From Candidatus Pacearchaeota archaeon (GTDB lineage Archaea > Nanobdellota > Nanobdellia > Pacearchaeales > GW2011-AR1), in contig JBNLBP010000001.1 in NCBI GenBank assembly GCA_050302495.1, positions 127,269-191,268 on the forward strand: a stretch of 64,000 nt of DNA. Direction: 5' to 3'. The notes under the pieces were generated by a model, which was not told where the DNA came from, searched no databases, and worked only from the letters and a program-made list of their open reading frames with translations. Numbering within the stretch: the first letter of the stretch is position 1; the number at the start of each line of letters is the position of its first letter. This document shows, in pieces, positions 1 through 64,000 of the stretch. Made by a program: the position numbers and the translations under genes.

Positions 1-1365
1 AGGACATTCTATTCTTAATCATGTCATCTGTAACGCTTTCGTTCCTTAAATCTGCAAAAGGCACCCTAACTAAGAAAGGCGTATTGTGTCTTTCTGAAAG
101 CTTTACTATTGCAGTTCCTACTGGTAATTTAGAGAAAAATTCTTTCTTATCGTTTAACTGCATCAAATTGCTTATATCCATTATATCTTGAGGTAGTTGC
201 TGTTGGAATGCTATCTGACATGCAGAATTACCCTTAACTGTATCTGAAAGCTTTGAAATATGCTGATCAAGACAGATTAAACTTATACCGTATTCTCTCA
301 TTTCCCTATAAACCATGTCTGTAACTGATTCTGAAAGGAAATTAGTCTTATTCTTAAGGAAGATATTATGAGCTTCATCTACAAGTATAGCGTAATTGAA
401 ACCTTCATCTATTTTGTTTTGCTGTGATTTCTTTAGTTTGTATATATAAGTTAAGATATATTCTGCAAAGAATTTCTTTTCAATATTACCTAAGGAATTC
501 AACTCGAATATTACTTTCTTATCAAATAGATCTTCTACTGAAAGAGATTTCTTTCCATCGTAGTTAATTGCTTTTCCAAATTCTCCAAAAGTAAGTACTG
601 AGGCTATTCTTAATGCACTTTCATACCAAGTAGATTCTCTTCCAGAGGCCTCTCTAGCTTTCATTTCTAACATTCTTTTTACATGTTGCCAGTTAGGATA
701 GTGTTTAGAACCTTTGTAAACACCCCATCCTTCAAAAATTTCATCTAAAGTTTCCAATAATATCTTATGAACACCAAAAGAAACTGCGAAACTCTCTGTT
801 AAAAGATCACACAATACATTAATCCATTCTTTTGGGGCAACTCCTTTTGGAGGCTTATTTATATTCATTTTGAATAGATTGCTTACTGCATCGTTTCCTA
901 CTGTGAAAGCCATAACAGAGGGATCAGCTCCAACTAAAGGTCTGAAAGATTTCTTCCAATCAAATACCAAGAAAGGTTTTTCCTTCTTTATGAAATTGTT
1001 AAGAACATTAAAAGCTAAAGTAGTCTTACCAGAACCGGACATACCAGATATACAAACGTGTCTTGGCCAGTCTTTTTCTTGTAATGAGAAGTCGTAAAGT
1101 TCTTTTTCTCCATAAATTACCTTGGATAGAGGGTATTCTCCTGAAACTAAAGCTTCTTTTGGAGGTTCAAGTAAAACTTTTTGATCCAAGAATTTTCCTA
1201 AGTGTTTTTGGTATAAAGCTGCAAGAACATGAAGTATTTCGTTTTTTTCTTCTAGAGATTCTGAAAGAGTGTATCTAAAGTATAATTCGTCTATCTTACT
1301 TCCAAGTATAGGTTTAAGCTTGTTGCTTATGTCTTCAATTGTTAGTTTTTGTGTTTGTGTCATTT
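1..1365 (-). CDS. P-loop ATPase, DUF87/HerA-VirB4-like (C-terminally truncated by window edge)
   Basis: Minus-strand ORF starting at ATG 1365..1363 and running off the window. Translation shows Walker A GMSGSGKTT and Walker B hhhhDEAH (ILVDEAHNI). It was not in the ORF track because it has no in-window stop. Confidence 0.6.
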
Positions 1366-1408
1366 TCTTGTTTGTGTTTGAAGTTTAAGTTAAAAAAATA
1401 AAAAATGT

Positions 1409-1969
1409 TTAACTAAAGATATCCTCCTCAAACCTGATTTTTGCATCTTCGACAGCAGACTCCAATGCTTTTGCTTTGTTATTATATTTCTCTGCAAAAT
1501 TTGTATGATAAGAATCGACTTTGTTATGAGTGAATTCTTTTGTAACGTCTTGTGCAACATTTAAACTAAAATCTGCATCCAAATAATCATCTTGCATTAA
1601 TGCAATTTCTGTTTTCTTCAGATGCCTTTCAACTATTTTTTCCTTTAAATTTCTAACCTGTAACTTATAGAGATCTTTGTTATCTACTTCGTTAAAAATT
1701 AAGAAACTTTCTGCATCCCAAATTGAATCATTCCAATAAGAGGAGAAATCGTCTCCGTGTTTTACTTTGTCCAAAAAACCTTCAATAATTTGTTTTTTGT
1801 AAAAGTTTGGAGTTTCTTTCTGAGACTCCATTTCCCAATCTTGGAATGACTGTTCTGCACGAGAGTAATCGCCTTTTTCTAAATAAGAAATTCCTTGATA
1901 AAATGCATCTCTTGCTTCAGATGATTCTTTCTCAACAAAACCATATTTTGCTAATTTTGTGTTTTCCAT
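1409..1969 (-). CDS. hypothetical protein (acidic, 186 aa), same operon as the ATPase
   Basis: Track ORF. It sits 44 nt upstream of the ATPase gene on the same strand. No recognizable motif. Confidence 0.45.
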   Translation of the reverse strand: MENTKLAKYGFVEKESSEARDAFYQGISYLEKGDYSRAEQSFQDWEMESQKETPNFYKKQIIEGFLDKVKHGDDFSSYWNDSIWDAESFLIFNEVDNKDLYKLQVRNLKEKIVERHLKKTEIALMQDDYLDADFSLNVAQDVTKEFTHNKVDSYHTNFAEKYNNKAKALESAVEDAKIRFEEDIFS

Positions 1970-1986
1970 ATTAATTTAACTTCCTT

Positions 1987-2433
1987 TCAATTCTCCATTA
2001 GGATATTGTTTAATTCTATGAATCTAGCTTCTTTTTCAGCGAGTTCTTTCTCGTTTTCTCTAAGTTCTTTCTTAAGTAATGCTATATCTTTCCAACAATT
2101 GATCTTTTCATTAAGCTGGTGTTCTGAGATTTCTACCTTTTTGTTCCTTAGAGAATTCTTTTCTATAATTGGGTCTTTGTCTCCTAAAACTGCAGGAGAG
2201 TTCTCAATATCCAAAAGGAAGTTACTTATCTCTAGCTTTATTTCATCTCCTTCTCTTAGGAAGTTCTGACTAAGAATATTTCTTTCTTGAATCAACTTCT
2301 GGATTTCAGAAATTGTTCTTTTTAGGGAATTAACCTTATCTTGACCTATTGATCCAATAGAGTTGCCACTTGTGAGACTTGATATTTCGGGTCTTACCGC
2401 CTCTTCCGCATGGTATTTCATATTTTCCATCAT
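1987..2433 (-). CDS. hypothetical coiled-coil protein (148 aa)
   Basis: Track ORF. Heptad-like K/E-rich sequence. First gene of a three-gene minus-strand operon. Confidence 0.45.
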   Translation of the reverse strand: MMENMKYHAEEAVRPEISSLTSGNSIGSIGQDKVNSLKRTISEIQKLIQERNILSQNFLREGDEIKLEISNFLLDIENSPAVLGDKDPIIEKNSLRNKKVEISEHQLNEKINCWKDIALLKKELRENEKELAEKEARFIELNNILMEN

Positions 2434-2527
2434 TTCATAGTGATAACATACTTTATAAATGTTTCTATTTAGTAGTTACTCTATAGTTAGTACATTATCT
2501 TAAATAAAACAGGTCTCCTAGTTTAGA

Positions 2528-3289
2528 ATGGGTGAGATTCAAGACAAAGAGATAATTTCAGAGTTATGTGGGGCAATAATTGGCGATGGGTGGATCCAAT
2601 CAAATGAGAGGTGTTTCTTTCTTGCAGGAGATCCTACAGAAGATAGAGATTACTATGATTCCCACATTCCAGAAATATTTAGAAAGGTTTTGATAACTGT
2701 GACTCCAAAAGAATTCCCCTACTGGAGTGTCTATGGCATTTCAATATATAAGAAAGACATAATTCAGAAATTACTTTCTTGGAATATCCCCAAGGGCAAA
2801 AAAGTTGACACTGCAAGAATTCCAAACTGGATAAAGAAATCAGAGGATAAAGTTAAGAAAGCGTTCCTTAGAGGATTCTTTGATGCTGATGGAAGCATCT
2901 TCTGTCAAAAAGATTATACCAAATACGCGAAGGAATTTAATTCAAAACATCATGTTAAGGCTAGATTGAGAATAACAAGTATCTCAAGTAATCTTGTAGA
3001 TGAAATGAAGGGAATGTGTGAGGAAGTAGGGTTTAAAGTAATAAGAAGGACAATTAAAAGAGGGAGAATAAGTGAACGTAATTGTAAAGATATTCACATA
3101 ATTGAGATAAATCATTTGGAGAGTATAAGGAAATGGTTTGAAGAATTGAAGCCCTCTAACCCCAAACACACTACAAAATATCGGATATGGAAGAAATTTG
3201 GCTTTTGTCCTCCAAAAACGACGCTAATTCAGAGGAAAGAAATACTTAAAAATGAATTAAGCCCTTATTCATTCTATATGCAGGAGTAG
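2528..3289 (+). CDS. LAGLIDADG-family homing endonuclease (double-motif, free-standing)
   Basis: Two LAGLIDADG motifs read directly in the translation: ELCGAIIGDGWI and AFLRGFFDADGSI. At 253 aa it fits a monomeric two-motif enzyme. The stop codon overlaps the first 10 nt of tRNA-Leu. Confidence 0.8.
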   Translation: MGEIQDKEIISELCGAIIGDGWIQSNERCFFLAGDPTEDRDYYDSHIPEIFRKVLITVTPKEFPYWSVYGISIYKKDIIQKLLSWNIPKGKKVDTARIPNWIKKSEDKVKKAFLRGFFDADGSIFCQKDYTKYAKEFNSKHHVKARLRITSISSNLVDEMKGMCEEVGFKVIRRTIKRGRISERNCKDIHIIEINHLESIRKWFEELKPSNPKHTTKYRIWKKFGFCPPKTTLIQRKEILKNELSPYSFYMQE

Positions 3290-3363
3290 CGAAGTGGTCA
3301 AACGCGCAAGACTCAAGATCTTGTCTCTTAGTGAGTTCGAAGGTTCGAATCCTTTCTCCTGCA
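3280..3363 (+). tRNA. tRNA-Leu (anticodon CAA), long variable arm
   Basis: Hand-folded cloverleaf. Acceptor GCAGGAG/CTCCTGC. Anticodon stem CAAGA/TCTTG with loop CTCAAGA. Long variable arm. T-arm AAGG-TTCGAAT-CCTT. Discriminator A. Confidence 0.85.
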
Positions 3364-3459
3364 TAAACTTTATAAAGCCAAGATAATTCGGCATTATACG
3401 ACCTGCGAGTTAATCGCGTTAGCGGGGAAACATTTTTCTCGTTAATTGGATAATATAAA

Positions 3460-3831
3460 ATGATAAAATCAAAAACAAAGATATCGAAGCAATTAGAAAG
3501 AAAAACTAATCCAGAATTAGTCGAAACAATACTATTAGCTAAGAAGAGTGCTTCTTGGTTAGAAATTGCATCAATCTTGTCAGGATCTAGAAGAAAGAGA
3601 ATTAATATTAATCTAAGTGATTTAAGTAAAAGTATTGAAAGTGAGAAAATAGTTCTTATTCCCGGAAAAGTATTGTCTGAAGGAGAAATGGATAAAAAAG
3701 CAAAGATTGTTGCCTTAAACTTCTCTGAAAAAGCAAAAGAAAAGTTGATAAAAGCTGGATGCGAAGTTTCAAGTATACTAGAGGAAATTAAATCAAACCC
3801 TGAAGCTAAGGGTATTAAGGTGTTAAAATGA
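3460..3831 (+). CDS. rpl18e: 50S ribosomal protein L18e
   Basis: 123-aa basic protein. It begins the conserved archaeal L18e-L13-S9 cluster. Its end overlaps the L13 start by 4 nt. Confidence 0.75.
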   Translation: MIKSKTKISKQLERKTNPELVETILLAKKSASWLEIASILSGSRRKRININLSDLSKSIESEKIVLIPGKVLSEGEMDKKAKIVALNFSEKAKEKLIKAGCEVSSILEEIKSNPEAKGIKVLK

Positions 3832-4217
3832 AGGTAGTTGATGCAACAAATTATCCAATGGGAAGACTTGCAAGCTTTGTAGCAAAAGAAGCTTTGAAGG
3901 GGGAAGAAGTAAAGGTAATCAATTGTAACAAAGTCTTGATAACTGGAAGTAGAGAATATGTTGAAAAAGAGTTCCAAGTTAGAAGGGGAAGATATGGAAG
4001 TTCTCAAAAAGGACCAAGAATTTCAAAATCAAACGAACAAATAGTTAAAAGAACAATAAGAGGTATGCTTCCAAACTTTAGAGAAGGAAAAGGAAGAGAA
4101 GCTTACAAAAGAATAATGTGTTATAATGAAGGTTTAGGTGAAGAAGTTAAAGAGATTGTAACTCTTGGAAAAAGAAAACCAAAGAAATCAATTAAATTAG
4201 AATCAATGAGAAAATGA
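3828..4217 (+). CDS. rpl13: 50S ribosomal protein L13
   Basis: Translation MKVVDATNYPMGRLAS...VINCNKVLITG is typical uL13. Position is conserved, between L18e and S9. Confidence 0.85.
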   Translation: MKVVDATNYPMGRLASFVAKEALKGEEVKVINCNKVLITGSREYVEKEFQVRRGRYGSSQKGPRISKSNEQIVKRTIRGMLPNFREGKGREAYKRIMCYNEGLGEEVKEIVTLGKRKPKKSIKLESMRK

Positions 4218-4612
4218 AAGTAATCACATCAGGAAAAAGAAAGACAGCTATTGCAAGAGCTATACTTGAAGAAGGAACAGGAAAAGTTACAATAAATGGT
4301 CAAGATTACAAGAAATTACAAGAATTTGATAAGTTGAAATTGGAAGAGCCATTAAGAATAACTGAGAACATATTAGGAAAATTGAATTTCAATGTTGCAA
4401 TAAAAGTTAGAGGCGGTGGAGAAAAATCACAAGTTGAAGCATCAAGACTGGCTTTAGCAAGAGCAATTGTTGAATTTACAAAATCAGAAAAAGTAGAAGA
4501 TGCTTTCTGGGATTATGATAGAAATCTTCTTGTTGCTGATGTAAGAAGAAAAGAAGCTTACAAGCCTGGTGATTCCAAAGCTAGAAGTAAGAGACAGACA
4601 TCATATAGATAG
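4214..4612 (+). CDS. rps9: 30S ribosomal protein S9
   Basis: C-terminal ...KPGDSKARSKRQTSYR is the uS9 signature. 4-nt overlap with rpl13. Confidence 0.85.
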   Translation: MKVITSGKRKTAIARAILEEGTGKVTINGQDYKKLQEFDKLKLEEPLRITENILGKLNFNVAIKVRGGGEKSQVEASRLALARAIVEFTKSEKVEDAFWDYDRNLLVADVRRKEAYKPGDSKARSKRQTSYR

Positions 4613-4660
4613 TTTTGCTTTTAGAGGTAATTTTATAAAGATCTTTTTCATATTTATGAT

Positions 4661-4867
4661 ATGAAAGGGGTGAGAAAAGTTAATTGGATAGGTGCTTTGA
4701 TTGTTTCTATCTTGGTTGGTAGTCTGGGGGTTGACCGATTTATGATGGGCAAAGTTGGCCTTGGAATTCTTAAACTTATCACTCTCGGTGGATTTGGAGT
4801 TTGGTGGCTAATAGATGTTATCCTTATAGCTACTAAATATAACTTCAAAGGAATCGAGTGGGCATAA
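4661..4867 (+). CDS. TM2-domain membrane protein
   Basis: 68 aa with GVDRFMMGKVGLGILKLITLGGFGVWWLID, matching the TM2 domain (two TM helices, DRF motif). Confidence 0.65.
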   Translation: MKGVRKVNWIGALIVSILVGSLGVDRFMMGKVGLGILKLITLGGFGVWWLIDVILIATKYNFKGIEWA

Positions 4868-4914
4868 TTAGGATTTCTGCATAAATTTATAAATTGTTTT
4901 TAACATTTTTTTAA

Positions 4915-5214
4915 ATGGTAGTTAAGAAAAAACCAAAAAAAGAAGGTCACGAGAGATCTGAAGCTTTAATGAGAATTGTTGTTGGAATAATTTCAGGAAT
5001 AATCTTTTACTTCTGGAGTTATGTAATAATTGCTTTTACAATTTTCAATTTCTTATTTACTTTAATTAAAGGTGAAAGATCTAAAGAAGTTGCAGGGTTA
5101 TGTGAAGTTTACAATACTCAAATTTATACATTTTATAGGTATATGACTTTTGTATCAAATAGAAGACCTTTCCCTTTTGATAAATTGGAAAAAGACATTA
5201 GTAAGTTTGAATAA
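4915..5214 (+). CDS. hypothetical membrane protein
   Basis: Track ORF with a predicted hydrophobic segment. No motif. Confidence 0.3.
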   Translation: MVVKKKPKKEGHERSEALMRIVVGIISGIIFYFWSYVIIAFTIFNFLFTLIKGERSKEVAGLCEVYNTQIYTFYRYMTFVSNRRPFPFDKLEKDISKFE

Positions 5215-5270
5215 GATAACATATATTTACATACAATAATCCTTATATAGGATCTTCTTTATGAGTCATC

Positions 5271-5855
5271 ATGGGGTTGAGTTTAGATGATCTCTCTGAA
5301 ATAAGTCGGAAATTATTTAAGGAAGCGCAAGAAACAGAAATCAAGGAAGACTATGACCTTGCTTTGAGAATTTTAGACAAAGAAATTAAAACAACAAAAG
5401 ATCTTACAAGCCGTCATTACAACCAAAGAGGCATTTGTCTTTGTGCTCTTGGAGAATATAACAATGCAATTGAGAATTATAGTAATGCTATAGATCTTCA
5501 TAAAGGAGGGTTAGAAGACTCCGCAATACTTTATGCTAATAGGGGAGATGCTCAAGTCAAAAGAAATATGTTAATGAATGCTCTATCTGATTATAAAGAA
5601 GCAGTAATTAGGGATCCTAAAGCTAGCTATTATTTGTTTAAAATTTCAAAGATAAATAAAAAATTAAATCAAAAAGAAAAAATGAGACAAAATTTTGAAG
5701 AAGGATTAAGAGTATTTTGTACACAAATAAAGGATAAAGGTCTTAACAAAATATCTGAGGTAAAAAATGAATATCCAAACACATTGGAGATAATAAAAGA
5801 AATTTCGCAAGAAACAACGGATATAAATGTAGCATTGATGGGGTTATTTGAATAA
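5271..5855 (+). CDS. TPR-repeat protein
   Basis: Repeated TPR-like A/Y/N patterns, e.g. YNNAIENYSNAIDL and ALSDYKEAV. Confidence 0.5.
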   Translation: MGLSLDDLSEISRKLFKEAQETEIKEDYDLALRILDKEIKTTKDLTSRHYNQRGICLCALGEYNNAIENYSNAIDLHKGGLEDSAILYANRGDAQVKRNMLMNALSDYKEAVIRDPKASYYLFKISKINKKLNQKEKMRQNFEEGLRVFCTQIKDKGLNKISEVKNEYPNTLEIIKEISQETTDINVALMGLFE

Positions 5856-6410
5856 TTATTCAGAAATTTTTCTTCTTTTAGTTAAGGTATCTAGTTTATC
5901 TTGTACTTTATTAAATAATATTGAAGATACAATTGGTTTATGATCTGCTTCATGAATTTGACCATCAAATTTTATCTTTCCTATATAAGCAAAATTTCTA
6001 AGTATTTTCTTTAAACCATTTACGGAAAGTTGGTGTTTTTTTGATAGTGTGTTTAAGTTCATTCTTGGTTGTAAGAACTCTTCGAATATTTCTTCTACCT
6101 CTTCATAGTTTTGAGCTGGAACTAAAACTCCTGAATCATGATTTCTTTTATACCCAAATGGTGCTCTAGACATGTGTAATCCTTTAGAAGATTTCTTTAT
6201 CATCCCAATTTTTTGATTTTCCCCACGGAACTTAGAATATTTTCTTAAAGGTTCAAGATTCTTTTCAAGGATTTTTTCTTCAATATATACATCTAATTCT
6301 TCGGGAGTATTGGGGGAGAAAGTATGGCAAATACTACATAATGTTAGTCCAAACTTACTCTTGTTCTTATCCGAAACATACCCGCATTTTACGCATTTAC
6401 TTTCATTCAT
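5856..6410 (-). CDS. zinc-ribbon protein carrying a serine-recombinase-type recombinase (DNA-binding) domain, without a resolvase catalytic domain
   Basis: N-terminal CxxC...CxxC (CVKCG...CSICH). The remainder matches the recombinase-domain pattern of large serine recombinases (APFGYK...VLVPAQNYEEVEEIFEEF...LKKILRNFAYIGKIKFDGQIHEADHKPIVS..LFNKVQ). Its start overlaps the 3' end of the tyrosine recombinase gene by 8 nt. Confidence 0.55.
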   Translation of the reverse strand: MNESKCVKCGYVSDKNKSKFGLTLCSICHTFSPNTPEELDVYIEEKILEKNLEPLRKYSKFRGENQKIGMIKKSSKGLHMSRAPFGYKRNHDSGVLVPAQNYEEVEEIFEEFLQPRMNLNTLSKKHQLSVNGLKKILRNFAYIGKIKFDGQIHEADHKPIVSSILFNKVQDKLDTLTKRRKISE

Positions 6411-7242
6411 TTTGCATCAATCCATCTATAGGGGATTTTATTTTTTTTAATTGTTCCGTTGAAACGTGAGCGTAAATTTCTGTGGTCGCAAGGTTACTAT
6501 GGCCAAGAAGAGTTTGTATAAATCTTATGTCTGTTCCATTTTCTAATAAATGTGTTGCAAAAGAGTGTCTTAAGGTATGGCAGTGAACATCTTTGTTTAT
6601 TCCTGCTTTTTTTGCTGTATTTGAAACTATTTTTTGCATATTTCTAGGAGTAAGTTTTCCCTTTGGACCTGAGAAAATGTAAACTTGGTTGAATTCTTTT
6701 TGATTTTTAGCACGATTTTTTAGATCTTCATATAAGAATTCGGGAATATTAAACATACGATCTTTCTTTCCTTTAGCTTGTTTTACATAACCTATCTTAT
6801 TATCAAAATCTAGATCATCTATTTTAAGACTAACCAGTTCTGAAACCCGAAACCCACAAGCATACATAAGAGACATCATTAACCTTGATTTCTTATTTGA
6901 AGCGACATCAAACATCCTTTTGACTTCTTCTTTTGTTAAAACTGCAGGGATTCTTTTTTCTCGTTTTGGTCTTTTAATACCTTGAGTTATATCTTTTTTT
7001 AGAATATTTGAATAAGCATATTTAATTGCGGATAAGAAAACAATCGTTGAACTTGAACTTGAATCAGATAATCTCTCAACTAAGAAAAGTTTTAGATCGT
7101 CTTCACTCATATCATCTGGTATTTTATTTGTAAATATGAATAATTCATTGTTTGCTCTTAGATAGTTTCTTAAAGTATAATTGGAATTTTTAGAGATCTT
7201 CAGTTCTATTTCAAGTTTTTTTAGAAATTCTTCTGGAGTCAT
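6403..7242 (-). CDS. xerA: tyrosine recombinase, XerA/XerCD-like integrase family
   Basis: C-terminal catalytic signature HTLRHSFATHLLENGTDIRFIQTLLGHSNLATTEIYAHV. R (RVSEL) and K (GKKDR) are also present. Confidence 0.85.
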   Translation of the reverse strand: MTPEEFLKKLEIELKISKNSNYTLRNYLRANNELFIFTNKIPDDMSEDDLKLFLVERLSDSSSSSTIVFLSAIKYAYSNILKKDITQGIKRPKREKRIPAVLTKEEVKRMFDVASNKKSRLMMSLMYACGFRVSELVSLKIDDLDFDNKIGYVKQAKGKKDRMFNIPEFLYEDLKNRAKNQKEFNQVYIFSGPKGKLTPRNMQKIVSNTAKKAGINKDVHCHTLRHSFATHLLENGTDIRFIQTLLGHSNLATTEIYAHVSTEQLKKIKSPIDGLMQNE

Positions 7243-7243
7243 A

Positions 7244-7909
7244 TTATTTCTTAGGGGCTTTTAGGAAAAGATTTTTCCAAACAGGCTGTTTAAACAGCTG
7301 TTTATTATCTTTGAAAACTATTGTATTTATTCCTAATTTAGAAGCGGGTTTTGTATTCCAAACTTGATTATCAATAAATAATATATTTTTTGGTTTTACC
7401 CCTATTTTTTTTATTAAAAGTTTGAAGATCTCAGGATTTGGTTTTCTCATTCCAGCGTCGCAAGATACAATTATATCATCAAAATTCTTGTAAAGTTTTG
7501 GAGGCATTAGTGCTTTCTTAGATAAAACCCATTGATCTGATAAAACACTTACATTATATCCTAATTTTTTTAGTTTAGATGCCTGATTAAACAGCCATTC
7601 ATTTTGTTTGAAATGTTTTTTGTAAGAATTTATGTATAAACTTCTTACTTTCTTTTCTGAAATTTTGAAGTTTTTTGAAAGTGTAGAAACAACTCTTTCT
7701 GGAGAGATTTTACCTTCTATTGCAAGTGCATAAGTCGTATCTATAGCATCAAGATATTGATCCAATGAAATCTTAAGTTTTTTTGCAATATCTGTGTGTA
7801 CTCCAGATGGAATTAATTTTCCAGATTCTAATTTAGAACTTTCGCCTAGAGCAAGAACTCCGCTTACATCAAAAACAATGGATTTTATGTTGAGATCACC
7901 TTTTTTCAT
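7244..7909 (-). CDS. HAD-superfamily hydrolase
   Basis: N-terminal IVFDVSGVL (motif I-like). C-terminal ILFIDNQ (motif III/IV-like). 1-nt spacing to xerA. Confidence 0.5.
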   Translation of the reverse strand: MKKGDLNIKSIVFDVSGVLALGESSKLESGKLIPSGVHTDIAKKLKISLDQYLDAIDTTYALAIEGKISPERVVSTLSKNFKISEKKVRSLYINSYKKHFKQNEWLFNQASKLKKLGYNVSVLSDQWVLSKKALMPPKLYKNFDDIIVSCDAGMRKPNPEIFKLLIKKIGVKPKNILFIDNQVWNTKPASKLGINTIVFKDNKQLFKQPVWKNLFLKAPKK

Positions 7910-7996
7910 GATATGGTTATACGAACTATGTTTAAAAATTCTTCTAAGATATCTTTTTATAGTTAATTCGTGTGATTGTTTGAGGAGAGGTTAAGT

Positions 7997-9625
7997 ATGA
8001 ATTCAGCAATAATAGTTATAGTTGCAATAATCTGGATGATTCTAGGATATAAGTTTTATGGAAGATTTATCGAGAGAAGGGTAAAGATAAATGACAAAGA
8101 CAAAACACCTGCAAAAACTAGCAAGAACAAGGTGGATTTCTCTCCCGCTAAAAAGAAATTTCTTTTAGGACATCATTTTGCGTCGATTGCTGGAGCTGGA
8201 CCAATAATAGGTCCAATACTTGCGGTTAGTTATTTTGGTTGGTTACCTGTTGCTATTTGGGTTTTAGTTGGATCTGTTTTGATCGGAGCTATGCATGATT
8301 ATATTTCTTTAATTGCCTCTGTAAGAAATAAGGCTAAGGGCGTTGCTTCAATAACAAAACAATATTTGAATAAAAGATCTGGATGGGTTTTTGGATTGAT
8401 GATTTGGGTAACATTAATCTTAGTTATAACTGTTTTTACAGTTTCTTCTGCGGAAAGTATAATAGAAAAACCAGATTTGATAATTCCGATAATAACAATA
8501 ACCGTTCTTTCAGTTTTCTTAGGTGTAGGCGTTGAGAAATACAAATTAAACCCCAATATTTGGAGTGTAATTGTTGTCGTTTTAAGTTTTGCTTCAGTGT
8601 GGTTAGGACAAAAAGGTTTAATCTCTGCTAATATAATAAATCCAGAAATAACTAGAATATTTTGGATAAGTATAATTATGTTGTATGCTTTCATTGCTTC
8701 AGTAGTTCCAGTTTGGGTTTTGTTGAGGCCAAGAGGGTATCTTAGTTCAATACAATTAGTTGTGATTTTGCTTTTAGGGTTTGTTGGAATATTAATAGTG
8801 GGCCCTCAAATAAATGCTCCAGCATATATTCCTAATGCACCATTTCCATTATGGCCAATATTATTTATTACGGTAGCATGTGGCGCTGTATCCGGATTCC
8901 ATGGAATTGTTTCTTCTGGAACAACAAGCAAACAGCTATCCAAAGAAAGTGATGGAAGACCTATTGCGTATGGTGGAATGTTGATGGAAGGTTTGTTAGC
9001 AATACTTGTTACAACGATAGTTGTTGCAGGGTTAAAATGGGGTGCGGGAGTTCAAGGAGGTTTCCAATTAACCTTAGAAAAAGGGTGGATAGTTTTGTTT
9101 TCGGAAGGGTTTGGAAATATAGTTGGAAGCCTAGGAATACCTTTGATAACTATGACAATTGCAGGATTGCTTGGAGCGTTTATGGTTAATCAATTTATTT
9201 TAACTTCAGTAGATACTTCATCAAGGTTGGGAAGGTTTGTATTTACAGAAACACTATTTCCCAAGGTAAAGAATAGATATTTGACAACATTTATAGTGTT
9301 AATTCCTGCTTGGCTTCTTGCAATAACAAATTCTTATCAGAGTTTATGGAGATTATTTGGAACCTCAAATCAATTAATTGCATCTATAACTCTTATTGGT
9401 CTTTCTTCTTACTTTATATCTAAGAAAATAAAGACTAAATTCATAACAATACCAGCAGTATTTGTTTTAGTTACAACAATGTCTGCTTTGTTATACTTAA
9501 CATTTAGATCTGGAGGGTATTTCACTGAAGGGAAGATTGCTTTAGGAATAATTTCACTAATAATGTTTGGTTTAGGCGCGGTAGTAGCTTATGAAGGATT
9601 TAGAACTTTGATTAAGAAGAAGTGA
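7997..9625 (+). CDS. cstA: carbon starvation protein CstA-family peptide transporter
   Basis: Polytopic membrane protein with the CstA signature GHHFASIAGAGPIIGPILA. The ATG at 7997 with an upstream GAGGAGAGG RBS is preferred over the track's alternative start at 7976. Confidence 0.8.
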   Translation: MNSAIIVIVAIIWMILGYKFYGRFIERRVKINDKDKTPAKTSKNKVDFSPAKKKFLLGHHFASIAGAGPIIGPILAVSYFGWLPVAIWVLVGSVLIGAMHDYISLIASVRNKAKGVASITKQYLNKRSGWVFGLMIWVTLILVITVFTVSSAESIIEKPDLIIPIITITVLSVFLGVGVEKYKLNPNIWSVIVVVLSFASVWLGQKGLISANIINPEITRIFWISIIMLYAFIASVVPVWVLLRPRGYLSSIQLVVILLLGFVGILIVGPQINAPAYIPNAPFPLWPILFITVACGAVSGFHGIVSSGTTSKQLSKESDGRPIAYGGMLMEGLLAILVTTIVVAGLKWGAGVQGGFQLTLEKGWIVLFSEGFGNIVGSLGIPLITMTIAGLLGAFMVNQFILTSVDTSSRLGRFVFTETLFPKVKNRYLTTFIVLIPAWLLAITNSYQSLWRLFGTSNQLIASITLIGLSSYFISKKIKTKFITIPAVFVLVTTMSALLYLTFRSGGYFTEGKIALGIISLIMFGLGAVVAYEGFRTLIKKK

Positions 9626-10396
9626 TTATCCTTTGTTGTAAATAGTTCTGACTTTTTCTTCAAACTCTTTCTGAACTGCTTTTGGAACATAATCATTTGA
9701 TAATTTCAGAATCTCTAAAATATTCTGATCAACCAATATCCCCTCTTCTAAATTTTTCTTTGCGGCTCCGCCGCTAGATCCGACGAACCGATCGCTCCAG
9801 TCGCCAAGATCGCCCCTAGCGAGGGCAATAGACCTGCTCCCAAGCCTGCTGAGGTACAAGGCACGTCCCTTTTCAAAGTTACTTTTAGAATCAAAATAAA
9901 TCTCCATAGCTTTTTCTATCCCAAATCTTTTCTTCATTTCAGGGAAGAATTCATCTGCATAGTCAGAAAGTAATTTATTGCCTCTTGCTAGAAAATTCCA
10001 TATTTCAGAATCTTTCACACTTTCAACTGTGTAAGTTTTATTGTGAAGATTTTTCACTTCACCTTTGGACAAATATAATACTTTACTCTTGTCATTTAAG
10101 CTTTCAAAAGTTCCATTGTCTAAAACAACTGCTCCTTCATTTAATTTTGTTGAAGGGTTAATATTTCTGATGTAATCTGCATCCAAGACAATTTTAACAT
10201 CTCCTCTTGTATTGTAAACTGTTCCGTCAGAAGTGTCAAAAAAATTATCTTTCCAATCTGAGAATTCTCTTCCATAACTCAATCTATTTTGCATAACATC
10301 GGCTACAGATTGTATTTTGTATCCTTCTTCTTTCATAGTAGGTATGCTGTTTCTTGCATCTCCTGAAAATAATTTATAGTTTTTTCCTAAGTTCAT
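9626..10396 (-). CDS. hypothetical protein (256 aa) containing a local GC-rich segment
   Basis: Track ORF. No motif recognized. Carries a roughly 64% GC stretch at 9761-9870. Confidence 0.45.
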   Translation of the reverse strand: MNLGKNYKLFSGDARNSIPTMKEEGYKIQSVADVMQNRLSYGREFSDWKDNFFDTSDGTVYNTRGDVKIVLDADYIRNINPSTKLNEGAVVLDNGTFESLNDKSKVLYLSKGEVKNLHNKTYTVESVKDSEIWNFLARGNKLLSDYADEFFPEMKKRFGIEKAMEIYFDSKSNFEKGRALYLSRLGSRSIALARGDLGDWSDRFVGSSGGAAKKNLEEGILVDQNILEILKLSNDYVPKAVQKEFEEKVRTIYNKG

Positions 10397-10442
10397 TGTA
10401 AAGTTACATATAGAAGGGATTTATAAGTTTTCTGGAAACCAA

Positions 10443-10583
10443 TTATTTCTTCTTAAGTAATTCTTTTTGATTGATTAACATTAAAATTACTGAAACGATT
10501 ATTAAACTCCAATGAATTAGTAATCCTCCTACTAAAAAAAGCAATGCTATTAAGGATAAGATAAAAACTTTAGTATTTTTCAT
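10443..10583 (-). CDS. small hydrophobic protein (46 aa), unlisted short ORF
   Basis: ATG at 10583..10581. Translation MKNTKVFILSLIALLFLVGGLLIHWSLIIVSVILMLINQKELLKKK has two hydrophobic stretches. Confidence 0.25.
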   Translation of the reverse strand: MKNTKVFILSLIALLFLVGGLLIHWSLIIVSVILMLINQKELLKKK

Positions 10584-10633
10584 GGATATCCAAGTGCAAT
10601 AATTCTTAAAAATGTTTACAGTGTCTATAGTTT

Positions 10634-11227
10634 ATGGATAAAAAAGAGGGAATTCTTGAATTATTTTTAGGATTGATATTTGTTGCATTATTAGTTATTA
10701 TTTCTATTTTGGTTATTGGTATGGCTGATGGGAAACAAACAGCTGTTCAAACATCAAACAGCATCCAAAATTCTTACAATGTTAATTCCTACAACCAGGT
10801 TGTCCAAAAAATTCCTGTAGAGACAAGTGCGGCTAGGAATGTTCCGGTTACCAAAAGGTTTGTTGAAAGGCCTGATTATGGCACTCATATAGTAAGTTAT
10901 GTTCGAAAAGGTTATACGAACTCTGACAACTATCAGAAAAGCCAATACCTTAGATACACTAGTTACGGAGAGCATACACAAGAAAAAACCTTTTTTAATA
11001 ACTACAGGGACGAATTTAATGTTTATGTAGTTAATAAGGATTATGCCGGAGGGTATTTTAAGGTAAAATTCGCTTTTTGTGATTATTATGATAATTGTTT
11101 CTCTGAAACCATAGAAAAATATATTCCAGCAAAAGAGGAAGCGAAGTTCACATTCATGGATGTGCAGAACGAGCGATATAAGTACCACAATTGGGAATAT
11201 AAGGTGTTTCCAGATGTTTTGGACTAG
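10634..11227 (+). CDS. membrane-anchored hypothetical protein
   Basis: N-terminal TM helix (ILELFLGLIFVALLVIISILVIG), then a Y/N-rich ectodomain. Contains an AAACAGCTGTT palindrome. Confidence 0.45.
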   Translation: MDKKEGILELFLGLIFVALLVIISILVIGMADGKQTAVQTSNSIQNSYNVNSYNQVVQKIPVETSAARNVPVTKRFVERPDYGTHIVSYVRKGYTNSDNYQKSQYLRYTSYGEHTQEKTFFNNYRDEFNVYVVNKDYAGGYFKVKFAFCDYYDNCFSETIEKYIPAKEEAKFTFMDVQNERYKYHNWEYKVFPDVLD

Positions 11228-11311
11228 TTTTTAGGGCAATTTCCAAAAAGTACTGATAATGTACGTTGTGCGAAGCTTTTTGAGGGTTTTTAGGCATTTT
11301 TTGCGAAAAAA

Positions 11312-11971
11312 TCAATAATTTTCATATTTTGGGTCAAAAAATCCACTTCCTTTATGTTTTGAGAAGAGATCTTCCTTAGGTTCATCAAAAGAATTTGCAC
11401 TTAGGTTATGTTTGTTTTGTTTATTCAGTTTTGCAGTCTCATTTATATTGAATGCGAGATTTGCAAGCTCTGTTGGACTTGGAAAATAATAATTTGTATT
11501 TAAGGTATGTAAGAAATCACTCTCTCCAGAATCAACTTTTGAAGGGGATAGTTTTGTGCTCATATCAGTCGTATGGCCTGCGTCTTTTTTATCAACTTCA
11601 TAATCAATGCCCTTTATTGCACTTAGGTTATGTTTGTTTTTATCTCTTACAAATTTGGAGTCTTTGTGTGCGATAAGTAGATTTTGAAGATTTGTTTTAT
11701 TATTTTTATATTCATTAAATTGTTCTTCAGAAATTAAAGCATAATGATCAAACTCCTCAAGAGATATATCCCCATGCCTTTTTAGTAAAGGGAACCATGC
11801 TGATAGCTTTCCTCCCTCTATATAGTGTATGCCTAATGAATTTTCCTTAGGAATTTGGGCAATTAAGTGAGGCTGACGAATGTTTTGAAAATATTGGCCT
11901 TCTAGATTTTCAATTAATTTAGAATAAAGTGTGTGTTCATAAGGAACGACCTTGAACTCTTTATTTGGCAT
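11312..11971 (-). CDS. hypothetical protein with an internal 24-bp duplication
   Basis: Track ORF. Identical 24-mer TTGCACTTAGGTTATGTTTGTTTT at 11394 and 11617, encoding an NKHNLSA repeat. Confidence 0.4.
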   Translation of the reverse strand: MPNKEFKVVPYEHTLYSKLIENLEGQYFQNIRQPHLIAQIPKENSLGIHYIEGGKLSAWFPLLKRHGDISLEEFDHYALISEEQFNEYKNNKTNLQNLLIAHKDSKFVRDKNKHNLSAIKGIDYEVDKKDAGHTTDMSTKLSPSKVDSGESDFLHTLNTNYYFPSPTELANLAFNINETAKLNKQNKHNLSANSFDEPKEDLFSKHKGSGFFDPKYENY

Positions 11972-12052
11972 TGAAAACTAAATCAGAGGTAATATTTAAG
12001 GATTTGTTTGATAGAAGTATTATAATTACGAAAATTATACACTTAGGTTAGA

Positions 12053-12346
12053 TTAGTCTTTTGGAAGATTAAAGATTACAGCAAATCTTTCTAAGCTATC
12101 TTTTGAATTGGCTTGGGCCTCTAGAAGGCTTTGTTCTTCAGAGTCTATAAATTGGACATGAACCCCTTCAACAAGGTATTTATCAGGCGATACTGAATTT
12201 TCTAGTTGATTGTTGTAAAAGTCTTCTTTTATTGAATCGTATTTATCTTTGGGAATATTCAAAGAAGTGAATCCAAAAAAATCTATACGATCTTTCCAAA
12301 ATTCCTTGCCTTTTTCCCCCACCGTGTATCCTGTGCCAAAGATCAT
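12053..12346 (-). CDS. hypothetical protein (97 aa)
   Basis: Track ORF. No motif. Confidence 0.35.
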   Translation of the reverse strand: MIFGTGYTVGEKGKEFWKDRIDFFGFTSLNIPKDKYDSIKEDFYNNQLENSVSPDKYLVEGVHVQFIDSEEQSLLEAQANSKDSLERFAVIFNLPKD

Positions 12347-12539
12347 AGTGATTGTTAATTCTATCTCTATTTAAAGATTTAGGCTCTAGAATTTCTGAAT
12401 AATTAATAGAACTGCCAGGATGTTGCACTTAGGTTAAGTTAGTATTCTTACTAAAAAATATTGTGAAAATTTTGATTTTAAAAGAATAGTTTTTAATTAT
12501 TTAGTAAATTATTTTATAAAATGACCAAAGAAAATTAGA

Positions 12540-12790
12540 TAAACACCTGTTTAAACAGCGTTTTATCGACGGTGTAAGAACTTGGGTATTTAAGGGTGTT
12601 TGACAGGTTGTTGGAGGTGTTTGAACAGGTGTTGGATAATATTTTGTGTTTTGGGTGATTCTTAAACAGCTGTTTATAGGTGTTTGTAGCTGTTTAGAGA
12701 TGTTTAAACAGGGTGTTTGTTTGTTTTTTTCAAAATAAACGGGTGTTTAAGGGTGTTTATTATGTAAAATTTTATGTTAAAAATAGTGTA
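12540..12790. repeat. intergenic array of GGTGTTT / CAGGTGTT iterations interleaved with CTGTTTAAACAG and AAACAGCTGTTT palindromes
   Basis: At least six exact GGTGTTT copies. Palindromes at 12547-12558, 12662-12677 and 12701-12711. Confidence 0.7.
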
Positions 12791-12865
12791 AAAATTAGCA
12801 TAGAAAAAGGCTTTTTATCGATATAAGAAAGAAAAGTTTATAAACATGCTTTCTTTGTAATTACT

Positions 12866-13507
12866 ATGTTTGGATTATTTTCGAGAAAAAAAGAGATTGA
12901 TGAAGTTAAGGAAGATACAAAAAAAGGATTTGAATCTGTAAAAAAAGATATTACGGCTGTAAGCGGATGGATTAAACACCTAGATTCTGAGCGAGAAATG
13001 CAAAAAAAAGACATTTCTGAGGTTAAAGAAATTTTATCGTCGGTTCAAGAAGAGCTTGAAAGTCTCAAGAACGTGTTTTCTATGATGAATCAAACAGGTG
13101 TTTTGCCAAAAAACAAACAGGTGTTTAAAACACCTGGTAGGGTGTTTGAAGAACAAACAGGTGTTTATGCTGTTCAAACAGGTGTGCAAACGGCTGTCCA
13201 AACACCAAATTTAGAGCAATTTTCAATAACAGAGAGAGCAATTATATGGGTTATGCTAAATAGTGATATGAAGCTTAGTTATGATGATATAGCTGCTATG
13301 TTGGGAAAGGAGAGATCTACTATAAGAGGGCAGATAAATACAATAAAATCAAAGAGTGAGGGCTTAATTGAAGAGGTAATAGAGAAAAATGGTAAAAAAA
13401 GAGTGTTTATACCTGAGAAAATGAAGGAAATAATGCTCAAAAAGGCGAAAGTGAGAGTTAATAAACAAAAAAACGCGAAAAAAACTAAAAAAGTGAGTGA
13501 ATATTGA
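12866..13507 (+). CDS. coiled-coil / QTGV-repeat / C-terminal winged-HTH protein (paralog of 13702..14589)
   Basis: N-terminal K/E coiled coil. Middle region is made of AACAGGTGTTT nucleotide repeats (QTGV peptide repeats). C-terminal HTH-like LSYDDIAAMLGKERSTIRGQINTIK. Confidence 0.5.
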   Translation: MFGLFSRKKEIDEVKEDTKKGFESVKKDITAVSGWIKHLDSEREMQKKDISEVKEILSSVQEELESLKNVFSMMNQTGVLPKNKQVFKTPGRVFEEQTGVYAVQTGVQTAVQTPNLEQFSITERAIIWVMLNSDMKLSYDDIAAMLGKERSTIRGQINTIKSKSEGLIEEVIEKNGKKRVFIPEKMKEIMLKKAKVRVNKQKNAKKTKKVSEY

Positions 13508-13660
13508 AAGAAAATGAGGGTAAAAATGCTAAAAAATAAAGAAAAAGTGAGTGTTTTACAAGAGAATAGGGGCTCGAGTAAAAGCTTAGAAAAAGTGAGG
13601 ACTAATTTATCGACGGAAACAACGTAAAAGTGATAGATTTACAAGATAAAAGAAGTGATA
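13445..13660. repeat. AAAGTGAG iteron-like direct repeats (about six copies at 25-55 bp spacing)
   Basis: Copies near 13447, 13488, 13543, 13592, 13627 and 13653. They span the 3' end of the 12866 gene and the convergent intergenic spacer. Confidence 0.6.
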
Positions 13661-13701
13661 TGAATAGTCAAAGTAATTAATCGGTGTAACGAGAATCGTA
13701 A

Positions 13702-14589
13702 TTAAATATCTCTTAATTGAATTATTGTTTGTAGACTAGCAACTTTCTTTAAATCAGAAGAGACACTTAACTGGATAGACTTGTTATTTATCTTAGTTTT
13801 ATCGACGGGGATACCTTTCTTTATTAGTCTTCCAATATAATCCCTGATGGAGCTCTCTGTAAGCCCTAAAATGCTTGAAATAGCCTTATAATCAGCATAT
13901 CCTTCTTCTTCACATAATTGATATAATGTAGTGAATACTGTCATCTCTTGATCAGTGAGTCTTTTGAACTTTAGACGTATTTCTTTCTTCAAGTTATCAA
14001 GAGAGTTGAGAATTGTCATGGCATCCTTTATTGGGCTTGAAGGAGTCATTTTAGGTATGTTTTCTTGATTGTACGAACTATTATGTGTCTGTTGGTGTGT
14101 TTGTCTGTTTGTCTGTTTGTCTGTTGGAACCCCCCCATTTCCTGTGGAAATACCTAAATTTTGGGGTTCTAAGGGCTTAATATGTGTCGAATCTGTCGAA
14201 TTATGTGTCGAAATAGAGTCATTTATGTGTTGGATTGTCGAATTATGTGTCGAAGCCCTTTTAACAGGGATTTCAGGAGTGTTGGAATATGTGTTTGTCT
14301 GTTTGTCTGTTTGTCTGTTTGTCTGTTGGATAAGTATTTCAGGGTTATTTGGAGAAGAAAGAATACTTGAAAGGGAGTTTTTTTTGGATTGAAGTGTATT
14401 CTCTTTCAGTGATTTAACAATTTCTTTAATCTCATTTAAATCAGAAGAAGTATTATTTAAAGAATCTTTCAATGAGCATATCTCACCATACAAAAAGTCA
14501 ATATCTTCTTTAACTCTCAAAAAGGCCTCTTTTATTTCTTCCATTATTTCAAAAGAGGTATTAGATATAAAAAGATTAAGATAATCCAA
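13702..14589 (-). CDS. coiled-coil / tandem-repeat / C-terminal winged-HTH protein (paralog of 12866..13507)
   Basis: Same architecture as the 12866..13507 gene. C-terminal HTH-like YADYKAISSILGLTESSIRDYIGRLIKKG. Middle region encoded by (TTGTCTGT)n arrays and GAATTATGTGTCGAA repeats. Confidence 0.5.
   Translation of the reverse strand: MDYLNLFISNTSFEIMEEIKEAFLRVKEDIDFLYGEICSLKDSLNNTSSDLNEIKEIVKSLKENTLQSKKNSLSSILSSPNNPEILIQQTNRQTDKQTNTYSNTPEIPVKRASTHNSTIQHINDSISTHNSTDSTHIKPLEPQNLGISTGNGGVPTDKQTNRQTHQQTHNSSYNQENIPKMTPSSPIKDAMTILNSLDNLKKEIRLKFKRLTDQEMTVFTTLYQLCEEEGYADYKAISSILGLTESSIRDYIGRLIKKGIPVDKTKINNKSIQLSVSSDLKKVASLQTIIQLRDI
14085..14340. repeat. intragenic tandem arrays: (TTGTCTGT)4-5 at 14090-14135 and 14293-14335, and GAATTATGTGTCGAA x3 at 14181-14255
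   Basis: Read directly. On the coding (minus) strand these give KQTNRQT and STHNS peptide repeats. Confidence 0.75.
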
Positions 14590-14597
14590 GATAATGT

Positions 14598-14867
14598 TTA
14601 ATTTGCTAGCTTCCTATAAGAAGAATATGCTTTATCAGATAGTTTCCATCTTGATCGTTTCAAATAAGGTATACCTGAAGGATTTTTCTTTATTTCATTA
14701 ACAAGACCTTTCTTTTTTAGCCTAAGTAATAAAGTTTTGGTGAATTCTTCATCCCTCACAACTTCATGTGCAACATTAATTGTGAAAACTGCTTTAGGAG
14801 ATATAGAAAATAGATATGAAATGATTTGTTCACATATTCTCTCTTTTTTTTGTTCTGAAATACGCAT
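14598..14867 (-). CDS. small basic protein, possible winged-helix DNA-binding
   Basis: 89 aa, directly upstream of 13702..14589 on the same strand. K/R-rich C-terminus. Confidence 0.35.
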   Translation of the reverse strand: MRISEQKKERICEQIISYLFSISPKAVFTINVAHEVVRDEEFTKTLLLRLKKKGLVNEIKKNPSGIPYLKRSRWKLSDKAYSSYRKLAN

Positions 14868-14946
14868 AAGGAGGATAAGAAAATACTTTTTTTAAATATG
14901 ATGTATTATATAATAAATTAGAGTAGGAATAATTAGCAAATTTAAA

Positions 14947-15387
14947 TTATTTCTTTGGAGAAGAACCTTGTGCAGAATTCTTAGCTGGTTTCACCGAGGG
15001 TAAAGGCACATGAGAAGGTAAATTTATTTCTTCTTCCAATTGAAGAGCTTTAAGATTACATTTCTTTAAAATAACATTGAATAAAGGTAATCTGAATTCT
15101 TCAGGAACAGATTTTTTAGCCCATTCTTTTATAAATAATTCCGCTTCTTTAGCTGGCATTGATACTAAAACCATTCCTGAAAAGAATATCTTAGCAAACT
15201 TAGGTTCATATGAGATCTCATAACTAAAATCAACACCTAGAAGAGATTCTTTTGATTGAATAACATCAGACTTAACGTCTTTTACGTCTGCAATATCTAT
15301 ATTTGTATTAACCTTTAAGTTTTCAACAAGTGTTTTAGAATATTTCTCTGCACCAATTTTAGAAAAGTTAAAACCAACTAATTTCAT
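14947..15387 (-). CDS. hypothetical protein (146 aa)
   Basis: Track ORF. No motif. Confidence 0.4.
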   Translation of the reverse strand: MKLVGFNFSKIGAEKYSKTLVENLKVNTNIDIADVKDVKSDVIQSKESLLGVDFSYEISYEPKFAKIFFSGMVLVSMPAKEAELFIKEWAKKSVPEEFRLPLFNVILKKCNLKALQLEEEINLPSHVPLPSVKPAKNSAQGSSPKK

Positions 15388-15467
15388 AATACCAAGAGAA
15401 AGTTTTTGTTTTTAAATATTTTGGTAGTTGAAAAGGATTGTTAGTCTTTTTTATTAGAATAATCTAA

Positions 15468-15728
15468 TTATATTAAGTCTTCTTCAGAAACAATAACGAA
15501 GTCTCCTATAGCTACAATAGAGCTATAAGGTATTAACAGCTCGTTTGAAGATGTTTTCTCTAGGTTAAGATTTCTGGTATAGGGAGTTGTATCTTTTACA
15601 ACGATATTAATTAATTCCCCAGATCTTGTCTCAAAGAGAATATCCTTAACAAATCCTAATCTTTTTCCCTCTTTTGTTACAATCATTTTACCCACAAGAG
15701 CATTGAAAGGAGTCTTTTCTGTTTGCAT
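15468..15728 (-). CDS. PRC-barrel domain protein
   Basis: 86 aa. The GKMIVTKEGKRLGFVKDILFETRSGELINIVV pattern is typical of small archaeal PRC-barrel proteins. Confidence 0.6.
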   Translation of the reverse strand: MQTEKTPFNALVGKMIVTKEGKRLGFVKDILFETRSGELINIVVKDTTPYTRNLNLEKTSSNELLIPYSSIVAIGDFVIVSEEDLI

Positions 15729-15813
15729 GAGAAGGTGAGACCTAACAAATTTATAAAGTTTTCTGTGAGAATATATAGAGATTAGAGGAGATACTTAATA
15801 ATACTCTATATAA

Positions 15814-15985
15814 ATAATAATAATAATAATAATAAATTATTATATATAACACCCCCACCCCATTACTTCTTATGGAAATATTTAAAAAGAAATTGATTGA
15901 CTTTTTCTTTTTTATTTTATTTAAAAAAATTTATATTATATATTATATATATAATATAAATAATAATAATAATAATAATAATAAT
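15814..15985. repeat. (AAT)n microsatellites (about 7 and 8 units) within the origin AT-rich region
   Basis: aataataataataataat runs at 15814-15836 and 15957-15985. Confidence 0.8.
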
Positions 15986-16146
15986 TGTTCTATTTGGTGA
16001 TTATTTAGAAATTGTTCTCCATAGGAAATAAAGGTGTTTTTATTTCTTAGTGATTATAATCCTTTATATAATAAACTCCGTTTTCTCCGTTGGTTATGTT
16101 CCTTTGGAGGTATTTTCCACAGGAAATAAACGTGTGGGTGTGATAA
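15845..16146. promoter_or_regulatory. predicted chromosomal replication origin (oriC): AT-rich unwinding element flanked by ORB-like dyads, immediately upstream of orc1/cdc6
   Basis: ORB-like elements TCTCCATAGGAAATAAAGGTG (16015-16036) and TTTCCACAGGAAATAAACGTGTGGGTG (16124-16150). A third copy lies on the opposite strand at 15849-15880 (TTTCCATAAGAAG..GGGGTGGGGGTG) with a G-string. A >90% A+T stretch containing an (AAT)8 run sits between the inverted elements (15881-16010). An inverted core TTCCTTTGGA is at 16100. Confidence 0.6.
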
Positions 16147-16148
16147 AG

Positions 16149-17360
16149 ATGGCATTAGATATTGATGGTTTGTTTAACTCTTTTCATAAAGAGGGTATAT
16201 TCAAAGATAAAAGCTTACTACAAATAAACCATAAACCTGAAGAGATTCCTCATAGGGATGAACAGATAAAGCAAATTGTTTCTATTCTGGCTCCTGTACT
16301 TAGGGGTGAGAAACCTAGTAATCTTTTTGTTTATGGTAAAACTGGTACTGGTAAGACTCTTTCTGTTCAATTTGTTCAAGATGAATTAATAAGGAGATTC
16401 TCTAGAGAATCTGATTTTAAGCTTAGAATTGAATATTTAAATTGTAAACTTAAGAAGATTGCTGATACAGAATATAGAATCCTTGCGGAATTAATTAAGA
16501 AACTAGGTGGTGAGGTTCCTGAGACTGGCTTGCCTACTCAGTCTGTTTATGGTAAATTTGTAGATTTAGTAGATACTGAGAAACAATTGATTGTTTTAGT
16601 TTTAGATGAGATCGATCAAACTGTTAAGAAAATTTCTAGTGACTTTCTTTATAACCTTACTAGATTAAACTCCGAATTATCTAAAACTCAAATTTGTGTG
16701 GTGGGTATTAGTAACAATCTTACTTTTTTGGATGAATTAGACCCAAGAGTTAGAAGTTCACTGAGTGAAGAGGAGATAGTTTTTCCCCCATATAATGCTG
16801 TTCAGTTGCAAGAAATTTTGAATAAGCGTTCAAATGTTGCATTTAGGGAAGGTATTGTTGAAGAAGGTGTTATTGCTAAGTGTGCTGCTTTTGCTGCTAG
16901 AGAGCATGGTGATGCTAGAAGAGCATTAGATCTCTTAAGAGTTGCAGGGGAATTGGCTGAAAGAGCGGGTTCTGAAAAAGTTTTACTCGAACATATAGAT
17001 CAGGCCAATGATAAAATAGAAAAGGACAAGATTTTGGATATTGTTGAATCTGAACCTAGGCAATTTCAACTTGTATTATACTCCATTATAAATCTAATTG
17101 AGAAAGATAAAGATCATTCTATATTTACAGGAGATGTTTACAACTATTATCAGGATTTATGTTCTAAGAATCGATCAGAAGTTCTTACTCAAAGAAGAGT
17201 CTCAGATATAATACAAGAATTTGACATGTTAGGTATCATTAATGTAAGAGTTATTTCTAAGGGTAGAGGTGGGAGAATGAGGGAAATAAAGTTAGCTATT
17301 TCAAATAATATATTAAATAAGGTTAAAGAGATCATTGAACACTCTCTTAATTATAGATAA
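16149..17360 (+). CDS. orc1: Orc1/Cdc6 replication initiator
   Basis: AAA+ Walker A GKTGTGKT. Walker B VLVLDEID. C-terminal winged helix. N-terminal MALDIDGLFNSF...INHKPEEIPHRDEQ is typical of Cdc6. The ATG at 16149 is preferred over the track's alternative start at 16050, which would run through the ORB elements. Confidence 0.9.
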   Translation: MALDIDGLFNSFHKEGIFKDKSLLQINHKPEEIPHRDEQIKQIVSILAPVLRGEKPSNLFVYGKTGTGKTLSVQFVQDELIRRFSRESDFKLRIEYLNCKLKKIADTEYRILAELIKKLGGEVPETGLPTQSVYGKFVDLVDTEKQLIVLVLDEIDQTVKKISSDFLYNLTRLNSELSKTQICVVGISNNLTFLDELDPRVRSSLSEEEIVFPPYNAVQLQEILNKRSNVAFREGIVEEGVIAKCAAFAAREHGDARRALDLLRVAGELAERAGSEKVLLEHIDQANDKIEKDKILDIVESEPRQFQLVLYSIINLIEKDKDHSIFTGDVYNYYQDLCSKNRSEVLTQRRVSDIIQEFDMLGIINVRVISKGRGGRMREIKLAISNNILNKVKEIIEHSLNYR

Positions 17361-18940
17361 TGGGTGATGAAATTGTTAAATTTTGTTTTGAAAGGGGCTT
17401 ATTATTAGATAATGAAATACTTGATTTGTTTAGACAGGAGAATGATTTTGAATCGGTCAAATTAGTTATAGAGAAAATAAAGAGTAAAACTCAAGAGAAA
17501 ATAATTACTAGAGATGTTCTATCTGTTAATCAGGAGAAAATAAGACAGGTTTTTTTGGAACTTCCTTATGAAAAACAGAAAATACTTGAGAATTTGAAAA
17601 TAAAGTTGGGTTTGAGCATAGAAATATCTAGAGAGATTAAACAAGAGGTAAGCACTTCTTTTAATTTAGAAGAACCAAGTGTTAAAATTTTTGATTCTCC
17701 TAAGCTTGTTGAGAAGAAGTTAGAAGTTCAGGATTTTACTAAGTATTTTAGGTCTAGATTTGATCAAATGAAGGGGGTTCTTATGACCCATTCCGCTTTG
17801 AATAATCTTGTTTCAATAAATAAGATTTCAGGTAATAGGTCTAATTTTTCCTTGATTGGCATTGTTAGGGATAAAAGTGTTACTAAAAATAAAAATCTTA
17901 TGTTAGAGGTTGAAGATTTTACTGGAAAAATAAAGGTTCTTATTAATCAAAATAAGAAGGAAGTTTATGAAGAAGCACAAGATATTGCTCTTGATTCGGT
18001 GTTAGGGTTTAGTGGTTCAGGGAATAGTGAGATATTTTTTGCTAATGAGGTTATTTTTCCAGATTCTATGCTTCCAGAGAGAAAAAAGGCTTTTGTGGAG
18101 GAATTTGCTCTTTTTATTGGGGATTTACATTTTGGAAGTAAGAGGTTTTTGAGAAAAGGTTTTGAGAATTTTATAAATTATATTAATGGCGATGCTGGTA
18201 ATAGAGATGAAGTAATGAAGATAAAATATCTTTTTTTAGTGGGAGATGTTGTTACGGGTGTTGGAAATTATCCTAATCAAGAGCCTGATTTAGAAATAAA
18301 TGATCTTGAGGAACAGTTTACTCAATTGGCAGGCTTGTTGGGGAGGATAAGAAAAGATATTAAGATTATTATTTCTCCTGGAAATCATGATGGTGTTAGA
18401 ATTATGGAACCTCAACCCTTACTCAATGAAAAATATGCTTGGCCTCTCTTTGATATGGATAATGTGATTATGACTACAAACCCTTGCAATGTTAATATTG
18501 CTTCAAGGGAAGGATTTTCTGGTTGGGATATTTTGACTTATCATGGTTTTTCATTTCCTTATTATGCTGGAAATATACCTTCTTTAATAAAAAAGAAGGC
18601 TATGAATTCCCCTGAAGAAATTATGAAATTTTTACTCAAGAATAGACATCTTGCTCCAACCCATGGTTCTACCCAGTATTATCCTTTAGAAGAAGATTCT
18701 TTGTTTATAAAAAAGGTCCCAGATATATTGGTTTCTGGACATACTCATAAAGCAGGTATTGTTTACTATAATAATATCCTAATTATTTCAGTTGCTTGTT
18801 GGGAAGGGATGACTCCTTATCAGGAGAAGTTTGGTAATAAACCGGATCATTGTAAGGTTCCAATGGTTAATCTTAAGACAAGGTCTGTTAAAATTCTTGA
18901 TTTTGAGGATCTTGAAGAGACTGAAGAGAAAAGCGTTTAA
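17360..18940 (+). CDS. DNA polymerase D small subunit (DP1, 3'-5' exonuclease, calcineurin-like phosphoesterase)
   Basis: MPP motifs GDLHFGS, GNHD and GHTH with an N-terminal OB-like region. 1-nt overlap with the orc1 stop. Confidence 0.88.
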   Translation: MGDEIVKFCFERGLLLDNEILDLFRQENDFESVKLVIEKIKSKTQEKIITRDVLSVNQEKIRQVFLELPYEKQKILENLKIKLGLSIEISREIKQEVSTSFNLEEPSVKIFDSPKLVEKKLEVQDFTKYFRSRFDQMKGVLMTHSALNNLVSINKISGNRSNFSLIGIVRDKSVTKNKNLMLEVEDFTGKIKVLINQNKKEVYEEAQDIALDSVLGFSGSGNSEIFFANEVIFPDSMLPERKKAFVEEFALFIGDLHFGSKRFLRKGFENFINYINGDAGNRDEVMKIKYLFLVGDVVTGVGNYPNQEPDLEINDLEEQFTQLAGLLGRIRKDIKIIISPGNHDGVRIMEPQPLLNEKYAWPLFDMDNVIMTTNPCNVNIASREGFSGWDILTYHGFSFPYYAGNIPSLIKKKAMNSPEEIMKFLLKNRHLAPTHGSTQYYPLEEDSLFIKKVPDILVSGHTHKAGIVYYNNILIISVACWEGMTPYQEKFGNKPDHCKVPMVNLKTRSVKILDFEDLEETEEKSV

Positions 18941-18995
18941 TTATATGTTTTAGATAACATATTAGTATTAAAATGGAAAAATATTTTGATTAAAA

Positions 18996-19595
18996 ATGGT
19001 AGAAAAATTGAAAATAGGTATAGATATTGATGATGTTGTTGCAGAATTTTTTAAACCCTATTTGGAATTTCATAATTCTAAGTTCAATACCTCTCATGAT
19101 TTTGAAGATATTACAAATCCTTTTATTTGGGAACAACTGGGTTTTAGTGTAGAAGAGATGCAACCTCATTTTGAAGATTTTGAAAAGAATTCAACCCCTG
19201 TGAAAGATTTTCCTTTGGTTGAACATTCTAAGGAAGCAATAGATGAATTGGCAGAGACTTGTGACATTTTTATTATTAGTTCAAGACCCAATAAACTTTT
19301 TGATGAAACTGTTTTATTTTTTGAAAAGAATTTTCCTGGAAATAATTTTGAAATTATTTTTTCAGGAGAGATCCATGATGAGGATAAACGTAATTTATCG
19401 AAGCATGAGATATGTAATAATTTGGGTATAAATGTTATGGTTGAGGATAATCCTACTTATGCTTTTGAGTGTGCAAGAAATGGGATAAAGACTTTTTTGA
19501 TAGACCGGCCTTGGAATAGGGTTTTTGAGGAACATGATAACATAATAAAAGTTAATGGTTGGAAAGAGGTGTTGGATCACTTAAATGATAAATGA
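18996..19595 (+). CDS. 5'(3')-deoxyribonucleotidase-like HAD phosphatase
   Basis: N-terminal KIGIDIDDVVAEF (DxDxV motif), typical of the NT5C family. Confidence 0.6.
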   Translation: MVEKLKIGIDIDDVVAEFFKPYLEFHNSKFNTSHDFEDITNPFIWEQLGFSVEEMQPHFEDFEKNSTPVKDFPLVEHSKEAIDELAETCDIFIISSRPNKLFDETVLFFEKNFPGNNFEIIFSGEIHDEDKRNLSKHEICNNLGINVMVEDNPTYAFECARNGIKTFLIDRPWNRVFEEHDNIIKVNGWKEVLDHLNDK

Positions 19596-19917
19596 TAAAG
19601 GTGAATTAGTTATGGAATTGATGCATGAAGAGGAAAAGAAGGAAATTTTGAAGATAGGTCTTGTTTATAATGTTCAGGTTGGAGAAAGTAGTGTAAGGTC
19701 AGGTATTTTGACTAGTAAAAATAGAAATGATCTTTATAAAATTCTTGTAAATAGTTTACCTGCAGATAGGATGAATGATCCCCGGATTTATCCTTTTAGA
19801 GAATATTCTTTTGAAAATGATTTGTTGAAAATTCGTTGTTCTTCTGGACCTGAAATTATTTCAAAATATTCTAAGAAATATAGGGAGCTTAAACCGTTTT
19901 TAGAGAAATTAGAATGA
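19585..19917 (+). CDS. hypothetical protein (110 aa)
   Basis: Track ORF overlapping both neighbours by a few nt. No motif. Confidence 0.35.
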   Translation: MINDKGELVMELMHEEEKKEILKIGLVYNVQVGESSVRSGILTSKNRNDLYKILVNSLPADRMNDPRIYPFREYSFENDLLKIRCSSGPEIISKYSKKYRELKPFLEKLE

Positions 19918-22900
19918 AAACTGAAACATATTTTGAAAATTTGAAGAAAGAAGTTGATAAGGTTTATGTAGTAGCAAATGAAGCTAGAAGAAAGGGTTTT
20001 GACCCTGTTGATGAAGTCGAGATACCTTTGGCTATGAATATGGCTGAGAAGGTTGTAGGTATTATTTCTACAGTTTACCCTCAAATGTTGAATTCGGGAA
20101 TATCTAAAAGAATTGTTGAGCTTGAGAAACAATTTGGAAAACTTGATGCTACTGTCTCATTTAAAATTGCGGAAGAAGTTGCAAAACAGAAATTTTGTAA
20201 GTTTGAAAATACTCTTGAAGCAATGGATGCGGGTATACGTGTTGGTTTTGGTTATCAGACAATAGGTGTTGTATCTTCCCCAATTGAAGGATTTACTGGG
20301 TTGAAGGTTCGACATACTAAAGATGGGAAAGAGTATATTGAAGCAAGTTTTTCTGGACCTATTCGTTCGGCTGGAACGACGGCTTCTTGTATTGTTTTGA
20401 TGATTATTGATTTTTTGAGGGAGACTTTTGGTTATGCGAAGTATGATCCTACTGATGATGAAATTAAGAGGGTTTGGACCGAATTAGAGCATTTCCATGA
20501 CCGTATAACTAATTTGCAGGGAATGCCTACAGAAGCGGAAGCATTGTTTTTAGCTGAGAGAATGCCTATACAGGTTGCAGGTGATGCTTCTGAAAGAATT
20601 GAAGTTCCAAATTATAAAAATCTTGAAAGGGTTGATACCGATTTTTTGAGGAGTGGTTTTTGTTTGATTATGGCTGAAGGGTTATCTCAGAAAGCAAAGA
20701 AGGGTTTTAGATTGTATACTAATGCTAAGAAAAATGGAGTAAACATGACTGGTTTTGATTGGCTGGATGAATATCTCGTCTTACAGGAGAAGATTAGTAA
20801 AGGTAAGACCAAATCTGTTAATTCTGTTCCGCCTTATATTAGAGATTTGGTTGCAGGTAGACCTGTATTTGGCCATCCATCGCGAAGTGGAAGTTTTAGA
20901 TTTAGATATGGTAGAGGAAGAAATTCTGGGTTCTCTGCTGCTTCAGTACATCCTGCTACTATGGCAATATCTGATAATTTTATTGCTGTAGGGACTCAAT
21001 TGAAAATAGAGAAACCAACAAAGGGTTGCGCAATAAGTTCTTGTGACTCAATTGATGGCCCTATTATAAAATTATTTAATGGAAGTGTAAAGAAACTCCA
21101 TAATCAACAGGAAGCTAAGCAATATTATCCTGATACAGAAGAAATAATTTATTTTGGAGATATTCTCTTCCCTTTTAGTGATGTTTTGAATAGAAATTAT
21201 AATTTGCTTAAACCTGGTTATGTTGAAGAATGGTGGGAATTGGAGTTGAAAGAGAAAAATCCTTTAGAAGAATATCATGGTTTTAATCTAAAAATTGATG
21301 AAGCAATTAATTTGAGTAAAAAATATGGTGTTGCATTGAATCCTAAATTTATTTTTTATTGGACTCAGATTTCTAAAGAGCATTTTAGGGGGTTGATTGA
21401 TTGGCTGAAATATTCTAAGGTTGATGGAAAAATTATTTTGCCTTACGAAAAGAATAGCAATGAAAAATTTATTTTTGGAAAGAGGGCTTTGGAACTTTTA
21501 GGTATTGAGCATGATGTCACATTAGAACATGTTGTTTTATCTGAATTGAATTCAAAGGCTTTACTGGTGAACCTTGGTTTGAATCTTGATGTTCATTTAT
21601 CTAGAACTTTGAAAGAAGAAATAGATGGTTTGGAGAAAAAGATTAACTTTGATAGCGAAAATATTTTGGAAGAAATTAATAAAGTTTCAGAATTTTTAAT
21701 AAAAGATAAAGCTGGAGATTTTGTGGGTGCACGGATGGGTCGTCCAGAAAAAGCAAAATTGAGAAAACTGACCGGTAGTCCAAATATTCTTTTTCCGGTG
21801 GGTAATGAAGGAGGGAGATTAAGGAGTTTACAAGCCGCTTGTGAAATTGGTAAAGTTTTTAGTTCGTTTCCATTAAATTATTGTGAGAAATGTGCTAAAG
21901 AGACTATTTACCCTAAGTGTGAAACTTGTGGTGAAAAAATCAGGGAGCAATTTTATTTTCCACGTCTTAAGGAGAAGAGTTTTTCAAAAGAGATAGAAGG
22001 TTCGGATAGACCTGGTATGAGGTATTCAGGTAGATCTATTGATATTAATCACTATTATTCTAATGCTTTGGAGCTTTTAAAAATGGATAAGAATGAAGCA
22101 CCCGTTTTGATAAAAGGTATAAGGGGTATGAGTTCAGAAGGTAAGGAAACAGAACATTTGGTTAAGGGTATTTTAAGGGCCAAATATGGTTTGCAAGTAA
22201 ATAAGGATGGTACCATAAGGGTTGATGGGACTGAGTTGCCCGTTACGCATTTTAAACCAAAAGAAGTTTCAGTTAGTGTTGAGAAATTGAAAGAAATTGG
22301 ATATGATTTTGATATATATGGTAAACCTCTTGAGAATGAAAATCAAATCTTGGAAATAATGCCTCATGATGTTATTTTGCCTTGTAGTCCTGATTCTCTT
22401 GATGAGAAATGTGATGATGTTTTTTCTAAAGTTTCTAATTTTGTTGATGAGCTTTTGACTAAATTTTATGGTGTTGGTAATTTTTATAATGTGAAGAAAA
22501 GAGAAGATCTTGTGGGAAAATTGGGTGTTTTTATGGCACCTCACAATTGTGCAGGAGTTGTTTGTAGGTTTATTGGTTTTTCAAAAACCCAAGGGCTTTT
22601 GGCTAGCCCTTATATGCATGCTGCAGTTAGAAGAGATTGTGATGGAGATGAGGCTGCAGTTATGTTGTTGGGTGATGTTTTATTGAATTTCTCAAGAAAA
22701 TTCTTGCCAAGTCATAGGGGAGGTACTCAAGATGCTCCTTTGGTTTTGAATGCTAGGATTGATGCTGGAGAGGTTGATGATCAAATCTTGGATTTTGAAG
22801 CAACACCTGAAGGTCATTACCCTTTATCTTTGTATAAACTTGCAGAACAAGGAAATCATTCAAGTGAAGCTAAAGATGTTGTAATTGTTAAAACTGTTTT

Positions 22901-23396
22901 GAAAGAAGGAAGAGATCCTTTCCGTAATTTGGGTTTTACCCATGATACTTCTGATTTCAATGAAGCAGTTTTATGTTCTTCATATAAATTATTAGCAACT
23001 ATGCAGGATAAAGTTCAACACCAGATGGAATTGGTTGAGAAGCTAAGGAGTGTTGATACTTCTGATACTGCAAGATTGATTATTGAAAGACATTTCATTA
23101 GAGATTTAAGAGGTAATTTAAGAAAATTCTCTCAACAAGAGTTTAGATGCGTTGCTTGTAATGAAATAATAAGAAGGCCTCCTTTGAAAGGGGTTTGTAG
23201 TTCTTGTGGTGGAAAATTGATTTTTACAATTCACGAAGGGGGTATTAAGAAATATCTCGAACCTGCACTAGATTTAGCAAAAAAATATAATTTGTCAACT
23301 TATTTACAACAGAATTTGGAATTGGTTAAGGGCTATATTGATAGTATCTTTGGGAAAGAATTGGAAAAACAAGAGAATATTAGTAAATGGTTTTAG
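19914..23396 (+). CDS. DNA polymerase D large subunit (DP2)
   Basis: 1160 aa. Conserved DP2 blocks and C-terminal Zn-binding CxxC pairs (CVACN...CSSCGG). No intein-sized insertion. Confidence 0.9.
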   Translation: MKTETYFENLKKEVDKVYVVANEARRKGFDPVDEVEIPLAMNMAEKVVGIISTVYPQMLNSGISKRIVELEKQFGKLDATVSFKIAEEVAKQKFCKFENTLEAMDAGIRVGFGYQTIGVVSSPIEGFTGLKVRHTKDGKEYIEASFSGPIRSAGTTASCIVLMIIDFLRETFGYAKYDPTDDEIKRVWTELEHFHDRITNLQGMPTEAEALFLAERMPIQVAGDASERIEVPNYKNLERVDTDFLRSGFCLIMAEGLSQKAKKGFRLYTNAKKNGVNMTGFDWLDEYLVLQEKISKGKTKSVNSVPPYIRDLVAGRPVFGHPSRSGSFRFRYGRGRNSGFSAASVHPATMAISDNFIAVGTQLKIEKPTKGCAISSCDSIDGPIIKLFNGSVKKLHNQQEAKQYYPDTEEIIYFGDILFPFSDVLNRNYNLLKPGYVEEWWELELKEKNPLEEYHGFNLKIDEAINLSKKYGVALNPKFIFYWTQISKEHFRGLIDWLKYSKVDGKIILPYEKNSNEKFIFGKRALELLGIEHDVTLEHVVLSELNSKALLVNLGLNLDVHLSRTLKEEIDGLEKKINFDSENILEEINKVSEFLIKDKAGDFVGARMGRPEKAKLRKLTGSPNILFPVGNEGGRLRSLQAACEIGKVFSSFPLNYCEKCAKETIYPKCETCGEKIREQFYFPRLKEKSFSKEIEGSDRPGMRYSGRSIDINHYYSNALELLKMDKNEAPVLIKGIRGMSSEGKETEHLVKGILRAKYGLQVNKDGTIRVDGTELPVTHFKPKEVSVSVEKLKEIGYDFDIYGKPLENENQILEIMPHDVILPCSPDSLDEKCDDVFSKVSNFVDELLTKFYGVGNFYNVKKREDLVGKLGVFMAPHNCAGVVCRFIGFSKTQGLLASPYMHAAVRRDCDGDEAAVMLLGDVLLNFSRKFLPSHRGGTQDAPLVLNARIDAGEVDDQILDFEATPEGHYPLSLYKLAEQGNHSSEAKDVVIVKTVLKEGRDPFRNLGFTHDTSDFNEAVLCSSYKLLATMQDKVQHQMELVEKLRSVDTSDTARLIIERHFIRDLRGNLRKFSQQEFRCVACNEIIRRPPLKGVCSSCGGKLIFTIHEGGIKKYLEPALDLAKKYNLSTYLQQNLELVKGYIDSIFGKELEKQENISKWF

Positions 23397-24601
23397 AATA
23401 GATAGAATAAAATTACAGGAATTAATAAACATCCCATCATGTTGGTCCTTCTTACTTTTGTTTCTATGCAGTAAATTCCAGTTAAAGTTGATATTATTAG
23501 TATGAATAATCCTGGAAGTTTTGATACACTAATTGTTATTAGGGTAATTATTCCTAAAATTATGTAAGAAATTCTAGCGTAGTTTATTTTTGGAATTAAT
23601 TTTGAAGCTTTTTTTGCAAGTAGTTTTGTAATGTAGTATGAAATAATTCCTGATATAAGAATGACTACAATTATTAGAATAATATATTTTGTTTGGAGTG
23701 TTTGTCCAACTATTTCTTTTATTGCAGATGCAGCACCCGTACGGGTTTTTGATATGAAATATAACGACAAAAATGAAAATCCCATAACAATTGTATTTGT
23801 TGCCCCTAAAAGAAATAAGAATTCTTTTTTATCTCGATTTCTTTTTGGATTGGAGATTGTTTGTCCTATGATTGCTGCTTGTCCGGATCCCAGTCCTGGA
23901 AGTAAGCTACATAAAGGGGATGCAATTGCAGATCCTATTAAGGGTCTAAGGATTTTAACTTTGGGGTTTTCTATTTTTTGAGGAGGGATTTTTGTTTTGT
24001 TTTTTATACTTAGTATTATTGATGAGCTTCCAAATAATCCAGTGAGCAATGGCAAAAGTGGTTGGTTTATTGCATTTTCAGGAAAATTTAACACAATATA
24101 TCCTAAAATTCCTGTTAGTATGAATACTAGAGAGGCTTTTCCTTTTTTGCTTTCAGAAGAGATTAGAGATAGAGAGGTTATAATTAAAATTAGGGGGATA
24201 AGTTGAGATATAGGATCATAATATTTATCTAAAAATAGTCCAAAAGGTATGGCCAATATTATTACTACAAATATTGCTGCAATACTTCCTTTGTTTGCAA
24301 GCATTATTGCTTGGTATCCATGGCCTTCTTTTAGTAGCTCATGACCTGGAAGAATAGATAATTCTGTGTCTGTGTCTGGACATCCTAAGAAGATTGAGGG
24401 TATAAAATCAATGAAGGTATGAGTTATTGCCATTGAAGTTACTAAAACAATAAGATAAACTTGGGGAACATTTAACAAAAATCCGGTTGATAGAGATATG
24501 ATTATTGCTCCAATTAAGTTTGTATGTATTCCTGGTGTTAATCCAGTTAAGGTACCAATTATTATTCCAATAATTAATACAATAATTATTTCAATTAGCA
24601 T
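23393..24601 (-). CDS. TctA-family (DUF112) tripartite tricarboxylate transporter-like membrane protein
   Basis: Polytopic. The LTGLTPGIHTNLIGAIIISL pattern resembles the DUF112 repeat. Assignment is from pattern memory only. Confidence 0.55.
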   Translation of the reverse strand: MLIEIIIVLIIGIIIGTLTGLTPGIHTNLIGAIIISLSTGFLLNVPQVYLIVLVTSMAITHTFIDFIPSIFLGCPDTDTELSILPGHELLKEGHGYQAIMLANKGSIAAIFVVIILAIPFGLFLDKYYDPISQLIPLILIITSLSLISSESKKGKASLVFILTGILGYIVLNFPENAINQPLLPLLTGLFGSSSIILSIKNKTKIPPQKIENPKVKILRPLIGSAIASPLCSLLPGLGSGQAAIIGQTISNPKRNRDKKEFLFLLGATNTIVMGFSFLSLYFISKTRTGAASAIKEIVGQTLQTKYIILIIVVILISGIISYYITKLLAKKASKLIPKINYARISYIILGIITLITISVSKLPGLFILIISTLTGIYCIETKVRRTNMMGCLLIPVILFYLF

Positions 24602-24642
24602 TTATTGATACTTTTATAAATTATATAACTTTTATTGTGATT

Positions 24643-25722
24643 ATGGATATTAAAGAAAAAATAGCTCTTGTTAAAGAAGTTGGAGAAGAAATTGTTAATG
24701 AAGAGGATCTTAGATCTCTTTTATCAAAGAAAAAGAATCCTATTGCTTATGATGGTTTTGAACCCTCAGGAAAAATTCATATTGCTCAAGGTTTACTTCG
24801 GGCAATAAATGTTAATAAGTTGACTTCAGCAGGTATAAAATTTAGGTTTTGGGTTGCTGATTGGTTTGGGATGTTGAATAATAAGATGGGTGGCGATCTT
24901 AAGAAAATCAAGGTTGTTGGAGATTATTTTATTGAAGTTTGGAAGGCTTGTGGAATGAATTTAGATAATGTGGAATTTGTTTGGGCTTCCGATTTCATAA
25001 AACAACATCCTGAATATTGGGAAACCGTTTTGAAATTATCTATGAATGCTACTGTTCAAAGAGTCTTAAGATGTGGTCAGATTATGGGTAGGGAAGACTC
25101 CATTTCTAATCCGGCCTCTCAAATATTATACCCTTTAATGCAAGCAGCGGATATTCATCATCTTGGAGCAGACATTGCCCAATTGGGTATGGATCAGAGA
25201 AAGGTTAATATGCTTGCAAGGGATATTTTTCCTAAATTGGGATTACAACCTCCAGTTGTTGTTAGTCACCATATGCTTATGGGTTTGACTGAACCTCCTA
25301 AAACAGATCTTAGCGGGGTTGATGCGGCAATATCTAAAAAGATGAGCAAGTCAAATCCTAATTCTGCGATATTTATGACCGATAGTGAAGAAGAGGTGAA
25401 GAAGAAGTTTAAGAAAGCTTATTGTCCAGAAGGTAAGGTTGAAGATAATCCTATTTTGGAATATTTCAAGTACATTATCTTTGAAAAATTTGATAATATT
25501 GAAATTGAAAGATCTGAAAAATTTGGAGGTAATTTAGAAATTAATTCTTATGCGGATCTTGAAAAATTATTTTCTGGTAAGAAAATACACCCTCTTGATT
25601 TGAAAAATAGTTGTGCAAAATATATTAATTTGCTTTTGGGCCCGGTTAGAGATCATTTTTCTAAGAATAAACGAGCTAAATCTCTTTTAGAGAAAGTTAA
25701 TGGTTTTAATGTTACTCGATAG
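24643..25722 (+). CDS. tyrS: tyrosyl-tRNA synthetase (archaeal type)
   Basis: Class I motifs GFEPSGKIHIAQG (HIGH-type) and KMSKS. C-terminal KKAYCPEGKVEDNPI...FGGNLEINSYADLEKLF...HPLDLKN closely follows archaeal TyrRS. Confidence 0.88.
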   Translation: MDIKEKIALVKEVGEEIVNEEDLRSLLSKKKNPIAYDGFEPSGKIHIAQGLLRAINVNKLTSAGIKFRFWVADWFGMLNNKMGGDLKKIKVVGDYFIEVWKACGMNLDNVEFVWASDFIKQHPEYWETVLKLSMNATVQRVLRCGQIMGREDSISNPASQILYPLMQAADIHHLGADIAQLGMDQRKVNMLARDIFPKLGLQPPVVVSHHMLMGLTEPPKTDLSGVDAAISKKMSKSNPNSAIFMTDSEEEVKKKFKKAYCPEGKVEDNPILEYFKYIIFEKFDNIEIERSEKFGGNLEINSYADLEKLFSGKKIHPLDLKNSCAKYINLLLGPVRDHFSKNKRAKSLLEKVNGFNVTR

Positions 25723-26649
25723 CTATTTTGTTTTGAATTCTACAATGTCCATATCTTTGATTTTGTGCTTTAATCCCACTACTTGTCCGCCAAATTTGGA
25801 TGAAGGCCCCCAAATTTTTGTTTGAACTATTTTTGATGAGAATCCTTTGAGTATTTTTTCTGCAACATCGCTAATTGTGGAGTTCGGGGGTAGTATCATT
25901 GGACGATTCTTATTTACTTCTTTTCCTGGTTCTTTTGTGTAAACTCTGCAAACCTCAAAACTCTGAAATATTTTTTCTTTTAGAATTTCTATGCTGTCAT
26001 AATCTTTTGTTTTGGTGGAAATTATTATTGAAGGGTATTTTTTGTATTTTGAATTCAAGGTCGCTTGTAATTTTCTTTTTTCATTATTGGATAATTTGTC
26101 CGATTTGTTTAGGACAATTAAGATTTTTCCTTGGGTTTTTAGTTCCTTTAGTATGCTATTTAGATCTTCTAAATTCTCTGAAACTATTATTACTAAATCT
26201 CCTGTGTAAACCACTCCTTTATCATAATATTCTGAATCTATTGGTGGAACTTCTACCATTTGAATACTTGTTGTTTGGTATGACATCATACCTATTTTAG
26301 GAGATATTGTTGTGAATTTATTCTCAGAAATTTTTGGTTCGGCATTTGTAAGTATTTTTAGAAGAGAGGATTTTCCTGAATTTGTTTTTCCCACAATTAC
26401 GCATTGCATTTCTTCTTTTTTTATACCTGTTTTTGAAGAAGACTTTCCAGAACGTTTTTGTTTTTCTAATTGATTTTCTAGTTTTTTTCTCCGGGTTGTA
26501 AGTTGTTGTCTTAGATTTTCGGCCCCCTTGTGTTTTGGAGCGTGAGAAATCATTTTGTTTAGTGCAAGAAGTTGTTCATCCACTGTTTTTGCTTCATGAA
26601 ACCATTTTTCGGCTTTGCTGTATTCCGGATCGTTTACATTTATTGGCAT
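25723..26649 (-). CDS. DRG/Obg-family GTPase with C-terminal TGS domain
   Basis: G1 motif VIVGKTNSGKSS. C-terminal TGS-like segment ending VVGLKHKIKDMDIVEF. Confidence 0.7.
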   Translation of the reverse strand: MPINVNDPEYSKAEKWFHEAKTVDEQLLALNKMISHAPKHKGAENLRQQLTTRRKKLENQLEKQKRSGKSSSKTGIKKEEMQCVIVGKTNSGKSSLLKILTNAEPKISENKFTTISPKIGMMSYQTTSIQMVEVPPIDSEYYDKGVVYTGDLVIIVSENLEDLNSILKELKTQGKILIVLNKSDKLSNNEKRKLQATLNSKYKKYPSIIISTKTKDYDSIEILKEKIFQSFEVCRVYTKEPGKEVNKNRPMILPPNSTISDVAEKILKGFSSKIVQTKIWGPSSKFGGQVVGLKHKIKDMDIVEFKTK

Positions 26650-26685
26650 TGTAATCTTTTTAAGGGCATTTGTTTTAAATTCTTT

Positions 26686-27471
26686 ATGGGAGAATCTAGT
26701 CGAGAAGAAATATTTGAGAAAGTGGTTCAGAAGAAAGAATTTTCTGATCTACCTAGAAAGGATGTGGAATTTGCTTTGAATAAATTTTACAGGGATGATA
26801 GGCCTGATTTTCAAATAATTAAATTGACAAGAAATTTTTTGAGAAAAATCTATTCTTCTTTTTCTAGCCATAAGTTGCTTAATTCTAACTATAAGAGTGC
26901 GGAATGGGTGTTAATGAAACACAAATCAACTAAAGAAAGATATAATTTTTACGAAGACATTTATGACAAACTCTTGAGGGGTTATAATAACTCAAAAACT
27001 TTATCGATTATAGATCTTGGGAGTGGCGTTAATGGTTTTAGTTTTGAATTTTTGAGAAAAATAAATAAAAATGTAGAATATGTTGGGGTTGAAGCTATTG
27101 GTCAACTTGGAGGTCTTACAAATTCTTTTTTCAAAAAAAATAATTTTCAAGGAAGAGTGGAGCATATCAGCCTTTTTGATTGGGAATCTCTTGAAAAAAT
27201 TATTTCAAATCAGAAAAAACCTTGTGTTGTGTTTTTATTCAAAGTTATTGATTCTTTAGAATCTATGGAAAGAAACTATTCCAAGGAATTGTTGAAAAAT
27301 CTGGTCCCTTTGGTAGACAGAGTTGTTGTTAGTTTTGCTACTAGGAGCCTAGGAGATAGAAAAAAATTTAGTGTTCAAAGGGGTTGGCTTTTGAAGTTCA
27401 TAAGGGATAATTTTAATTTAGCTGATGACTTTGAGCTTGGTGGAGAACGATACCTTGTTTTAGAATCTTGA
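26686..27471 (+). CDS. SAM-dependent methyltransferase (class I fold)
   Basis: Motif I IIDLGSGVNGFS and downstream VEYVGVEA. The later ATG removes the track's 77-nt overlap with the convergent GTPase gene. Confidence 0.5.
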   Translation: MGESSREEIFEKVVQKKEFSDLPRKDVEFALNKFYRDDRPDFQIIKLTRNFLRKIYSSFSSHKLLNSNYKSAEWVLMKHKSTKERYNFYEDIYDKLLRGYNNSKTLSIIDLGSGVNGFSFEFLRKINKNVEYVGVEAIGQLGGLTNSFFKKNNFQGRVEHISLFDWESLEKIISNQKKPCVVFLFKVIDSLESMERNYSKELLKNLVPLVDRVVVSFATRSLGDRKKFSVQRGWLLKFIRDNFNLADDFELGGERYLVLES

Positions 27472-27508
27472 ACACAAGTTTTATAAAAATGACTTATCAT
27501 TATAATTT

Positions 27509-27790
27509 ATGGTGAAGTTTAATATTAATTCTCAAGGAGAGTCTGTTCCGCAACAAACTTCTAAAATCTCTTCTGCGAAAGTTTCTAAACCGACTAAGCA
27601 AGTTGTTAGTAAACCTGTTCAGAAAACAGCTCAGTCTTCTCAGCTAGTTAAACCTGTTAAACCAGTAGATCAACCTCAAACTGTCCAAGGAGTGACAATA
27701 CCTAAGAAGAAGTCTTGGGCTTGGCTTTGGTTCTTGTTAGTTTTCCTTTTAGTGGGTGCGGGTCTTGTGGTTTATTTCTTTCTCTTTTGA
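27509..27790 (+). CDS. small secreted/membrane-anchored protein with low-complexity K/P/Q-rich region and C-terminal TM
   Basis: Track ORF. C-terminal WAWLWFLLVFLLVGAGLVVYFFLF. Confidence 0.35.
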   Translation: MVKFNINSQGESVPQQTSKISSAKVSKPTKQVVSKPVQKTAQSSQLVKPVKPVDQPQTVQGVTIPKKKSWAWLWFLLVFLLVGAGLVVYFFLF

Positions 27791-27798
27791 TAGTTAAA

Positions 27799-29001
27799 AT
27801 GGACTTTAAGAAGAAAGTTTTAAGTAACGGTATGACTGTTTTGTTTGAGAAAAGGGATTTGCCTATTGTGTGTGTGGCTTTTGCAGTTAGGGCTGGAGGC
27901 ATAAATGAATCTTTAGATGAGAAAGGCATCTCTCATTTTATTGAACATATGCTTTACAAAGGAACACGTAAGAGGAATTCAAAAAAGATTTTCTCTGATA
28001 TCGAAAAGAATGGAGGCGAATTAAATGGGTTTACTTCCGAAGAGGTAACTGCTTTTTGGTGCAAAATGCCTTCAGATAAATTGCGTATTGCTCTGGATGT
28101 TTTATCCGATATGGTTAAGAATCCAAAACTTGATAAGAAAGAGTTAGGTAAGGAACGGAGGGTTATTTTTGAGGAAATTAAAATGAGAAGAGATAATCCT
28201 CAAAAATTTGTTTTGGATGGTATTCAGAAATCTTTGTATGGAGGGTCATTGGGTGTTGATCTTATTGGGACCGAAAAGAGTCTCGGCTCGATAAATAGAA
28301 AAAAAATCTTAACAAAATTTAAGAGGCTTTATACTTCAAACAATCTTATTCTTTGTGTTGTGGGGGATGCTAAATTTTCTGAGGTTGTTAATTTTGCGGA
28401 GAAGAACTTTTCAAGAAAAGAATCAAAGGTTCCAGAGGAAAATATCTCTCTTAAGAATGAGGTTAAGTTTGAGAAACGTCTTGGTCTTGATCAGGCTAAT
28501 TTTGTTTTTGCTTACCATGTTCCTTTTTTTGATGATAGAGGGGTTTATGCTGCTAGAATCTTGAATACTTTAAGTGCGGATGGGATGTCTTCAAGATTAT
28601 TCACAGAAATAAGGGAAAAAAGAAATCTCGCTTATTCAATAAATGGGATGTGTGATCAGAATAAGAGATATGGCCACAATCTTATTTATGTGGGGTCCAA
28701 AAAAGAGAATGTGCCTGTTATACGGAAGCTTATTTTGCTTGAATTTAAGAAAATTGCAAAAAATTTGAAAGAAAAAGAATTGAACGAAGTAAAGAAACAG
28801 TTGATTGGACAATATAGGCTTTCTATGGAAGATTCTCAAAATCAAATGGTTAATTTGATTGCTTCAGAAATAAGGGAAGGTGCAGAAAAATTTTATGATT
28901 TTGAAAGGAAGATAAAATCTGTTAGGCTTGATGAGGTTAAAAAATTGGCTTCAAGTGTTAAGGAAGGGAATTATAGTTTACTTGCTCTCATTCCAAAATG
29001 A
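27799..29001 (+). CDS. M16-family zinc peptidase (pitrilysin-like)
   Basis: Inverted zinc motif HFIEHMLYKGT (HxxEH). The ATG at 27799 is chosen over the track's alternative start at 27715. Confidence 0.78.
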   Translation: MDFKKKVLSNGMTVLFEKRDLPIVCVAFAVRAGGINESLDEKGISHFIEHMLYKGTRKRNSKKIFSDIEKNGGELNGFTSEEVTAFWCKMPSDKLRIALDVLSDMVKNPKLDKKELGKERRVIFEEIKMRRDNPQKFVLDGIQKSLYGGSLGVDLIGTEKSLGSINRKKILTKFKRLYTSNNLILCVVGDAKFSEVVNFAEKNFSRKESKVPEENISLKNEVKFEKRLGLDQANFVFAYHVPFFDDRGVYAARILNTLSADGMSSRLFTEIREKRNLAYSINGMCDQNKRYGHNLIYVGSKKENVPVIRKLILLEFKKIAKNLKEKELNEVKKQLIGQYRLSMEDSQNQMVNLIASEIREGAEKFYDFERKIKSVRLDEVKKLASSVKEGNYSLLALIPK

Positions 29002-29051
29002 GTTTCTAAAACAATAATTTTTTTAAAGCAGGTTAACTCTTGAAATCTAGG

Positions 29052-29606
29052 ATGAGATGTTTTGTTTCAATTGAGTTTCCTGAACACGTACGTTCAGAAA
29101 TCTTTCATTGTTTTGAGAAAGTAAAAGAATCTGGATTTTGCTCAGGCAATTTTGTGGGGAAGGATAATTTGCATCTTACTTTGACTTTTTTGGGGGAATT
29201 AGATGAAGACCGGCTTGAGATAGCTAAAAAAGTGTTGGCTAAAATAGATTTTCGAAAATTTCCAATTGAGACAGGGGGAGTTGGTTTCTTTCCTAGCGAG
29301 GATTACATAAAGACTATGTGGGTTGAAGTTGTTTCTCCAGAAATTATTTCGTTGAGAGAAGAAATTGAAAGATCTCTTAGAAAAGAAGGGTTTGAATTTA
29401 AGGATATGGAGTTTGTTCCCCATCTTACTGTTGCTAGGATAAAGAGTATTAGGGACAAGGATCGTTTTAAGGATGTACTTGGTGAAATTAGACTTCCAAA
29501 ATTATTCTTTATTGCAGAGGATTTTGCGCTCATGAAATCTCATTTGATGAAGTCAGGACCAGAATACAAAGTTTTAGATCGTTTTGGAATGAGAATTAGG
29601 CAGTAA
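29052..29606 (+). CDS. thpR: RNA 2',3'-cyclic phosphodiesterase (LigT/ThpR, 2H family)
   Basis: Two H-x-T-x motifs: HLTLTFLG and HLTVARI. Confidence 0.78.
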   Translation: MRCFVSIEFPEHVRSEIFHCFEKVKESGFCSGNFVGKDNLHLTLTFLGELDEDRLEIAKKVLAKIDFRKFPIETGGVGFFPSEDYIKTMWVEVVSPEIISLREEIERSLRKEGFEFKDMEFVPHLTVARIKSIRDKDRFKDVLGEIRLPKLFFIAEDFALMKSHLMKSGPEYKVLDRFGMRIRQ

Positions 29607-30320
29607 TTAATATTTCCTTTCAATGATTTGTCTTATATAGTTTGCATTTTTCCCAAGTATTTTTTCAAGTTCTTCTGTTGGGGCTAAGATTATATTTTGT
29701 ATTGATCCAAATCTTTCTAAGAGTTTTTTAGAAGTTTTAGGTCCTATATTTGGAAATGATTCTATTATAAATTGTAGTTGCTCTTTTTTGTTGAGAGTTT
29801 TCTTCTTTCCATTTAGAGGAATTTCTCTATCACGCTTCTTTGATAGGACCGAGATAAATTTTGCTGTATCTGAAGGACTTTTTGTATAGGCAATGGGGAT
29901 TTTGTGTTTTAGAAGTATTGAAAGGATAAAACCTCTTATAGCGTTTGGGTTTATCCCGTTATCTAGTTCTTCCGAATAGAGATTTCTTTCTTCAAAACCT
30001 TCTATTATTAGTAGTTTGTTTTCAAATTGTTTTAGTTCTTCAATTTGATTTATTAAATGGTTGTTTGTCATTGAATTTAAAAAATCTTGAATTGTTTTTC
30101 TTTCAATTACTATGTCTTTAACAATGTAATCTCCAACTTTTAGTTCTCTTACTTCTGTTTCTAAATTAAGTTTTATCAATTCTAAAGGTACTGTTGAATT
30201 TTTTTCACGATAATCGATAATTATTTTTTCAAGGGGTTTTTCTGAATTTTTTATTTGGGTTTTTCTTACTTCTCTTTTTGTGAATATATCATGGATTGGT
30301 TTAGAATTTAATATCTTCAT
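29607..30320 (-). CDS. XPF/ERCC4 nuclease domain plus HhH2 (Hef nuclease half)
   Basis: ERCC4 motif VIERKTIQDF. C-terminal HhH2 FPNIGPKTSKKLLERFGS. Overlaps the Hef helicase ORF by 4 nt. Confidence 0.78.
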   Translation of the reverse strand: MKILNSKPIHDIFTKREVRKTQIKNSEKPLEKIIIDYREKNSTVPLELIKLNLETEVRELKVGDYIVKDIVIERKTIQDFLNSMTNNHLINQIEELKQFENKLLIIEGFEERNLYSEELDNGINPNAIRGFILSILLKHKIPIAYTKSPSDTAKFISVLSKKRDREIPLNGKKKTLNKKEQLQFIIESFPNIGPKTSKKLLERFGSIQNIILAPTEELEKILGKNANYIRQIIERKY

Positions 30321-31897
30321 AGTGTTCTTTGGGATTCTTGTTTTTCTTTACTAAAATCTATTCCTGCTTCAAGGTCTTTTTGTATTTTTTCTATTGCGGT
30401 CTTCATTTTCTTTTCTCTTGCTCGTGAAGCATAGAAGAAGAATTCATCTCTTGTTCCTTTAGTTATCAGAGTTATTAGTTTTCCTTTACTTAATCTTGCT
30501 GTACGCCCTGCACGTTGTATTGACCTTATTGCACTTGGCACGGGTTCATAAAATATAACCGCATCTACTTCTGGAATATCAAGCCCTTCTTCTGCTATTG
30601 AGGTTGCTATTAAAATATTTATTTTCCCTTCCCTGAATTCCTCTATTATTTGTTTTTGTTCTTTTTGTTTAAGCCCAATTTTTTCCCCGTTAACTGTTTT
30701 CATTGTTTGGCCAATGAAGATTTTTGGCTTAGAATTTGGAATTCCTTTTAGTTGATCGTTTAGTTTTTTTGCAGTATCTCTAAATTGTGTGAAGATTATT
30801 ATCTTTGGAATTTTGTTTTGCGTATCTGAAAATTCGTTTTTTATTATTTCTCCTAATTTTTCTACTTTTGGATGTTCTTTTTCCCCTGAAAGAAGCTCTG
30901 ATGATTTTGTTTTTATGAATTGGAATTCGGGTCTTGATACTAATTTTACAACACCTTTAGATTGTTTTTTTGATGCTTGTTTTATTAGTTCTCCTAAATA
31001 ATTATTGAAACTTGTGAGTGTTTGTGTTTCTAACAATTCCATCGCATGGTGTAACTTTATTGCTTGTGCACATGCTGAAGCTCCAAGCATGTAATTGAAA
31101 TTATTTCCTGAGTGTCTTGAGATAGTTGCAGATATTTTTTTTTGTAGTTCTATAAGCGTTATTTTTGTGGCGTTGCCAAAAAGGATTTTTCTTACTTTTA
31201 ACTCATCAATATATTGATCTATTAATTTGCTTAGTACATGTTTTAATTCTTGGAATTCGGGAGGGAAATCTACAAATATCTTTTCAAATTCTAATTCTTG
31301 TAAGTAGGGTTTTACATCTGGACTTTCTCTTGTACGCAATTCTACTTTATTTATTGAAAGATTCCTACAGATTTCTTTTATTTTTGAGGCTTCGGATCCA
31401 GGGGAGGCAGTTAAACCAATTATTCTTGGATGTGCTGATTGTTCTTTGTATTTTTGAGCTATGAAGTTGTAATCATAATTTTTCATACATCTATGGGCTT
31501 CATCTTCAATTAGAAGGCAGACTTCGTTTAAATCGTAGAGGTTCTTTTTAAGGTCATTAGCCACACATTGAGGTGTGGAAAAGATTATATCTGCTGTCTT
31601 CCAAATCTTTTTTCTTTCTGGTGCCTTTACACTTCCAGTAAATAGTTGTATATCTCCGAACAGTTCGGGTAGATTTTTTTTGAATGAACTTAGATGTTGT
31701 TCTGCAAGAGGTTTTGTGGGCGCTAGAATTACAACCTTTTCTCCAGGAAATTCTTGCATTCTTTGGATAGCCATCATTAATGCGATTAGTGTTTTTCCTA
31801 AACCTGTAGGCAGAACTACTAAACAATTCTCTTTTTTACATGATTCGAAAATCTCTTTTTGGTATTCTCTGGGTTGTATGTTTTGTAAGAATTTCAT
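30317..31897 (-). CDS. hef: Hef/FANCM-like SF2 helicase (Hef helicase half)
   Basis: Motif I PTGLGKT, motif II IEDEAH and motif VI QRAGRTAR. Hef-type insertion domain between the RecA folds. Confidence 0.82.
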   Translation of the reverse strand: MKFLQNIQPREYQKEIFESCKKENCLVVLPTGLGKTLIALMMAIQRMQEFPGEKVVILAPTKPLAEQHLSSFKKNLPELFGDIQLFTGSVKAPERKKIWKTADIIFSTPQCVANDLKKNLYDLNEVCLLIEDEAHRCMKNYDYNFIAQKYKEQSAHPRIIGLTASPGSEASKIKEICRNLSINKVELRTRESPDVKPYLQELEFEKIFVDFPPEFQELKHVLSKLIDQYIDELKVRKILFGNATKITLIELQKKISATISRHSGNNFNYMLGASACAQAIKLHHAMELLETQTLTSFNNYLGELIKQASKKQSKGVVKLVSRPEFQFIKTKSSELLSGEKEHPKVEKLGEIIKNEFSDTQNKIPKIIIFTQFRDTAKKLNDQLKGIPNSKPKIFIGQTMKTVNGEKIGLKQKEQKQIIEEFREGKINILIATSIAEEGLDIPEVDAVIFYEPVPSAIRSIQRAGRTARLSKGKLITLITKGTRDEFFFYASRAREKKMKTAIEKIQKDLEAGIDFSKEKQESQRTL

Positions 31898-31944
31898 TTT
31901 AGGGTTATAGAAAATAAATCTGGTTTATATTAATTTTGGGGCTG

Positions 31945-32625
31945 TTATATTAGGAAAAATACATATCCTATTCCAAGAAGTGTTATTAGTGCTAATACAT
32001 TCCAAAGTGCAAGATTTCCAAAGAATATTTTGTTTCCATCTAGATCTGAAAGAGGAATCATATTGAAGAATGCAAGGTAAATATTTATTTTAGATAATAG
32101 GGGGAACCCAATCAGATAACCAATTACCGCAACAATCAGGTTTAGGATTATTCCTGCTGCTGCAATATATCCTATATGGTCCTCTGTCATTTCTGAAAAT
32201 GAATAATATCCGTGACGCTTTGCAACACGCCATGATTTTGGTTTGACATCAAAGACAAGCGAAGCCATCCACACCAACCCTTGGAAAGGGAATAAAATTA
32301 TTTTTGAGATTAAAGGGATTAGTAATCCTGCAGGAAAAGGGGTTTTTGTTTTTTGCCTTGCTTTGTATCCATATCTTTTGAATTCCCAAAGTCTTATTTC
32401 TATTTCAGATTCAAAGAAGTATGCCGCTACTTTTTTTGCTAATGAATTTATTAAAATTGCAATAAATACAAACAATAATGTATACAAGAATAAATTCCAG
32501 GTTTCTATTAAGGTACTTGCAAACGCAATAAATATTGTTACAATCACCATCCAAAGTAGTTCTTTTCCTTTAAGCATTGTTAATTGAGGAAGATATTTTT
32601 TATAAAGCTTATTATATCTTCTCAA
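31945..32625 (-). CDS. polytopic membrane protein with S2P/M50-like NxxPxxxLDG motif, no HExxH seen
   Basis: FNMIPLSDLDGNK resembles the third conserved motif of site-2 proteases. No HExxH was found by eye. Confidence 0.35.
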   Translation of the reverse strand: MRRYNKLYKKYLPQLTMLKGKELLWMVIVTIFIAFASTLIETWNLFLYTLLFVFIAILINSLAKKVAAYFFESEIEIRLWEFKRYGYKARQKTKTPFPAGLLIPLISKIILFPFQGLVWMASLVFDVKPKSWRVAKRHGYYSFSEMTEDHIGYIAAAGIILNLIVAVIGYLIGFPLLSKINIYLAFFNMIPLSDLDGNKIFFGNLALWNVLALITLLGIGYVFFLI

Positions 32626-32678
32626 AATCAGTATTGTTATGACGAAATATTTATAAATAAGTTCAGAGTCATTTTAAC

Positions 32679-32948
32679 ATGAGGATAAAAAAGGTATCAG
32701 AGGTTATAGGAACAAGAGTTTATACAGATTCTGCGGATTACTTTGGAGAGGTTGAAGAAGCTAATCTTTCTGAAAATAAAATTGATGGATGGAGAATAAA
32801 GGTGGGGGGTAGCGTTCTTTCTATAATTGGTGGTGCTCGAGGAGTTATAATCCCTCATAGCTTTGTTAAGTCTATAGGTGATGTTTTTATTATAAGTAAG
32901 GCTGCATTGCCTAGTCAGGAAAGTGTTGATGAATTTCCTGAAATGTAA
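32679..32948 (+). CDS. PRC-barrel domain protein
   Basis: 89 aa. VIGTRVYTDSADYFGEVEEANLSENKIDGWRI and GDVFII are typical. Confidence 0.55.
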   Translation: MRIKKVSEVIGTRVYTDSADYFGEVEEANLSENKIDGWRIKVGGSVLSIIGGARGVIIPHSFVKSIGDVFIISKAALPSQESVDEFPEM

Positions 32949-32982
32949 TAACATTTAAAAAAGAGAGTTGATTAAATTAGAT

Positions 32983-33495
32983 ATGGCGACAATACTACAA
33001 TCAGATGTGGCGGTTAGATTTATTTACCCGTTTTTGTTGATATTCTTTGTATTATTTGCGATACTTGAAAAGACTAAACTTCTTGGAGAAGGTCAGAAAT
33101 CTATTAATGCTTGGGTTGCGGGAATTATTGCTTTGATATTTGTTGCTGCTGTTACTCCTAAACTTATTGTAGGAAATTTGATCTTATATCTTAGTGTTGC
33201 GTTGATATTAGTATTTGTTGTTTTACTTCTGTGGGGATTTGTATCTGGAAGTGAGATGAAGAGTGGTATTTTCGGAGAAGGTAAATGGTTGAAATGGGTT
33301 GTTGGAGTTATTCTTGTTTTAGGAGCTTTTGTTGTTGTTTCAACTTCTGCGGGTATAGATGTAGGAGGGTTCTTTGGTAAATTGTTTAGTAGTAGTTGGA
33401 GTGAAGCATTTTGGACTAATCTTTTATTCGTGGTTTTGATTGTTGTGGCTTTGGCTGTTGCAATAAAAGGCGGTGCTGGAGGTAATTCAGAATAA
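32983..33495 (+). CDS. hypothetical polytopic membrane protein (paralog of next gene)
   Basis: 5-6 predicted TM segments. Shares GGFFGKLFSS..W pattern with 33497..34099. Confidence 0.4.
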   Translation: MATILQSDVAVRFIYPFLLIFFVLFAILEKTKLLGEGQKSINAWVAGIIALIFVAAVTPKLIVGNLILYLSVALILVFVVLLLWGFVSGSEMKSGIFGEGKWLKWVVGVILVLGAFVVVSTSAGIDVGGFFGKLFSSSWSEAFWTNLLFVVLIVVALAVAIKGGAGGNSE

Positions 33496-33496
33496 A

Positions 33497-34099
33497 ATGG
33501 TTTTGGAGGTGATGTTTTTGGCTTCTTATGGAGGTTTTGGAGGAGGTGCTCTAGGTAACGTTTTTGCTCAGTGGGAAGCTGCTGGAGTTTTTAGTTACGC
33601 TTTGCCTTTTCTTTTGATTTTCGCTTTAGTTTTTGCTATACTCGGTTTTGTTCCTTTGTTCAAAGAGAATAAGTCAATAAATGCGATTATTTCTTTGGCA
33701 ACTGCTTTGATGGCCTTACAATTCAATATCGTTTCAATATTCTTTGCAGAGATTTTCCCTCGATTGGGAGTAGGCCTTGCAATTGTTTTGGTATTGATCA
33801 TACTTTTAGGTTTGCTTATCCAAGATAAGGAGAAAGGAAATCAAATTATAAAATGGATTTTGGTTATTGCAGTCTTAATAATTGCAATTGTTGTTATCTC
33901 TAATTCTCTTGGGAGTGCTGGGTTTTTAGGTTTTGGAGGTGGAGCTTTCTGGAGTTGGATAAGGTTTAATCTTGCGAATGTTATTGTTGTTGTCTTAATA
34001 GTTGCAGGTATAATTGCGGCTATTGCTTCTCAGAGTCCTAAGTCTAAAATGAAAGAAGTTAAAGTTGGGATATCTCCTTTGATGGGTACAGGGCAATAA
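33497..34099 (+). CDS. hypothetical polytopic membrane protein (paralog of previous gene)
   Basis: AGFLGFGGGAFWSWIRFNLANVIVVVLIVAGIIAA parallels the upstream gene. Confidence 0.4.
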   Translation: MVLEVMFLASYGGFGGGALGNVFAQWEAAGVFSYALPFLLIFALVFAILGFVPLFKENKSINAIISLATALMALQFNIVSIFFAEIFPRLGVGLAIVLVLIILLGLLIQDKEKGNQIIKWILVIAVLIIAIVVISNSLGSAGFLGFGGGAFWSWIRFNLANVIVVVLIVAGIIAAIASQSPKSKMKEVKVGISPLMGTGQ

Positions 34100-34110
34100 T
34101 AATTTTAGAA

Positions 34111-34770
34111 TTATTTTTTCTTTGTTTTTGCTTCATATGATTCCGCAAATTTTGGAAGAGTTTTGCTAAATGAATCTTGCATCATTTCCATTTCTTTTTT
34201 GATATTGTTTAAGTTATTTCCATAATTTCCTACTTGTTCTAGTATCTTTATTTGAAGATTGTCAATTATTCTTTCTATTCTTTCAAGTCTTTTATCTGTA
34301 TCAGAAATTCTTGATTCTGCTAGGTTCATAAATTCAGTAATTTTATTTATTTGCTTTTCTGTTTCTTGAGTTTTTTCCGCAAAAACTTGCTCGGAAATTT
34401 CCATTATTGTGCTTGTATCCACACCATATCCTTGTTGAGAGTAGTCTCCCTGGTAAGCTTGAGGAGAATAATATTCTTCTTGTGCTTGGGCAAAATTTTG
34501 TTCGGGATATTGTGTATTTTCTGTATAACTTTGATCGGGATAACCACTATTTTGAGAATCTTCTTCAGGTGTTGAAGGCATATAATTTTCTTCCATTGTG
34601 TTGTTGTTTTCAAGAGAATTTTCTGAGGAAACGGCATTTTTTATACTAAGTTGATCGAACGAATCCTTTATTTCCATGGGAGAAACTCCCTCTTCTCGGA
34701 GTTTGTCGAATATTTTGTTTTCGTTTAATCCCTCTTTTTTCAGTTCATTTATTCTCTCTAAAGTACTCAT
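34111..34770 (-). CDS. hypothetical coiled-coil protein with Q/Y/E-rich low-complexity N-terminal half
   Basis: Track ORF. Divergent from the pilus ATPase operon. Confidence 0.4.
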   Translation of the reverse strand: MSTLERINELKKEGLNENKIFDKLREEGVSPMEIKDSFDQLSIKNAVSSENSLENNNTMEENYMPSTPEEDSQNSGYPDQSYTENTQYPEQNFAQAQEEYYSPQAYQGDYSQQGYGVDTSTIMEISEQVFAEKTQETEKQINKITEFMNLAESRISDTDKRLERIERIIDNLQIKILEQVGNYGNNLNNIKKEMEMMQDSFSKTLPKFAESYEAKTKKK

Positions 34771-34790
34771 GTTTTGTTTGTTTTTAATCC

Positions 34791-35159
34791 TTACTGATTT
34801 TCTTTATTAATCATTTCTAAGGGTTGGAACATTTTTGCTTGTTTTATTAATATGTTTAAATCGTCTTTACGAGCAAATTTTGAGAATTCCTCTGAGATTG
34901 TTTCAATGAACGACTTTATTCTAGTGGAGTCTTTTTTGATCATTTCAATTTCCTTCCTTATTTCGGTTATTGTGTCCCTGAATTGTTCTTTCATTTCTAG
35001 AAGGTTATTACCAATTATTAATGTTCTTTCCTTTATCATTCTCTGTTTTTCTTCTAAATCTTTTAGTCTTATGCTGAATTCAGAGAAATATTGCCCGCTG
35101 TAGTCTTGGTCTGCCATTTTTATAACAAGATATTGTACTTTAAAATTGTTTTTATACAA
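34791..35159 (-). CDS. hypothetical coiled-coil protein (122 aa)
   Basis: Track ORF. Heptad-rich. Confidence 0.4.
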   Translation of the reverse strand: MYKNNFKVQYLVIKMADQDYSGQYFSEFSIRLKDLEEKQRMIKERTLIIGNNLLEMKEQFRDTITEIRKEIEMIKKDSTRIKSFIETISEEFSKFARKDDLNILIKQAKMFQPLEMINKENQ

Positions 35160-35191
35160 AACATTTTAAAGATGGTTGGATTATATGATTT

Positions 35192-37480
35192 ATGCAGTTT
35201 GGACCTGATACAAAATTATATTCTAGTGAAGTCCGTAGAGAAGGAGGGGAGGATGTTCTTTATGTTAATTACCTTGGGGCTAGTTTTGTACCAAATCTTG
35301 CAGATTATCCTGAAATAATGGAAAGAACTATCGATTTATTGATTGAAAACCCCAATGTTTCTAGAATTGTTTTTGTACAACAGAAGAACTATAACTATGA
35401 TTTGAAGGAAACAAATTATCTTTTAGAAATTGCTAGGCTTTATGTTTATTTCATTAGACAGGAGAAAATATTATCTCATGAGAGATTGACTGCTGGAAGT
35501 GAAGAGTTTTTTTCTAAACGATATAATGAGATTTTTTCATTTTTATTTAATCTTAAAAAAGATCCTATTGGAGCTTATTATGATCTTAAGAAATTTTTGA
35601 TTGAGGCTAAGGTTCTTCTTGATGACCTTGCTGGGCCTTCTAAATCAGATCAACAAAATTATGTTTCTTTGATTGAAAAAATAATTAGTTTGCTTTCTGA
35701 TACTGCAATTGTAAGAGATTCTCGATCTTATTTAGATGATTATCATAAAGGGGAGAGGGAGATTTATTATAAATTGTTCAAACCTGATTTAATTCCTAAT
35801 TTTACTTTTACAAGGCTTGTTTCCGATTTGCCCGAAGAAGGAGAGATTGTAGATCAATATAAAATTTCAAATAACAAATATGATGAGTCTCTTGTAACTA
35901 TTTTTAGAAAAAAAGAAGAATCTAAATTCTTTTACCATATCGTCCCTCCTGAGAATGCTTTGAGTGAAGACTATTCAAATTTGTTAAATCTTGCAAGAGG
36001 TGTTCTGATAGAGCACCAACCTAAAGCTGAAGAGTTTACAGATACAGAGAGAACAAGACAAGTTTTCTTTAATATTTCAAGAGATCTGTTGAGTGATTTG
36101 GCACAGAGTAAAAGGATTAAATTGGATTATTCTGACTTGAATTTGTTGGCTACCATTCTTGTAAGACATACTATTGGTTTTGGTTTGGTTGAAGTTTTGT
36201 TACAGGATAAGAATTTACAAGATATTTCTTTGAATGCACCTATACCCCAGGTTCCTATTTATGTGAGGCACAATAAATATCATGAATGCACTTCAAATAT
36301 TTTGCCAAGTCAGGAAGATGCAGATTCTTGGGCAGCTAAATTTAGACTTATTTCTGGGAGACCTTTAGATGAAGCAAACCCTATATTGGATACTCAATTG
36401 GAAATAGGTAATTTAAGGTCAAGAATTGCTATTATCCAGGCCCCTCTTAGTCCGGATGGTTTGGCTTATTCGATTAGAAGACACAGGGAAAGTCCTTGGA
36501 CGTTGCCTTTATTTGTTAAAAATAAAATGCTTAATCCTTTGGCTGCTGGTTTGTTAAGTTTTATGATAGATGGAGCTAGAACTATGTTGGTTGCAGGAAC
36601 TAGAAGTTCGGGTAAAACTTCTTTGTTAGGAAGCCTTATGTTGGAAATAATCCCTAAGTACAGGGTTATTGTTATTGAAGATTCATTGGAGTTGCCTGTT
36701 GAAAGTTTGAGGAAATTGGGGTATGATATTTTGAGGATGAAGGTTAGAAGCGCTTTATTAAAAACAACTAATGAGGTCTCAGCGGATGATGGTATAAGAA
36801 CTTCTTTGAGATTAGGAGATAGCAGTTTAATAGTTGGGGAAGTTAGAAGTGTTGAAGCTAAGGCTCTTTACGAGGCTATGAGGGTGGGTGCTTTGGCAAA
36901 TGTTGTTGCTGGAACAATTCATGGTGCTTCACCTTATGGTGTTTTTGATAGGGTTGTAAATGATTTGGGGGTTCCTGCTACTTCCTTTAAAGCTACAGAT
37001 ATAATTACGGTTTGTAATCCAATAAAATCTGCAGATGGATTAAACTCTTGGAGGAGAGTTTTACAGATTTCTGAAATTAGAAAACATTGGAAGGAAGATC
37101 CTTTGAGGGAAAAAGGCTTTGTGGATCTTATGAAATATAATGTGGAGAAAGATGAATTGGAACCTACAGAAGATTTAATCAATGGAGATAGTGAAACGAT
37201 TAAAGATATTGCTTCGGGAGTTAAAGGATGGGCTGGAAATTGGGACGCTGTTTATGATAATATCTTGCTGAGGGCTAAGATTAAGAAGGAGATTGTGGAT
37301 GTTTCAGAGAAAATTAATAATTCTGAAATACTTGAATCGGATTTTAATACACTGTCTAATCATATGTTTCATAGAATATCTGAAGAAGTTATTAGGGAGA
37401 CGGGTTTACCTTCGAGTGATAGAGTTTTTCCTGAATGGCAGAAGTGGTTGAACGGAGAAATTAAGAAACGGAAATTCTAG
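35192..37480 (+). CDS. type IV pilus/archaellum-type secretion ATPase (FlaI/VirB11/PilB family) with long N- and C-terminal extensions
   Basis: Walker A LVAGTRSSGKTSLLGS, Walker B-like VIVIEDSLE and a His-box region. At 762 aa it is about 200 aa longer than typical FlaI. Confidence 0.78.
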   Translation: MQFGPDTKLYSSEVRREGGEDVLYVNYLGASFVPNLADYPEIMERTIDLLIENPNVSRIVFVQQKNYNYDLKETNYLLEIARLYVYFIRQEKILSHERLTAGSEEFFSKRYNEIFSFLFNLKKDPIGAYYDLKKFLIEAKVLLDDLAGPSKSDQQNYVSLIEKIISLLSDTAIVRDSRSYLDDYHKGEREIYYKLFKPDLIPNFTFTRLVSDLPEEGEIVDQYKISNNKYDESLVTIFRKKEESKFFYHIVPPENALSEDYSNLLNLARGVLIEHQPKAEEFTDTERTRQVFFNISRDLLSDLAQSKRIKLDYSDLNLLATILVRHTIGFGLVEVLLQDKNLQDISLNAPIPQVPIYVRHNKYHECTSNILPSQEDADSWAAKFRLISGRPLDEANPILDTQLEIGNLRSRIAIIQAPLSPDGLAYSIRRHRESPWTLPLFVKNKMLNPLAAGLLSFMIDGARTMLVAGTRSSGKTSLLGSLMLEIIPKYRVIVIEDSLELPVESLRKLGYDILRMKVRSALLKTTNEVSADDGIRTSLRLGDSSLIVGEVRSVEAKALYEAMRVGALANVVAGTIHGASPYGVFDRVVNDLGVPATSFKATDIITVCNPIKSADGLNSWRRVLQISEIRKHWKEDPLREKGFVDLMKYNVEKDELEPTEDLINGDSETIKDIASGVKGWAGNWDAVYDNILLRAKIKKEIVDVSEKINNSEILESDFNTLSNHMFHRISEEVIRETGLPSSDRVFPEWQKWLNGEIKKRKF

Positions 37481-37514
37481 AAATATTTTTAAAGTTGTTT
37501 TTTCTTGTGGATTC

Positions 37515-37898
37515 ATGGTTGGAAGTTTTGGAGTGTTTATTCTTAGTCTTTTAGGGAGTTTTGTTTTAGGAACTTTGCTTCTTATGTTGGTTGCTAAGAT
37601 TTTCAAACAGTCTAATGTATTTGTTCCTTCTGTGAAAGTTTCAATTATTGTTGCATTTTTGGGAGCGATAATAAATATTTTGCCCTTGGGTAATTTTCTT
37701 TCTTTTATTTTGGGATTGGGCTTAATTGTCTTTAATGTTTATTTGATAAAGAGATTCTTTAATGTTAATACTGGGAAAGCTGTAGGTATGTGGTTTGTTC
37801 TTTTAGGCTTTACAACAGTTTTGGTTCTTATTGCCATTGTTGCTTTGTGGAGTATAATTGCTAATTCTATTCAACAGAGTATTCCTGCTAATTTTTAA
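37515..37898 (+). CDS. small 4-TM membrane protein
   Basis: Track ORF. Four hydrophobic helices. Confidence 0.4.
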   Translation: MVGSFGVFILSLLGSFVLGTLLLMLVAKIFKQSNVFVPSVKVSIIVAFLGAIINILPLGNFLSFILGLGLIVFNVYLIKRFFNVNTGKAVGMWFVLLGFTTVLVLIAIVALWSIIANSIQQSIPANF

Positions 37899-37952
37899 TC
37901 TTTCTAATTTTTAGAAATATTTTTAAATACACCTTTCATTAGGTAGTTTAGG

Positions 37953-39839
37953 ATGGATGGAAAAAAGGGGTTGAGAGTTCTTGTTTTGGGAATTTTCCTA
38001 TTTGCATTGTTATCTGGATTTGCTTCTGCAGGGTTGTTTGATAAAACTATTGATAAATACAATGTTGGAAATGGGATAACAGGCAATGCGGTTGGAGATT
38101 CTTATTGTTATGGAATTAACAATTATGAGGGATGTGATCAATATTTTGGATCTGGTATTTCTCTTTGCGAGACAAAAGGATATTGTAAGGTAGAAGGAGA
38201 TTTATGTGTTCCCAAAAGTTGTGAGGAGGTTGGTCTGGATCGTTGTGGAGGTTATGGATGTTCTATTAAAACTGTGGATGAATCTGAGCAGAGATTCGAT
38301 AACCCTAAAGATAATTCGGGAAATGGTATTTTGATTTCAAAGTATTATTACGGAGATAATTATACTAATTATGCCTTGGGTTATTGCGAGAGTAAGGGTT
38401 TTGATGATTTTAGAGACGTTGTGGTTGTAGACGATTCTGCAAAAGCTTGTAGGTGTGATGATTATTGGGGCTGTGAAGGCCAGAGTTGTATAAGTGATGT
38501 TTCTTTGGACTTTAGGTGGGAAAGAATTGGTTCAGTTACTTGTATTGGTGATGAAAGTGAGAATGTTTCTCTATGTGGCAATGGTGTTTTGGAATTAGAA
38601 GAAGAGTGTGATGATGGGAATTTGGTTAAGGGGGATGGATGTTCTAGTTCTTGTTTGAAAGAGGAGAATTTATCTTGCACTGATAGTGATGGGGGCTTAT
38701 CCCGTTATACAAAAGGGGAAACCTGTTTTGGAGATCAGTGCCAAGAAGATTATTGTGAGATTCCTACGGCAGTTAAGGAGTTTTATTGTGATGAGGTTAC
38801 GGGGGGATTAAAAAATGTTCTTCTTACTTGTGTGTCACCAAATAAAACTACTGGTTGTTTGAACGGAGCTTGTATTTCTAATAATGATTCTTCTTATTGT
38901 GATGATAAGAAATGTGTTTTGTATGAGGCTGATGAAGTGCATTTTGGAAATTATGCTGTTTTTATTAATTCTTTTGAATCTGTTTTACCTACTAATTCTG
39001 TTAATTTGACTGTACAGGGTCTTAAAGGTTATCAATTGAAAACTGTTTTGGTAGAAGGAGAGACTAAAACTTTTAATGGAGGGGATTTGGTTTTGACTCT
39101 TGGCGAAGTTAATTTGGACCAATCTAAAATTGTTTTTGATTATAGTTTCTCTGAATGTTCTTCGGATTTTGATTGTTCCATTAACGAAGAATGTGTTTCG
39201 GGGAGTTGCGAGAGTATAGGTATTTCAGAATGTGATTACTTAACTGATGATGTTAGGGAAGAGGTAGCTTTTTTGAGAACACAGAATGCTAATATTGCTT
39301 TTGAAGGTGGGGAAATGAGGTTAAATGATTACCTTGTTGTTCCTTATGGAAACTCTTCAAAGCTTTTGAGGTTTTTTTGGATTTACAACACTGCTAGTAG
39401 TTATTCAAATAATAAAGTTGGTTTTGAAGATGTTTTGTCTAATGAAGTTTATTACTCTACCTTTACTTCAACCGATAAGGCTTATATCTATTTTGGAGAT
39501 GATCGGTATAATCTTAATGTTTCAGGTCTTGGTCTTGGAAGTTATATTGTTATAGATTCCCCTCCTGTTAATTTTGAAGAATGTCTTTTGGTTTCTGATT
39601 CTGAAGGAGGATCTTGTGATTCTGGAGAATGTTTTTTAGATGGAAAATGTTATCCTTTAGGATATAGGAAATCTGGAGAATTTTGTTCTGATAGCGACTT
39701 ATTTATTGAACAGTTAGGAAACGATGAAATTTGCGAAAATAATTTTGAGTGTGACAGTAATCTTTGTATTGATGGGCAATGTGTTGAATCTGGTTTGTTC
39801 ACAAGATTTATTAGCTGGTTCAGAAATTTATTTGGTTAA
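37953..39839 (+). CDS. secreted cysteine-rich surface protein with Myxococcus-type cysteine-rich repeat
   Basis: N-terminal signal-like LRVLVLGIFLFALLSGFASAG. CGNGVLELEEECDDGNLVKGDGCSSSC matches the CGDG..GEECDDGN...DGCS..C repeat. More than 50 Cys. Confidence 0.6.
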   Translation: MDGKKGLRVLVLGIFLFALLSGFASAGLFDKTIDKYNVGNGITGNAVGDSYCYGINNYEGCDQYFGSGISLCETKGYCKVEGDLCVPKSCEEVGLDRCGGYGCSIKTVDESEQRFDNPKDNSGNGILISKYYYGDNYTNYALGYCESKGFDDFRDVVVVDDSAKACRCDDYWGCEGQSCISDVSLDFRWERIGSVTCIGDESENVSLCGNGVLELEEECDDGNLVKGDGCSSSCLKEENLSCTDSDGGLSRYTKGETCFGDQCQEDYCEIPTAVKEFYCDEVTGGLKNVLLTCVSPNKTTGCLNGACISNNDSSYCDDKKCVLYEADEVHFGNYAVFINSFESVLPTNSVNLTVQGLKGYQLKTVLVEGETKTFNGGDLVLTLGEVNLDQSKIVFDYSFSECSSDFDCSINEECVSGSCESIGISECDYLTDDVREEVAFLRTQNANIAFEGGEMRLNDYLVVPYGNSSKLLRFFWIYNTASSYSNNKVGFEDVLSNEVYYSTFTSTDKAYIYFGDDRYNLNVSGLGLGSYIVIDSPPVNFEECLLVSDSEGGSCDSGECFLDGKCYPLGYRKSGEFCSDSDLFIEQLGNDEICENNFECDSNLCIDGQCVESGLFTRFISWFRNLFG

Positions 39840-39901
39840 TCTCTTCTGAAAACATTTATTAATTGCTTTTTGTTTTTTATTCTATATAAAAAGGTGTGAT
39901 T

Positions 39902-42076
39902 ATGGTTAATAATTCAAGAAGGGAATCTGATGTTAATGATATACTTAGGAAGTATGAAGCAAAGCTTCAGAATAAGGTAAGAGGTTTTGACTTTGACAAT
40001 AAAAAATATAGTAAGGAATATACAAAATTTCTTTCAGAGAAAACTCCTGAATTATCTAAATATGAGAGATGGTGTAAGACTCTTGGAAGTTTCATAAAAT
40101 TAAAAGTATCTCAGAAAGATTCTCTTAAGGTTAAGAAACATCTTAATTCTGCACATCTTGACATTGAACCTTGGCAAGCAGTAGGGCTTTCTGTTTTTTC
40201 TTTTTTGGCTGTATTTTTTATTGGTTTGTTTATTTCGTTGGGTTTGGTTTTGATTAAAGGGGACTTTGGAGCTTTTCCTACGGGATTTTTTATTTTGACT
40301 GTTTTTGCAGGAGTTTTTGTATTCTATTTTGTTAATGGCTATCCAGAAAGACTTGCAAATCGTTGGAGGTTGAAGGCTAGTTCCCAGATGGTTCCCGCTG
40401 TACTTTATGTAGTTGTTTATATGAGGCATACTTCTAATTTAGAAAAGGCAATAGCTTTTGCAGCAGATAATTTGCAGTATCCTTTGTCTTTAGATTTTAA
40501 GAAAATATTTTATGATGTTGAATTAGGTAATTTTTCTACAATTAAAGATAGTCTTGATCATTATCTTGAAAGTTGGAGAGGTTATTCGACAGAGTTCATA
40601 GAAGCCTTCCATTTGATTGAATCAAGTTTGTTTGAGCCTGATGGTGGAAGAAGAATTTCTGTTCTTGAGAAGTCTTTACAAGTTGTTTTAGATGGCGTTT
40701 ATGAAAAGATGTTGGTATTTACCCATGATGTAAAAGCACCTTTAACAAATTCCTATATGCTTACAGTTATGCTGCCTATTTTAGGGATTGCTTTGATCCC
40801 TTTGGCTTCTGCAATGCTTGGAGGTTTAATTAAATCCTCTCATGTTATCATTTTGTATAATGTTATGATTCCCTTTATTGCGTTCTTCCTTATGGATAAA
40901 ATTATGATCATGCGTCCAGGAGGTTATGGTGAGACTTCTTATTTGGAGAAGAATCCTTATTATCACGAATATACAAATAAAGGTGTTTATTGGAATGCTT
41001 TCTTTTTGTGTTTGCCCTTTTTTGTAATTGGTTTATTGCCTTTAATTTTCCAGTATACTGGACTTCCAGGGGTTTTAGGTTTACAGAATGACTATACCTT
41101 TTCTGAAATAGGGTGGGGGTTATTTGGTCAACAAAAAATATTTGATTTTAAGGTTACGGATACGGGTGTTACTGGACCTTTTGGCCCTTTAGCCGTTATT
41201 CTTGGATTATTTATTCCATTAGGTATTGCTTTGTTTTTCTCAATTGCTTATAAAGATAGAACTAGGAATTTAATCAAGGAAAGAAAGAGAACTAGACAGC
41301 TTGAGAAAGAATTTAATGGGTCTTTGTTCCAGTTGGGTAACCGTATAGGAAATGGGGTTCCTCCTGAATTGGTTTTTGGAAGGGTTGCAGAAAGTTCTAA
41401 AGGTTTGGTTTCTGGAGAGTTTTTCTCAAGAGTTAATTATAATATAAGACAACTTGGTATGAATGTTGAGAAAGCTATTTTTGATTCAAGAAGAGGTGCA
41501 TTGTTATTTTACCCTTCTGATTTGATTGCTACAAGTATGAAGATTTTAGTTGAATCAAGTAAAAAGGGTTTGAAGATAGCTGCGGTTAGTCTTATGAGCA
41601 TATCCGAATATGTTAAGAACATACAAAAAATTACTGAAAGATTGAGAGATTTACTTGCAGAGATTGTTTCTGATATGAAGAGCAATATGACTTTTTTAGC
41701 TCCTTTGTTATCGGGTATTGTTGTAGGTTTGGCGTTGATGATAACTAGTATCTTGAACAAGTTGGATTTGGCAAGTATTGGAGGAGATTCTGCGGGAATA
41801 AGTGGATTTGAGAATTTACTTAATATTTTTGAACTTACAAAGATGATTCCTCCGTATTATCTTGCAATTGCAATTGGTATTTATTTAATCCAGATAATTT
41901 TTATCCTTACTAGGACGCTTGTAACAATCGATGCAGGAGAAGATCGTTTAGAAACAACTTTTAAGCTATCTCAAAACTTAAAGAAAGGAATTGGATTATT
42001 CTTTGTAGTTTCTCTATTTACAATAATTGCATTGTTTATCTTGAGTTCGGTAGTTCTAGGAAATAGTCTTGGGTGA
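39902..42076 (+). CDS. FlaJ/TadC-like polytopic platform protein (type II secretion F-domain family)
   Basis: 726 aa with clusters of TM helices separated by cytoplasmic domains. It follows the ATPase as in archaeal pilus/archaellum loci. The ATG at 39902 is preferred over the track's GTG at 39896. Confidence 0.65.
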   Translation: MVNNSRRESDVNDILRKYEAKLQNKVRGFDFDNKKYSKEYTKFLSEKTPELSKYERWCKTLGSFIKLKVSQKDSLKVKKHLNSAHLDIEPWQAVGLSVFSFLAVFFIGLFISLGLVLIKGDFGAFPTGFFILTVFAGVFVFYFVNGYPERLANRWRLKASSQMVPAVLYVVVYMRHTSNLEKAIAFAADNLQYPLSLDFKKIFYDVELGNFSTIKDSLDHYLESWRGYSTEFIEAFHLIESSLFEPDGGRRISVLEKSLQVVLDGVYEKMLVFTHDVKAPLTNSYMLTVMLPILGIALIPLASAMLGGLIKSSHVIILYNVMIPFIAFFLMDKIMIMRPGGYGETSYLEKNPYYHEYTNKGVYWNAFFLCLPFFVIGLLPLIFQYTGLPGVLGLQNDYTFSEIGWGLFGQQKIFDFKVTDTGVTGPFGPLAVILGLFIPLGIALFFSIAYKDRTRNLIKERKRTRQLEKEFNGSLFQLGNRIGNGVPPELVFGRVAESSKGLVSGEFFSRVNYNIRQLGMNVEKAIFDSRRGALLFYPSDLIATSMKILVESSKKGLKIAAVSLMSISEYVKNIQKITERLRDLLAEIVSDMKSNMTFLAPLLSGIVVGLALMITSILNKLDLASIGGDSAGISGFENLLNIFELTKMIPPYYLAIAIGIYLIQIIFILTRTLVTIDAGEDRLETTFKLSQNLKKGIGLFFVVSLFTIIALFILSSVVLGNSLG

Positions 42077-42114
42077 TTAATAAGATTTATTAAGAATGTT
42101 TTTTTGTAAATTAT

Positions 42115-42285
42115 ATGAAAAAGGGGTTTTTTTTAAGAGGGAAGAGAGGTATTGTCACAGATTATTTGCCTTGGTTAATTATTGGTTTAGCTATTTTGGT
42201 AATTGTTTTTATTTCAATTATGCTTTTGAAAGATAAAGGTACTAGTTTTATAGATCAAATAAAAAATCTTTTTAGGGGGAGATGA
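42115..42285 (+). CDS. small pilin-like protein with class III (KRG) signal peptide, unlisted short ORF
   Basis: MKKGFFLRGKRGIVTDYLPWLIIGLAILVIVFISIMLL. A basic-Gly motif is followed by a hydrophobic helix. 56 aa. Confidence 0.4.
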   Translation: MKKGFFLRGKRGIVTDYLPWLIIGLAILVIVFISIMLLKDKGTSFIDQIKNLFRGR

Positions 42286-42286
42286 T

Positions 42287-42445
42287 ATGGAATTAACTAT
42301 TGGAAATCTTATTAAAATTATTATCGGGTTGATTGTTATTGTTGCAGTAATTTATGGGGTTTATAGGGTTTTTCAGGGATCTATATTTGATTTTTTTGGA
42401 GGTGTGGGAAATACAAGCAAGGTTTTCCTAAGTTTGTTAACATGA
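42287..42445 (+). CDS. small single-TM protein (52 aa), unlisted short ORF
   Basis: MELTIGNLIKIIIGLIVIVAVIYGVYRVF... Its stop and start overlap the neighbouring ORFs (ATGA-type coupling). Confidence 0.3.
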   Translation: MELTIGNLIKIIIGLIVIVAVIYGVYRVFQGSIFDFFGGVGNTSKVFLSLLT

Positions 42446-42918
42446 TTAAGAATAAGAGGGGTTTTTTGCTTGCAGAAGAGACTCTTAAAATTGTTATTGC
42501 TGTAATTGCTATAGCTTTTCTGATTTATTTTTTAACTAGTCTTTATTTTGCAAAAGTCAATGGGGATAAAAAACTTCAGGCAGATAATTTGATTGAAACA
42601 CTTAAACCTAAATTAAACAATCTTTCAGAAGGAAGTGTGGATAATATTGATGTCTTTAACCCAAAAGGGTGGTATATTTTTAGTTATATAAGTTCAAATG
42701 TGGGGCCTAATGCTTGCGCAGGCAATAATTGCATCTGTATTTGTGATAATGCTTGGGATCTTGATGGAAGGTTTAATAGACAACAAAAAGAATGTGATAA
42801 GGACGGGGTTTGTTATATTCGTTATGATTTTGGAGCTTTTGACCCTATAAGTATTACAGGAGATTTAAAGATAATCAATATTGTTAAATCAGGGGGAAAG
42901 ATTTATTTTCAAGGATAA
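42442..42918 (+). CDS. pilin-like protein with class III signal peptide (KNKRG-FLLAEE) and Cys-rich C-terminal domain
   Basis: N-terminal MIKNKRGFLLAEETLKIVIAVIAIAF has G followed by FxxxE, like type IV prepilins. C-terminal CxGNNCICICDNAW. Confidence 0.6.
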   Translation: MIKNKRGFLLAEETLKIVIAVIAIAFLIYFLTSLYFAKVNGDKKLQADNLIETLKPKLNNLSEGSVDNIDVFNPKGWYIFSYISSNVGPNACAGNNCICICDNAWDLDGRFNRQQKECDKDGVCYIRYDFGAFDPISITGDLKIINIVKSGGKIYFQG

Positions 42919-42924
42919 TCTTTT

Positions 42925-43032
42925 ATGAATATGGATTTAGATGAAATGATAAAGTATATAATTTGGGTTGTTGTCTTTGCTATAGCCCTTTTTGGAATTT
43001 ACACTTTATTAAAGAAAATGGGTATTGCTTAA
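42925..43032 (+). CDS. small single-TM protein (35 aa), unlisted short ORF
   Basis: MNMDLDEMIKYIIWVVVFAIALFGIYTLLKKMGIA. Similar in pattern to the 42287 ORF. Confidence 0.3.
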   Translation: MNMDLDEMIKYIIWVVVFAIALFGIYTLLKKMGIA

Positions 43033-43033
43033 T

Positions 43034-44002
43034 ATGGTAAATTTATTTAAGAATAGAAGAGGTGAATTGACAACACAACAGATTGTTCTATTAATAATTT
43101 TGATTGCTAGTTTTTTGGTTATCTTGTTTTTTTTATTTAGGTTAAATCTTGGGGGAGATTCCGAAAGAGAAATTTGTAGAAATTCTGTTATAACTAGAGG
43201 GAGTTCTGCTTTGCCCGAAGATTCTACGCCTTTGAAATGTTCAAGGACTTATGTCTGTTTGAGTGAGGATAAAAGTTGTGAAAGTTTGTTGAATCCCGTT
43301 GTTAAGAGGGTTAAAACTGAGAAGGAAGTTTATGATGCTCTTGCTGAAGAAATGGCTTTGTGTTGGTGGACTTTTGGCGAAGGTAAGGTTGATTATGTTG
43401 GAGAACAGATTACTCACGAAAATTATTGTTCTATTTGTTCTCAGATAGCCTTTGATGATAGTGTTTTATCTATAGAAGATGATTCTGGAGATCTTGTTTT
43501 TTCTGATGGGAAGATTAGTAAAGATAAACTTTATGATTATTTATCTCAGAGAGAATATTCTGATGGATTAACTTATGCACAATATCTTTTTGGTACTAAC
43601 GACGTTAATGGATTGAAAAACGAAATTATCCAGAGCCAGGATTTGAACAACGAGGTTAGTACTTTTGGGGAGATAGAAATTAACAAGCAGTATTATGTTG
43701 TTATGGGCATTGTAAGTGAATTGAGTACTTGGAAGTTGGCTTTGATAGGTGCAAGTGTGGGTGTTGTGGCCATTCCTGTTTTGGGTGCAAGTTATGTTGG
43801 TGGAGCTATTTTGATTGCAGGAGGGGGAACTTTAGGAGGAACAGTTGGAGGAGATCTTTCGGATTTATTTAATCCTGAGATTGGAGCCATAATTATTAAA
43901 GGAAATGGAATAGATAATTCATTTATGGCACCTACAATACAGGAAATAGATTCCGATAAATTTAATGCTCTTGGGTGTGATAAGATATTAACTTTAAATT
44001 GA
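43034..44002 (+). CDS. pilin-like protein with class III signal peptide (KNRRG-ELTTQQ)
   Basis: MVNLFKNRRGELTTQQIVLLIILIASFLVILFF. C-terminal G-rich segment. The ATG at 43034 is preferred over the track's TTG. Confidence 0.55.
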   Translation: MVNLFKNRRGELTTQQIVLLIILIASFLVILFFLFRLNLGGDSEREICRNSVITRGSSALPEDSTPLKCSRTYVCLSEDKSCESLLNPVVKRVKTEKEVYDALAEEMALCWWTFGEGKVDYVGEQITHENYCSICSQIAFDDSVLSIEDDSGDLVFSDGKISKDKLYDYLSQREYSDGLTYAQYLFGTNDVNGLKNEIIQSQDLNNEVSTFGEIEINKQYYVVMGIVSELSTWKLALIGASVGVVAIPVLGASYVGGAILIAGGGTLGGTVGGDLSDLFNPEIGAIIIKGNGIDNSFMAPTIQEIDSDKFNALGCDKILTLN

Positions 44003-44059
44003 CTATATTATTTGGAAAGCGATAGAAACTTTTATTAATAAAAATATTCTTGAGGTTGT

Positions 44060-46441
44060 ATGAAGAGGATTGTATTATTTGGTCTTTTGGGGTTATTTTT
44101 TATTGGCTTTGTTTTGTCAAGTCCATTAATTGATGTTGTTAGTCCTTCAAATGGAAGTACTGTAACTACTAATTATGCTTATGTTAATTTTACAGTTAAT
44201 GATAGTTCTGGTTTAAATGTATCTTCTTGGTTTAATTGGAATAACTCTTTAGCTGGTTATTGGTCAATGGATTATTATAATGGTACTGGAATTTATGATA
44301 ATTCAAGTAATGGATTGTTTGGAACTTTTGAAGGGGATTTGTCTTCTAATAATATTTCTTTAGGATCTCGAGGCAACTCCACTATTTTTGAGAACAGTGA
44401 GGGTTATATTAATATTTCTGATGGTTCGCCTTTAAATATTTCAAGTAATTTTACTTTTTCGGTTTGGGTTAATTTGAATAATTCTGATCAGCTTGAAACT
44501 ATTTTGGAAAAGGATGGTTACCGTGTTGGAATATCTGGTGGAAATGTTCCTTATTTTGAAGTAATTTCTAATAACACACTCACTAATTGGGTTAACACCG
44601 GAGATGTTTCTGGTTCAAATGTGGGTTACACTCTTAATGTTTACAATGGGACTTTGTATGTTGGAACTGGCCAAACAGGGGGTATTGGGGGTCAAGTCTT
44701 CTCTTATAATGATTCGGGTGATTCTTGGTCTCAGATTGGAGATTTGTCGAGTGTTGGGTTTAATGGGGCGGTTACAGCTTTGACCGTTTTTGAAGATAGA
44801 TTATATGTTGCCAATTATTCTGCGGATGTTGTTTTTGCTTATAATTTTTCTACTGGAAATTGGACTAATGCGGGTAACTTTTCTAGCACTAGTGGTCAGA
44901 GGATGTTACTTGTTTATAACAATGATTTATATTCTACGGATAGGACTGATGATCCTATTTTGTCTGTTTATAACTCTTCAAACAATTCTTGGACCGATTT
45001 GGTTACTTTTGGAGGGTATAATGGAGTAAATGCTTTAACTTCATATAATGGCTCTATGTATATTGGTCTTGGGAAAACTGGAGGTGGTGCGGCTGTATTT
45101 TCCTATAATGGGAGTGGGTCTGTAGCTAATATTGTTGGAGGTAACATCTCAAGTGTTATTCAGCCTAGGAGTCTTGGAAGATATGGGGATAAATTATATA
45201 TGGTTACTAATGGTGTTACTCAAGGAGATCTTTATTTTTATAATTCTTCTAATGATTCGTGGTATGTTTCTGGTCCTTCAGATGCTAGTCAAACTATGTA
45301 CTCTTCAATTACTTATTTTGGGGATCTTTATACAGTGAGAAGATTTAATCTTTACAAGTACAATGTCTCTGGAGGTTCTTGGATTACCTATTCTAGTGTT
45401 ATATCTGACCCAACAACTTTGTCTATGGCTCGTTATAAAGGGAAGGTTTATGCCTCTACTGGTCAAGCTAATGGGAATGTTTATGTTATGGGTAATGGTT
45501 CTGGAGTCTTTTCAAATACTTCTCTTTCAAGAAATCAATGGTATCATTTGGCAGGGACTTTTAACGGGAGTGTTTTGCAATTTTATTTAGATGGCGTTTT
45601 GGTCGGGTCTCAATCTTTTCAGGGCGAGGTTCTTGGAGATAGTAACAGTTTTATTATTGGTAGAGGCAAGGGAACCTCTCTTATCTCTTACAGCGTTTCA
45701 AGTGATGAATATTTCTCTGGTTTAATTGATGAAGTATTAATATTTAACCGATCTTTATCTTCATCAGAGATACAATCTTTGTATAATAACACCGATTCAA
45801 CTTTAGGAAATAATTTTACTAGTTTGGATGATGGATCTTATAGCTATAGTGTTTATTCTATAAATTCTAATGGAGATACCAATATTAGTAATTATAATTT
45901 TGTCATTGATACAAGTGTTAGTTCTTCTAGCTCAGGACCTAGTGCAAGTACTCCTCCTACTTCTGGAGGTATACCTTCTAATTATGTTTATAAGATCAGT
46001 CAGGACCAATTATTGGAAGGGTATTCTAGGTTATTGAAAAAAGGAAATAAAGTTAGTGTTAGTGGACAGAACTTAAATTATGTTGTTGAAGTTATTAATG
46101 TGGGAGATAACGTTATAATTTCTGTTTCGGATAAGGAGTATTCTTTGGATTTGGAGGGAAGTGAAAAGATTGATGCTAATGAAGATGGATATTATGATTT
46201 GGAGGTTAGGGTTAGTGAAATTAGAAGTAATGGTTATGCTAATCTTGTTTTTACAGAGATATACGAAGAAATTCATTCTGAGCAGAGGGATTCATCTAGT
46301 GATGAATTGAAAACTAGTGATGAAGATTTTGATGCAAATAATAATACTTGGATCTATGTTTTAGTAATTGTTGTTTTAGTTTTGGTTATTGTTTATTTCT
46401 CTGAGAGTAATCGTTTGAAGCTTTGGTTTAGTAGACGTTAG
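44060..46441 (+). CDS. large surface protein with N-terminal signal, LamG/concanavalin-A-like domains, S/N/G-rich beta-repeat region and C-terminal TM anchor
   Basis: LamG-like signatures FTFSVWVNLNN and WYHLAGTFNGSVLQFYLDGVLVGSQ. C-terminal anchor WIYVLVIVVLVLVIVYF. Confidence 0.6.
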   Translation: MKRIVLFGLLGLFFIGFVLSSPLIDVVSPSNGSTVTTNYAYVNFTVNDSSGLNVSSWFNWNNSLAGYWSMDYYNGTGIYDNSSNGLFGTFEGDLSSNNISLGSRGNSTIFENSEGYINISDGSPLNISSNFTFSVWVNLNNSDQLETILEKDGYRVGISGGNVPYFEVISNNTLTNWVNTGDVSGSNVGYTLNVYNGTLYVGTGQTGGIGGQVFSYNDSGDSWSQIGDLSSVGFNGAVTALTVFEDRLYVANYSADVVFAYNFSTGNWTNAGNFSSTSGQRMLLVYNNDLYSTDRTDDPILSVYNSSNNSWTDLVTFGGYNGVNALTSYNGSMYIGLGKTGGGAAVFSYNGSGSVANIVGGNISSVIQPRSLGRYGDKLYMVTNGVTQGDLYFYNSSNDSWYVSGPSDASQTMYSSITYFGDLYTVRRFNLYKYNVSGGSWITYSSVISDPTTLSMARYKGKVYASTGQANGNVYVMGNGSGVFSNTSLSRNQWYHLAGTFNGSVLQFYLDGVLVGSQSFQGEVLGDSNSFIIGRGKGTSLISYSVSSDEYFSGLIDEVLIFNRSLSSSEIQSLYNNTDSTLGNNFTSLDDGSYSYSVYSINSNGDTNISNYNFVIDTSVSSSSSGPSASTPPTSGGIPSNYVYKISQDQLLEGYSRLLKKGNKVSVSGQNLNYVVEVINVGDNVIISVSDKEYSLDLEGSEKIDANEDGYYDLEVRVSEIRSNGYANLVFTEIYEEIHSEQRDSSSDELKTSDEDFDANNNTWIYVLVIVVLVLVIVYFSESNRLKLWFSRR

Positions 46442-46475
46442 ATAGTTTTTTATATTGCTTATTGTTTTTTTAATT

Positions 46476-46889
46476 ATGGATAAGAGAGGTGCAATTCTTA
46501 TAGAAAATGTTGTTTTTATTATTCTAAATGTCCTGTTTCTTTCTATGATTATTCTTTTTTTGGCTAAGCAATCTTCTTCTGGGGCAGTTTTGGAGGAAAT
46601 TTATGCGAAAAGAATAGCTTTAATTGCAGATTATGCTAAACCAGAAATGGTAATAAAAGTTGATATGGAAAAAGGGTTGGATTTGGTTAAAAAAGATAAT
46701 GGTGACTTTTCTGATGTTGTTCGTGTTGAAGGAAATGTTGTTTTTGTTAAATTGACGGATAAAGGAGGGTATTCTTATAGTTTTTTTAATAATGTTGATT
46801 TAAGTTCTTATCCCGATAGAGACCCCTTAACAAACCAGTATAATGGTTTGTATGTTTTGACTATTTCGAATAAAGGAGGGAATAATTAG
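46476..46889 (+). CDS. pilin-like protein with class III signal peptide (MDKRG-AILIE)
   Basis: MDKRGAILIENVVFIILNVLFLSMIILFL. Confidence 0.55.
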   Translation: MDKRGAILIENVVFIILNVLFLSMIILFLAKQSSSGAVLEEIYAKRIALIADYAKPEMVIKVDMEKGLDLVKKDNGDFSDVVRVEGNVVFVKLTDKGGYSYSFFNNVDLSSYPDRDPLTNQYNGLYVLTISNKGGNN

Positions 46890-46890
46890 A

Positions 46891-47436
46891 ATGAGATTGT
46901 TTGTTAAGGATAAAAAAGGGGCAGATAAAGTTCTTTCTGTTTATTGGTTTGTAATTTTAATTTTAATTTCTGGAGGTGTTTTTGCAATGGCCTATAGTTT
47001 TTATGGAAATCCTTATGATGTAAGGGAAATTGAATCAGGAATTTTGACTGAGAAGGTTTCAGATTGCTTATCTTCAAGAGGTATTTTGAATTCTAATTTA
47101 GTGAGTGGAAGTAGTTTTAGTGAAGACTTTAGAACTAATTTTTTGAATGAATGTGGCTTTAACTTTGATTCTCCAGGTGAATGGAATAATATTCAGTATT
47201 TTGTTTATGTTGAATTTTATAATTTGACTGAAATGGTAAATCCGATTTATAATTTTAGTTCAGGCGATATAAACCTTATTGGCGATTGTGAAATAAAGAC
47301 ACAGAAAGGAAAAGATTATGAAAGGATTGTTAAGTGTGATGAGAAAAGGTTTTATTCTTTGGATGACTCAAATAAACAGTATCTAATTAAAGTTCTTTCA
47401 GGAGTGAGGAAATCAGAAAAAAATGTTAAACTATGA
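46891..47436 (+). CDS. pilin-like protein with class III signal peptide (KDKKG-ADKV)
   Basis: MRLFVKDKKGADKVLSVYWFVILILISGGVFAMAY. AGGAGGG RBS upstream. Confidence 0.5.
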   Translation: MRLFVKDKKGADKVLSVYWFVILILISGGVFAMAYSFYGNPYDVREIESGILTEKVSDCLSSRGILNSNLVSGSSFSEDFRTNFLNECGFNFDSPGEWNNIQYFVYVEFYNLTEMVNPIYNFSSGDINLIGDCEIKTQKGKDYERIVKCDEKRFYSLDDSNKQYLIKVLSGVRKSEKNVKL

Positions 47437-47695
47437 TCTTTTGAAAACCAAGAAAGGGCAGGTAGCGGAAACTATTACTTGGGTTGTTGCAACAATAATC
47501 ATTATCTTTTTATTAATTACTACAATATATATTTCTGGTTTATTGGGGAAGGGAAAAGATATTAGTAAAGCTGATATTGGTCTCTCTTCTTCAGATTCTG
47601 AATGGATAGAAGTTAAAACTAATCTTGCTTATCTGACTAATTCTGAAAATAAAGTTGAAATTGATTTATGGATAAATCAAGAGGAGGGGAATTAA
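47423..47695 (+). CDS. pilin-like protein with class III signal peptide (KTKKG-QVAE)
   Basis: MLNYDLLKTKKGQVAETITWVVATIIIIFLLITTIYI. Confidence 0.5.
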   Translation: MLNYDLLKTKKGQVAETITWVVATIIIIFLLITTIYISGLLGKGKDISKADIGLSSSDSEWIEVKTNLAYLTNSENKVEIDLWINQEEGN

Positions 47696-47696
47696 G

Positions 47697-47984
47697 ATGG
47701 GGTTATTTATGAAAAATAAAAGAGGTGACGTTCCGGTTACTATCTTGGTGATTGGGGTCTTTGTTGTTTGTGGTCTTGCAATTGGAAGTTTTGTTTATTC
47801 TTCTGTTTTGATGAATAAATCTTTTGAGGGTGTTGATTTAGTTGGTAAAGCTAATGTAGAAATTGAAAGAGATTCTCTTGATTATTATCATTATCAAGCA
47901 AATAAAACCAAATTCTCTTTTAATCTTGATTTTGATTTTTTTAAGGAAGTTCCAACATTTTCTATAGAATATTTTGGAGGATGA
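47697..47984 (+). CDS. pilin-like protein with class III signal peptide (KNKRG-DVPV)
   Basis: MGLFMKNKRGDVPVTILVIGVFVVCGLAIGSFVY. Confidence 0.5.
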   Translation: MGLFMKNKRGDVPVTILVIGVFVVCGLAIGSFVYSSVLMNKSFEGVDLVGKANVEIERDSLDYYHYQANKTKFSFNLDFDFFKEVPTFSIEYFGG

Positions 47985-48041
47985 TGAGAAAGGTTTTTAA
48001 ATAAGATTGGTTTAGTTTATACATTGGTGTAAAAGAGGAAA

Positions 48042-48392
48042 ATGATAAAAAATAAGCGTGGACAGGGTATGAGTACTAGTACTATTATTTTACTTATACT
48101 TGGTTTGATAATTCTTGTGGTTTTGGTTTTAGGATTTACTTTAGGTTGGAATAGGCTTGTGCCTTTTGTTAAAAATTCGAATAATCTTGATTCGGTTAAG
48201 GCTTCATGTAGTATTGCCTGTTCTACTAATAATCAGTATGATTATTGTGTTGTGACAAGATCTGTTAAGGATGGTGTAAACGATAATTTTGAGGCTACAT
48301 GTAATGCTTTGGCAACTGAGCAGACTTATTCAGATAGATTGTATGGTGTTGCATCTTGTCCAGAAATAGATTGTACAGTTTCATCTCAATAA
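48042..48392 (+). CDS. pilin-like protein with class III signal peptide (KNKRG-QGMS) and Cys-rich C-terminus
   Basis: MIKNKRGQGMSTSTIILLILGLIILVVLVLGF. Six Cys in the C-terminal 70 aa. Confidence 0.55.
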   Translation: MIKNKRGQGMSTSTIILLILGLIILVVLVLGFTLGWNRLVPFVKNSNNLDSVKASCSIACSTNNQYDYCVVTRSVKDGVNDNFEATCNALATEQTYSDRLYGVASCPEIDCTVSSQ

Positions 48393-48433
48393 TTTTTAGA
48401 AAACTTTAAATTTCTTATTTGCATCGATTCTTT

Positions 48434-48550
48434 ATGGATTATGACTCAGGCTCGGGAAAAAGGAACAAAAGAAAAGGAAAGAAGAAAGATAATAAGAAGT
48501 ATCCTTATCGAAAGGGGGGCAAGTACAGAAGCACCGAGGTTAAGGCTTAA
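48434..48550 (+). CDS. tiny highly basic protein (38 aa), unlisted short ORF
   Basis: MDYDSGSGKRNKRKGKKKDNKKYPYRKGGKYRSTEVKA. Could be a real small basic protein or a chance ORF in an A-rich spacer. Confidence 0.2.
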   Translation: MDYDSGSGKRNKRKGKKKDNKKYPYRKGGKYRSTEVKA

Positions 48551-48595
48551 TTTTATTTAAAATAATTTTATAAACTTTGTAATTCCTTGTTATTT

Positions 48596-49432
48596 ATGAT
48601 TGAGGTGGTGCCGTGGATTTTCTTAGCAGTTATTGCACTAGTGGCAATTGTATTTGCAATATTTCAGGATTGGAGAACCCATGAAGTTGCTAATTGGATC
48701 AGTTTCTCTTTGTTAATATTTGCCTTAGGTTTTAGGTTCTTTTATTCACTTTTATCTGTGGATGGAGAATGGAGTTTTTTATATCAAGGTTTAATTGGTT
48801 TTGGGATATTTTTTGCAATTGGGAATATATTTTATTATAGCAAGATCTTTGCAGGAGGGGATGCTAAGCTTATGATTGCATTGGGAATTGTCCTTCCTTT
48901 TTATGAAGATTTTATGTCTAATTTGAATTTGTTTGCAACTTTTATTTTCTTGTTCCTTATTTCTGGGGCAATATTTGGGATAATTATGGGTGTTAAGATT
49001 ACTCTTTCTCATAGGAAAGAATTTAGAAAGGAATTTTATAAGAGATTTAAGAGTAGCAAAGTTTTGTTTTACATAACTACCTGTTTGGCTATCTTGTTTG
49101 TTGTTTTAGGGTTTTTCTTTGAATTGTTTTTTGTATTGGGAATAATTATTTTTGTTTTGCCTTATTTTTATGTATGGGCTAAGTCTGTTGACGAATCTTG
49201 TATGACAAAAGAAATCTCTACTTCTAGGCTTAGAGAAGGAGATTGGTTATATAGAAATCTTAGGATTGGAAATAGATTAATTAAGGCTAGGTGGGAAGGG
49301 TTAACTAAGAAAGAAATATCTTTTTTGAAGAATCATAAATCAAAGATTGTGATAAAAGAAGGTATCCCTTTTACCCCTGTTTTTTTAATTAGTTTTATTC
49401 TTTTATTAATTAAGGTATTCTTTTTGGGATAA
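48596..49432 (+). CDS. A24-family prepilin/preflagellin peptidase (PibD/FlaK-like) with C-terminal extension
   Basis: First catalytic Asp region FQDWRTHEV. Second catalytic motif GGDAKLM (GxGD-like). Multiple TM helices. A roughly 80-aa extra C-terminal segment. Confidence 0.68.
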   Translation: MIEVVPWIFLAVIALVAIVFAIFQDWRTHEVANWISFSLLIFALGFRFFYSLLSVDGEWSFLYQGLIGFGIFFAIGNIFYYSKIFAGGDAKLMIALGIVLPFYEDFMSNLNLFATFIFLFLISGAIFGIIMGVKITLSHRKEFRKEFYKRFKSSKVLFYITTCLAILFVVLGFFFELFFVLGIIIFVLPYFYVWAKSVDESCMTKEISTSRLREGDWLYRNLRIGNRLIKARWEGLTKKEISFLKNHKSKIVIKEGIPFTPVFLISFILLLIKVFFLG

Positions 49433-50045
49433 TTACATCTTCCCCAATTTCTTCTTTTTTTGAAGGTTCTTTTGGGATTTCTTTTTTTATTTCTGGTTTA
49501 GCACTTTGTATTTTGTCTTTTATTTTTTGCAGTTCTTCGTTTGAAGCATTTTTTCTTTCTGTTTCAAGTGTATCTCCGTATACTGGTATTAGGTTGATTA
49601 TTGCATGGCCAAATAGTTCGCTATTTTCTTTTACTACATCTTTGGGGTTTAGTGTTTTTTTTATTTGTTCTTTTACTTTGTCTGCAAATTCCTCCGCATC
49701 TTTTGAAGGCATGTTTGAGTGTTCTCTGGGTATAACAATTGTATGCCCTTCTGATAAAGGGTTTATTTCAAGTACAGCCATGGAGTTGTTATCTTCTGAT
49801 ATTTTTACTGAGGGAGAATTTCCAGATGAGATTGCACAAAAAATACAATTTGTTTCTCCGTCTCCAGGATTTTCTCCTGGGTTTTTTATGGCTCCACTTT
49901 TTTTCAAAAAATCTATTAGTTCATTGTCAGGCATCGAAGAAAATTTATCGATGGATTCTTTCTTCTTATCTTCGGGATATGAAGAATTTATTTGACTTAT
50001 TAGTTGATTTCTTATTTCGTTGATTTGCTCTGATGTAAACTCCAT
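49410..50045 (-). CDS. HIT-like protein with N-terminal extension (histidine triad appears degenerate)
   Basis: CIFCAI...LEINPLSEGHTIVIPREH matches the HIT N-terminal half. A canonical HxHxHxx was not found. Confidence 0.45.
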   Translation of the reverse strand: MEFTSEQINEIRNQLISQINSSYPEDKKKESIDKFSSMPDNELIDFLKKSGAIKNPGENPGDGETNCIFCAISSGNSPSVKISEDNNSMAVLEINPLSEGHTIVIPREHSNMPSKDAEEFADKVKEQIKKTLNPKDVVKENSELFGHAIINLIPVYGDTLETERKNASNEELQKIKDKIQSAKPEIKKEIPKEPSKKEEIGEDVIIPKRIP

Positions 50046-50076
50046 TATTTTCTGAAAGAACAGGGGTTAATAAGAT

Positions 50077-50364
50077 TTATGCAATTTTTCTCAAATCCAC
50101 AACTTGTACTGATTGCACATTTTCAATAGAGCTTAGTTTTGATTCAAGTTCTTCTAATTCTTTATCCTCTTTCCATTGGAAGAATGCGATTATTGCTTTC
50201 AACCCGAATGCTACCGGCTCAATTTCGTATGGGTTGTTTATTCCCCCTGATTCTTGAACTGTTGATTCTATCTTTTTCTGAAGGTCTTCTAGGTTTACTT
50301 CGGGGGAGTTTGGCATTATTTTTATCTTTACTCCTGCAATTCCTATGTGTGAATCTTCTGACAT
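50077..50364 (-). CDS. translation elongation factor aEF-1 beta
   Basis: 95 aa. The IEPVAFGLKAIIAFF core is typical of aEF-1beta. Confidence 0.7.
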   Translation of the reverse strand: MSEDSHIGIAGVKIKIMPNSPEVNLEDLQKKIESTVQESGGINNPYEIEPVAFGLKAIIAFFQWKEDKELEELESKLSSIENVQSVQVVDLRKIA

Positions 50365-50467
50365 GATTTTCTATAATATGCAGGCTTTATAAAATCTTGC
50401 TTGTTTTTTTCTATTTCTGCTATTCTAGTTACAAAATACTTATAAAACCCTTTTCTTTTTTTGAGAT

Positions 50468-51397
50468 ATGGTGGTAGATAATTATGAGCGGATTATTGAT
50501 AAAATCTCTAAGATTTCTGGAGTTGAAAAAGAGGAAGTTCTTAGAAGAATAGAGGCTAAGAGAGCCAAACTTTCAGGTTTGATCAGTCCAGAGGGTGCTG
50601 CCCAGATTGTTGCTGCTGAATTAGGCGTTAGTTTTGATAATGAGAAACTTAAACTGGATGAAATTATCTCTGGTATGAGAAAAGTTAATGTTGTTGGGAA
50701 GGTGATAAGGATTTTCCCTGTAAGAACTTTTAGAACCCAAAAAGGAGATGATGGGAAAGTTCTTAATCTTGTTCTTGCAGATGACACTTCTAATGTTAAA
50801 GTTGTCTTGTGGGATACAAACCATATTTCTCTTTTTGAGAACCAGTCTTTGAAAGAAGATAGTGTTATTGAAATTATTAATGCTAGTGTTCGTGAGGGGG
50901 AAATACATTTAGGTAGTTTTTCTGATGTGAAACTCAGTACAGAAAATTTTGATAATCTTGTTACTGAAAAAATTGTTTCGGATAAAAAAATTTCTGATTT
51001 GAAGATTTCTGATTCTGCGAAAGTCCGAGCTTTTATTGTTCAAAGTTTTGAGCCTCGATTTTTTGAAGTTAACAAACAAACCGGAAAGAAAGCAACAGAT
51101 GAAGATAGATCTAGTGGTGCTGAGATTGAGAAAAGGGCTTTGATAAATGTTGTTTTAGATGATGGGAGTGGGACTATAAGGGCTGTTTTGTTCCATGAGA
51201 ATCTTAAACATATTGGCCTTTCTAGTTTAGACAACCCTGAAGAGCTTTTGATTCAGAGACATGGGATTTTGGGAAGAGAATTTGTTTTTTCAGGAAATGT
51301 TAGAAAGAATAATTATTTTAATAATGAAGAGTTTATTATTGATGGAATTGAGGTTGTAAATTTGGACGACCTTATAAAAGGTCTTGAGACCAAGTAA
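50468..51397 (+). CDS. rpa: replication protein A (RPA/SSB-like, two OB folds)
   Basis: N-terminal alpha-helical region followed by OB-fold patterns VNVVGKVIRIFPVRTF...VLNLVLADDTSNVKVVLWD, and a second OB fold. Confidence 0.7.
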   Translation: MVVDNYERIIDKISKISGVEKEEVLRRIEAKRAKLSGLISPEGAAQIVAAELGVSFDNEKLKLDEIISGMRKVNVVGKVIRIFPVRTFRTQKGDDGKVLNLVLADDTSNVKVVLWDTNHISLFENQSLKEDSVIEIINASVREGEIHLGSFSDVKLSTENFDNLVTEKIVSDKKISDLKISDSAKVRAFIVQSFEPRFFEVNKQTGKKATDEDRSSGAEIEKRALINVVLDDGSGTIRAVLFHENLKHIGLSSLDNPEELLIQRHGILGREFVFSGNVRKNNYFNNEEFIIDGIEVVNLDDLIKGLETK

Positions 51398-51483
51398 ACC
51401 CCATTGTCTTTTCTGCTGGTTTGTCAATATATATTTGTCATGCAAATAATCTTTATAAACTGCGAGCTTTTTGGTTCATTGTT

Positions 51484-51831
51484 ATGGAAGAAAAATTAGA
51501 AACTAAATTCTTGAGGGTTGATGTATCGTCCTTTGACGATATGTATAATGCTCCTGTTGGAGCTCGTTTGTTCTTTCCTGATAATAGGGTAGAGACTAAG
51601 TTAGGGGTTTTGCAGGATTTTCTTGAGAATGGAAATAATAGCTACTCTGTTTATACTAAGGACCGAGTTGGAAATCAGGGTGTGGTTTATCACAGAGTTT
51701 CTTCTTATTCTTCAAATTCTGAAGAGCCTTTGGTTCCTGTTTTTGATTTTAGTTATTCTGGAAATTTTGATGTAGATCTTATTTTATCTAAGAAATTTAA
51801 GGATTTAATTGGAGGAGTTAGAAATGAGTGA
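51484..51831 (+). CDS. hypothetical protein (115 aa)
   Basis: The in-frame ATG at 51484 is preferred to the track's upstream alternative start. No motif. Confidence 0.3.
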
Positions 51832-52810
51832 AGAAGAGAAGAAAATAAAAAAGAAAGTTGAAAAAGATCCTGAGCTTACGGATTTGCCTGGTATCGGTCC
51901 TGCTGTTGCAGCTAAGTTGGAAAGTGCAGGTATTTTTGATTTGATGGCTTTGGCGGTTTCAAGTCCTGCTACCATTTCTGATGCTGCGGGGGTCAGTCCC
52001 GCTGTTGCTAGAAAAGCTATCGGTGCTGCAAGAGATCTTTTAGACCTTGGTTTTCAAGATGGTTCAGAGTTTGCTAAAAAAAGAGAAAATGTTTCCTATA
52101 TAACTACTGGAAGTAAGAATTTGGATGAGCTTCTGGGAGGGAGAGGTATTGAGTCCAGAGCTATAACAGAAGCCTTTGGGGCTTTTGGCTCTGGAAAAAC
52201 TCAATTGGGATCTACTCTTGCGGTTAGAGTACAACTTCCTGTTGAACAGGGAGGGGCTAATGGAAAATGCGTGTTTATAGATACTGAAGGTACTTTTAGG
52301 CCTGGGAGAATAAAACAAATTGCTGAAGCCATGGGGGCTAATTCCGAAAAAGTTCTTAAGAATATTCTTGTGGCAAGAGCCTTCAATTCGGACCATCAGA
52401 TGCTTCTTTTAGAAAAAGTTACCGAAATGATAAAATCTGGAGAGCCAATAAAGTTAATGATTATTGATTCTTTGACTGCTCATTTTAGAGCAGAATTTTC
52501 TGGAAGAGGTCAGTTAGCAGATAGACAGCAGAAGCTTAATCGTTATATGCATGATCTAATGAAGCTTGCTGAAACTTATAACCTTGCAATCTATGTTACC
52601 AATCAAGTTATGGCAAATCCTGCTCAATTGTTTGGAGATCCCACCACTGCTATCGGGGGAAACATTGTGGGTCATGCTTCTACATATAGAATGTATTTGA
52701 GAAGAGGGAAGCAAGGTTCCAGAGTTGCTAAGTTGATTGATAGTCCTAATCTCCCTGATAATGAAGCTGTTTATTTCGTAACTGAAGCTGGAGTTACAGA
52801 TAAAGGGTAG
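51824..52810 (+). CDS. radA: RadA recombinase
   Basis: N-terminal HhH ([19 protein letters not shown]). Walker [11 protein letters not shown]. Walker [16 protein letters not shown] at 51824 has a GGAGG RBS. Confidence 0.9.
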
Positions 52811-52882
52811 TCAGGTTTTTCTAATGATCTTCTAGGCACATTTTATGAATAAGTTTAAAATGTGTTTTTGTTTTATTGAAAT

Positions 52883-53398
52883 ATGAAAAAGAGGTTTCAT
52901 AGATACCTTCCGGAGTTTGTTTATGGAGGTATTGATGGTAGTGTAACTACTTTTGCAGTTGTTGCTGGTGCAATAGGTGCTTCTTTAAGTAGTGCTGTGG
53001 TTTTGATTCTTGGCTTTGCTAATCTTTTTGCGGATGGTTTTTCTATGGCTGTTTCAAATTACCTCTCAAATAAATCGGATAGAGATTTAAATAAACACAA
53101 GATTTTTGATAAGAAGCCTTCTAAAGCAGCATTAGCTACTTTTGTTTCTTTTGTTGTCATTGGTTTTATTCCTTTATTGTTTTTTGTTTTGGCACTGGTT
53201 TATCCTAGTCTTTTGGATAGAGCGTTTTTATTTTCAAGTGTTTTAACAGGGATTGCATTTTTGTTTGTAGGTTTTGTTAAAGGAAATATAACTCAAAAAA
53301 GTAAATCTTACTCTGCGTTTGAAACCTTTTTGGTGGGTGGAATTGCATCTTTAATTGCTTTTTTGGTGGGTTATTTGCTTCGTAGTATTGCAGGATGA
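52883..53398 (+). CDS. VIT1/CCC1-family (nodulin-21-like) metal transporter, short form
   Basis: The GGIDGSVTTFAVVAGAIGA signature is typical of VIT-family proteins. Confidence 0.65.
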   Translation: MKKRFHRYLPEFVYGGIDGSVTTFAVVAGAIGASLSSAVVLILGFANLFADGFSMAVSNYLSNKSDRDLNKHKIFDKKPSKAALATFVSFVVIGFIPLLFFVLALVYPSLLDRAFLFSSVLTGIAFLFVGFVKGNITQKSKSYSAFETFLVGGIASLIAFLVGYLLRSIAG

Positions 53399-53471
53399 TT
53401 TCAATTAGTTTTATAAATTGTAATTCTTTTAATATATCATGGGGTTTTCCCTGTTTTGAAAGGAGGTTGAA

Positions 53472-53813
53472 ATGAAAAAAAGAAAAAAGAACGTATTTGG
53501 AGCATGGGCGTTCCTTGTTGGAGTTGTTCTTGCTTTAGCCGTTGGAATCTTTAGTGACCTTACTACAAATGTGTGGTTAATGGGACTTTTAGTTATAATT
53601 GGTCTTATAATAGGTTTGCTTAATATTTCAAGTAAAGAGGTTTCTCCTTTCTTGATGTCAGGAGTTGTTCTAATTATTGCAAGTGCTTTTAGTGCTGGTG
53701 CTTTAAGTGTTATTCCTAAGGCAGTAGATATACTTAGTGGAATATTAGCTTTGTTTGTTCCGGCTACAATTGTTGTTGCTATTAAGAACGTCTTTATGAT
53801 GGCTAAGAACTAA
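53472..53813 (+). CDS. small 3-4 TM membrane protein
   Basis: Track ORF. GGAGG RBS. Hydrophobic throughout. Confidence 0.4.
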   Translation: MKKRKKNVFGAWAFLVGVVLALAVGIFSDLTTNVWLMGLLVIIGLIIGLLNISSKEVSPFLMSGVVLIIASAFSAGALSVIPKAVDILSGILALFVPATIVVAIKNVFMMAKN

Positions 53814-53843
53814 ATTTATTTTTATTTTTTTATTTTTTTAACT

Positions 53844-54413
53844 TTATTCTATTTTCCTGTAGTGGATTTTTTCCTCAGGTTTTTCGTATATATGAATTTC
53901 TTCTGGTGAGAACCAGTAATTAATTTCTTTTTGAGCTTCATCTGGATTATCTGTTGCATGGATTATTGTTATGTTTGGTCTATTTGATCTATTTGCTAAT
54001 TCAAAAGTATCATGTGAATAATCTCCTCTTATTGTTCCGGGGGGAGCTTGATCTATATTTGTTGGTCCAGTTAATCTTTTTACCGTATGTACTGCGTTGT
54101 GGCCCTCAAGAACTATTGCAACTATTGGAGATGTTTGCATATCTTTTATTAAACTTTCAACTATTCCTTGCCCAACTTCTATTGGATTAGATTCTTTGGG
54201 TAAAGATAATTTTTTCTTATAGCGCTCTCCTCGTTCTATTAGCCATTTTTCATCTTTGTAATAATGTTTTTGCAGAATTTCTTTTGGAGCCTTTATCATT
54301 TTCATTGCAGAAATCTTCATACCGACTCTTTCAAATCTTTGAATTATTTCACCTGTTATGCCTCTTAATATTGCGTCTGGTTTTATCAAGACAAGTGTTC
54401 TCTGATTTGTCAT
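53844..54413 (-). CDS. ndk: nucleoside diphosphate kinase (with an insertion)
   Basis: N-terminal RTLVLIKPDAILRGITGEIIQRFERVGMKI. Active-site-region GTIRGDY and a catalytic His context. Confidence 0.72.
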   Translation of the reverse strand: MTNQRTLVLIKPDAILRGITGEIIQRFERVGMKISAMKMIKAPKEILQKHYYKDEKWLIERGERYKKKLSLPKESNPIEVGQGIVESLIKDMQTSPIVAIVLEGHNAVHTVKRLTGPTNIDQAPPGTIRGDYSHDTFELANRSNRPNITIIHATDNPDEAQKEINYWFSPEEIHIYEKPEEKIHYRKIE

Positions 54414-54463
54414 AGATCTTCTTTTATAATATATTTTAAATAGTTTTGTTTATTTTTTGAATT

Positions 54464-55069
54464 ATGGAAGATTTGGAAAGTGTAGAGGAGGAATGTAAAA
54501 AAGCAGACTTGCCTTTGAAAGAGGGTGCTACGAATTTAGTTTTTGGAAAAGGAGATTCTCATGCGGATATTTTGTTTGTTGGAGAAGCTCCAGGAAATAA
54601 TGAAGATTTGCAAGGGAAACCTTTTGTAGGTGCTGCGGGAAAGAATCTTGATAAACTTTTGAACAATGTTGGTTTGAGTTTAGAAGATATTTATGTTGCA
54701 AATATTTTGAAATACCGTCCTCCTCAAAATAGAGATCCTATCCCTTCAGAAATCGAAGCCCATACGCCTTGGCTAATAGAGCAAATCAAACATATCAAAC
54801 CAAAGGTTATTTGTTCGCTTGGAAATTATGCTACTAAATTTTTCCTTGCTGATGGAAAAGTTGATTTGATGAAAAATCAACCCGGGATAACCTCTGTTCA
54901 TGGAAAAGTGAGAATGATTGATTTTTGTGGATTGAAAATAAAACTTATTCCACTATTTCATCCCGCTGCTATAATCTATAAGAGGGCTTTGTTGCCTTTA
55001 TGGGAACAAGATATGGAAATTGTTAAGAAAGAGGTTAAGGAAAATCTTGAACAGAAGAAATTGTTTTGA
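54464..55069 (+). CDS. udg: uracil-DNA glycosylase, family 4/5-like
   Basis: The GEAPG motif in FVGEAPGNNEDLQGKPFVGAAGKNL. C-terminal HPAA-like motif FHPAAII. Confidence 0.72.
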   Translation: MEDLESVEEECKKADLPLKEGATNLVFGKGDSHADILFVGEAPGNNEDLQGKPFVGAAGKNLDKLLNNVGLSLEDIYVANILKYRPPQNRDPIPSEIEAHTPWLIEQIKHIKPKVICSLGNYATKFFLADGKVDLMKNQPGITSVHGKVRMIDFCGLKIKLIPLFHPAAIIYKRALLPLWEQDMEIVKKEVKENLEQKKLF

Positions 55070-55405
55070 TCATTGAACTACTGGTTTGTCCAAAGGTTTG
55101 AATCCATTTTCTATTAATATTTTTTCTATTTCTGATCTTTCTTTCAAGTTTTTCCCTTGTTTTTCTACATTTGCTATTGCCACAAAAGGATCTTCATTAT
55201 CTATTCTTTCATAATTTATTTCTACTTTTGAGATAAAACTTTTTTCTTTCATTAAATAGGTTAGAGGATTTTTGCTAAGAACTATTGAAATACTTTCCAA
55301 ATACCCTGCCAGGTGATCATATTTTTTGTCTATTCTTTCTGAATCTTTTTGGAATTTGTATGTTTTTGTGTAGGTTACTTCTTCTTTCATGGGTTTTTTG
55401 AGCAC
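55070..55405 (-). CDS. hypothetical protein (111 aa)
   Basis: Track ORF. No motif. Confidence 0.3.
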   Translation of the reverse strand: MLKKPMKEEVTYTKTYKFQKDSERIDKKYDHLAGYLESISIVLSKNPLTYLMKEKSFISKVEINYERIDNEDPFVAIANVEKQGKNLKERSEIEKILIENGFKPLDKPVVQ

Positions 55406-55449
55406 GATTTGATTTATATTATTAATTGCAATTAGAAATATACTTTTGA

Positions 55450-55593
55450 TTATTTTCTTTTGAAGAATTTGGCATTGCTTTTTGGAGCATCACGAACTTT
55501 TAGAAATTTATAATGAGCCTCTTTAACCTTTCGATCTTTTTTTAGAGTATATTCTTTTTTTCCTTCAGAATCCACAAAATATTTTAATTTCAT
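55450..55593 (-). CDS. candidate Cys-less Nop10-like H/ACA RNP protein (47 aa), unlisted short ORF
   Basis: MKLKYFVDSEGKKEYTLKK...EAHYKF resembles the eukaryote-type Nop10 N-terminus (M.L.Y..D..GK..YTLKK....AHPARF). It lies downstream of aIF2alpha, where nop10 is often found in archaea. Confidence 0.35.
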   Translation of the reverse strand: MKLKYFVDSEGKKEYTLKKDRKVKEAHYKFLKVRDAPKSNAKFFKRK

Positions 55594-55596
55594 CTT

Positions 55597-55992
55597 TTAC
55601 TCTAGATTAATTATATATTCTTTTAATCTGGTTGGGAATTTTTGGTTTAATTTTTCTTCTACTTCAGATGGTTTTATCCAAATTAACTCTTCAATGTTTG
55701 CTCCTGGTTTTTCTGAACCTTCTGTTGCTTCACATAAGAAATATAGCTCTAAGATTTCTTCTTTATTTTTTATCTTGTTTCTTGCATATACTGCTCCAAG
55801 ATTGTGTATTTTATACCCTGTTTTTTCTTTTGCAATCTTCTTTAATTCTATGTCTAATTCGGAATTGTATTTCAAATTTCCCTCAAGGAAGCTAAATTCT
55901 TCCTCTTTGTCGCCTTTTCCTACTAAGATTCTTCTTTTTTCTGGATCGAATAGAATTCCTATAATTTTTACGATAAATTTTTCTTGTTCCAT
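55597..55992 (-). CDS. hypothetical protein, possibly degenerate Nudix fold
   Basis: The GNLKYNSELDIELKKIAKEKTG region weakly resembles a Nudix box. Confidence 0.3.
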   Translation of the reverse strand: MEQEKFIVKIIGILFDPEKRRILVGKGDKEEEFSFLEGNLKYNSELDIELKKIAKEKTGYKIHNLGAVYARNKIKNKEEILELYFLCEATEGSEKPGANIEELIWIKPSEVEEKLNQKFPTRLKEYIINLE

Positions 55993-55999
55993 TTTTCCT

Positions 56000-56722
56000 T
56001 TATTTTTCTTTGATTGTTATGTTTAAATTTCTTTCTCTAGCTGAAGATTCTATTTTTTCAAGATATTTCTTCATTTCTTGATTTGCTTTTTTAAAATCAT
56101 CTGAGACCATTTTTAGGGAATATTTTCCTGCTGAAATGTATCTTACTTCTACATTTTTGCTTGCCTGAAACATATCTTTTATTAATTCAAGACCTTCTGG
56201 ATCTATTGTATTTACTTCAATTGTTCTTTTTATTTCGATTTGTTTATCCTTTGTTTCTTTTATAATCTCTAATATCTTTTTTGCATCTTCTTTTCCTGCT
56301 ATTTTCTCTAGATTTTTTGGGCTTTCTTTTGCTTCATTGATGAAATTATATAGCGAATCTTCTTCTTTTATTTTCTGGATTATTTTATCTGAATTTTCTC
56401 TAAGGATACTTTTTATTATACTTTGGTAGCTTTTCTCTAACTTAAATTGTTCCATTATTTCTTTGGTCTCTTTTGGGGTTACTCTTCTTAGAGAAAGTTC
56501 TATTCTGTTTCCAGATATTTTTATTACTTTACAAACTATTTTCTTCTTTGGGACGACATATTCTCTTAAGTTTCTTATCCTTCCGGGAGCAATTTCACTT
56601 GTTATTATTGTTCCTTCAGTATTTCCTTTTAAAGAATCAATTTTTACAAATACTGTTGTTCCAATAATCCTATCGACTGTACATAAAAGTATGTCTCCTT
56701 GTTCTATTTGTCCTATTTCCAT
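56000..56722 (-). CDS. translation initiation factor 2 alpha subunit (aIF2alpha)
   Basis: N-terminal S1-like domain (GDILLCTVDRIIGTTVFVKID...GTIITSEIAP...KIVCKVIKISGNRIELSLRRV), then helical and alpha-beta domains. Confidence 0.78.
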   Translation of the reverse strand: MEIGQIEQGDILLCTVDRIIGTTVFVKIDSLKGNTEGTIITSEIAPGRIRNLREYVVPKKKIVCKVIKISGNRIELSLRRVTPKETKEIMEQFKLEKSYQSIIKSILRENSDKIIQKIKEEDSLYNFINEAKESPKNLEKIAGKEDAKKILEIIKETKDKQIEIKRTIEVNTIDPEGLELIKDMFQASKNVEVRYISAGKYSLKMVSDDFKKANQEMKKYLEKIESSARERNLNITIKEK

Positions 56723-56773
56723 TAAATATCCATAAAAATAAGGGTTTTAAAGGTTATTATCCTTCTTTTTTTC

Positions 56774-57010
56774 ATGGGTCGGAAATTTTGTAAGACTCTT
56801 GTTAAGATTGTTGAGAAAAAGGGCAAAGTTCCCTGTCTTCATAGTGGTTGTAAGGGTTATATTCGTAAGGGAGAAGAAGATTTTGTTCCTTATTCGGGTG
56901 AGGGAGGAGAGTCCCACATTTATTACCAATGTACAAAGGTGAATAAACATAAATGGCTGGAGGTTAAGGATAGCTTTTATGAGAACAATCCTGTTTTCTT
57001 TGAACTTTAG
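56774..57010 (+). CDS. small Cys-containing hypothetical protein (possible zinc finger)
   Basis: 78 aa with C6, C21, C26 and C53. Weak evidence. Confidence 0.25.
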   Translation: MGRKFCKTLVKIVEKKGKVPCLHSGCKGYIRKGEEDFVPYSGEGGESHIYYQCTKVNKHKWLEVKDSFYENNPVFFEL

Positions 57011-58344
57011 ATTTTTACATATTCCATTTCAAAACTCTTTTGCAATAATTCTATAAATTTTTCTTCTTTGTTTTTATCTATAAGGCAACCTGCTGCAAAT
57101 TCGTGGCCTCCTACCTCGCCCCCAATTTCTGATACTATTTTACTTAATATTTCTCGAATATTTCTTCCTTCTTTTCCTACATTCCTTGAGGATACTTTTA
57201 TTTGATCTTCCGAATGGGCCATAGTTGTTATTATTGTTCCTTTTTCATAGACTTGGGAATTTGATAATATGCTTGCAATTGTTCCCGCCATGGAATCTTT
57301 TATGTTGTCCCTTGCATTTATTATCACAAAACCCTTCCCCTGGATTCTTTCTGTTTCTTGAGCAAATTTTAATCCAGATATTAGTAATTGTTTGTATTTG
57401 ATATGTATTGCTTCTGCTTGTTTTTTTGCTAATGGGAGTTCCATGATCATTTTTATTGCTACTTCTGGAGATCCAGATCTAGAACAAGCATTAACGACCG
57501 CACTTAGATCCCTTGCATCTTCTAGCTTGTTAAACATTTTAATTAGAAATAAATCTCCAATTAATTCATTACTTTTTATCTTGGGGTTTCTTAAAAGAAT
57601 TGCGGTTGTTAATTTTTCCATTTCTTCTTCACTGAGATCTATGATGCACTTATATTTCCCATTTTCAGGGGATAATCCAGATTCTCTTAATAGTTCTAAA
57701 ACCCCCTTAATATTTCCAGTTACTTCTGGAATATATGGTGAAGAAGAATATTCTAAAACTCTATTTAATGGTCTTGTTGAGGGATAAATTAATATTCCTC
57801 TTTTTCTTACTATATCTCCTTCTTCTAATATTCCTTTGTTTAATGTATCTATTTCTTTTTCTAGATTATCTCCGATCATGCCTAGTATTGCCAATTTTGC
57901 GTACTCTTTGTTTTTGGGGTCCATTTCCTTGCAAAACAAATAGGTTAGTCCTGATGAACTTATTTTTTGTTTTGACTTGTTTTGTGGATTAATCATTGTT
58001 ACGTTTGAAGGTATTTCTGAGGGTATTTCGTGATGGTCCACAATAAAGACTGTTTCAAAATCAGCTTCTCTTATTGTATCAAGACTTCCTGATGCTAGGT
58101 CTAGAAAGATTGTTGGTTTTTTGTTGTTTAATTCTTTTATGAATTCTTTTGTTAGATTTTTGACAATTTTTAAAGAAAATCTTGAATCTCTTCTTTTTAG
58201 TGCTTGAATCATTATTGCGGCGGAAGTTATCCCATCTGTATCAAAATGACTTATCACTTGGATTTCTTTTTCTTTTGGGATTTCTAAGAATTTTTTTACA
58301 CTTGGTTTTATTTCATTTAGTATGAATTCATCTACCTCTTTCAT
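57007..58344 (-). CDS. DHH-family RecJ/GAN-like phosphoesterase (archaeal Cdc45/RecJ homolog)
   Basis: DHH motifs VISHFDTDGITSAAIM and IVDHHEIP. DHHA1-like C-terminus GGHEFAAG. Next to rps15, as in many archaea. Confidence 0.78.
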   Translation of the reverse strand: MKEVDEFILNEIKPSVKKFLEIPKEKEIQVISHFDTDGITSAAIMIQALKRRDSRFSLKIVKNLTKEFIKELNNKKPTIFLDLASGSLDTIREADFETVFIVDHHEIPSEIPSNVTMINPQNKSKQKISSSGLTYLFCKEMDPKNKEYAKLAILGMIGDNLEKEIDTLNKGILEEGDIVRKRGILIYPSTRPLNRVLEYSSSPYIPEVTGNIKGVLELLRESGLSPENGKYKCIIDLSEEEMEKLTTAILLRNPKIKSNELIGDLFLIKMFNKLEDARDLSAVVNACSRSGSPEVAIKMIMELPLAKKQAEAIHIKYKQLLISGLKFAQETERIQGKGFVIINARDNIKDSMAGTIASILSNSQVYEKGTIITTMAHSEDQIKVSSRNVGKEGRNIREILSKIVSEIGGEVGGHEFAAGCLIDKNKEEKFIELLQKSFEMEYVKI

Positions 58345-58361
58345 TTTGTTTTAAAAAAAGT

Positions 58362-58781
58362 TTACTTAAGCGGGAGCTTTAGGTATTTCTTTGTTTTTCT
58401 AAGCTGAGAGAATACTCTGTCTTTTTCTCTCTTTGCTCTTTTATCTTGTTTGTTCTTCTTATAATGATTTCCTATTCTTTCTAGCTTGGATTCTATGTTT
58501 TTTATATCCGGATTTGTATACATTCCTTCTTCCTTTAATATCTGAGAGATCTTTTTTGAGTATTCTTTTGAATGAATGTTCTCTTTTCTTAATATTTCTC
58601 CAATTTTCTCAGAAGTTATTCCTTTTTTTGCTAATTCTAGAACTTTCTTTTCAAAATCTGCTTCCGATAACTTTTTGGTTTCTTTTGGCTTCTTTTTTGA
58701 AACCTTTTTTTCTTCGGGAGTTTCCTCTGAAGACGATTTTGTTTCTTCAGTTTCTGCTTCTGTTTTCTTTGTTTTTGGCAT
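58362..58781 (-). CDS. rps15: 30S ribosomal protein S15 (uS15/S13e) with K/E-rich N-terminal extension
   Basis: C-terminal LERIGNHYKKNKQDKRAKREKDRVFSQLRKTKKYL follows the uS15 pattern. Confidence 0.7.
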   Translation of the reverse strand: MPKTKKTEAETEETKSSSEETPEEKKVSKKKPKETKKLSEADFEKKVLELAKKGITSEKIGEILRKENIHSKEYSKKISQILKEEGMYTNPDIKNIESKLERIGNHYKKNKQDKRAKREKDRVFSQLRKTKKYLKLPLK

Positions 58782-58878
58782 CCAGATAGTTCGTAATGTG
58801 GTTTTTTAAAGGTTGCTGTCTGCCTTTTCTAAGTTTTCTTTTGAAAAGATATTTAAACTATCTTTATTTTGTTTTACC

Positions 58879-59592
58879 ATGAAAAAGAGGAAGAATAATT
58901 TTTCAAATAAACTACACTATACTCTAGCTATAATTTTGGCAATCCTTATCTTTGGTGTAGGGGTTTATGCAATACAAACCTCTCCTCCTGGTTCCGATCC
59001 AAGCCCAGGACATACTCTTGCAACAATTGCTCCTCCTTCTGGTTGCTCTGATGGTCAATTTTTACAATATGATTTTGGCTCAGGAGGACATACTTGGGTT
59101 TGTGCCAATCCTCCTAGTGGAGGTACCAATTATTGGACTGATTCTGGTGCTTTTGTAGAGCCTACATCTGGAGACAAGGTTGGTGCTACACAGTATTGTG
59201 ATGAAAGTGGGGTTAATTGTTTTGAGGCAAGTGCAGTTAGTGGTTATTTGCAATGCCCTCCAGAGTTAGTTCCAGTTAGAGAATCTTCTCCAGGAAATGA
59301 TGAGTTTGCTAGAAATAGGGGTTGTATTTATGGCGTAGGTGGTGATGGCACCCCTTATGTTCGTTTATCTACACCTGAAATTTGTGATGGTACTGACTGT
59401 GAAAGCATAAAGAGCGGATATGCGGATGATTTTTGTGAAGCTTATGGTTTGAATGATTATAATACTGGGACTTTAAATCCAGGATCTGTGGCTAATACTG
59501 GCTATTATTATTCTACCTCAGGTGCTATCCATCAGTGGGCTACAGTAGCTAATCTTCAGAGTACTTATTCCTATATTTACTGTTCCAAATAA
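58879..59592 (+). CDS. secreted/cell-surface protein with N-terminal TM/signal and Cys-containing ectodomain
   Basis: MKKRKNNFSNKLHYTLAIILAILIFGVGVYA, then a G/S/P-rich sequence with 10 Cys. Confidence 0.45.
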   Translation: MKKRKNNFSNKLHYTLAIILAILIFGVGVYAIQTSPPGSDPSPGHTLATIAPPSGCSDGQFLQYDFGSGGHTWVCANPPSGGTNYWTDSGAFVEPTSGDKVGATQYCDESGVNCFEASAVSGYLQCPPELVPVRESSPGNDEFARNRGCIYGVGGDGTPYVRLSTPEICDGTDCESIKSGYADDFCEAYGLNDYNTGTLNPGSVANTGYYYSTSGAIHQWATVANLQSTYSYIYCSK

Positions 59593-59633
59593 TTGAACAA
59601 CAAACTTATAAATAATTATTTCTTTTATCGTTG

Positions 59634-60428
59634 ATGTGTAAAGTAATCGGGGTGGTTTCATTAAAAGGAGGCGTTGGTAAAACCTCTTCTGTTGTTAATA
59701 TGGGTTATGCTCTTTCAAAATTAGGAAAGAAGGTTCTTCTTGTTGATGGCAATTTGAGTGCTCCCAATCTCGGTTTGCATCTTAATTTGGTTGATCCTGA
59801 GAATGGTTTGCATGAAGTTTTACAGAGAAAGTCTAACCCTTCTGATGCTATTATTAAACTGGATGATTTTGATGTTATTGTTTCAAAGCTTATGGGTGAT
59901 GAAGAATTGGAATATCTTTCATTAAAGAAAAGGCTGGGTCATATAAAGAATAATTATGATGTGGTTCTTATTGACTCCTCTCCTAAATTGGATGAAGAGA
60001 CCCTTGCTGTTATGCTCGCTTCAGATGAAATTTTGGTTGTTACAACTCCTGATTTGCCTACTCTTGGAACTACAATTAAAGCAATTCAACTTGCAAAAAA
60101 AAGAGGCACTCCAATAGGAGGATTGGTTTTAAATCGAGTTTATAACAAAGACTTTGAGATTTCGTTGAAAGATGTTGAAGAAACTTTGGGGATTCCAGTA
60201 TTGGCCGTGATTCCTCATGATATTGGTTTTTTGAAATCTCTTTCAAACTTTGAATCTTTTGTGAAGGACAAACCTAAATCTGAAGCAAGTGAAGAATATA
60301 TGAAACTTGCAGGATCTCTTGTTGGAGAGAAATATAAACCTCTTAAGATGAAATCTTTTTTTAGGTGGGTTAATCCACGTAAACAAGATGTAAATCGAGC
60401 TATTTATTATAGGAGTTTGTTTGATTGA
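59634..60428 (+). CDS. MinD/ParA-family P-loop ATPase
   Basis: Deviant Walker A KGGVGKTS. Walker B VVLIDSSP. ATG at 59634 (track start is TTG at 59631). Confidence 0.75.
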   Translation: MCKVIGVVSLKGGVGKTSSVVNMGYALSKLGKKVLLVDGNLSAPNLGLHLNLVDPENGLHEVLQRKSNPSDAIIKLDDFDVIVSKLMGDEELEYLSLKKRLGHIKNNYDVVLIDSSPKLDEETLAVMLASDEILVVTTPDLPTLGTTIKAIQLAKKRGTPIGGLVLNRVYNKDFEISLKDVEETLGIPVLAVIPHDIGFLKSLSNFESFVKDKPKSEASEEYMKLAGSLVGEKYKPLKMKSFFRWVNPRKQDVNRAIYYRSLFD

Positions 60429-60474
60429 TCCTCTCAAAAACCTTTTAAATTGCTGAATATCTGATTATTATATT

Positions 60475-60547
60475 AGCCCCGTAGTACAGTGGTCAAGTAT
60501 GCGGCCCTTTGGAGGCCGTGACCCCGGTTCGAATCCGGGCGGGGCTA
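60475..60547 (+). tRNA. tRNA-Gln (anticodon TTG)
   Basis: Hand-folded. Acceptor AGCCCCG/CGGGGCT. D-arm GTAC/GTAT. Anticodon stem CGGCC/GGCCG with loop CTTTGGA. T-arm CCCGG-TTCGAAT-CCGGG. Discriminator A. Confidence 0.85.
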
Positions 60548-60548
60548 T

Positions 60549-61172
60549 TTAGTTCCTATACCTTCCTCTACGTTCTACTGCTGTTAGTCTTTCTAATATC
60601 TTTTTTGATTCTGTTTGGCCAAGAATTCTTTCATAAGATTTTATTACTTCTCCAAAAAGTATCTTCCAATTATTGAAATGTTTTGCCTCAAGGGCTTGCT
60701 TTAATAAATGAAGATCAACCGCTTTTGCTTCGGTTTTTGTTGAAATGAATCCCAACCCAAAATCAATAAAATGGACTTTGTCATTAAGAAATATCATGTT
60801 TGAAGTTGTTAGATCTCCATGGACTATGTGGTTTTGATGTAAAATGGCTATGTTTTTTCCTATTTTCTTCATAATTTTTTTCTGTTCTTTTATTTCAAAA
60901 TCATCAAGACTTCTTGAAAGTTTTTCCCCCTCCAGATACTGCATTTGTATCTCAGAATCATTTTTGTTTTCAATTGGTTGAGGAGAAGGAATTATTTTAT
61001 TTGCCTTTATAAGTATTTTTCTTTCTGATTTTGTTCTTCTCTTTCTTATGGCGTCATCTATTTCTGGAATTCTATAACCTTTTGGAATTCTTTCTTTTAT
61101 GATTAAATTGTTTGTTTTATCTAGAAATATTTTTGCTTCTGCTCCTTGTTGAATTAATTCTAGATTTTTCAT
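60549..61172 (-). CDS. bud32: Bud32/Kae1-associated serine/threonine kinase (KEOPS subunit)
   Basis: Small RIO-like kinase. Catalytic loop HQNHIVHGDLTTSNMIF. DFG-like IDFGLG. Confidence 0.8.
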   Translation of the reverse strand: MKNLELIQQGAEAKIFLDKTNNLIIKERIPKGYRIPEIDDAIRKRRTKSERKILIKANKIIPSPQPIENKNDSEIQMQYLEGEKLSRSLDDFEIKEQKKIMKKIGKNIAILHQNHIVHGDLTTSNMIFLNDKVHFIDFGLGFISTKTEAKAVDLHLLKQALEAKHFNNWKILFGEVIKSYERILGQTESKKILERLTAVERRGRYRN

Positions 61173-61181
61173 TTTGTAAAA

Positions 61182-61607
61182 TTATTTCTTTGCTTTTTCT
61201 TCAATGAATATTATTGCTAGGGATATTAAAACACCGATGTCTACAACCATACAATATTTACATATGGCATCTAATACAAAAAATTGTAGATAAAGGAAAT
61301 AGATTGCAAAGGCACTTCCAATAATTATTCCTAGTTGTATTAATCTTTTTCTTAAATAACTTGATCTTTTTAATTCAAATATTGTGAGTATTGCTAAGAT
61401 GGGGAATGCAATTAACCCGAGATGAGAATTCTTTATTCCAAAAGTTGATTCATATTGAGAGGTCTGAACTATTGAACAATCACTTAAGACCTCTTCGGGT
61501 TTAACTCCGCAAGCTTGTTCTAGAGATACAAAGGAGAGAATTAATGATGCAATTGTTGCAAGAATCATTAAAACAAGAATTATTGAATATTTTGTTTTAT
61601 TTTTCAT
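61182..61607 (-). CDS. VKOR-family (vitamin K epoxide reductase-like) thiol-disulfide oxidoreductase membrane protein
   Basis: 4-5 TM protein. Loop Cys pair (C..C in LEQACGVKPEEVLSDCS). CxxC in the last TM (CKYC). Confidence 0.6.
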   Translation of the reverse strand: MKNKTKYSIILVLMILATIASLILSFVSLEQACGVKPEEVLSDCSIVQTSQYESTFGIKNSHLGLIAFPILAILTIFELKRSSYLRKRLIQLGIIIGSAFAIYFLYLQFFVLDAICKYCMVVDIGVLISLAIIFIEEKAKK

Positions 61608-61653
61608 AAAGAGTTATGGGTAAAATATTTTAAAAGCGTTTGGGTGAAGCAGG

Positions 61654-63039
61654 TTACCTAAATTTCATCATCTTTTTCTTTCCGAATTTCTTCATTAATT
61701 TTTGCATAGATTTCATGTCCATTCCTTTGCTTGGGTCGAAATTGGCTTGTTCTTTTATCATTGATTGAAGCATATCATATTGTTTTAGAAGTGAACGGAT
61801 ATCCGAATTGTTTACTCCGGCTCCTTTTGCAATACGGTTTATTCTTGAAGTTTGTTTCTTTAATAATTCAGGATTTTCTTTTTCATCTTGTGTCATGGAT
61901 TTTATGATATGTTCCCATTTCTTTATTTTTGATTCTTGGGTGGATAGAGCATTATCAGGGATTTTTGCTTTTCCTAAACCAGGTATCATCGATTTAATTT
62001 TATCAAATCCTCCTAATTCTCCCATTGATTTTACTTGATCAATAACGTCTTCTAGAGTTAGTTTTCCTTCTTCCAAATTTTTTAGAGTTTTTTCTTTCTT
62101 TTTTGAATCTGTAACCGAATTAATTTTTTCGATTAGACTTTGTAGATCTCCCATACCAAGAAGTCTTGAAAGGAAAGATTCTGGATCAAATTCCTCCAGG
62201 TCATTTATTTTTTCACCATTTGTTATGAAATATACTGGAGCTTCAGTTTCGTAACAAGCAGTTAAAGCCCCTCCTGCTTTTGCGGTAGAATCCATTCTTG
62301 TTATAATTACTCCAGAAATATCCAATGCGGATTTGAAATGTTCTGCTTGAGGTTTTGCTGCTTGCCCTATGTCTGCTGGCATAACTAAAATTGTTTCAGT
62401 AGGTTTTATTTTCTTGTTTAGAGATTTTATTTCTTGAACAAGCTCTTCATCTAAATTGTGTCTTCCTGCTGTATCAATTAAAACTAAATCATAATCTCTT
62501 AATTTTCCAGATTTTTCTAGTGAAGTCCAAAGTTTTTCTGCGTTAGTTTCTTTTAAGTCTGTGTAAACGTTAATATTGTGTTGTTTTCCTAATTGCATTA
62601 GTTGTTCTTTTGCAGCAGGTCTATGGACATCTAATCCTACTAGGAGAACTTTTTTTCCACGCTTTGCAAAGTAATTACCTAATTTAGCAATTGTTGTTGT
62701 TTTTCCTGCAGCATATAATCCTACAAGCATAATCCTGTTTTGTGTTTTTTTATCTGTTGAGAGTTCTAGTTTTTTTGAATGTCCAAGTATTGTTTTTAGT
62801 TCATCATGTAGTACTTTTATTAGGTGTTCTTTTTTGTCTATATCTTTTATTCTTTCATCGTATGCTGCTTTACGTATTTTGTCAGATAGTTGCTTTACAA
62901 GAAGTATATTTACATCTGCTTCAATTAGGGCTCTTTGAAGATCTTTTACAATTCCATCAACTAAATTTTTATCGAGAAATATGGCATTAGCTATCTTATC
63001 TGTAGTTTTTCTCAGTATATTTCCTAATTTTTCTAACAT
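61654..63039 (-). CDS. srp54: signal recognition particle protein SRP54
   Basis: N and G domains (GLYAAGKTTT, DTAGR, TRMD-type motifs). M-rich C-terminal M domain. Confidence 0.9.
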   Translation of the reverse strand: MLEKLGNILRKTTDKIANAIFLDKNLVDGIVKDLQRALIEADVNILLVKQLSDKIRKAAYDERIKDIDKKEHLIKVLHDELKTILGHSKKLELSTDKKTQNRIMLVGLYAAGKTTTIAKLGNYFAKRGKKVLLVGLDVHRPAAKEQLMQLGKQHNINVYTDLKETNAEKLWTSLEKSGKLRDYDLVLIDTAGRHNLDEELVQEIKSLNKKIKPTETILVMPADIGQAAKPQAEHFKSALDISGVIITRMDSTAKAGGALTACYETEAPVYFITNGEKINDLEEFDPESFLSRLLGMGDLQSLIEKINSVTDSKKKEKTLKNLEEGKLTLEDVIDQVKSMGELGGFDKIKSMIPGLGKAKIPDNALSTQESKIKKWEHIIKSMTQDEKENPELLKKQTSRINRIAKGAGVNNSDIRSLLKQYDMLQSMIKEQANFDPSKGMDMKSMQKLMKKFGKKKMMKFR

Positions 63040-63170
63040 TTTAAGCTGATTTTAGAAGTCTTTGAGGAGTTATTAAGTTTTTGGGTTTTAAAATTCTTGG
63101 TTGAGATAGTTGTTTATCCCAAAAGGTTCTCTGAGAAGGAGTTCAACTATTTGAAATCGGGGGATTATAA

Positions 63171-63311
63171 TTATTTCTTTTTTGGTTTATCCCAGTAAGG
63201 GCTTTTGCATTTTGGGCAGACTGTTGGCTTATTTTTTATGTTGTGAGGGACCCATTCATGATTGCATCTTTCACACTTAAATCCTTTTTTTGTTACGTCT
63301 ATTATTCCCAT
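63171..63311 (-). CDS. small zinc-ribbon protein (46 aa), unlisted short ORF
   Basis: MGIIDVTKKGFKCERCNHEWVPHNIKNKPTVCPKCKSPYWDKPKKK. CxxC...CxxC plus a basic tail. Confidence 0.35.
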   Translation of the reverse strand: MGIIDVTKKGFKCERCNHEWVPHNIKNKPTVCPKCKSPYWDKPKKK

Positions 63312-63421
63312 AAGTGATATATCTCTTTATAGTATATAAATATTTGGTATATTATTTTATAATCGGAATATTTAAATAGTTTAATTACTTTTATGATATA
63401 TTATTTAATAGGTATATAAAA

Positions 63422-64000
63422 ATGAACAAAGAGGAAATTAGAGTAAATATTGATGAAAAATTGCAAAAGGAAATCTTCAAGGATTTTATTAAAAAATTTA
63501 AGGGAGATTTTGGTAAGGCGAGCGGATACCTTGGGATTACTAGATCTTCTTTGAGTAAATATAAAAGGTGTGTGGTCAGTCATATTCCTAGGGAAGTTTT
63601 GTTTAAAGTTACAAATTATTTGAAAATTGAAACCCCTGAAATAATTTATTCAGGAAATATAAGAGAAATTAGAAGCAATTATATGAAAAAAGCTCATCCT
63701 GTTTTGAAGAAAAAGTATGGTTCTAATTGGGCAAAAGAGCTTACAATTAAGAGGGATTTTAATGGAATTACTTTAAATGATTTTCCCGATGAGACTTTTG
63801 TTTTTCTAGAAGAAGATTATAGGAAGGATTTATTAGAATCTGCTTATTTTTTGTTTGGGTCTTTGAATAAATTAGCAAAGAAGATTGGTGTAAGTTCCAC
63901 AAGATTATCTTATTGGTTTAGGGGCAAACAAAAAGATTACAAAGCAAATAAAATTGGCTTACAATTTATTCCCTTGTCTAAATTAAAATTAATTTCTAAA
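63422..64000 (+). CDS. hypothetical protein, possible HTH (N-terminal part; runs off window end)
   Basis: ATG at 63422, open in frame to position 64000. The GYLGITRSSLSKYK segment is HTH-like. Confidence 0.35.
   Translation, partial: MNKEEIRVNIDEKLQKEIFKDFIKKFKGDFGKASGYLGITRSSLSKYKRCVVSHIPREVLFKVTNYLKIETPEIIYSGNIREIRSNYMKKAHPVLKKKYGSNWAKELTIKRDFNGITLNDFPDETFVFLEEDYRKDLLESAYFLFGSLNKLAKKIGVSSTRLSYWFRGKQKDYKANKIGLQFIPLSKLKLISK

Follow-up and report, generated by a model that had tools for sequence, protein, structure and literature searches.

A short palindromic DNA motif that recurs within a conserved archaeal gene is subject to selection at the nucleotide level. The motif forms two arrays, one upstream of and one inside the gene for a 213-aa protein (12866-13507, + strand; all positions refer to the analyzed window, a contiguous stretch of 64,000 nucleotides from a Candidatus Pacearchaeota archaeon). 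Selection maintains this palindrome in front of the gene as well as within it, near the replication origin of these tiny DPANN archaea, so that part of the protein sequence reflects DNA signals and not protein function. The explanation that we favor, with about even confidence, is that the arrays are double-stranded DNA binding sites under purifying selection, that they are bound by the product of the gene itself, and that binding causes negative autoregulation through looping or a roadblock in an origin-proximal complex, with a small regulon in addition.

The concentration of the motif is evident within the window. There are 26 copies of GGTGTTT on both strands; the segment 12541-13206, which makes up 1% of the window's length, holds 14 of them (binomial P = 1.4e-21). 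None of 100 dinucleotide shuffles of the window reached 26 copies (mean 9.5, maximum 19). A sequence-only reading of this DNA had noted these repeats, and the observation is real. That reading counted about six intergenic copies; we found 7, at 12541 (− strand), 12595, 12616, 12679, 12712, 12742 and 12752, 6 of them on the + strand. Within the ORF, GGTGTTT occurs at 12974 (−), 13097, 13120, 13128 (−), 13141, 13160 and 13200 (−); the four or more exact copies of a longer repeat claimed there reduce to three copies of the 11-mer AACAGGTGTTT (13093, 13116 and 13156), with a fourth, at 13177, curtailed to AACAGGTGT. Some of the ORF copies indeed encode QTGV, as originally stated, but the copy at 13116 is read in another frame and yields KQVF. 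The true repeat unit is the dyad AAACAG[G/C]TGTTT, with the half-site G[GC]TGTTT. The related element noted in the gene at 10634 is present (AAACAAACAGCTGTTCAAACATCAAACAGC, 10733-10762, + strand, encoding KQTAVQTSNS) but is missing from 16 of 16 orthologues of that gene, and for this reason is either lineage-specific or due to chance.

The upstream array opens with the dyads TAAACACCTGTTTAAACAGC (12540-12559), which show the same arrangement in orthologues, and continues at 12590-12760 (+ strand) with G[GC]TGTTT half-sites and AAACAGCTGTTT palindromes, a perfect one starting at 12664. The sites are at 12595, 12616, 12626, 12664-12675, 12679, 12689, 12698, 12705-12718, 12742 and 12752. Across 74 orthologous loci, the repeat unit is enriched ~45-fold at −300 to −100 and is also enriched at +100 to +400; G.TGTTT reaches 5.0 copies per 100 bp at −200 to −101 and 3.9 at +200 to +299, against a background of 0.11. 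At least 3 units are present in 71 of the 74 loci. The spacing of the upstream units peaks at 10, 13, 20, 23, 30, 33, 43 and 53 bp, indicative of helical phasing; this spacing and the dyad symmetry both speak for binding at the level of double-stranded DNA. The consensus of the half-site flank is G(71%)[C/G](76%)TGTTT. Typically, the upstream array comprises ~6-12 sites located about 130-330 bp 5' of the start codon, and the intragenic array comprises 5-7 sites at +225 to +340; the median extents over the 74 loci are −272 to −134 and +243 to +283, respectively. This arrangement of both arrays persists at 44-53% protein identity. The two sets of sites lie on either side of the promoter, one of them inside the gene. 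A TATA-like box, TTTATAAA (12837-12844, + strand), is located ~25 bp 5' of the ATG, and a TTTAAA/TTTATAAA box occupies the equivalent position in every upstream region inspected; this box is probably a promoter element. The palindromes, at −134 to −330 and +225 to +340, do not cover the TATA box (~−25). In this respect, the upstream sites are unlike the usual sites of simple archaeal repressors, a point against the explanation that we favor.

Selection on the nucleotides themselves is apparent in the intragenic array (13092-13206, + strand). This array encodes the linker NQTGVLPKNKQVFKTPGRVFEEQTGVYAVQTGVQTAVQTP (residues 76-114) and contains AAACAGGTGTTT at 13092, 13115 and 13155, AAACACC at 13128 and 13200, GGGTGTTT at 13140 and GCTGTTCAAACAGGTGTGCAAACGGCTGTCCAAACACC at 13169-13206; the repeated sites are central in the gene, within linker-coding DNA. 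The proposal that one and the same stretch of DNA serves both as cis element and as coding sequence is upheld by the near invariance of the synonymous sites of the coding copies in 64-74 species-level orthologues, by the presence of the motif in two reading frames, and by the positional conservation of both arrays. Thus, GGT is the codon in 103 of 106 cases in the repeat compared to 171 of 527 (32%) in the remainder of the gene, GCT in 115 of 116 compared to 105 of 269, and GTA in 0 of 256 compared to 168 of 672; likewise, CAA is used at 95% compared to 65%, and ACA at 93% compared to 61%. The constraint is restricted to the motif-bearing codons. At the variable residue of the repeat, where G, A, P, S, T or D may stand, the codon nearly always ends in T, so that only the central dinucleotide of the palindrome is free. 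In one frame, AAA CAG GTG TTT is read as KQ[VL]F (45 occurrences), and in the other, CAA ACA GGT GTT is read as QT[GAP]V (154 occurrences). The peptide repeat, with its KQVF, QTGV and VQTxVQTxVQTP elements, is most likely to be largely a by-product of the DNA signal. Expansion of a repeat across the gene boundary, which the sequence-only reading had offered as an alternative, finds no support: between the arrays lie ~330 bp of non-repeat DNA, with the TATA box as well as codons 1-75; the layout is retained even at ~45% protein identity; and the units are phased elements resembling binding sites, not a slipped tandem repeat.

For the protein itself, the AF2 model predicts a helix (2-77), a disordered linker (78-113), a winged helix (121-191) and a Lys-rich tail; the linker is modeled with pLDDT < 50, although few parts of the protein are as strongly conserved in sequence. 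More than 2,600 homologues were identified, all in DPANN, and in Pacearchaeales/Woesearchaeales the protein is about as conserved as Orc1 (median identity in shared loci of 68% compared to 73%). Searches of Pfam, NCBIfam and PDB sequences yielded sub-threshold HTH or coiled-coil matches only and thus no family assignment, and we found no description of Pacearchaeota or DPANN origins, or of this protein, in the literature. An origin from mobile elements was rejected, there being no relatives in viral contigs; a viral link via the conserved 18-mer TGTTTAAACAGGSTGTTT came down to a single chance match, in the GC-rich virus L081. In the Foldseek search, the best matches of the C-terminal domain were to the MarR family (MepR, SlyA and MarR, E ~1e-4), in which palindromic sites and autoregulation are common. 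However, the superposition is confined to the wHTH core (TM 0.3 on query, 0.47 on target), and the protein lacks both a Pfam MarR match and the MarR-type dimerisation helices around the wHTH, in place of which it has the 76-residue N-terminal helix and the 36-residue disordered linker.

Under the explanation that we favor, the binder of the arrays would be the gene's own winged-helix product. The protein would dimerise or oligomerise via its predicted N-terminal helix, and oligomers on the upstream and intragenic arrays would bridge the two, so that the DNA between them, from the promoter through the initial third of the gene, is extruded as a loop; alternatively, the bound protein could block the elongating RNA polymerase. 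Negative autoregulation would be the outcome of either the loop or the block. Autoregulation by the HTH product, as previously suggested, is plausible, and we infer looping or a roadblock as well as the sign of the regulation. In Escherichia coli, intragenic auxiliary operators, gal OI in galE and lac O2 in lacZ, loop with promoter-proximal operators. The present layout, with two sets of sites around the promoter, one of them coding, is similar in that an oligomeric repressor could bridge them. Each gal or lac operator, however, is an isolated site within a downstream structural gene and has left no visible trace in the peptide, whereas here multi-site arrays lie in the gene of the putative regulator itself and dictate a conserved peptide repeat. 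The few extra sites, such as those upstream of a gene for a Xer-type recombinase, would make up a small regulon. The composite site CCAAACAGGCTGTTTAAACAGCTGTTT (7277-7303) is located 37 nt upstream of the start of this integrase gene (6403-7242, − strand), within the 3' end of a HAD gene (7244-7909, − strand), and of 32 other loci, 6-7 have similar composite sites upstream of their integrase gene.

The assignment of the binder draws on a second clade, the distant subfamily B, in which the recognition helix reads VT[VI]RRH[IM]ND, compared to STIRGQIN in the main family. Here, another palindrome, CGTTCATGAACG, occurs 3-4 times, only in the protein's own linker-coding DNA, at the place equivalent to that in the main family, and the linker codons are frozen likewise (TTC 13/13, AAC 13/13). 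To judge by these sequences, the palindrome switches along with the recognition helix, in two clades only. The upstream regions of subfamily B have no 8-mer in common with their own linker palindromes; because subfamily B thus lacks the upstream array, neither this array nor looping as a mechanism is universal. The conserved block encodes other candidate binders, namely, the paralogue, the 89-aa product of the gene at 14598, and Orc1.

The overprinting of signals on coding sequence is locus-wide, with at least 4 further conserved motifs, including one Orc1-type ORB, on the two paralogous genes. The paralogue (13702-14589, − strand), present in 80 of 80 loci, is convergent with the 12866 gene and encodes a coiled coil, a repeat linker and a wHTH. 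At the left edge of the conserved block lies the imperfect palindrome TTGCACTTAGG-TTAA-GTTAGT (12418-12445, + strand), with further copies at 12040, 11620 and 11398; CACT[TA]AGGT is restricted to the + strand, where it maps to −400 to −300 in 47 loci, and recurs every ~400 bp farther upstream. The element TTTTATCGACGG is located at 12561-12572 (+ strand), at 12813-12825, just 5' of the TATA box, and at 13606 and 13798 (coding, paralogue), and TATCG[AT]CG peaks at −300, −100, +100 to +200 and +700 to +1000 over the 74 loci. The coding copy TTTTATCGTCGG (13032-13043, + strand) provides the codons TTA TCG TCG for L57, S58 and S59; the two serine codons are TCG in 92% and 86% of orthologues, respectively, although the gene as a whole uses a very broad mixture of Ser codons. 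At 13448-13665 (+ strand), there are six copies of AAAGTGAG(AGTT), the first one coding (KVRV) and the others in the 3' intergenic region; AAGTGA[GT] is again confined to the + strand, at +400 to +800 in 46-71 loci, the codons at the coding copy are constrained (GTG 99%, GTT 89%), and subfamily B has ten AAAGTGAG copies. The linker of the paralogue contains (GTCTGTTT)n runs (14087-14127 and 14290-14328, + strand) and three copies of ATGTGTCGAA (14182-14254, + strand), and its DRQT repeats use GAC in 115 of 116 cases, AAC in 42 of 42 and CAG in 72%.

The principal alternative, to which we assign a distinctly smaller but not negligible probability, is that the arrays are iteron-like elements of the origin or initiator type, that the genes of the two paralogues are part of an extended oriC, and that the arrays control initiation rather than transcription. 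An equally tentative extension is that the linker-coding DNA holds assembly sites for the products of these genes and for Orc1, serving in assembly, titration or timing. The genomic context speaks for such a role. The conserved block has the order [array]-gene-paralogue-three small genes-orc1-polD; besides the 213-aa protein, its products are the wHTH paralogue, proteins of 89 and 146 aa, a PRC-barrel protein, Orc1 and PolD. In 60 of 80 loci, the distance to orc1 is no more than ~3.2 kb. Upstream of orc1 (16050-17360) is an oriC-like region (15850-16145) that consists of an inverted ORB, imperfect and accompanied by a G-string (15850-15879), an (ATA)n-containing AT-rich stretch (15880-16010) as a candidate DUE, ORB1 (16014-16040), in which the dyad is followed by GGTGTTT, and ORB2 (16112-16145). 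Because ORB1 beside orc1 runs into GGTGTTT, this motif may have an Orc1-binding connection. Furthermore, the linker-coding DNA of the paralogue contains a canonical ORB, TATTTCCACAGGAAAT-GGGGGGGTTCCA (14124-14153, − strand), which encodes ISTGNGGVP and is near-invariant: its consensus TATTTCCACnGGAAATnAAGGGGTTCCA is 97-100% conserved, third codon positions included, and GGG is the codon 62 times out of 63. Across the 74 loci, TCC[AT].[AT]GGAAA is concentrated at two places only, the paralogue linker and beside orc1. Taken together, the linkage to orc1 and oriC and the ORB in the paralogue linker point to a role beyond transcription, and the arrays may be linked to origin function. The extent of conservation of the 213-aa protein, matching that of Orc1, the weak match of the paralogue to HTH_36, a fold found in some plasmid initiators, and the 10-bp phasing of the direct repeats, as in iterons, fit in as well.

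Against this alternative, the GGTGTTT/AAACAGSTGTTT units lack the ORB core (TTCC...GAA; Matsunaga 2007), whereas the elements at 14124-14153, 16018 and 16116 carry TTCC..GGAA. A complete canonical origin is already available 2.8-3.3 kb away. The position of the GGTGTTT arrays speaks for neither side: they and orc1 are 2.8-3.5 kb apart in 60 of 80 loci, and they do not adjoin the AT-rich element. In addition, the loci of subfamily B have no orc1 within 3 kb downstream, and the extra sites are promoter-proximal to another gene, which is a better fit for a transcription factor. In the 64-kb window, GC skew mainly reflects on which strand the genes lie, and it was rejected as uninformative about the origin.

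The closest precedents also come from replication. In the RepA_N theta plasmids of Firmicutes (pSK41, pAD1), the origin, in the form of Rep boxes, lies within the rep gene (PMC5703833), in pSK41 in the DNA for a dispensable linker. The likeness is that the sites of a winged-helix protein, here candidate sites, are central in its own gene, in DNA for a flexible linker; because of this location, the sequence of the linker is subordinate to the DNA signal. However, the wHTH of the archaeal protein is C-terminal, and the protein has no RepA_N match (PF06970; Pfam scan, E<=0.1) and no plasmid or viral relatives; its gene is a chromosomal, vertically inherited DPANN core gene beside orc1 and polD, with a second, non-coding array upstream. 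Moreover, the plasmid sites are the ori, whereas the present ones are only putative origin sites. In Pyrococcus and other Thermococcales, a cluster of ORBs and mini-ORBs lies inside the coding sequence of dp1, the gene for the small subunit of PolD; in Pyrococcus, it is bound by Orc1 and located 1.5 kb from oriC, and it is conserved order-wide (PMC1904270). In both cases, initiator-type elements are overprinted on coding sequence 1.5-3 kb from oriC, beside orc1/cdc6, and the ORB within the paralogue is the same kind of thing. The differences are that the array units are devoid of the ORB core and that the host gene here encodes a DNA-binding protein, with the motif switching together with its recognition helix.

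Less probable, in our assessment an unlikely option, is that the arrays are a centromere-like site for partition or chromosome organisation, which the protein anchors or bridges in the manner of ParB/parS, RacA/ram or ParR/parC. That the protein loads on origin-proximal clusters of sites, one of them inside its own gene, is similarly improbable. One parS site of Bacillus subtilis lies inside spo0J, and the plasmid partition arrays, ParR-parC of R1 and the omega heptads of pSM19035, are bound cooperatively. The clustering near the origin, the phased direct and inverted repeats flanking the promoter of the protein's own gene, as in parC-type centromeres, and the make-up of the protein, in which an HTH and a Lys-rich tail accompany a long coiled coil, are all compatible with this role. 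The ParB HTH profile, too, gives a weak, full-length match (E = 0.02). However, this match is sub-threshold (HTH_ParB E = 0.021, 15.4 bits compared to a cut-off of 22.6), the ParB N-terminal (CTPase) domain is absent from the protein, and the fold search retrieved MarR-type winged helices. Neither a ParA/SegA-type ATPase in the conserved block nor a partner system was found, and the present case further differs from those of plasmids in the fold of the protein and in that one of the arrays is coding.

Much less likely still is a constraint on RNA, be it mRNA structure or a motif for binding of a protein or sRNA, or on the peptide combined with a codon preference, the upstream copies being unrelated. 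The strand specificity of most units and of the 3' AAAGTGAG repeats and the high conservation of the peptide repeat could be taken in favor of this possibility, but the motif is also conserved in non-coding DNA, 5' of a TATA box that is itself 25 bp from the ATG, where it is phased at 10 bp. Furthermore, the motif is a dyad that also occurs in inverted AAACACC copies, and RNAalifold on 16 orthologous arrays gave −4.5 kcal/mol with 0 compensatory pairs. Rfam detected two tRNAs and nothing else in the window. A single DNA motif encodes two different peptides in two frames, and the variable residue undergoes non-conservative changes while the third base stays T. An overlapping gene was rejected too, given that in the orthologues all five alternative frames are closed within the array (one of them is open in 12 of the 74 loci). 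Finally, we see practically no chance that the arrays are a functionless product of coincidence or slippage: low-complexity T/G-rich sequence in an AT-rich genome and the lineage-specific copy in the 10634 gene could evoke this idea, but the binomial and shuffling statistics and the maintenance of position, phasing and sequence in 74 species-level loci, down to 45% protein identity, refute it.

Whatever binds the arrays, the locus illustrates dual coding in nature with unusual clarity, because synonymous sites are frozen, two frames are used and residues vary only where the motif is degenerate: a conserved peptide repeat of a core gene is the shadow of a DNA signal. A caution follows, namely, that conserved low-complexity linkers need not be protein-level features. 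The two pairs of helix and palindrome provide a concrete recognition code, open to testing, for an uncharacterised DNA-binding protein that occurs throughout this phylum of uncultivated DPANN archaea. The locus also outlines the cis-anatomy of the origin region of the phylum, comprising the ORB consensus TTTCCA[CT][AT]GGAAAT-nnA-GTGT together with an ORB embedded in coding DNA. Quite tentatively, the convergent coiled-coil/wHTH paralogues could be unrecognised origin factors of Nanobdellota (Pacearchaeales/Woesearchaeales) with their own genes in an extended oriC; on this possible but doubtful reading, the DNA for each disordered linker would provide assembly sites for the origin complex, in one gene the arrays of self-recognised palindromes and in the other the Orc1-type ORB and (ACAG)n. 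If so, the locus would mirror, on a cellular chromosome, the RepA_N plasmids with their origin in the initiator gene, and the expression of origin factors would be coupled directly to origin occupancy. Should the arrays act at the origin, the logic of placing the origin in the initiator gene would extend from plasmids of Gram-positive bacteria to the chromosomes of archaea.

The window, a piece of archaeal chromosome with 32% G+C, contains 26 copies of GGTGTTT counted on both strands, against an average of 9.5 and at most 19 in shuffled sequence. Fourteen of these copies fall within 12541-13206 (binomial P = 1.4e-21), seven in the intergenic region upstream of ORF 12866-13507 and seven inside it. 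The clustering described in the sequence-only reading was thus borne out with small corrections; the exact 11-mer AACAGGTGTTT, credited there with at least four copies in the ORF, has three. The true unit is the dyad AAACAG[G/C]TGTTT, with the half-site G[GC]TGTTT, and a perfect palindrome of this unit lies at 12664. The related copy proposed for the 10634 gene exists, as a 21-nt stretch (AAACAAACAGCTGTTCAAACA, 10733-10762) identical to the linker-array consensus, but is absent from 16 orthologues, which implies lineage-specific insertion, conversion or convergence. This copy is read in the linker frame (KQTAVQT) and lies just past the membrane anchor of an unrelated protein.

Among the 80 genome loci compared, in 74 of which the gene could be delimited, the shared block consists of the repeat array, the gene (+), its paralogue (-), an 89-aa gene (-), a 146-aa gene (-), a PRC-barrel gene (-), orc1 (+) and the polD small subunit gene (+). 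All 80 loci contain the paralogue, and 60 of the 80 contain orc1, at a distance of about 3.2 kb; in the window, Orc1/Cdc6 is encoded at 16050-17360 and the small and large PolD subunits at 17360-18940 and 19914-23396. Across the 74 loci, the density of G.TGTTT on either strand is 5.0 per 100 bp at positions -200 to -101 relative to the start codon, 2.1 at -300 to -201 and 3.9 at +200 to +299, compared to a background of 0.11, and 71 of the 74 carry at least three upstream units. The upstream units (median span -272 to -134; strict coding sites, +243 to +283) are spaced by 10, 13, 20, 23, 30, 33, 43 and 53 bp, which places them on the same helix face. The upstream order is fixed: a CACTTAGG..CTAAGTG palindrome at about -350, the first dyads, TTTATCGACGG, the phased units, a second TCGACG element and a TATA-like box ~25 bp from the ATG. 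Both arrays are conserved across the 74 loci, and their arrangement is kept in homologues with 44-53% identity to the window protein.

In 64 orthologues, codon use across the repeat is nearly frozen compared to the remainder of the same genes. Glycine is encoded by GGT in 103 of 106 cases (elsewhere in the gene, 171/527), alanine by GCT in 115 of 116 (105/269), glutamine by CAA in 95% (65%) and threonine by ACA in 93% (61%), and GTA is never used for valine (0/256; elsewhere 168/672). A per-codon scan located constraint only at residues 85-116, the intragenic array, and at residues 57-59 (TTA TCG TCG) and 196-198 (AAA GTG AGA GTT). Furthermore, AACA[GC][GC]TGTT is read 45 times as AAA CAG GTG TTT (KQ[VL]F) and, shifted by one base, 154 times as CAA ACA GGT GTT (QT[GAP]V), so that two peptides arise from one DNA word. 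Within the QTxV unit a single residue varies (G, A, P, S, T or D); its codon nearly always ends in T, and variation of the palindrome is confined to the two central bases in coding and non-coding copies alike (centres of the latter: GC 57, GG 42, CC 3). These three independent lines of evidence, from synonymous sites, two frames and the variable residue, argue that the coding copies are selected as DNA; the arrays as a whole are very probably selected DNA elements. The interpretation originally offered holds in part: a cis element embedded in the coding sequence is upheld, and repeat expansion across a gene boundary is rejected. The coding array coincides with a predicted disordered linker, which explains why this linker ranks with the best-conserved segments of the protein. 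Alternative reading frames across the array are closed in the orthologues, and RNAalifold detected neither conserved structure nor compensatory changes in it.

The product of ORF 12866-13507 (213 residues) was modelled with AlphaFold2, on a 23-sequence alignment, as a single long helix (residues 2-77), a segment with pLDDT <50 (78-113), a winged helix-turn-helix (wHTH; 121-191) and a disordered Lys-rich tail. Pfam, NCBIfam and PDB sequence searches gave no above-threshold match. In Foldseek, the closest superposition of the wHTH was with MarR-family regulators (E ~1e-4); membership in that family was rejected on account of a match limited to the wHTH core and a different overall architecture, and identity as ParB on account of a sub-threshold HTH match and the lack of a ParA in the conserved block. 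All 2,645 homologues from a word-indexed search belong to Pacearchaeota, Woesearchaeota or Nanoarchaeota MAGs, and an exhaustive search returned only 290 cluster representatives (50% identity), indicating that the family is confined to this group. In the same loci, median identity to the window copy is 68% for this protein, 73% for Orc1 and 58% for the PolD small subunit. Literature searches on Pacearchaeota/DPANN origins and on the protein itself yielded no description of the protein or locus.

The dyad symmetry and helical phasing of the units would suit a dimeric winged-helix protein, such as the gene itself appears to encode, with the long helix presumably serving oligomerisation. Relatives with a different recognition helix (subfamily B, loci L082-L087; VT[VI]RRH[IM]ND vs STIRGQIN) have the linker repeat (S/T)FMNV(Q/A/H), and their repeat DNA is a perfect palindrome, CGTTCATGAACG, present in 3-4 copies per gene and absent from the rest of these loci, again with frozen minor codons (TTC 13/13, AAC 13/13, TCG/ACG/CCG at the variable residue). 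Across these two clades, the linker-coding place is kept and the DNA word changes with the recognition helix, as self-recognition predicts; this two-clade comparison is the strongest indirect evidence on the binder, and binding by the gene's own product is plausible. The two-array anatomy resembles the gal/lac looping operators; subfamily B has no upstream array, so that such looping could not be universal, and an intragenic roadblock would be workable in both subfamilies. The linker repeat is missing from a very distant relative (L096 2760-3000; 24 identities over 135 aligned positions); upstream of its gene stand another repeated word, GACGTCTACGACG, twice, and CGTCGA several times, which suggests that arrays of sites ahead of the gene are a common feature across the broader family.

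A composite site, CCAAACAGGCTGTTTAAACAGCTGTTT (7277-7303), is located 37 nt upstream of an Xer-type tyrosine recombinase (integrase) gene (6403-7242, minus strand), and in 6-7 of 32 further loci a similar site precedes that gene. These sites hint at a small regulon and favour a transcription-factor reading. The window site overlaps the final codons (NKQLFKQPVW) of a HAD hydrolase gene. Ahead of Xer-type recombinase genes in L011, L026, L040, L045, L048, L049, L051, L052 and L070, and at ~11262 in the window, another recurrent word, TTGT(G/A)CGAAC(T)T, directly precedes TATA-like boxes (TTTATAAA/TTTATATA); it may represent a promoter or BRE-proximal element specific to the clade. The preferred explanation, to which we give roughly even odds, is that the arrays are selected dsDNA binding sites for the gene's own wHTH product that act in autoregulation; they would probably also form part of an origin-proximal nucleoprotein region.

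That the arrays act in origin function instead appears rather unlikely. Functionally, the nearest design is that of RepA_N plasmid replicons such as pSK41, whose origin consists of Rep boxes in the middle of rep, in DNA for a linker that the protein can do without (PMC5703833). Membership in RepA_N does not hold, given the missing RepA_N domain, the C-terminal wHTH and the chromosomal locus, with no plasmid or viral relatives found. An oriC-like region of standard layout, with inverted ORBs around an AT-rich stretch, lies upstream of orc1 (15850-16145). It comprises an imperfect inverted ORB with a G-string, the AT-rich stretch with (ATA)n, ORB1 (16018) and ORB2 (16116), and ORB1 is followed by a GGTGTTT (16033), which may link the arrays to Orc1 binding. 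Because ORB2 falls within the orc1 ORF when this is called from GTG 16050, the gene probably starts farther downstream. The ORB core is TTCC..GAA (Matsunaga et al. 2007, PMC1904270), and the consensus near orc1 in this clade is TTTCCATAGGAAAT-nnA-GTGT; the arrays themselves were rejected as ORBs because they have no TTCC..GGAA core.

Besides the arrays, four further conserved words are overprinted on both paralogous genes and their flanks, the most striking being an ORB within the linker-coding DNA of the paralogue (13702-14589). This canonical Orc1-type site, TATTTCCACAGGAAAT-GGGGGGGTTCCA (14124-14153, minus strand), encodes ISTGNGGVP; its consensus, TATTTCCAC[A/T]GGAAAT-nAA-GGGGTTCCA, encoding ISTGNxGVP, is 97-100% conserved, third codon positions included, and near-invariant in ~65 of 74 loci, with variable central dyad bases that make one residue either Thr or Ile. 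Across the 74 loci, TCC[AT].[AT]GGAAA is concentrated at only two places, the paralogue linker and beside orc1. There is a precedent in Thermococcales, where the coding sequence of dp1 contains an Orc1-bound ORB cluster (Matsunaga et al. 2007, PMC1904270). The TTTATCGACGG element stands at -300, -60, +170 (codons L-S-S), +740 and +930 (codons P-V-D-K of the paralogue). In the window this element, as TTTATCG[A/T]CGG, has five copies in 1.3 kb (12561, 12813, 13032, 13606 and 13798), at positions conserved in orthologues; its two coding copies give L-S-S in ORF 12866-13507, with the rare TCG, and P-V-D-K in the paralogue, with CCC GTC, and a single copy lies directly against the TATA box. A second regulator, perhaps the paralogue, may bind the element. 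AAAGTGAGAGTT, on the plus strand only, extends from the last codons (K-V-R-V) across the 3' intergenic region and also occurs in subfamily B; this strand-specific repeat, as AAAGTGAG(AGTTAA), has six copies in the window (13448-13665) and ten in a subfamily B locus (L082 3590-4400), and its conservation extends further than that of the palindromes. A AGTTATTC...GAATAACT-like hairpin (~13676-13705), also conserved, follows this repeat at the end of the convergent paralogue. In the paralogue linker, (ACAG)n / GTCTGTTT is written with the codons GAC (115/116), AAC (42/42) and GGG (62/63). Farther upstream, an imperfect palindrome, TTGTGCACTTAGG-TTAn-CTTAGT(GCA), occurs at 11398, 11620, 12040 and 12426 (+) and, in constant orientation and ~400 bp apart, 2-5 times per locus (L001-L080, -300 to -1500), in a stretch of small ORFs whose gene content varies among genomes; two window copies lie inside ORF 11312-11971 (-), encoding NKHNLSA twice. 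This palindrome could serve for recombination, in the manner of a cassette array, or as an operator for the small variable genes. The GGTGTTT arrays are one part of a denser pattern of overprinting across the paralogous gene pair.

Follow-up and report, generated by a model that had tools for sequence, protein, structure and literature searches.

A conserved, helically phased array of short direct repeats between two convergent genes near orc1/cdc6 in DPANN archaea

The low-GC chromosome of a DPANN (Nanobdellota) archaeon carries, between two convergent genes that we call HTH1 and HTH2, an array of short direct repeats ("boxes") that are conserved, strand-specific, helically phased and under selection at the nucleotide level. 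The boxes are most likely sites at which a sequence-specific protein docks on double-stranded DNA. Based on sequence comparisons, we consider it somewhat better than an even chance (a probability of roughly 0.55) that the phased array docks a protein encoded at the locus itself, making a lineage-specific nucleoprotein complex close to the origin of replication. That the boxes are bound by protein, which protein binds them and what biological role results are matters that we infer from the patterns described below. The window is the whole 64-kb stretch of DNA that was analyzed. A literature search on the motif and on DPANN origins found no prior description.

The initial annotation had reported six repeats, 25-55 bp apart, that begin in the last codons of the gene at 12866 and cross a 194-bp spacer, and all of its coordinates match ours. 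Exact copies of AAAGTGAG start at 13448, 13490, 13544, and 13592 on the + strand, and weaker copies are found at 13511 (AAAATGAG), 13627 (AAAGTGAT), and 13652 [(G)AAGTGAT]. The copies at 13448 and 13490 form part of the last codons of the gene 12866-13507 (K-V-R-V and K-V-S-E-Y, respectively), and those from 13511 onward sit in the spacer, 13508-13701. Leaving the copy at 13511 aside, the start-to-start spacings from 13448 to 13652 are 42, 54, 48, 35, and 25 bp. The single copy of TTTATCGACGG that had also been noted in the spacer is present. The features of the array and its two flanking genes are as follows.

12866-13507, + strand: HTH1 gene, an ORF of 213 aa whose last third holds the first boxes of the array
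13351-13364, + strand: box 0, AAAGAGTGAGGGCT, degenerate, in the gene over codons K-S-K-S-E-G (includes the degenerate in-gene box AAAGAGTGAGGG, 13351-13362); 95 bp upstream of box 1 (9.1 turns)
13448-13461, + strand: box 1, AAAGTGAGAGTTAA, full consensus, 20.3 bits, codons K195-V196-R197-V198
13490-13503, + strand: box 2, AAAGTGAGTGAATA, 11.1 bits, codons K-V-S-E-Y right before the TGA stop; 42 bp past box 1 (4.0 turns)
13511-13524, + strand: box 2b, variant AAAATGAGGGTAAA, 11.0 bits; 63 bp past box 1 (6.1 turns)
13544-13557, + strand: box 3, AAAGTGAGTGTTTT, 15.7 bits; 96 bp past box 1 (9.2 turns)
13592-13605, + strand: box 4, AAAGTGAGGACTAA, 10.0 bits; off helical phase relative to box 1 (13.85 turns)
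13606-13616, + strand: TTTATCGACGG, member of a second class of motifs and a half-site of the palindrome TTTATCG-W-CGATAAA
13627-13640, + strand: box 5, AAAGTGATAGATTT, weak, under the matrix threshold; 17.2 turns from box 1
13652-13665, + strand: box 6, GAAGTGATATGAAT, the weakest, under the matrix threshold; off helical phase
13673-13701, no strand assigned: degenerate copy of an inverted-repeat element, right after the HTH2 stop (tAGTTATTCGGTnnAnCGAATAACTa in relatives)
13702-14589, - strand: HTH2 gene, an ORF of 295 aa, the convergent, paralogue-like partner of HTH1

There are seven exact copies of AAAGTGAG on the two strands of the window (shuffle mean 3.35), and four of these seven are packed into 152 bp, for which rough arithmetic gives a chance of ~5e-7. 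A 17-nt weight matrix applied at ≥10 bits had seven matches in the 64 kb, five of them at 13448-13592, and none on the reverse strand. A 12-mer with two mismatches allowed showed no window-wide enrichment. The + strand of the spacer is ~50% A with few T-runs. Two longer repeats are also present: 13509-13536 is 86% identical to 13416-13443, which lies 93 bp (31 codons) upstream (D7), and box 5 forms with 13534-13569 a 36-nt repeat that is 78% identical (D6). Duplication is probably how the window's own array grew; it does not explain the retention of the array.

The box is conserved in about 80 related DPANN species. Its full consensus is AAAAA-N4-AAAGTGAGAGTTAA, with AAAGTGAG as the core and a size of 14-22 bp; the consensus derived from the matrix, CAAAAGTGAGAGTTAAT, has no dyad, and variants of the AAAATGAGAGTTAA type are common among relatives. 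Across 78 related loci the box is ~500-fold enriched in the 3′ end of HTH1 and the spacer: over the 250 bp that follow the stop, AAAGTGAG has a density of 5.2 per kb, and in the far flanks (~370 kb of flanking DNA from these loci) one of 0.005-0.04 per kb, and at least one exact copy lies within 250 bp after the stop in 60 of 77 loci. A similar density throughout A-rich intergenic DNA, which had been named as the observation that would speak against a specific array, was found neither in the window nor in the ~370 kb of flanks. The orientation of the boxes is absolute, with forward to reverse counts of 100:0 downstream and 120:0 in the gene (220:0 summed), and the 300 bp upstream of HTH1 contain none at all (0 boxes in 22.8 kb from relatives). 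Box 1 is present in 76 of 78 relatives and an exact AAAGTGAG occurs at the position homologous to box 0, in reading frame 1, in 46 of 78. The closest relative (L081) has box 3 at an unchanged position, and another relative (L082) has a box at a position similar to that of box 4. An all-against-all comparison of spacers was uninformative because A-rich spacers align at ~65% by chance, and 10 related pairs were used instead. In these, the boxes are 94% identical, compared with 78% for the other spacer positions (odds ratio 4.3, p = 1e-14, a value that, like the other p-values here, is inflated because the loci share ancestry).

Where boxes overlap the coding sequence, selection on the DNA is visible in codon choice. 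K195 is AAA in 100% of HTH1 genes and V196 is GTG in 97%, compared with a GTG share of 24% among Val codons there. Indeed, DNA motifs that overlap the KVRV, QTGV, and ISxGN peptides fix the synonymous positions of their codons. The four exact copies of the window are all in the HTH1 frame (42, 54, and 48 being multiples of 3), and this frame is open for 39 codons beyond the HTH1 TGA. An array of protein-coding repeats is not supported among relatives, in which neither the frame nor a 3-nt periodicity is conserved: boxes downstream of the stop occur in all three frames (45:32:28 in 78 loci), their spacing has no 3-bp periodicity (period-3 R 0.10-0.12), and stops interrupt the post-stop frame of the closest relatives, in which the boxes alone persist. 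A truncated or read-through tail was ruled out, since the C-terminus, ...K(V/I)SEY, and its stop are family-wide and relatives break the frame. We saw no support for a recoded TGA, with long table-11 ORFs, including that of Cdc6, being intact. One homologue (P0021) does read through, adding a KVRV-like extension. L265, a 43%-identical homologue, has KIKV as the peptide, its box being shifted to the stop codon; the same locus has a second box cluster, 2 kb away, on the opposite strand and after an unrelated gene.

The spacings of adjacent boxes in different species cluster at 42-44, 51-53, 63-64, 73-75, 83-84, 92-95, 103, 114, and 125 bp, with 42-43 bp the commonest short spacing. Box separations thereby correspond to 4 to 12 whole turns of ~10.4 bp. 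For periods of 10.2-10.5 bp, the Rayleigh R reaches 0.49-0.59 (bootstrap 0.41-0.59; null maximum 0.23), with p ~2e-16 after removal of duplicate spacing vectors, again inflated by shared ancestry. In addition, A-tracts recur at -20, -9, +1, +12, +22, and +33 relative to the box. Whole-turn spacing and in-phase A-tracts together indicate, therefore, that all sites face one side of the helix. The repeats had been described as regular and a check of their helical phase proposed. The phasing is clear across species, as multiples of ~10.4 bp, but the window's own spacings (42/54/48/35/25) are only partly regular, with the boxes that start at 13592 and 13652 out of register. The distance from the last box to the terminal inverted repeat gave no clear 10.5-bp phase signal. 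The boxes are thus conserved, on one strand, footprint-like, fixed in codons and phased, a combination that points to a DNA-level array bound on one face. The earlier suggestion of a binding-site array rather than a terminator is strongly supported by these data (~80 species, one strand, 94% vs 78% identity, synonymous constraint, and ~10.4-bp spacing).

The candidate ligands are the products of the two flanking genes. In an AF2 model, HTH1 has a long helix or coiled coil at its N-terminus (residues 2-77) and, after a disordered linker of QTGV repeats, a MarR-like winged helix (121-191) followed by a Lys-rich tail. Foldseek matched the protein to MarR-family structures, such as MepR, SlyA, and AbfR2 (E ~2e-4); searches against Pfam, NCBIfam, and a PDB sequence profile gave only sub-threshold matches for HTH1. 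We found 2645 homologues of HTH1, in which the C-terminus and stop are conserved. The HTH1 recognition helix, STIRGQIN, is invariant and the box is likewise essentially invariant among relatives, so that co-variation of the two gives no pointer to the binder. HTH2 has a comparable layout, in which a QT-rich linker joins a coiled coil to the C-terminal winged helix. Its best Pfam match is HTH_36 (E 4.8e-5, 23.5 bits, slightly below the 25-bit cut-off), and further matches to HTH_24 and TrmB are weaker and sub-threshold, as is a match to Pfam HTH_ParB at the HTH1/HTH2 locus (E 0.021). The two genes are convergent in 80 of 80 related loci, and the cluster to which they belong, which includes a PRC-barrel gene, is syntenic in 80 of 80 related species and ends at orc1/cdc6. 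No partition NTPase (ParA/SegA, ParM, or TubZ) was found in the ten genes scanned (9.6-17.4 kb) or in the conserved cluster, and domain searches at the locus found no Rep-type or Rep-family initiator gene.

The orc1/cdc6 gene, in whose product Pfam finds Cdc6 domains, and canonical ORB sites lie close to the array. The archaeal ORB consensus is CTTCCAGTGGAAACGAAAGGGGT (PMC4153887 Table 2), and the following matches were located.

14126-14148, - strand: ORB with G-string, TATTTCCACAGGAAATGGGGGGG, inside HTH2 codons I-S-T-G-N-G-G
16014-16131, + strand: pair of directly repeated ORBs with cores 98 bp apart (16018 and 16116), upstream of orc1/cdc6

The ORB inside HTH2 (TATTTCCACAGGAAATGGGGGGG) agrees with the archaeal consensus (PMC4153887) and is kept in nearly all loci, its middle codon varying between T, I, S, N, and K. 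An AT-rich (AAT)n region at 15800-15990 adjoins the ORB pair, and the pair and this region upstream of orc1/cdc6 are the probable oriC. From the array it is 0.5 kb to the HTH2 ORB, 2.4 kb to the ORB pair and AT-rich region near cdc6, and 2.3 kb, with three genes between, to the AT-rich unwinding region itself. Two other motif classes accompany the boxes. The window has only four matches to TTATCGWCGR (12563, 13034, 13607, and 13799), all on the + strand, where 0.12 are expected; in relatives, the TTTATCG-W-CGATAAA class is overrepresented in both HTH genes, in the spacer between them and in the region upstream of HTH1, and the in-gene copy holds the Ser58 codon at TCG in 93% of genes. The inverted repeat tAGTTATTCGGTnnAnCGAATAACTa is found in 66 of 79 spacers, often with the last box 14-20 nt before it, and closes the array after the HTH2 stop. 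The motif sites at the locus other than boxes and ORBs include AAACAnnTGTTT and TTTATCGWCGATAAA.

The invariant cluster, together with an ORB at 0.5 kb and an ORB pair at 2.4 kb, points to an origin-proximal nucleoprotein complex. In the mechanism that we propose, an array of five to eight same-strand boxes, extending from the last third of HTH1 to the inverted repeat at the HTH2 stop and with two boxes written into the HTH1 codons K-S-E-G and K-V-R-V, would be filled by an oligomer that sets one winged-helix domain on each box, bending or wrapping the DNA. The ligand would most likely be locus-encoded, namely HTH1, with its predicted 75-residue coiled-coil helix, flexible linker, winged helix and Lys-rich tail; HTH2, its convergent partner, is the other candidate. 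Such a complex might serve in chromosome organization or segregation, in the manner of a centromere, or in the control of origin activity, and a likely side effect would be to block convergent transcription of HTH1 and HTH2.

We weighed this proposal against several other explanations. That the same array is a purely local device, a roadblock or terminator or an autoregulatory operator with no role in replication or segregation, is unlikely in our view, though it is the strongest competitor. The array lies exactly between convergent regulator-like genes in 80 of 80 loci, and phased operator arrays with DNA wrapping are known in archaeal regulators (Ss-LrpB and the Lrp family). T-runs to end HTH1 transcription are almost absent from the + strand of the spacer, which also has no stable hairpin, i.e., no intrinsic terminator for HTH1. 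The A-runs are T-runs for the convergent HTH2 transcript and may serve its termination, a role that leaves the G-containing box unexplained. However, the usual site of autoregulation, the 300 bp upstream of HTH1, is free of boxes, the embedded ORB, the two additional motif classes and the invariable tie to cdc6 exceed the needs of a simple terminator, and the second cluster of L265 follows an unrelated gene 2 kb off. Action at the RNA level, in which the stability or translation of the HTH1 mRNA would be controlled by an RNA-binding protein or a small RNA that recognizes its boxes, appears improbable. The strand specificity relative to the gene is absolute (220:0), the A/G-rich, C-poor composition is like that of unstructured protein-binding RNA, and the boxes run from the coding region into what is probably the 3′ UTR of HTH1, given the few T-runs on the + strand. 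Multiples of ~10.4 nt, on the other hand, lack a rationale in single-stranded RNA, and the second L265 cluster, behind another gene, is on the opposite strand. Neither strand has a stable or unusual fold (z-scores of -0.32 and -0.34), and Rfam gave no match at the gathering score in the window and none at E up to 1 in 13250-13800.

Orc1/Cdc6 or another initiator could also use the boxes as sites of an iteron- or ORB-like kind, the array then being part of the origin proper. Iterons are typically direct, phased repeats, as the boxes are, and the array is near orc1/cdc6 in every locus with an ORB only 0.5 kb away inside HTH2. Nonetheless, we think this very improbable. The box, with no dyad and no G-string, is unlike the canonical ORB (TTTCCAnnGGAAAT), whose dyad TTCCAnnGGAAA and G-string are themselves conserved elsewhere in the same loci, where the true ORBs lie, so the array does not qualify as an ORB or mini-ORB. 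The (AAT)n region and the ORB pair directly precede cdc6 and are 2.3 kb away from the array, and no Rep-type initiator gene was found. More doubtful still is evolutionary debris, i.e., functionless, decaying duplications of the Lys-rich tail or a read-through or truncated extension. It would account for the four in-frame copies of the window, the 39 open codons after the TGA, the 86% identity of 13509-13536 to 13416-13443 and the extension in P0021. Against it, the stop and the ...K(V/I)SEY end are family-wide, so the gene is not truncated, the downstream boxes fall in three frames without 3-bp periodicity (78 loci), and close relatives keep their boxes despite stops in the post-stop frame. 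Boxes more conserved than the spacer background and in a 10.4-bp register are not expected of debris, which as the sole explanation is largely refuted. That an A-rich 8-mer clusters by chance in A-rich intergenic DNA can practically be dismissed: the spacer is indeed ~50% A and the 12-mer with two mismatches is not enriched window-wide, but four of the seven exact copies lie within 152 bp and the ~500-fold enrichment recurs at the homologous place in 78 other species.

Returning to the docking array, a more far-reaching version, which we regard as possible and put forward tentatively, is that the HTH1-HTH2 locus is the chromosomal centromere or an origin-control center of Pacearchaeales/Woesearchaeales-type DPANN archaea. 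It would comprise a ~1.6-kb stretch in which phased AAAGTGAGAGTTAA boxes, palindromes of the AAACAnnTGTTT and TTTATCG-W-CGATAAA types, and the ORB make up at least four motif classes, located in and around the genes of its own binders. The coiled-coil winged-helix proteins might couple the origin to the segregation, membrane or division machinery, or gate the access of Orc1/Cdc6, as a cis/trans system unrelated to ParABS or SegAB. The label of centromere, which the initial annotation had offered, is not established, as there is no linked ParA/SegA-type ATPase; the window's only ParA/MinD-family gene with a deviant Walker A motif is at 59631-60428, 46 kb from the array.

Several known systems resemble the array in part. 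The centromere sopC of plasmid F has 12 repeats of 43 bp that are bound by SopB, and parC of R1 has 11-bp repeats bound by ParR. As in these, short direct repeats lie on one strand at integral helical turns beside the gene of a small DNA-binding protein, presumably to nucleate a higher-order complex, and as with partition centromeres the position is origin-proximal on the chromosome (80 of 80 loci syntenic). Unlike sopC and parC, the array has no linked ParA/ParM-type NTPase, its candidate binders are coiled-coil winged-helix proteins rather than ParB or RHH proteins, its spacings vary from 42 to 125 bp with no fixed unit, and the locus is chromosomal and archaeal, beside oriC and partly in a coding region. 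The iterons of theta plasmids are bound by winged-helix Rep initiators (RepA, RepE, and π) and abut an AT-rich unwinding element; it is the initiator itself that binds them. The boxes share with them the direct, single orientation, the phasing, a presumed winged-helix recognition and the proximity to an origin and to the presumed binder's gene. The name iteron, also proposed initially, nevertheless does not fit, as the initiator here is Orc1/Cdc6 with different ORB sites of its own (TTTCCAnnGGAAAT), and the AT-rich region lies at a distance of 2.3 kb.

In Ss-LrpB regulation there are three boxes about 4 turns apart, and Lrp boxes are palindromic and in the promoter. Sites at whole turns on one helix face next to a regulator gene are common to these arrays and ours, and both would be expected to show cooperative binding accompanied by DNA bending, whereas our boxes are asymmetric, in a single orientation, and at or downstream of the 3′ end, the promoter region being free of them. 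An operator is unusual at the 3′ end of a gene. ParB binds the parS site in spo0J (parB) of B. subtilis, a single 16-bp palindrome, and spreads in a CTP-dependent manner. This cis site for chromosome organization too is near the origin, lies in the coding sequence of its binder (a presumed one for our boxes) and constrains the codons, in contrast to which our boxes are asymmetric and multi-copy and there is no ParB. Archaeal ORBs are likewise conserved repeats near orc1/cdc6, one of them also being in a coding region (HTH2), yet their sequence (CTTCCAGTGGAAACGAAAGGGGT) is unrelated to the box and the genuine ORBs are separate (14126-14148, 16018, and 16116). The ucm element is a single 11-bp site inside the DUE of Sulfolobales origins, and its binder, UBP, is a small saddle-shaped nucleoid protein with >300 genomic sites (PMC12141716). 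The authors of that study raise the question of whether other archaeal lineages possess analogous origin-associated factors (PMC12141716). Like ucm, the box array is a lineage-specific, non-ORB element of an orc1/cdc6 origin region. It differs from ucm in being a multi-copy phased array, 2.4 kb from the DUE and apparently unique within 64 kb.

DPANN archaea are without recognizable ParABS or SegAB loci at the position of the array. To our knowledge, nothing is known experimentally of how they organize, replicate, and segregate their very small chromosomes. The array is a concrete conserved cis element, with a defined box and helical geometry, in an invariant cluster beside orc1/cdc6. Two or three candidate binders are encoded at the site, so binding can be tested in vitro without cultivating the hosts, which are uncultivated organisms. 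If the array were only a local terminator or roadblock, it would be of modest interest. It is a clear case of selection on a DNA site shaping a protein sequence, which is relevant to the use of the HTH genes as phylogenetic markers and to selection inferred from codon data.

Searches beyond the related loci were also conducted. Viral contigs scanned for AAAGTGAGAGTTAA gave single chance matches and no arrays. A two-box pattern applied to metagenome contigs was too loose, with 117 of 120 loci being unrelated DNA of higher GC; the other three are HTH1 loci, two of them distant homologues.

The direct repeats that the initial annotation had placed between two HTH genes are real, as a check of their coordinates indicated. 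Short boxes with the exact core AAAGTGAG form an array that runs from the 3' end of HTH1 (a 213-aa gene, 12866-13507, +) to the convergent HTH2 (295 aa, 13702-14589, -). The elements at this junction are:

13448, 13490, 13544 and 13592, + strand: exact copies of AAAGTGAG, by sequence inspection
13511, + strand: variant box AAAATGAG, a weight-matrix match
13606-13616: TTTATCGACGG
13627: copy of AAAGTGAT
13652: copy of GAAGTGAT
13673-13701, directly after the HTH2 stop: degenerate copy of an inverted repeat (in relatives, tAGTTATTCGGTnnAnCGAATAACTa)

The first two exact copies are within the last codons of the HTH1 ORF and the rest are in the 194-bp spacer before HTH2. Both strands of the window (64 kb, G+C ~32%) together contain seven exact copies of AAAGTGAG (mean of shuffles, 3.35), of which four are inside 152 bp. 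All seven window matches to a 17-nt weight matrix at a score of at least 10 bits are on the + strand, five of them at 13448-13592. A similar density was not found elsewhere in the 64 kb of this genome or in the 3-kb flanks of other loci, which was the scope of the search; further arrays may lie beyond it.

Over 78 HTH1 loci of related DPANN archaea, the first 250 bp past the HTH1 stop have 5.2 copies of AAAGTGAG per kb and the gene itself has 2.5 per kb, compared with 0.005-0.04 per kb in ~370 kb of far flanks. The gene and first 250 bp downstream have 220 forward versus 0 reverse copies. At least one exact downstream copy is present in 60 of 77 loci, and most loci without one have variants (e.g., AAAATGAGAGTTAA or AAAGAGAGAGTT); the extended box consensus is AAAAA-N4-AAAGTGAGAGTTAA. 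An in-gene box is read K-V-R-V in frame 0 in 76/78 loci, and a second, 95 bp upstream of it, is read K-S-E-G in frame 1 in 46/78. The Val196 codon of the K-V-R-V box is GTG in 97% of genes, although these genes use GTG for only 24% of their Val codons; Lys195 is AAA in 100%. At the locus of a distant relative, L265 (HTH1 43% identical), the peptide is now KIKV and a full box is in the last codons, adjoining the stop. Three more boxes (6818, 6862, and 6895; 6818-6895, +) form a second cluster there, 2 kb from HTH1 (4218-4835, -), on the other strand and downstream of an HNH-like ORF (6202-6690), indicating that box arrays are not strictly limited to the HTH1 3' end. Footprinting of ten genuinely related spacer pairs showed that boxes are 94% identical (329/351) versus 78% (1654/2133) for other spacer sequence (odds ratio 4.3, p = 1e-14, which is overstated as the loci share ancestry).

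For the analysis of spacing, boxes were called at a score of at least 9 bits, giving one to six per locus, most often three to five; the spacers themselves had been used to train the matrix. Distances between neighboring boxes cluster at 42-44, 51-53, 63-64, 73-75, 83-84, 92-95, 103, 114, and 125 bp, equivalent to 4 to 12 turns of ~10.4 bp. The phasing test used only distances with the second box downstream of the stop (n = 165); for these the Rayleigh R was 0.49 at 10.5 bp (0.41-0.59 by bootstrap over loci; maximum in 5000 random sets, 0.23) and the best period in a 5-30 bp scan was 10.2-10.4. With duplicate spacing vectors removed the phasing p was ~2e-16, a value in which shared ancestry overstates independence. 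A-rich positions recur around the box at -20, -9, +1, +12, +22, and +33. The window boxes at 13353, 13448, 13490, 13511, 13544, and 13627 are within ~0.2 turn of a common phase, and those at 13592 and 13652 are off-phase. Helical phasing is the pattern expected for an oligomeric protein contacting one face of duplex DNA, and the reading with the best support is that the AAAGTGAG boxes are DNA sites for protein binding, arrayed on one face of the helix.

For a motif in single-stranded RNA, helical phasing would make no sense; in line with this, Rfam yielded no match in the array region, and neither strand there folds better than shuffled sequence. Since the peaks fit neither an integer 10-bp nor an 11-bp unit, slippage of a repeat unit during replication is unlikely to have produced the spacing. 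A truncated or read-through HTH1 tail, or a decaying duplication, is suggested by three features of the window: the four exact copies share the reading frame of HTH1, at spacings (42, 54, and 48) that are multiples of 3; this frame is open for 39 codons past the TGA (13508-13630; KKMRVKMLKNKEKVSVLQENRGSSKSLEKVRTNLSTETT); and the first 31 post-TGA codons resemble the last 31 HTH1 codons, as a tandem duplication of 93 bp that includes indels of 3 and 6 nt (13509-13536 has 86% identity to 13416-13443, 93 bp upstream). Four results count against either as the explanation. The C-terminal sequence ...LKKxKVRVxxxKNxKKxxK(V/I)SEY is conserved family-wide, stop included; the nearest two relatives (protein identity 81 and 77%) break the post-stop frame yet keep the boxes; the 105 downstream copies from the 78 loci are spread over three frames (45:32:28); and box spacing is without 3-bp periodicity. 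The 93-bp duplication is not conserved in the closest relatives. Local duplication probably built part of this window's array; it leaves the maintenance of arrays unexplained.

We infer that a protein binds the boxes, and HTH1 or HTH2 may in turn be the candidate binder, since the sites adjoin both genes, the proteins have an oligomerizing coiled coil and a winged helix, and the box core is as invariant as the recognition helix (STIRGQIN). In the AlphaFold model of HTH1, residues 2-77 form a long N-terminal helix, which is followed by a disordered linker containing QTGV repeats (78-113), a confident winged helix (121-191, pLDDT 80-90) and a disordered, Lys-rich tail. Foldseek searches with this model found MarR-family winged helices, and nothing was above threshold in Pfam, NCBIfam or PDB sequence profiles. 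HTH2 has the same architecture, with a coiled coil, QT-rich linker and C-terminal HTH. HTH1 has 2645 database relatives, and the source-named ones among the best matches listed are from Pacearchaeota, Nanoarchaeota or Nanoarchaeia MAGs; the loci fetched were from Woesearchaeota, Pacearchaeota, and Nanoarchaeota MAGs.

Gene order is invariant in 80 loci from 80 species-level genomes: HTH1 (+), then HTH2, 89-aa, 146-aa, and PRC-barrel proteins on the opposite strand, then orc1/cdc6 (+). The DNA 5' of HTH1 has no conservation among these loci. Three small genes (14598-15728, -) always separate HTH2 from the origin gap. No family match was found for the 89-aa and 146-aa proteins; the PRC-barrel protein (86 aa; Pfam PRC, E 1.2e-9) is 70-91% identical across species. 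PRC-barrel proteins have a link to archaeal cell division. No publication describing the box motif or the gene cluster was found within an incomplete coverage of the literature.

The array is one part of a ~1.6-kb region dense in cis elements. Palindromes of AAACAnnTGTTT occur at 4.4 per kb in the 350 bp upstream of HTH1, 1.9 per kb in the QTGV-coding part and 0.16 per kb in far flanks; five of the six window copies are at 12541-13166, and relatives conserve the motif both upstream of the gene and within it. They are accompanied by a dense cluster of (R)GGTGTTT repeats (12541-12760 and 13086-13185), and the 12-mer CAAACAGGTGTT from the upstream cluster is reused as HTH1 Q-T-G-V codons, at which synonymous sites are fixed (Gln CAA 100%, Thr ACA ~99%, Val100 GTT 97%). 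Another dimeric HTH protein probably uses these palindromes as operators. Eight-bp tandem repeats, (TGTTTGTC)n on the + strand at 14098-14125 and 14292-14327, encode the QTNRQTDKQT low-complexity linker of HTH2 and share the TGTTTG/CAAACA half-site with the palindromes upstream of HTH1. TTATCGWCGR, half of the palindrome TTTATCG-W-CGATAAA, has only four copies in 64 kb (12563, 13034, 13607, and 13799, all + and all in a 1.3-kb stretch of this locus; 0.12 expected). In relatives it is enriched upstream of HTH1, in HTH1, in the spacer and in HTH2, and its in-gene copy fixes the Ser58 codon, which is TCG in 93% of genes. In 66/79 spacers a conserved inverted repeat, AGTTATTCGGT..ACGAATAACT, closes the spacer beside the HTH2 stop; as its sequence is conserved beyond pairing, it may serve to bind a protein instead of acting simply as a terminator hairpin.

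An archaeal Orc1/Cdc6 is encoded at 16050-17360, and three TTTCCAnnGGAAAT copies match the archaeal consensus CTTCCAGTGGAAACGAAAGGGGT (quoted in PMC4153887) of the origin recognition box (ORB) for this protein:

16014-16033 (core 16018), + strand: ORB TTTCCAnnGGAAAT, upstream of cdc6 and beside the AT-rich gap
16112-16131 (core 16116), + strand: ORB TTTCCAnnGGAAAT, 98 bp from the 16018 copy
14126-14148, - strand: ORB TTTCCAnnGGAAAT plus G-run, inside HTH2 (codons I-S-T-G-N)

Nearly all 80 loci retain the ORBs at matching positions. Around the HTH2 ORB, codons I-S-x-G-N are fixed and x varies (T/I/S/N/K), pointing to DNA-level selection within HTH2. Between the PRC-barrel gene and cdc6 lies an AT-rich gap that contains (AAT)n runs (15800-15990); together with the cdc6-proximal ORB pair, it probably constitutes the oriC of this genome. 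Every 2-kb bin over ~16-54 kb (16001-54000) has a positive GC skew, with a steady rise in cumulative skew; longer ORFs there are mostly on the + strand, the cluster genes at 13.7-15.7 kb are on the - strand, and this divergence at ~15.8-16.0 kb fits an origin there. The mechanical Orc1/Cdc6 start, GTG at 16050, is probably too far upstream since the ORB at 16116 is inside the extension (read F-S-T-G-N); ATG at 16149 (MALDIDGLF...) is the likely start.

As Orc1/Cdc6 has its own recognizable ORBs, the AAAGTGAG boxes are most likely something else. We favor an origin-proximal organizing or control complex as the role of the array, based on the invariant orc1/cdc6 link and the embedded ORB, although this is the weakest step of our interpretation. 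A transcriptional roadblock also fits, as the array sits between convergent genes. Of the initial labels, iteron or centromere, the idea of a binding-site array stands, but each class fails a defining feature. Iterons are initiator sites next to an AT-rich unwinding region; the boxes are probably not initiator sites, and they are not next to such a region. Their distance to the outer ORB is 0.5 kb, and the likely unwinding region is 2.4 kb away. Individual features do have precedents in sopC/parC-type centromeres, Rep iterons, Lrp-type phased operators and parS inside spo0J. The ucm/UBP of Sulfolobales, a lineage-specific origin element, is a precedent for one array feature (PMC12141716). A centromere is not supported by a linked partition ATPase: the sole ParA/MinD-family gene in the window (59631-60428, +; deviant Walker A KGGVGKT; Pfam AAA_31, CbiA, ParA) is 46 kb from the array. 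This ATPase gene adjoins tRNA-Gln (60474-60548).

Follow-up and report, generated by a model that had tools for sequence, protein, structure and literature searches.

In plasmid iterons and clusters of DnaA boxes, sites for an initiator or regulator are repeated close to an origin. In Bacillus subtilis, parS sits inside the coding sequence of parB/spo0J, and phase-variable tetranucleotide repeats occur in contingency genes, for example those of Haemophilus and Neisseria. In archaea, Orc1/Cdc6 binds oriC at the Origin Recognition Box (ORB) and mini-ORB, in which a dyad is followed by a G-string. Published ORBs include TTTCCACTGGAAACAG-AGGGGT and GTTCCAGTGGAAATGA-AGGGGT, with an archaeal consensus of CTTCCAGTGGAAACGAAAGGGGT (PMC4153887), and GTTCCAGTGGAAAC-AAA-GGGGG (PMC1868953). 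The spacer between dyad and G-string is 4 nt in the Methanomassiliicoccales form (GGAAATGG-AGGGGT) and 5 nt in the archaeal consensus (GGAAACGAAAGGGGT; PMC4153887), and some haloarchaeal ORBs are trailed by "long GT-stretches" (PMC1868953). A literature search for papers on ORBs in DPANN archaea returned none.

The 64-kb stretch of DNA analyzed here (the window; Table 1) carries, inside a gene for a predicted DNA-binding protein, an element with the dyad and G-string of a canonical archaeal ORB; binding by Orc1/Cdc6 is suggested by this similarity and by its location. It has the same 13-bp dyad, TTTCCAC[A/T]GGAAA, as the archaeal ORB and mini-ORB, with the 4-nt spacer of the Methanomassiliicoccales form, and its sister copies lie, inverted relative to each other, on either side of an AT-rich region directly next to orc1/cdc6, as at oriC. 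Unlike published ORBs, the intragenic copy overlaps protein-coding sequence, in a reading frame that never varies, and is extended by a conserved TTCCA-(ACAR)n absent from the published ones. The arrangement resembles parS in parB/spo0J in that a protein-binding DNA site would overlap the gene of an origin-proximal DNA-binding protein, although the sequences and proteins are unrelated. As in contingency genes, the (ACAR)n repeat is intragenic with a unit that is not a multiple of three, but different species conserve both its length and its sequence, and close variants are without on/off alleles. Short motifs (ACAG-core and TYCRACASAT) clustered beside an origin and HTH genes recall iterons and DnaA boxes, whereas no Rep-type initiator is encoded in this region.

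Table 1. Features of the locus, in window positions.
Feature	Position	Strand	Description
Intergenic [CG]TGTTT / AAACA[CG] array	12520..12770		AAACAGSTGTTT palindromes; upstream of paralog
Paralog gene	12866..13507	+	coiled coil, linker and HTH; same architecture as 13702..14544
Paralog linker QTGVYAVQTGVQTAVQT	13073-13205	+	embeds CAAACAGSTGTY motif
Repeat-bearing gene	13702..14544	-	280-aa protein: predicted coiled-coil helix, disordered linker, MarR-like winged HTH
C-terminal winged helix-turn-helix domain (predicted)	13708..14034	-	AF2 pLDDT 85-95
Disordered linker (predicted), residues 84-181	14047..14340	-	holds ORB and every repeat
Array 1, (ACAR)n tract	14086..14125	-	after ORB and CCA (ACAGACAAACAGACAAACAGACAA...); encodes TDKQTNRQTHQQT
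Intragenic ORB (putative), TTTCCACAGGAAATGGGGGGGTT	14128..14150	-	dyad TTTCCACAGGAAA then G-string (TGGGGGGGTT); read I-S-T-G-N-G-G-V
TYCRACASAT copies (TTCGACACATAA or TCCAACACATAA)	14177..14254	-	reverse complement of 15-mer; encodes S/P-T-H
Array 2, (ACAGACAA)4	14292..14327	-	eight ACAR units; encodes QTNRQTDKQTN
N-terminal long helix, coiled coil (predicted)	14359..14544	-	AF2 helix residues 2-77, pLDDT 79-96
Candidate oriC core	15850..16136		ORBs around AT-rich region, beside cdc6
Degenerate ORB of candidate oriC	15850-15879	-	flanks AT-rich region
Candidate AT-rich unwinding region	15880-16010		AT content 0.916; 64-kb maximum
Degenerate ORB of candidate oriC	16016-16037	+	flanks AT-rich region
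ORB just before cdc6 start codon	16115-16136	+	matches 22-nt ORB pattern
orc1/cdc6 initiator gene	16149..17360	+	TIGR02928 429.5 bits vs cutoff 181.3

The original prediction placed the repeats in a gene spanning 13702..14589, which stands as the maximal open reading frame from a TTG codon; the gene itself is shorter, since homologs start at ATG 14544. In an alignment this start, with the consensus M-[DE]-x-IKEAF, is shared by all homologs and by database protein P0001, which is 100% identical to the window protein from M16 of the maximal frame. The P0001 cluster has a single member, and exact searches of the contig index with the 295-aa and 280-aa proteins gave no match. A database search returned 2079 homologs of 222-311 aa, and indels among them fall in the linker. 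The N-terminus is 31% identical to that of the paralog (BLASTP, E = 2e-7). In the AF2 model the linker has a pLDDT below 50 (about 40) and zero secondary structure, even at the family-invariant ISTGNxGVPTDRQT, and by this model it is intrinsically disordered; it is also of low complexity, and its length varies between homologs. Foldseek matched the C-terminal domain to MarR, CodY and ArsR winged-HTH folds (E = 1e-4 to 2e-3; MarR about 1e-4). Sequence searches of Pfam, NCBIfam and PDB gave sub-threshold or generic HTH/coiled-coil matches only, among them weak Pfam matches to HTH_36/HTH_24 under the cutoffs, DnaD_N likewise below threshold, and PDB profile matches to Lrp/AsnC-type HTH (E about 0.007). 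The domain is, on prediction, a winged HTH fold that lies below the Pfam cutoffs and is hence not placed in a specific family. The plus-strand Cys-rich frames at 14069..14392 and 14182..14370 exist and, as had been proposed, are spurious: they are by-products, because more than 2000 homologs conserve the minus-strand frame.

Two octamer arrays about 200 bp apart had been described in this gene. Both are detected by TRF with a period of 8 (array 1, 5.0 copies, 87% matches; array 2, 4.5 copies, 100% matches) and the spacing measures 194 bp, although array 1 has only three exact units (TTGTCTGT at 14101-14124). The 16-mer (TTGTCTGT)2, allowing at most 2 mismatches, has six matches in 64 kb against 0.12 expected, all of them within the two arrays, and TCCA precedes array 2 as it does array 1. 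The 8-nt unit holds as a period and not as the basic unit: a 4-nt ACAR underlies the octamer, and the period is 8 nt because ACAG and ACAA alternate in the window. The tract translates as T-[D/N]-[R/K]-Q, (ACAG)3 reading in frame as T-D-R-Q and (ACAA)3 as T-N-K-Q. Between the arrays, three copies of a 15-mer had been reported; two are exact (GAATTATGTGTCGAA at 14198-14212 and 14240-14254), the third (14177-14191) has 3 mismatches, and TRF sees a degenerate 22-nt period over this zone. The related TYCRACASAT motif has 9 of its 23 window matches within 14088-14329. As predicted, the minus-strand frame runs through all repeats, which translate as QTNRQTDKQT, STHNST and TDKQTNRQTHQQT. Array 2 and the 15-mers fall where the linker is variable.

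Array 1 directly follows the intragenic ORB, whose dyad (14138-14150(-)) is a perfect match to the symmetric core TTCCA-N(2-3)-TGGAA(A). A 22-nt ORB pattern occurs in the 64 kb only here (14128-14149(-)) and just before the cdc6 start codon, with 0.23 matches expected. Among 74 orthologous sites the dyad is perfect in 69 and the spacer to the G-string is 4 nt in 64 (window form GGAAATGGGGGGGTT), the family consensus being ATTTCCACWGGAAATNAAGGGGTT.

Conservation was assessed in 81 genomes of DPANN archaea, comprising the window and 80 species-level relatives. The ORB is present within the ortholog in 81/81, and an (ACAR)n tract (n = 3-10) directly follows it at 74 of the 75 scored loci. Protein identity among relatives is 42-55% (68% in one partial match), yet third-codon identity over ORB and tract is 0.83-1.00, mostly 0.98-1.00, with 0.59 at the dyad centre, against 0.3-0.8 at invariant HTH residues; the constraint therefore acts on the DNA. 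A codon alignment of 46 orthologs shows residues 147-165 to be encoded by near-single codons (ATT 1.00, TCC 1.00, GGA 1.00, GGG 0.98, GTT 1.00, CCA 0.97, ACA 1.00, GAC 1.00, AGA 1.00, CAG 0.98), compared with gene-wide usages of 14% for TCC, 27% for GGG, 37% for GAC and 31% for CAG. Residues of the HTH that are invariant in the protein vary synonymously (R205 AGA 0.30, L243 TTA 0.35, S247 TCT 0.54). Changes seen in the tract are A/G swaps that keep ACAR and alter the residue (D/N, R/K), and nearly all 74 tract-bearing loci begin the tract with an invariant 16 nt, ACAGACARACAGACAR, the exceptions being one locus with ACAA throughout and one with a G. In relatives, TYCRACASAT is found in 2-5 copies upstream of the ORB, and its columns use TCG for Ser in 96% and ACA for Thr in 100% of sequences. 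A metagenome scan with the array 1 flanks recovered three contigs, from distant relatives and not strains, in which the gene is about 52% nucleotide-identical and which have in common a 63-nt block with identical spacing and a retained 29-nt tract length; the scan with array 2 flanks gave no match. Pairing of an upstream CCCC with the G-string, as a cruciform or RNA stem, was considered and dropped, the upstream CCCC not being conserved.

The repeat-bearing gene lies about 1.6 kb from orc1/cdc6 (nearest ends), in a synteny conserved in 80 genomes: DP2-DP1-Cdc6 / PRC-p146-p89-HTH / paralog. The 89-aa and 146-aa neighbours have no match in Pfam, NCBIfam or PDB. The candidate oriC layout of the window recurs in 44/51 relatives with a strict orientation split. 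ORB-like sites occur in the cdc6-PRC intergenic region at 1.75 per kb (44/51 loci), 22/22 on the minus strand in the cdc6 half and 36/36 on the plus strand in the PRC half; they also occur upstream of the paralog at 12 loci and elsewhere at 0.016 per kb (81 genomes). A profile built from the intragenic elements alone finds further matches (E <= 0.05) that are nearly all in the cdc6-PRC intergenic region or upstream of the paralog. The intragenic ORB belongs to the same block as the ORBs flanking the AT-rich region and has the orientation expected for its side; these flanking ORBs are without the TTCCA-(ACAR)n extension. From the intragenic ORB, the cdc6 start codon is 1.7-2.6 kb away among the seven loci listed, and the AT-rich element about 1.75 kb away in the window; a position within an open reading frame and this far from cdc6 is unusual for ORBs. 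Cumulative GC skew of the window has no clear turn at 16 kb and is uninformative on origin position, and viral contigs scanned for ORB plus tract gave no match.

Motifs of a related kind surround the paralog. Third-codon identity in its linker is 0.9-1.0, and nucleotides 1 and 3 stay the same in columns where the residue varies among G, A and P; a related motif, ACAGSTGT, is embedded in this linker and in the upstream region. The intergenic array holds 14 motif copies against 0.58 expected and is kept in about 70 relatives. Motifs of the ACAG-core and TYCRACASAT types have 35 of their 147 window matches in 12500-14400 (4.4 expected), and all four window matches of TATCGACG are at 12564-13800. 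Equating the CTGTTTG units of the window with the intergenic [CG]TGTTT site was downgraded, as AAACAG is missing from the (ACAG)n of most relatives, leaving only the ACAG core as a shared feature.

These repeats are probably part of a cis-acting DNA site of the origin region that overlaps coding sequence. The octamer arrays and 15-mers would be this genome's form of a DNA module written into the stretch encoding a disordered linker. At its core would be the canonical ORB, dyad TTTCCAC[A/T]GGAAA with a 4-nt spacer and G-string, extended by TTCCA or TTTCGA and then (ACAR)n, with two to five TYCRACASAT upstream. Selection would act on the DNA, with the peptide (ISTGNxGVP-TDRQ-TDRQ-T..., S/P-T-H repeats) carried along for the most part and its frame maintained so that the C-terminal winged HTH is translated; a dual constraint, in which the peptide is also a functional linear motif, might apply. 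The module would form part of the orc1/cdc6-adjacent origin region, where it shares both its orientation and its side of the AT-rich unwinding element with the flanking ORB. Orc1/Cdc6 would bind the ORB part, and the ACAR and TYCRACA repeats may be occupied by another sequence-specific factor, perhaps from among the block's three small HTH proteins. Tentatively, and with the odds against it, the locus could encode an undescribed origin-linked nucleoprotein module of Woesearchaeales- and Pacearchaeales-type DPANN, in which the two coiled-coil/winged-HTH paralogs and Orc1/Cdc6 assemble on motif arrays (ORB-TTCCA-(ACAR)n, TYCRACASAT, AAACAGSTGTTT) in their own linker-coding regions and the adjoining spacer, as a self-encoded origin-regulatory or centromere-like complex.

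A rather unlikely alternative is that the repeats are operator- or centromere-like sites for the local HTH proteins (13702..14544, 12866..13507 and the 89-aa product of 14598..14867), not for Orc1/Cdc6, with these proteins binding arrays in and around their own genes like ParB at parS inside parB/spo0J. The strictly conserved block does encode three small DNA-binding proteins, and HTH_ParB weakly matches the paralog (E = 0.021). The ACAG-core (AAACAGSTGTTT, (ACAR)n) and TYCRACASAT motifs are clustered as counted above, are absent from any published ORB, and adjoin the pair of ORBs closest to the HTH genes and not those flanking the unwinding element. The best-conserved core is nevertheless a textbook ORB whose sole relatives flank the AT-rich region beside cdc6, and no link connects any HTH protein with any motif. 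For the non-ORB repeats, such operators can coexist with the origin-region site.

We give little credence to an element acting at the RNA level, with the dyad as an mRNA hairpin and the tract affecting translation, through pausing between domains, or mRNA stability. The dyad is able to form a 5-bp hairpin, and conservation of synonymous sites would be equally expected. However, non-coding DNA around the AT-rich region carries this element too, in both orientations; no Rfam family matches 12300-16200 at E <= 1; the five intragenic dyad variants each break a pair one-sidedly, without compensatory change; in intergenic copies the degeneracy is confined to one half; and a G-string at fixed spacing is a feature of ORBs and not of hairpins.

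Constraint on the protein only is improbable as well. Here the Q/T-rich low-complexity linker would hold a short linear motif, STGNxGVPTDRQT, with codons made uniform by slippage homogenization. This peptide is indeed the most conserved stretch outside the HTH in the homolog alignment, and microsatellites are able to homogenize units, but the non-repetitive ORB part is equally fixed synonymously, with the rare codons TCC, GGG and TCG, and residues vary (D/N, R/K, P/S) while the ACAR and YCR pattern stays. AF2 predicts no structure for the peptide, and the DNA matches an independently published DNA motif (PMC4153887, PMC1868953).

The original prediction had read the arrays as hypervariable or slippage-prone, with potential for phase variation. 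Its arithmetic is sound: since neither 8 nt nor 4 nt is a multiple of 3, gaining or losing a single unit would cause a frameshift. As many as 10 perfect ACAG units are seen in relatives, species differ in tract length (1-4 TxxQ units), and the linker around array 1 is length-variable between species, as the range of homolog lengths and a patchy upstream second tract of the array 2 type (21/113 homologs, 1-2 TxxQ units) attest. One relative has a copy-number variant of a 7-aa PTLQHIN unit (21 nt) in the linker, database fragment P0141 diverges within the tract (ambiguous), and P0129 is frameshifted upstream. Hypervariability nonetheless fails for array 1, whose DNA is among the gene's most conserved (third-codon identity 0.98-1.00 in 46 species), and no frameshifted allele was seen in the 74 species-level tract-bearing loci. 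The tract has no length polymorphism in nine clusters of at least 90% identity (about 45 full-length variants), which are relatives with no near-identical strain of the window organism among them. Exactly three TxxQ units are present in 93/113 homologs, the start of the tract is fixed as described, and the window arrays are short, with 3-4 exact octamers. That slippage switches this gene on and off or makes its linker hypervariable is very improbable, and for array 1 the contingency-locus reading is largely refuted.

An intragenic repeat with a non-triplet unit is, then, not necessarily a contingency locus. If the origin-linked module proposed above is real, the most conserved "protein motif" of this family would be a DNA element. 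On the origin-region reading, the best-conserved "peptide motif" of a family of more than 2000 members is dictated by a DNA site, a clear instance of overlapping codes that would mislead motif annotation, prediction of disorder and linear motifs, and dN/dS analyses. The layout, with inverted ORBs around an AT-rich element by cdc6, a constant ORB in the HTH gene and arrays around the paralog, offers a testable map of cis-elements for a large uncultured DPANN clade.

On the minus strand at 14128-14150, beside array 1 of the HTH gene (13702..14544, minus strand; maximal ORF to 14589), TTTCCACAGGAAATGGGGGGGTT reads as a canonical Origin Recognition Box (ORB), the dyad, spacer and G-string of an archaeal Orc1/Cdc6 site. 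The archaeal consensus is CTTCCAGTGGAAACGAAAGGGGT, and published ORBs include TTTCCACTGGAAACAG-AGGGGT and GTTCCAGTGGAAATGA-AGGGGT (PMC4153887) as well as GTTCCAGTGGAAAC-AAA-GGGGG (PMC1868953). A 22-nt ORB pattern matches the 64-kb window only at this intragenic site and ahead of orc1/cdc6 (0.23 expected). Two degenerate ORBs and the AT-richest stretch lie between these matches, and the arrangement at 15850-16136 matches the classical archaeal one, in which inverted ORBs stand on both sides of an unwinding element next to orc1/cdc6.

Features of the HTH gene, its protein and the adjoining candidate origin block (window positions unless residues are given)
Feature	Position	Strand	Details
197-aa protein	10634-11227		N-terminal hydrophobic helix; also has KQTAVQT
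Array 1	14086-14125		TRF period 8, 5.0 copies, 87%
Array 2	14292-14327		TRF period 8, 4.5 copies, 100%
Candidate chromosomal origin	15729-16148		directly upstream of orc1/cdc6
Degenerate ORB	15850-15879	-	
AT-richest stretch of the 64 kb	15880-16010		AT 0.92; AT 0.90-0.93 over 15861-15921, with (AAT)n and (ATA)n runs
Degenerate ORB	16016-16037	+	
ORB-pattern match	16115-16136	+	ends 13 nt ahead of cdc6 start codon
orc1/cdc6	16149-17360		TIGR02928 match, 429 bits
Putative PolD subunits (two ORFs)	17360-18940, 19914-23396		
Long N-terminal helix	residues 2-77		AlphaFold2, pLDDT 79-96
Structureless region	residues 84-181		AlphaFold2, pLDDT ~40
C-terminal winged HTH			AlphaFold2, pLDDT 85-95

The window is archaeal and AT-rich (GC ~32%), and the gene order DP2-DP1-Cdc6 / PRC-barrel, 146-aa, 89-aa, HTH gene / paralog is kept, as far as flanks extend, in all 80 loci of species-level relatives (L001-L080). 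In strict order, these loci and window positions 12866-23396 carry PolD DP2, a 199-aa protein, DP1 and Cdc6, and divergently from Cdc6 the PRC-barrel protein (86 aa), 146-aa and 89-aa proteins without a Pfam or NCBIfam family match, and the HTH gene, followed by the convergent paralog. Homologs of the 197-aa protein occur in 13 loci beyond the region upstream of the paralog, ~1.2-2.1 kb past the paralog start codon on its far side as seen from the HTH gene.

The HTH gene probably starts at the ATG at 14544, since the database protein identical to it and all homologs have M-[DE]-x-IKEAF as their first residues. Its product has more than 2000 homologs, those with names being from Woesearchaeota, Pacearchaeota or Nanoarchaeota MAGs, and its C-terminal domain matched MarR, CodY and ArsR folds in Foldseek. 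Arrays 1 and 2 and the 15-mer copies all fall within the disordered part of the protein, and structure prediction shows the peptide encoded by the repeat region as disordered. The source names of three family members (P0014, P0034 and P0037; 'ribosomal protein L16 Arg81 hydroxylase', 'chromosome segregation ATPase') seem to be annotation noise arising from the coiled coil and low-complexity linker.

The original prediction described this region as likely hypervariable or slippage-prone, with a potential for phase variation. The repeats themselves are real: TRF confirmed both period-8 arrays, all six matches of the octamer double unit lie inside them (0.12 expected), every repeat is in frame within minus-strand ORF 13702..14589, and both antisense Cys-rich ORFs are present on the plus strand. 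The 15-mer, reported as three copies, has two exact ones and a third with three mismatches. The unit of array 1 is a tetranucleotide, (ACAG)3 reading T-D-R-Q and (ACAA)3 T-N-K-Q; the octamer period arises in the window because ACAG and ACAA alternate there. Array 2 is another copy of TCCA-(ACAR)n, this one lacking an ORB, and only 21/113 homologs have an upstream tract like it. The reverse complement of the 15-mer is TTCGACACATAATTC, whose core TYCRACASAT (TTCGACACAT or TCCAACACAT) encodes S/P-T-H and occurs in 2-5 copies upstream of the intragenic ORB in relatives, with fixed codons (Ser TCG 96% versus 12% gene-wide; Thr ACA 100%). The same motif follows the intragenic ORB as TTCCAACAGAC; at the ORB upstream of the paralog it comes after the G-string (GGGGCTTCGACACATAA).

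Phase variation is not supported. The tract stands in register after the ORB in 74 of 75 loci, with 3-10 ACAR units always translated as TxxQ units and no frameshifted allele (0/74), and the unit count is exactly three in 93 of 113 homologs. No array-length polymorphism was seen in the tract among ~45 full-length variants in nine clusters of at least 90% identity; their one 7-aa repeat variant lies in another part of a linker. One database fragment diverges within the tract and another is frameshifted upstream. Contig-index protein look-ups and a metagenome scan with the array-2 flank yielded no strain nearly identical to the window organism; the array-1 flank matched three contigs, all from distant relatives (nucleotide identity ~52%), in which the 29-nt tract is identical. 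For array 1 these results contradict hypervariability; the linker around array 2 does differ from species to species.

In an alignment of 20 proteins spanning 48-72% identity, array 1 coincides with the stretch that, apart from the HTH, is conserved best, LGISTGNxGVPTD[RK]QT[ND]xQT, with G153, V154, T156, D157, Q159, T160, Q163 and T164 invariant. The DNA of the 80 relatives is near-identical here (common sequence ATTTCCACWGGAAAYNNAGGGGTTCCAACAGACAGACAGAC...). Across 46 codon-aligned orthologs, each of residues 147-165 is encoded by essentially a single codon (0.97-1.00; ATT, TCC, GGA, GGG, GTT, CCA, ACA, GAC, AGA, CAG), several of which have low gene-wide shares (TCC 14%, GGG 27%, GAC 37%, CAG 31%); at invariant HTH residues the third position varies freely (R205 0.30, L243 0.35, S247 0.54). 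Substitutions in the tract are A/G swaps that keep ACAR while altering D/N and R/K. Together with the single-codon usage, these show that the constraint acts on the nucleic acid.

A profile built from the intragenic elements alone found its other matches nearly all in the cdc6-PRC spacer and upstream of the paralog. By a simple criterion of dyad plus G-string, the spacer holds 1.75 sites per kb (44/51 genomes), with 22/22 minus-strand sites in the cdc6 half and 36/36 plus-strand sites in the PRC half; the HTH gene holds 1.42 per kb (81/81 genomes; 83/85 on the coding strand), the paralog upstream region 0.40 (12 loci; 12/13 minus strand) and the remaining 690 kb 0.016. In orientation, the intragenic ORB agrees with the ORB on the same side of the AT-rich element. 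ORB-like sites are confined almost only to the origin block, and the orientation logic holds. The further ORB upstream of the paralog in 12 relatives (L013:7612, L023:7555, L027:7895, L030:7734 etc.), of which the window has none, lies ~110-220 bp from the paralog (distance checked in three loci) on the strand opposite to the intragenic ORB, with tail GGGGCTTCGACACAT. That the element is an RNA hairpin instead of a DNA site is unlikely, because it also occurs in non-coding DNA in both orientations, Rfam gives no match, five dyad variants disrupt pairing and carry no compensating change, and the spacing of the G-string is characteristic of ORBs.

The paralog (12866..13507) shares the HTH-gene architecture, its N-terminus being 31% identical. 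Its linker QTGVYAVQTGVQTAVQT (13073-13205), encoded by repeated CAAACAGSTGTY, provides another example of a DNA motif lying within linker-coding sequence: third-codon positions are conserved (71 orthologs), and columns varying between G, A and P retain first and third bases. The 250-bp spacer upstream (12520-12770) contains 14 [CG]TGTTT / AAACA[CG] motifs (0.6 expected), many forming AAACAGSTGTTT or TGTTTAAACA palindromes, in an array conserved in ~70 related genomes. Given the embedded motifs in both HTH genes and this array, the whole 12.5-14.4 kb stretch is a conserved motif field adjoining the origin. An 8-mer containing CG, TATCGACG, counted together with its complement, has four copies in the 64 kb (12564, 13035, 13608 and 13800), which cluster around the two HTH genes in a span of 1.3 kb. 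Relatives have a TTATCGWCG box immediately upstream of the paralog's TATA-like AAAnATTTTTAAA, and most (L012-L078) have a conserved box GTGCACTTAGGTnnnCTTAGT far upstream, without an Rfam match, whose window form is gttgcacttaggttaagttagt (about 12418-12445).

Judged on sequence, the feature is an origin recognition box, extended by (ACAR)n, that lies in frame inside a conserved gene. Our literature search found no publication on ORBs in DPANN archaea or on an ORB fixed within coding sequence. Orc1/Cdc6 would bind the intragenic ORB. A second factor, possibly one of the locally encoded HTH proteins, may bind the ACAR and TYCRACASAT repeats, and the peptide over the ORB and repeats would be mostly a passenger.
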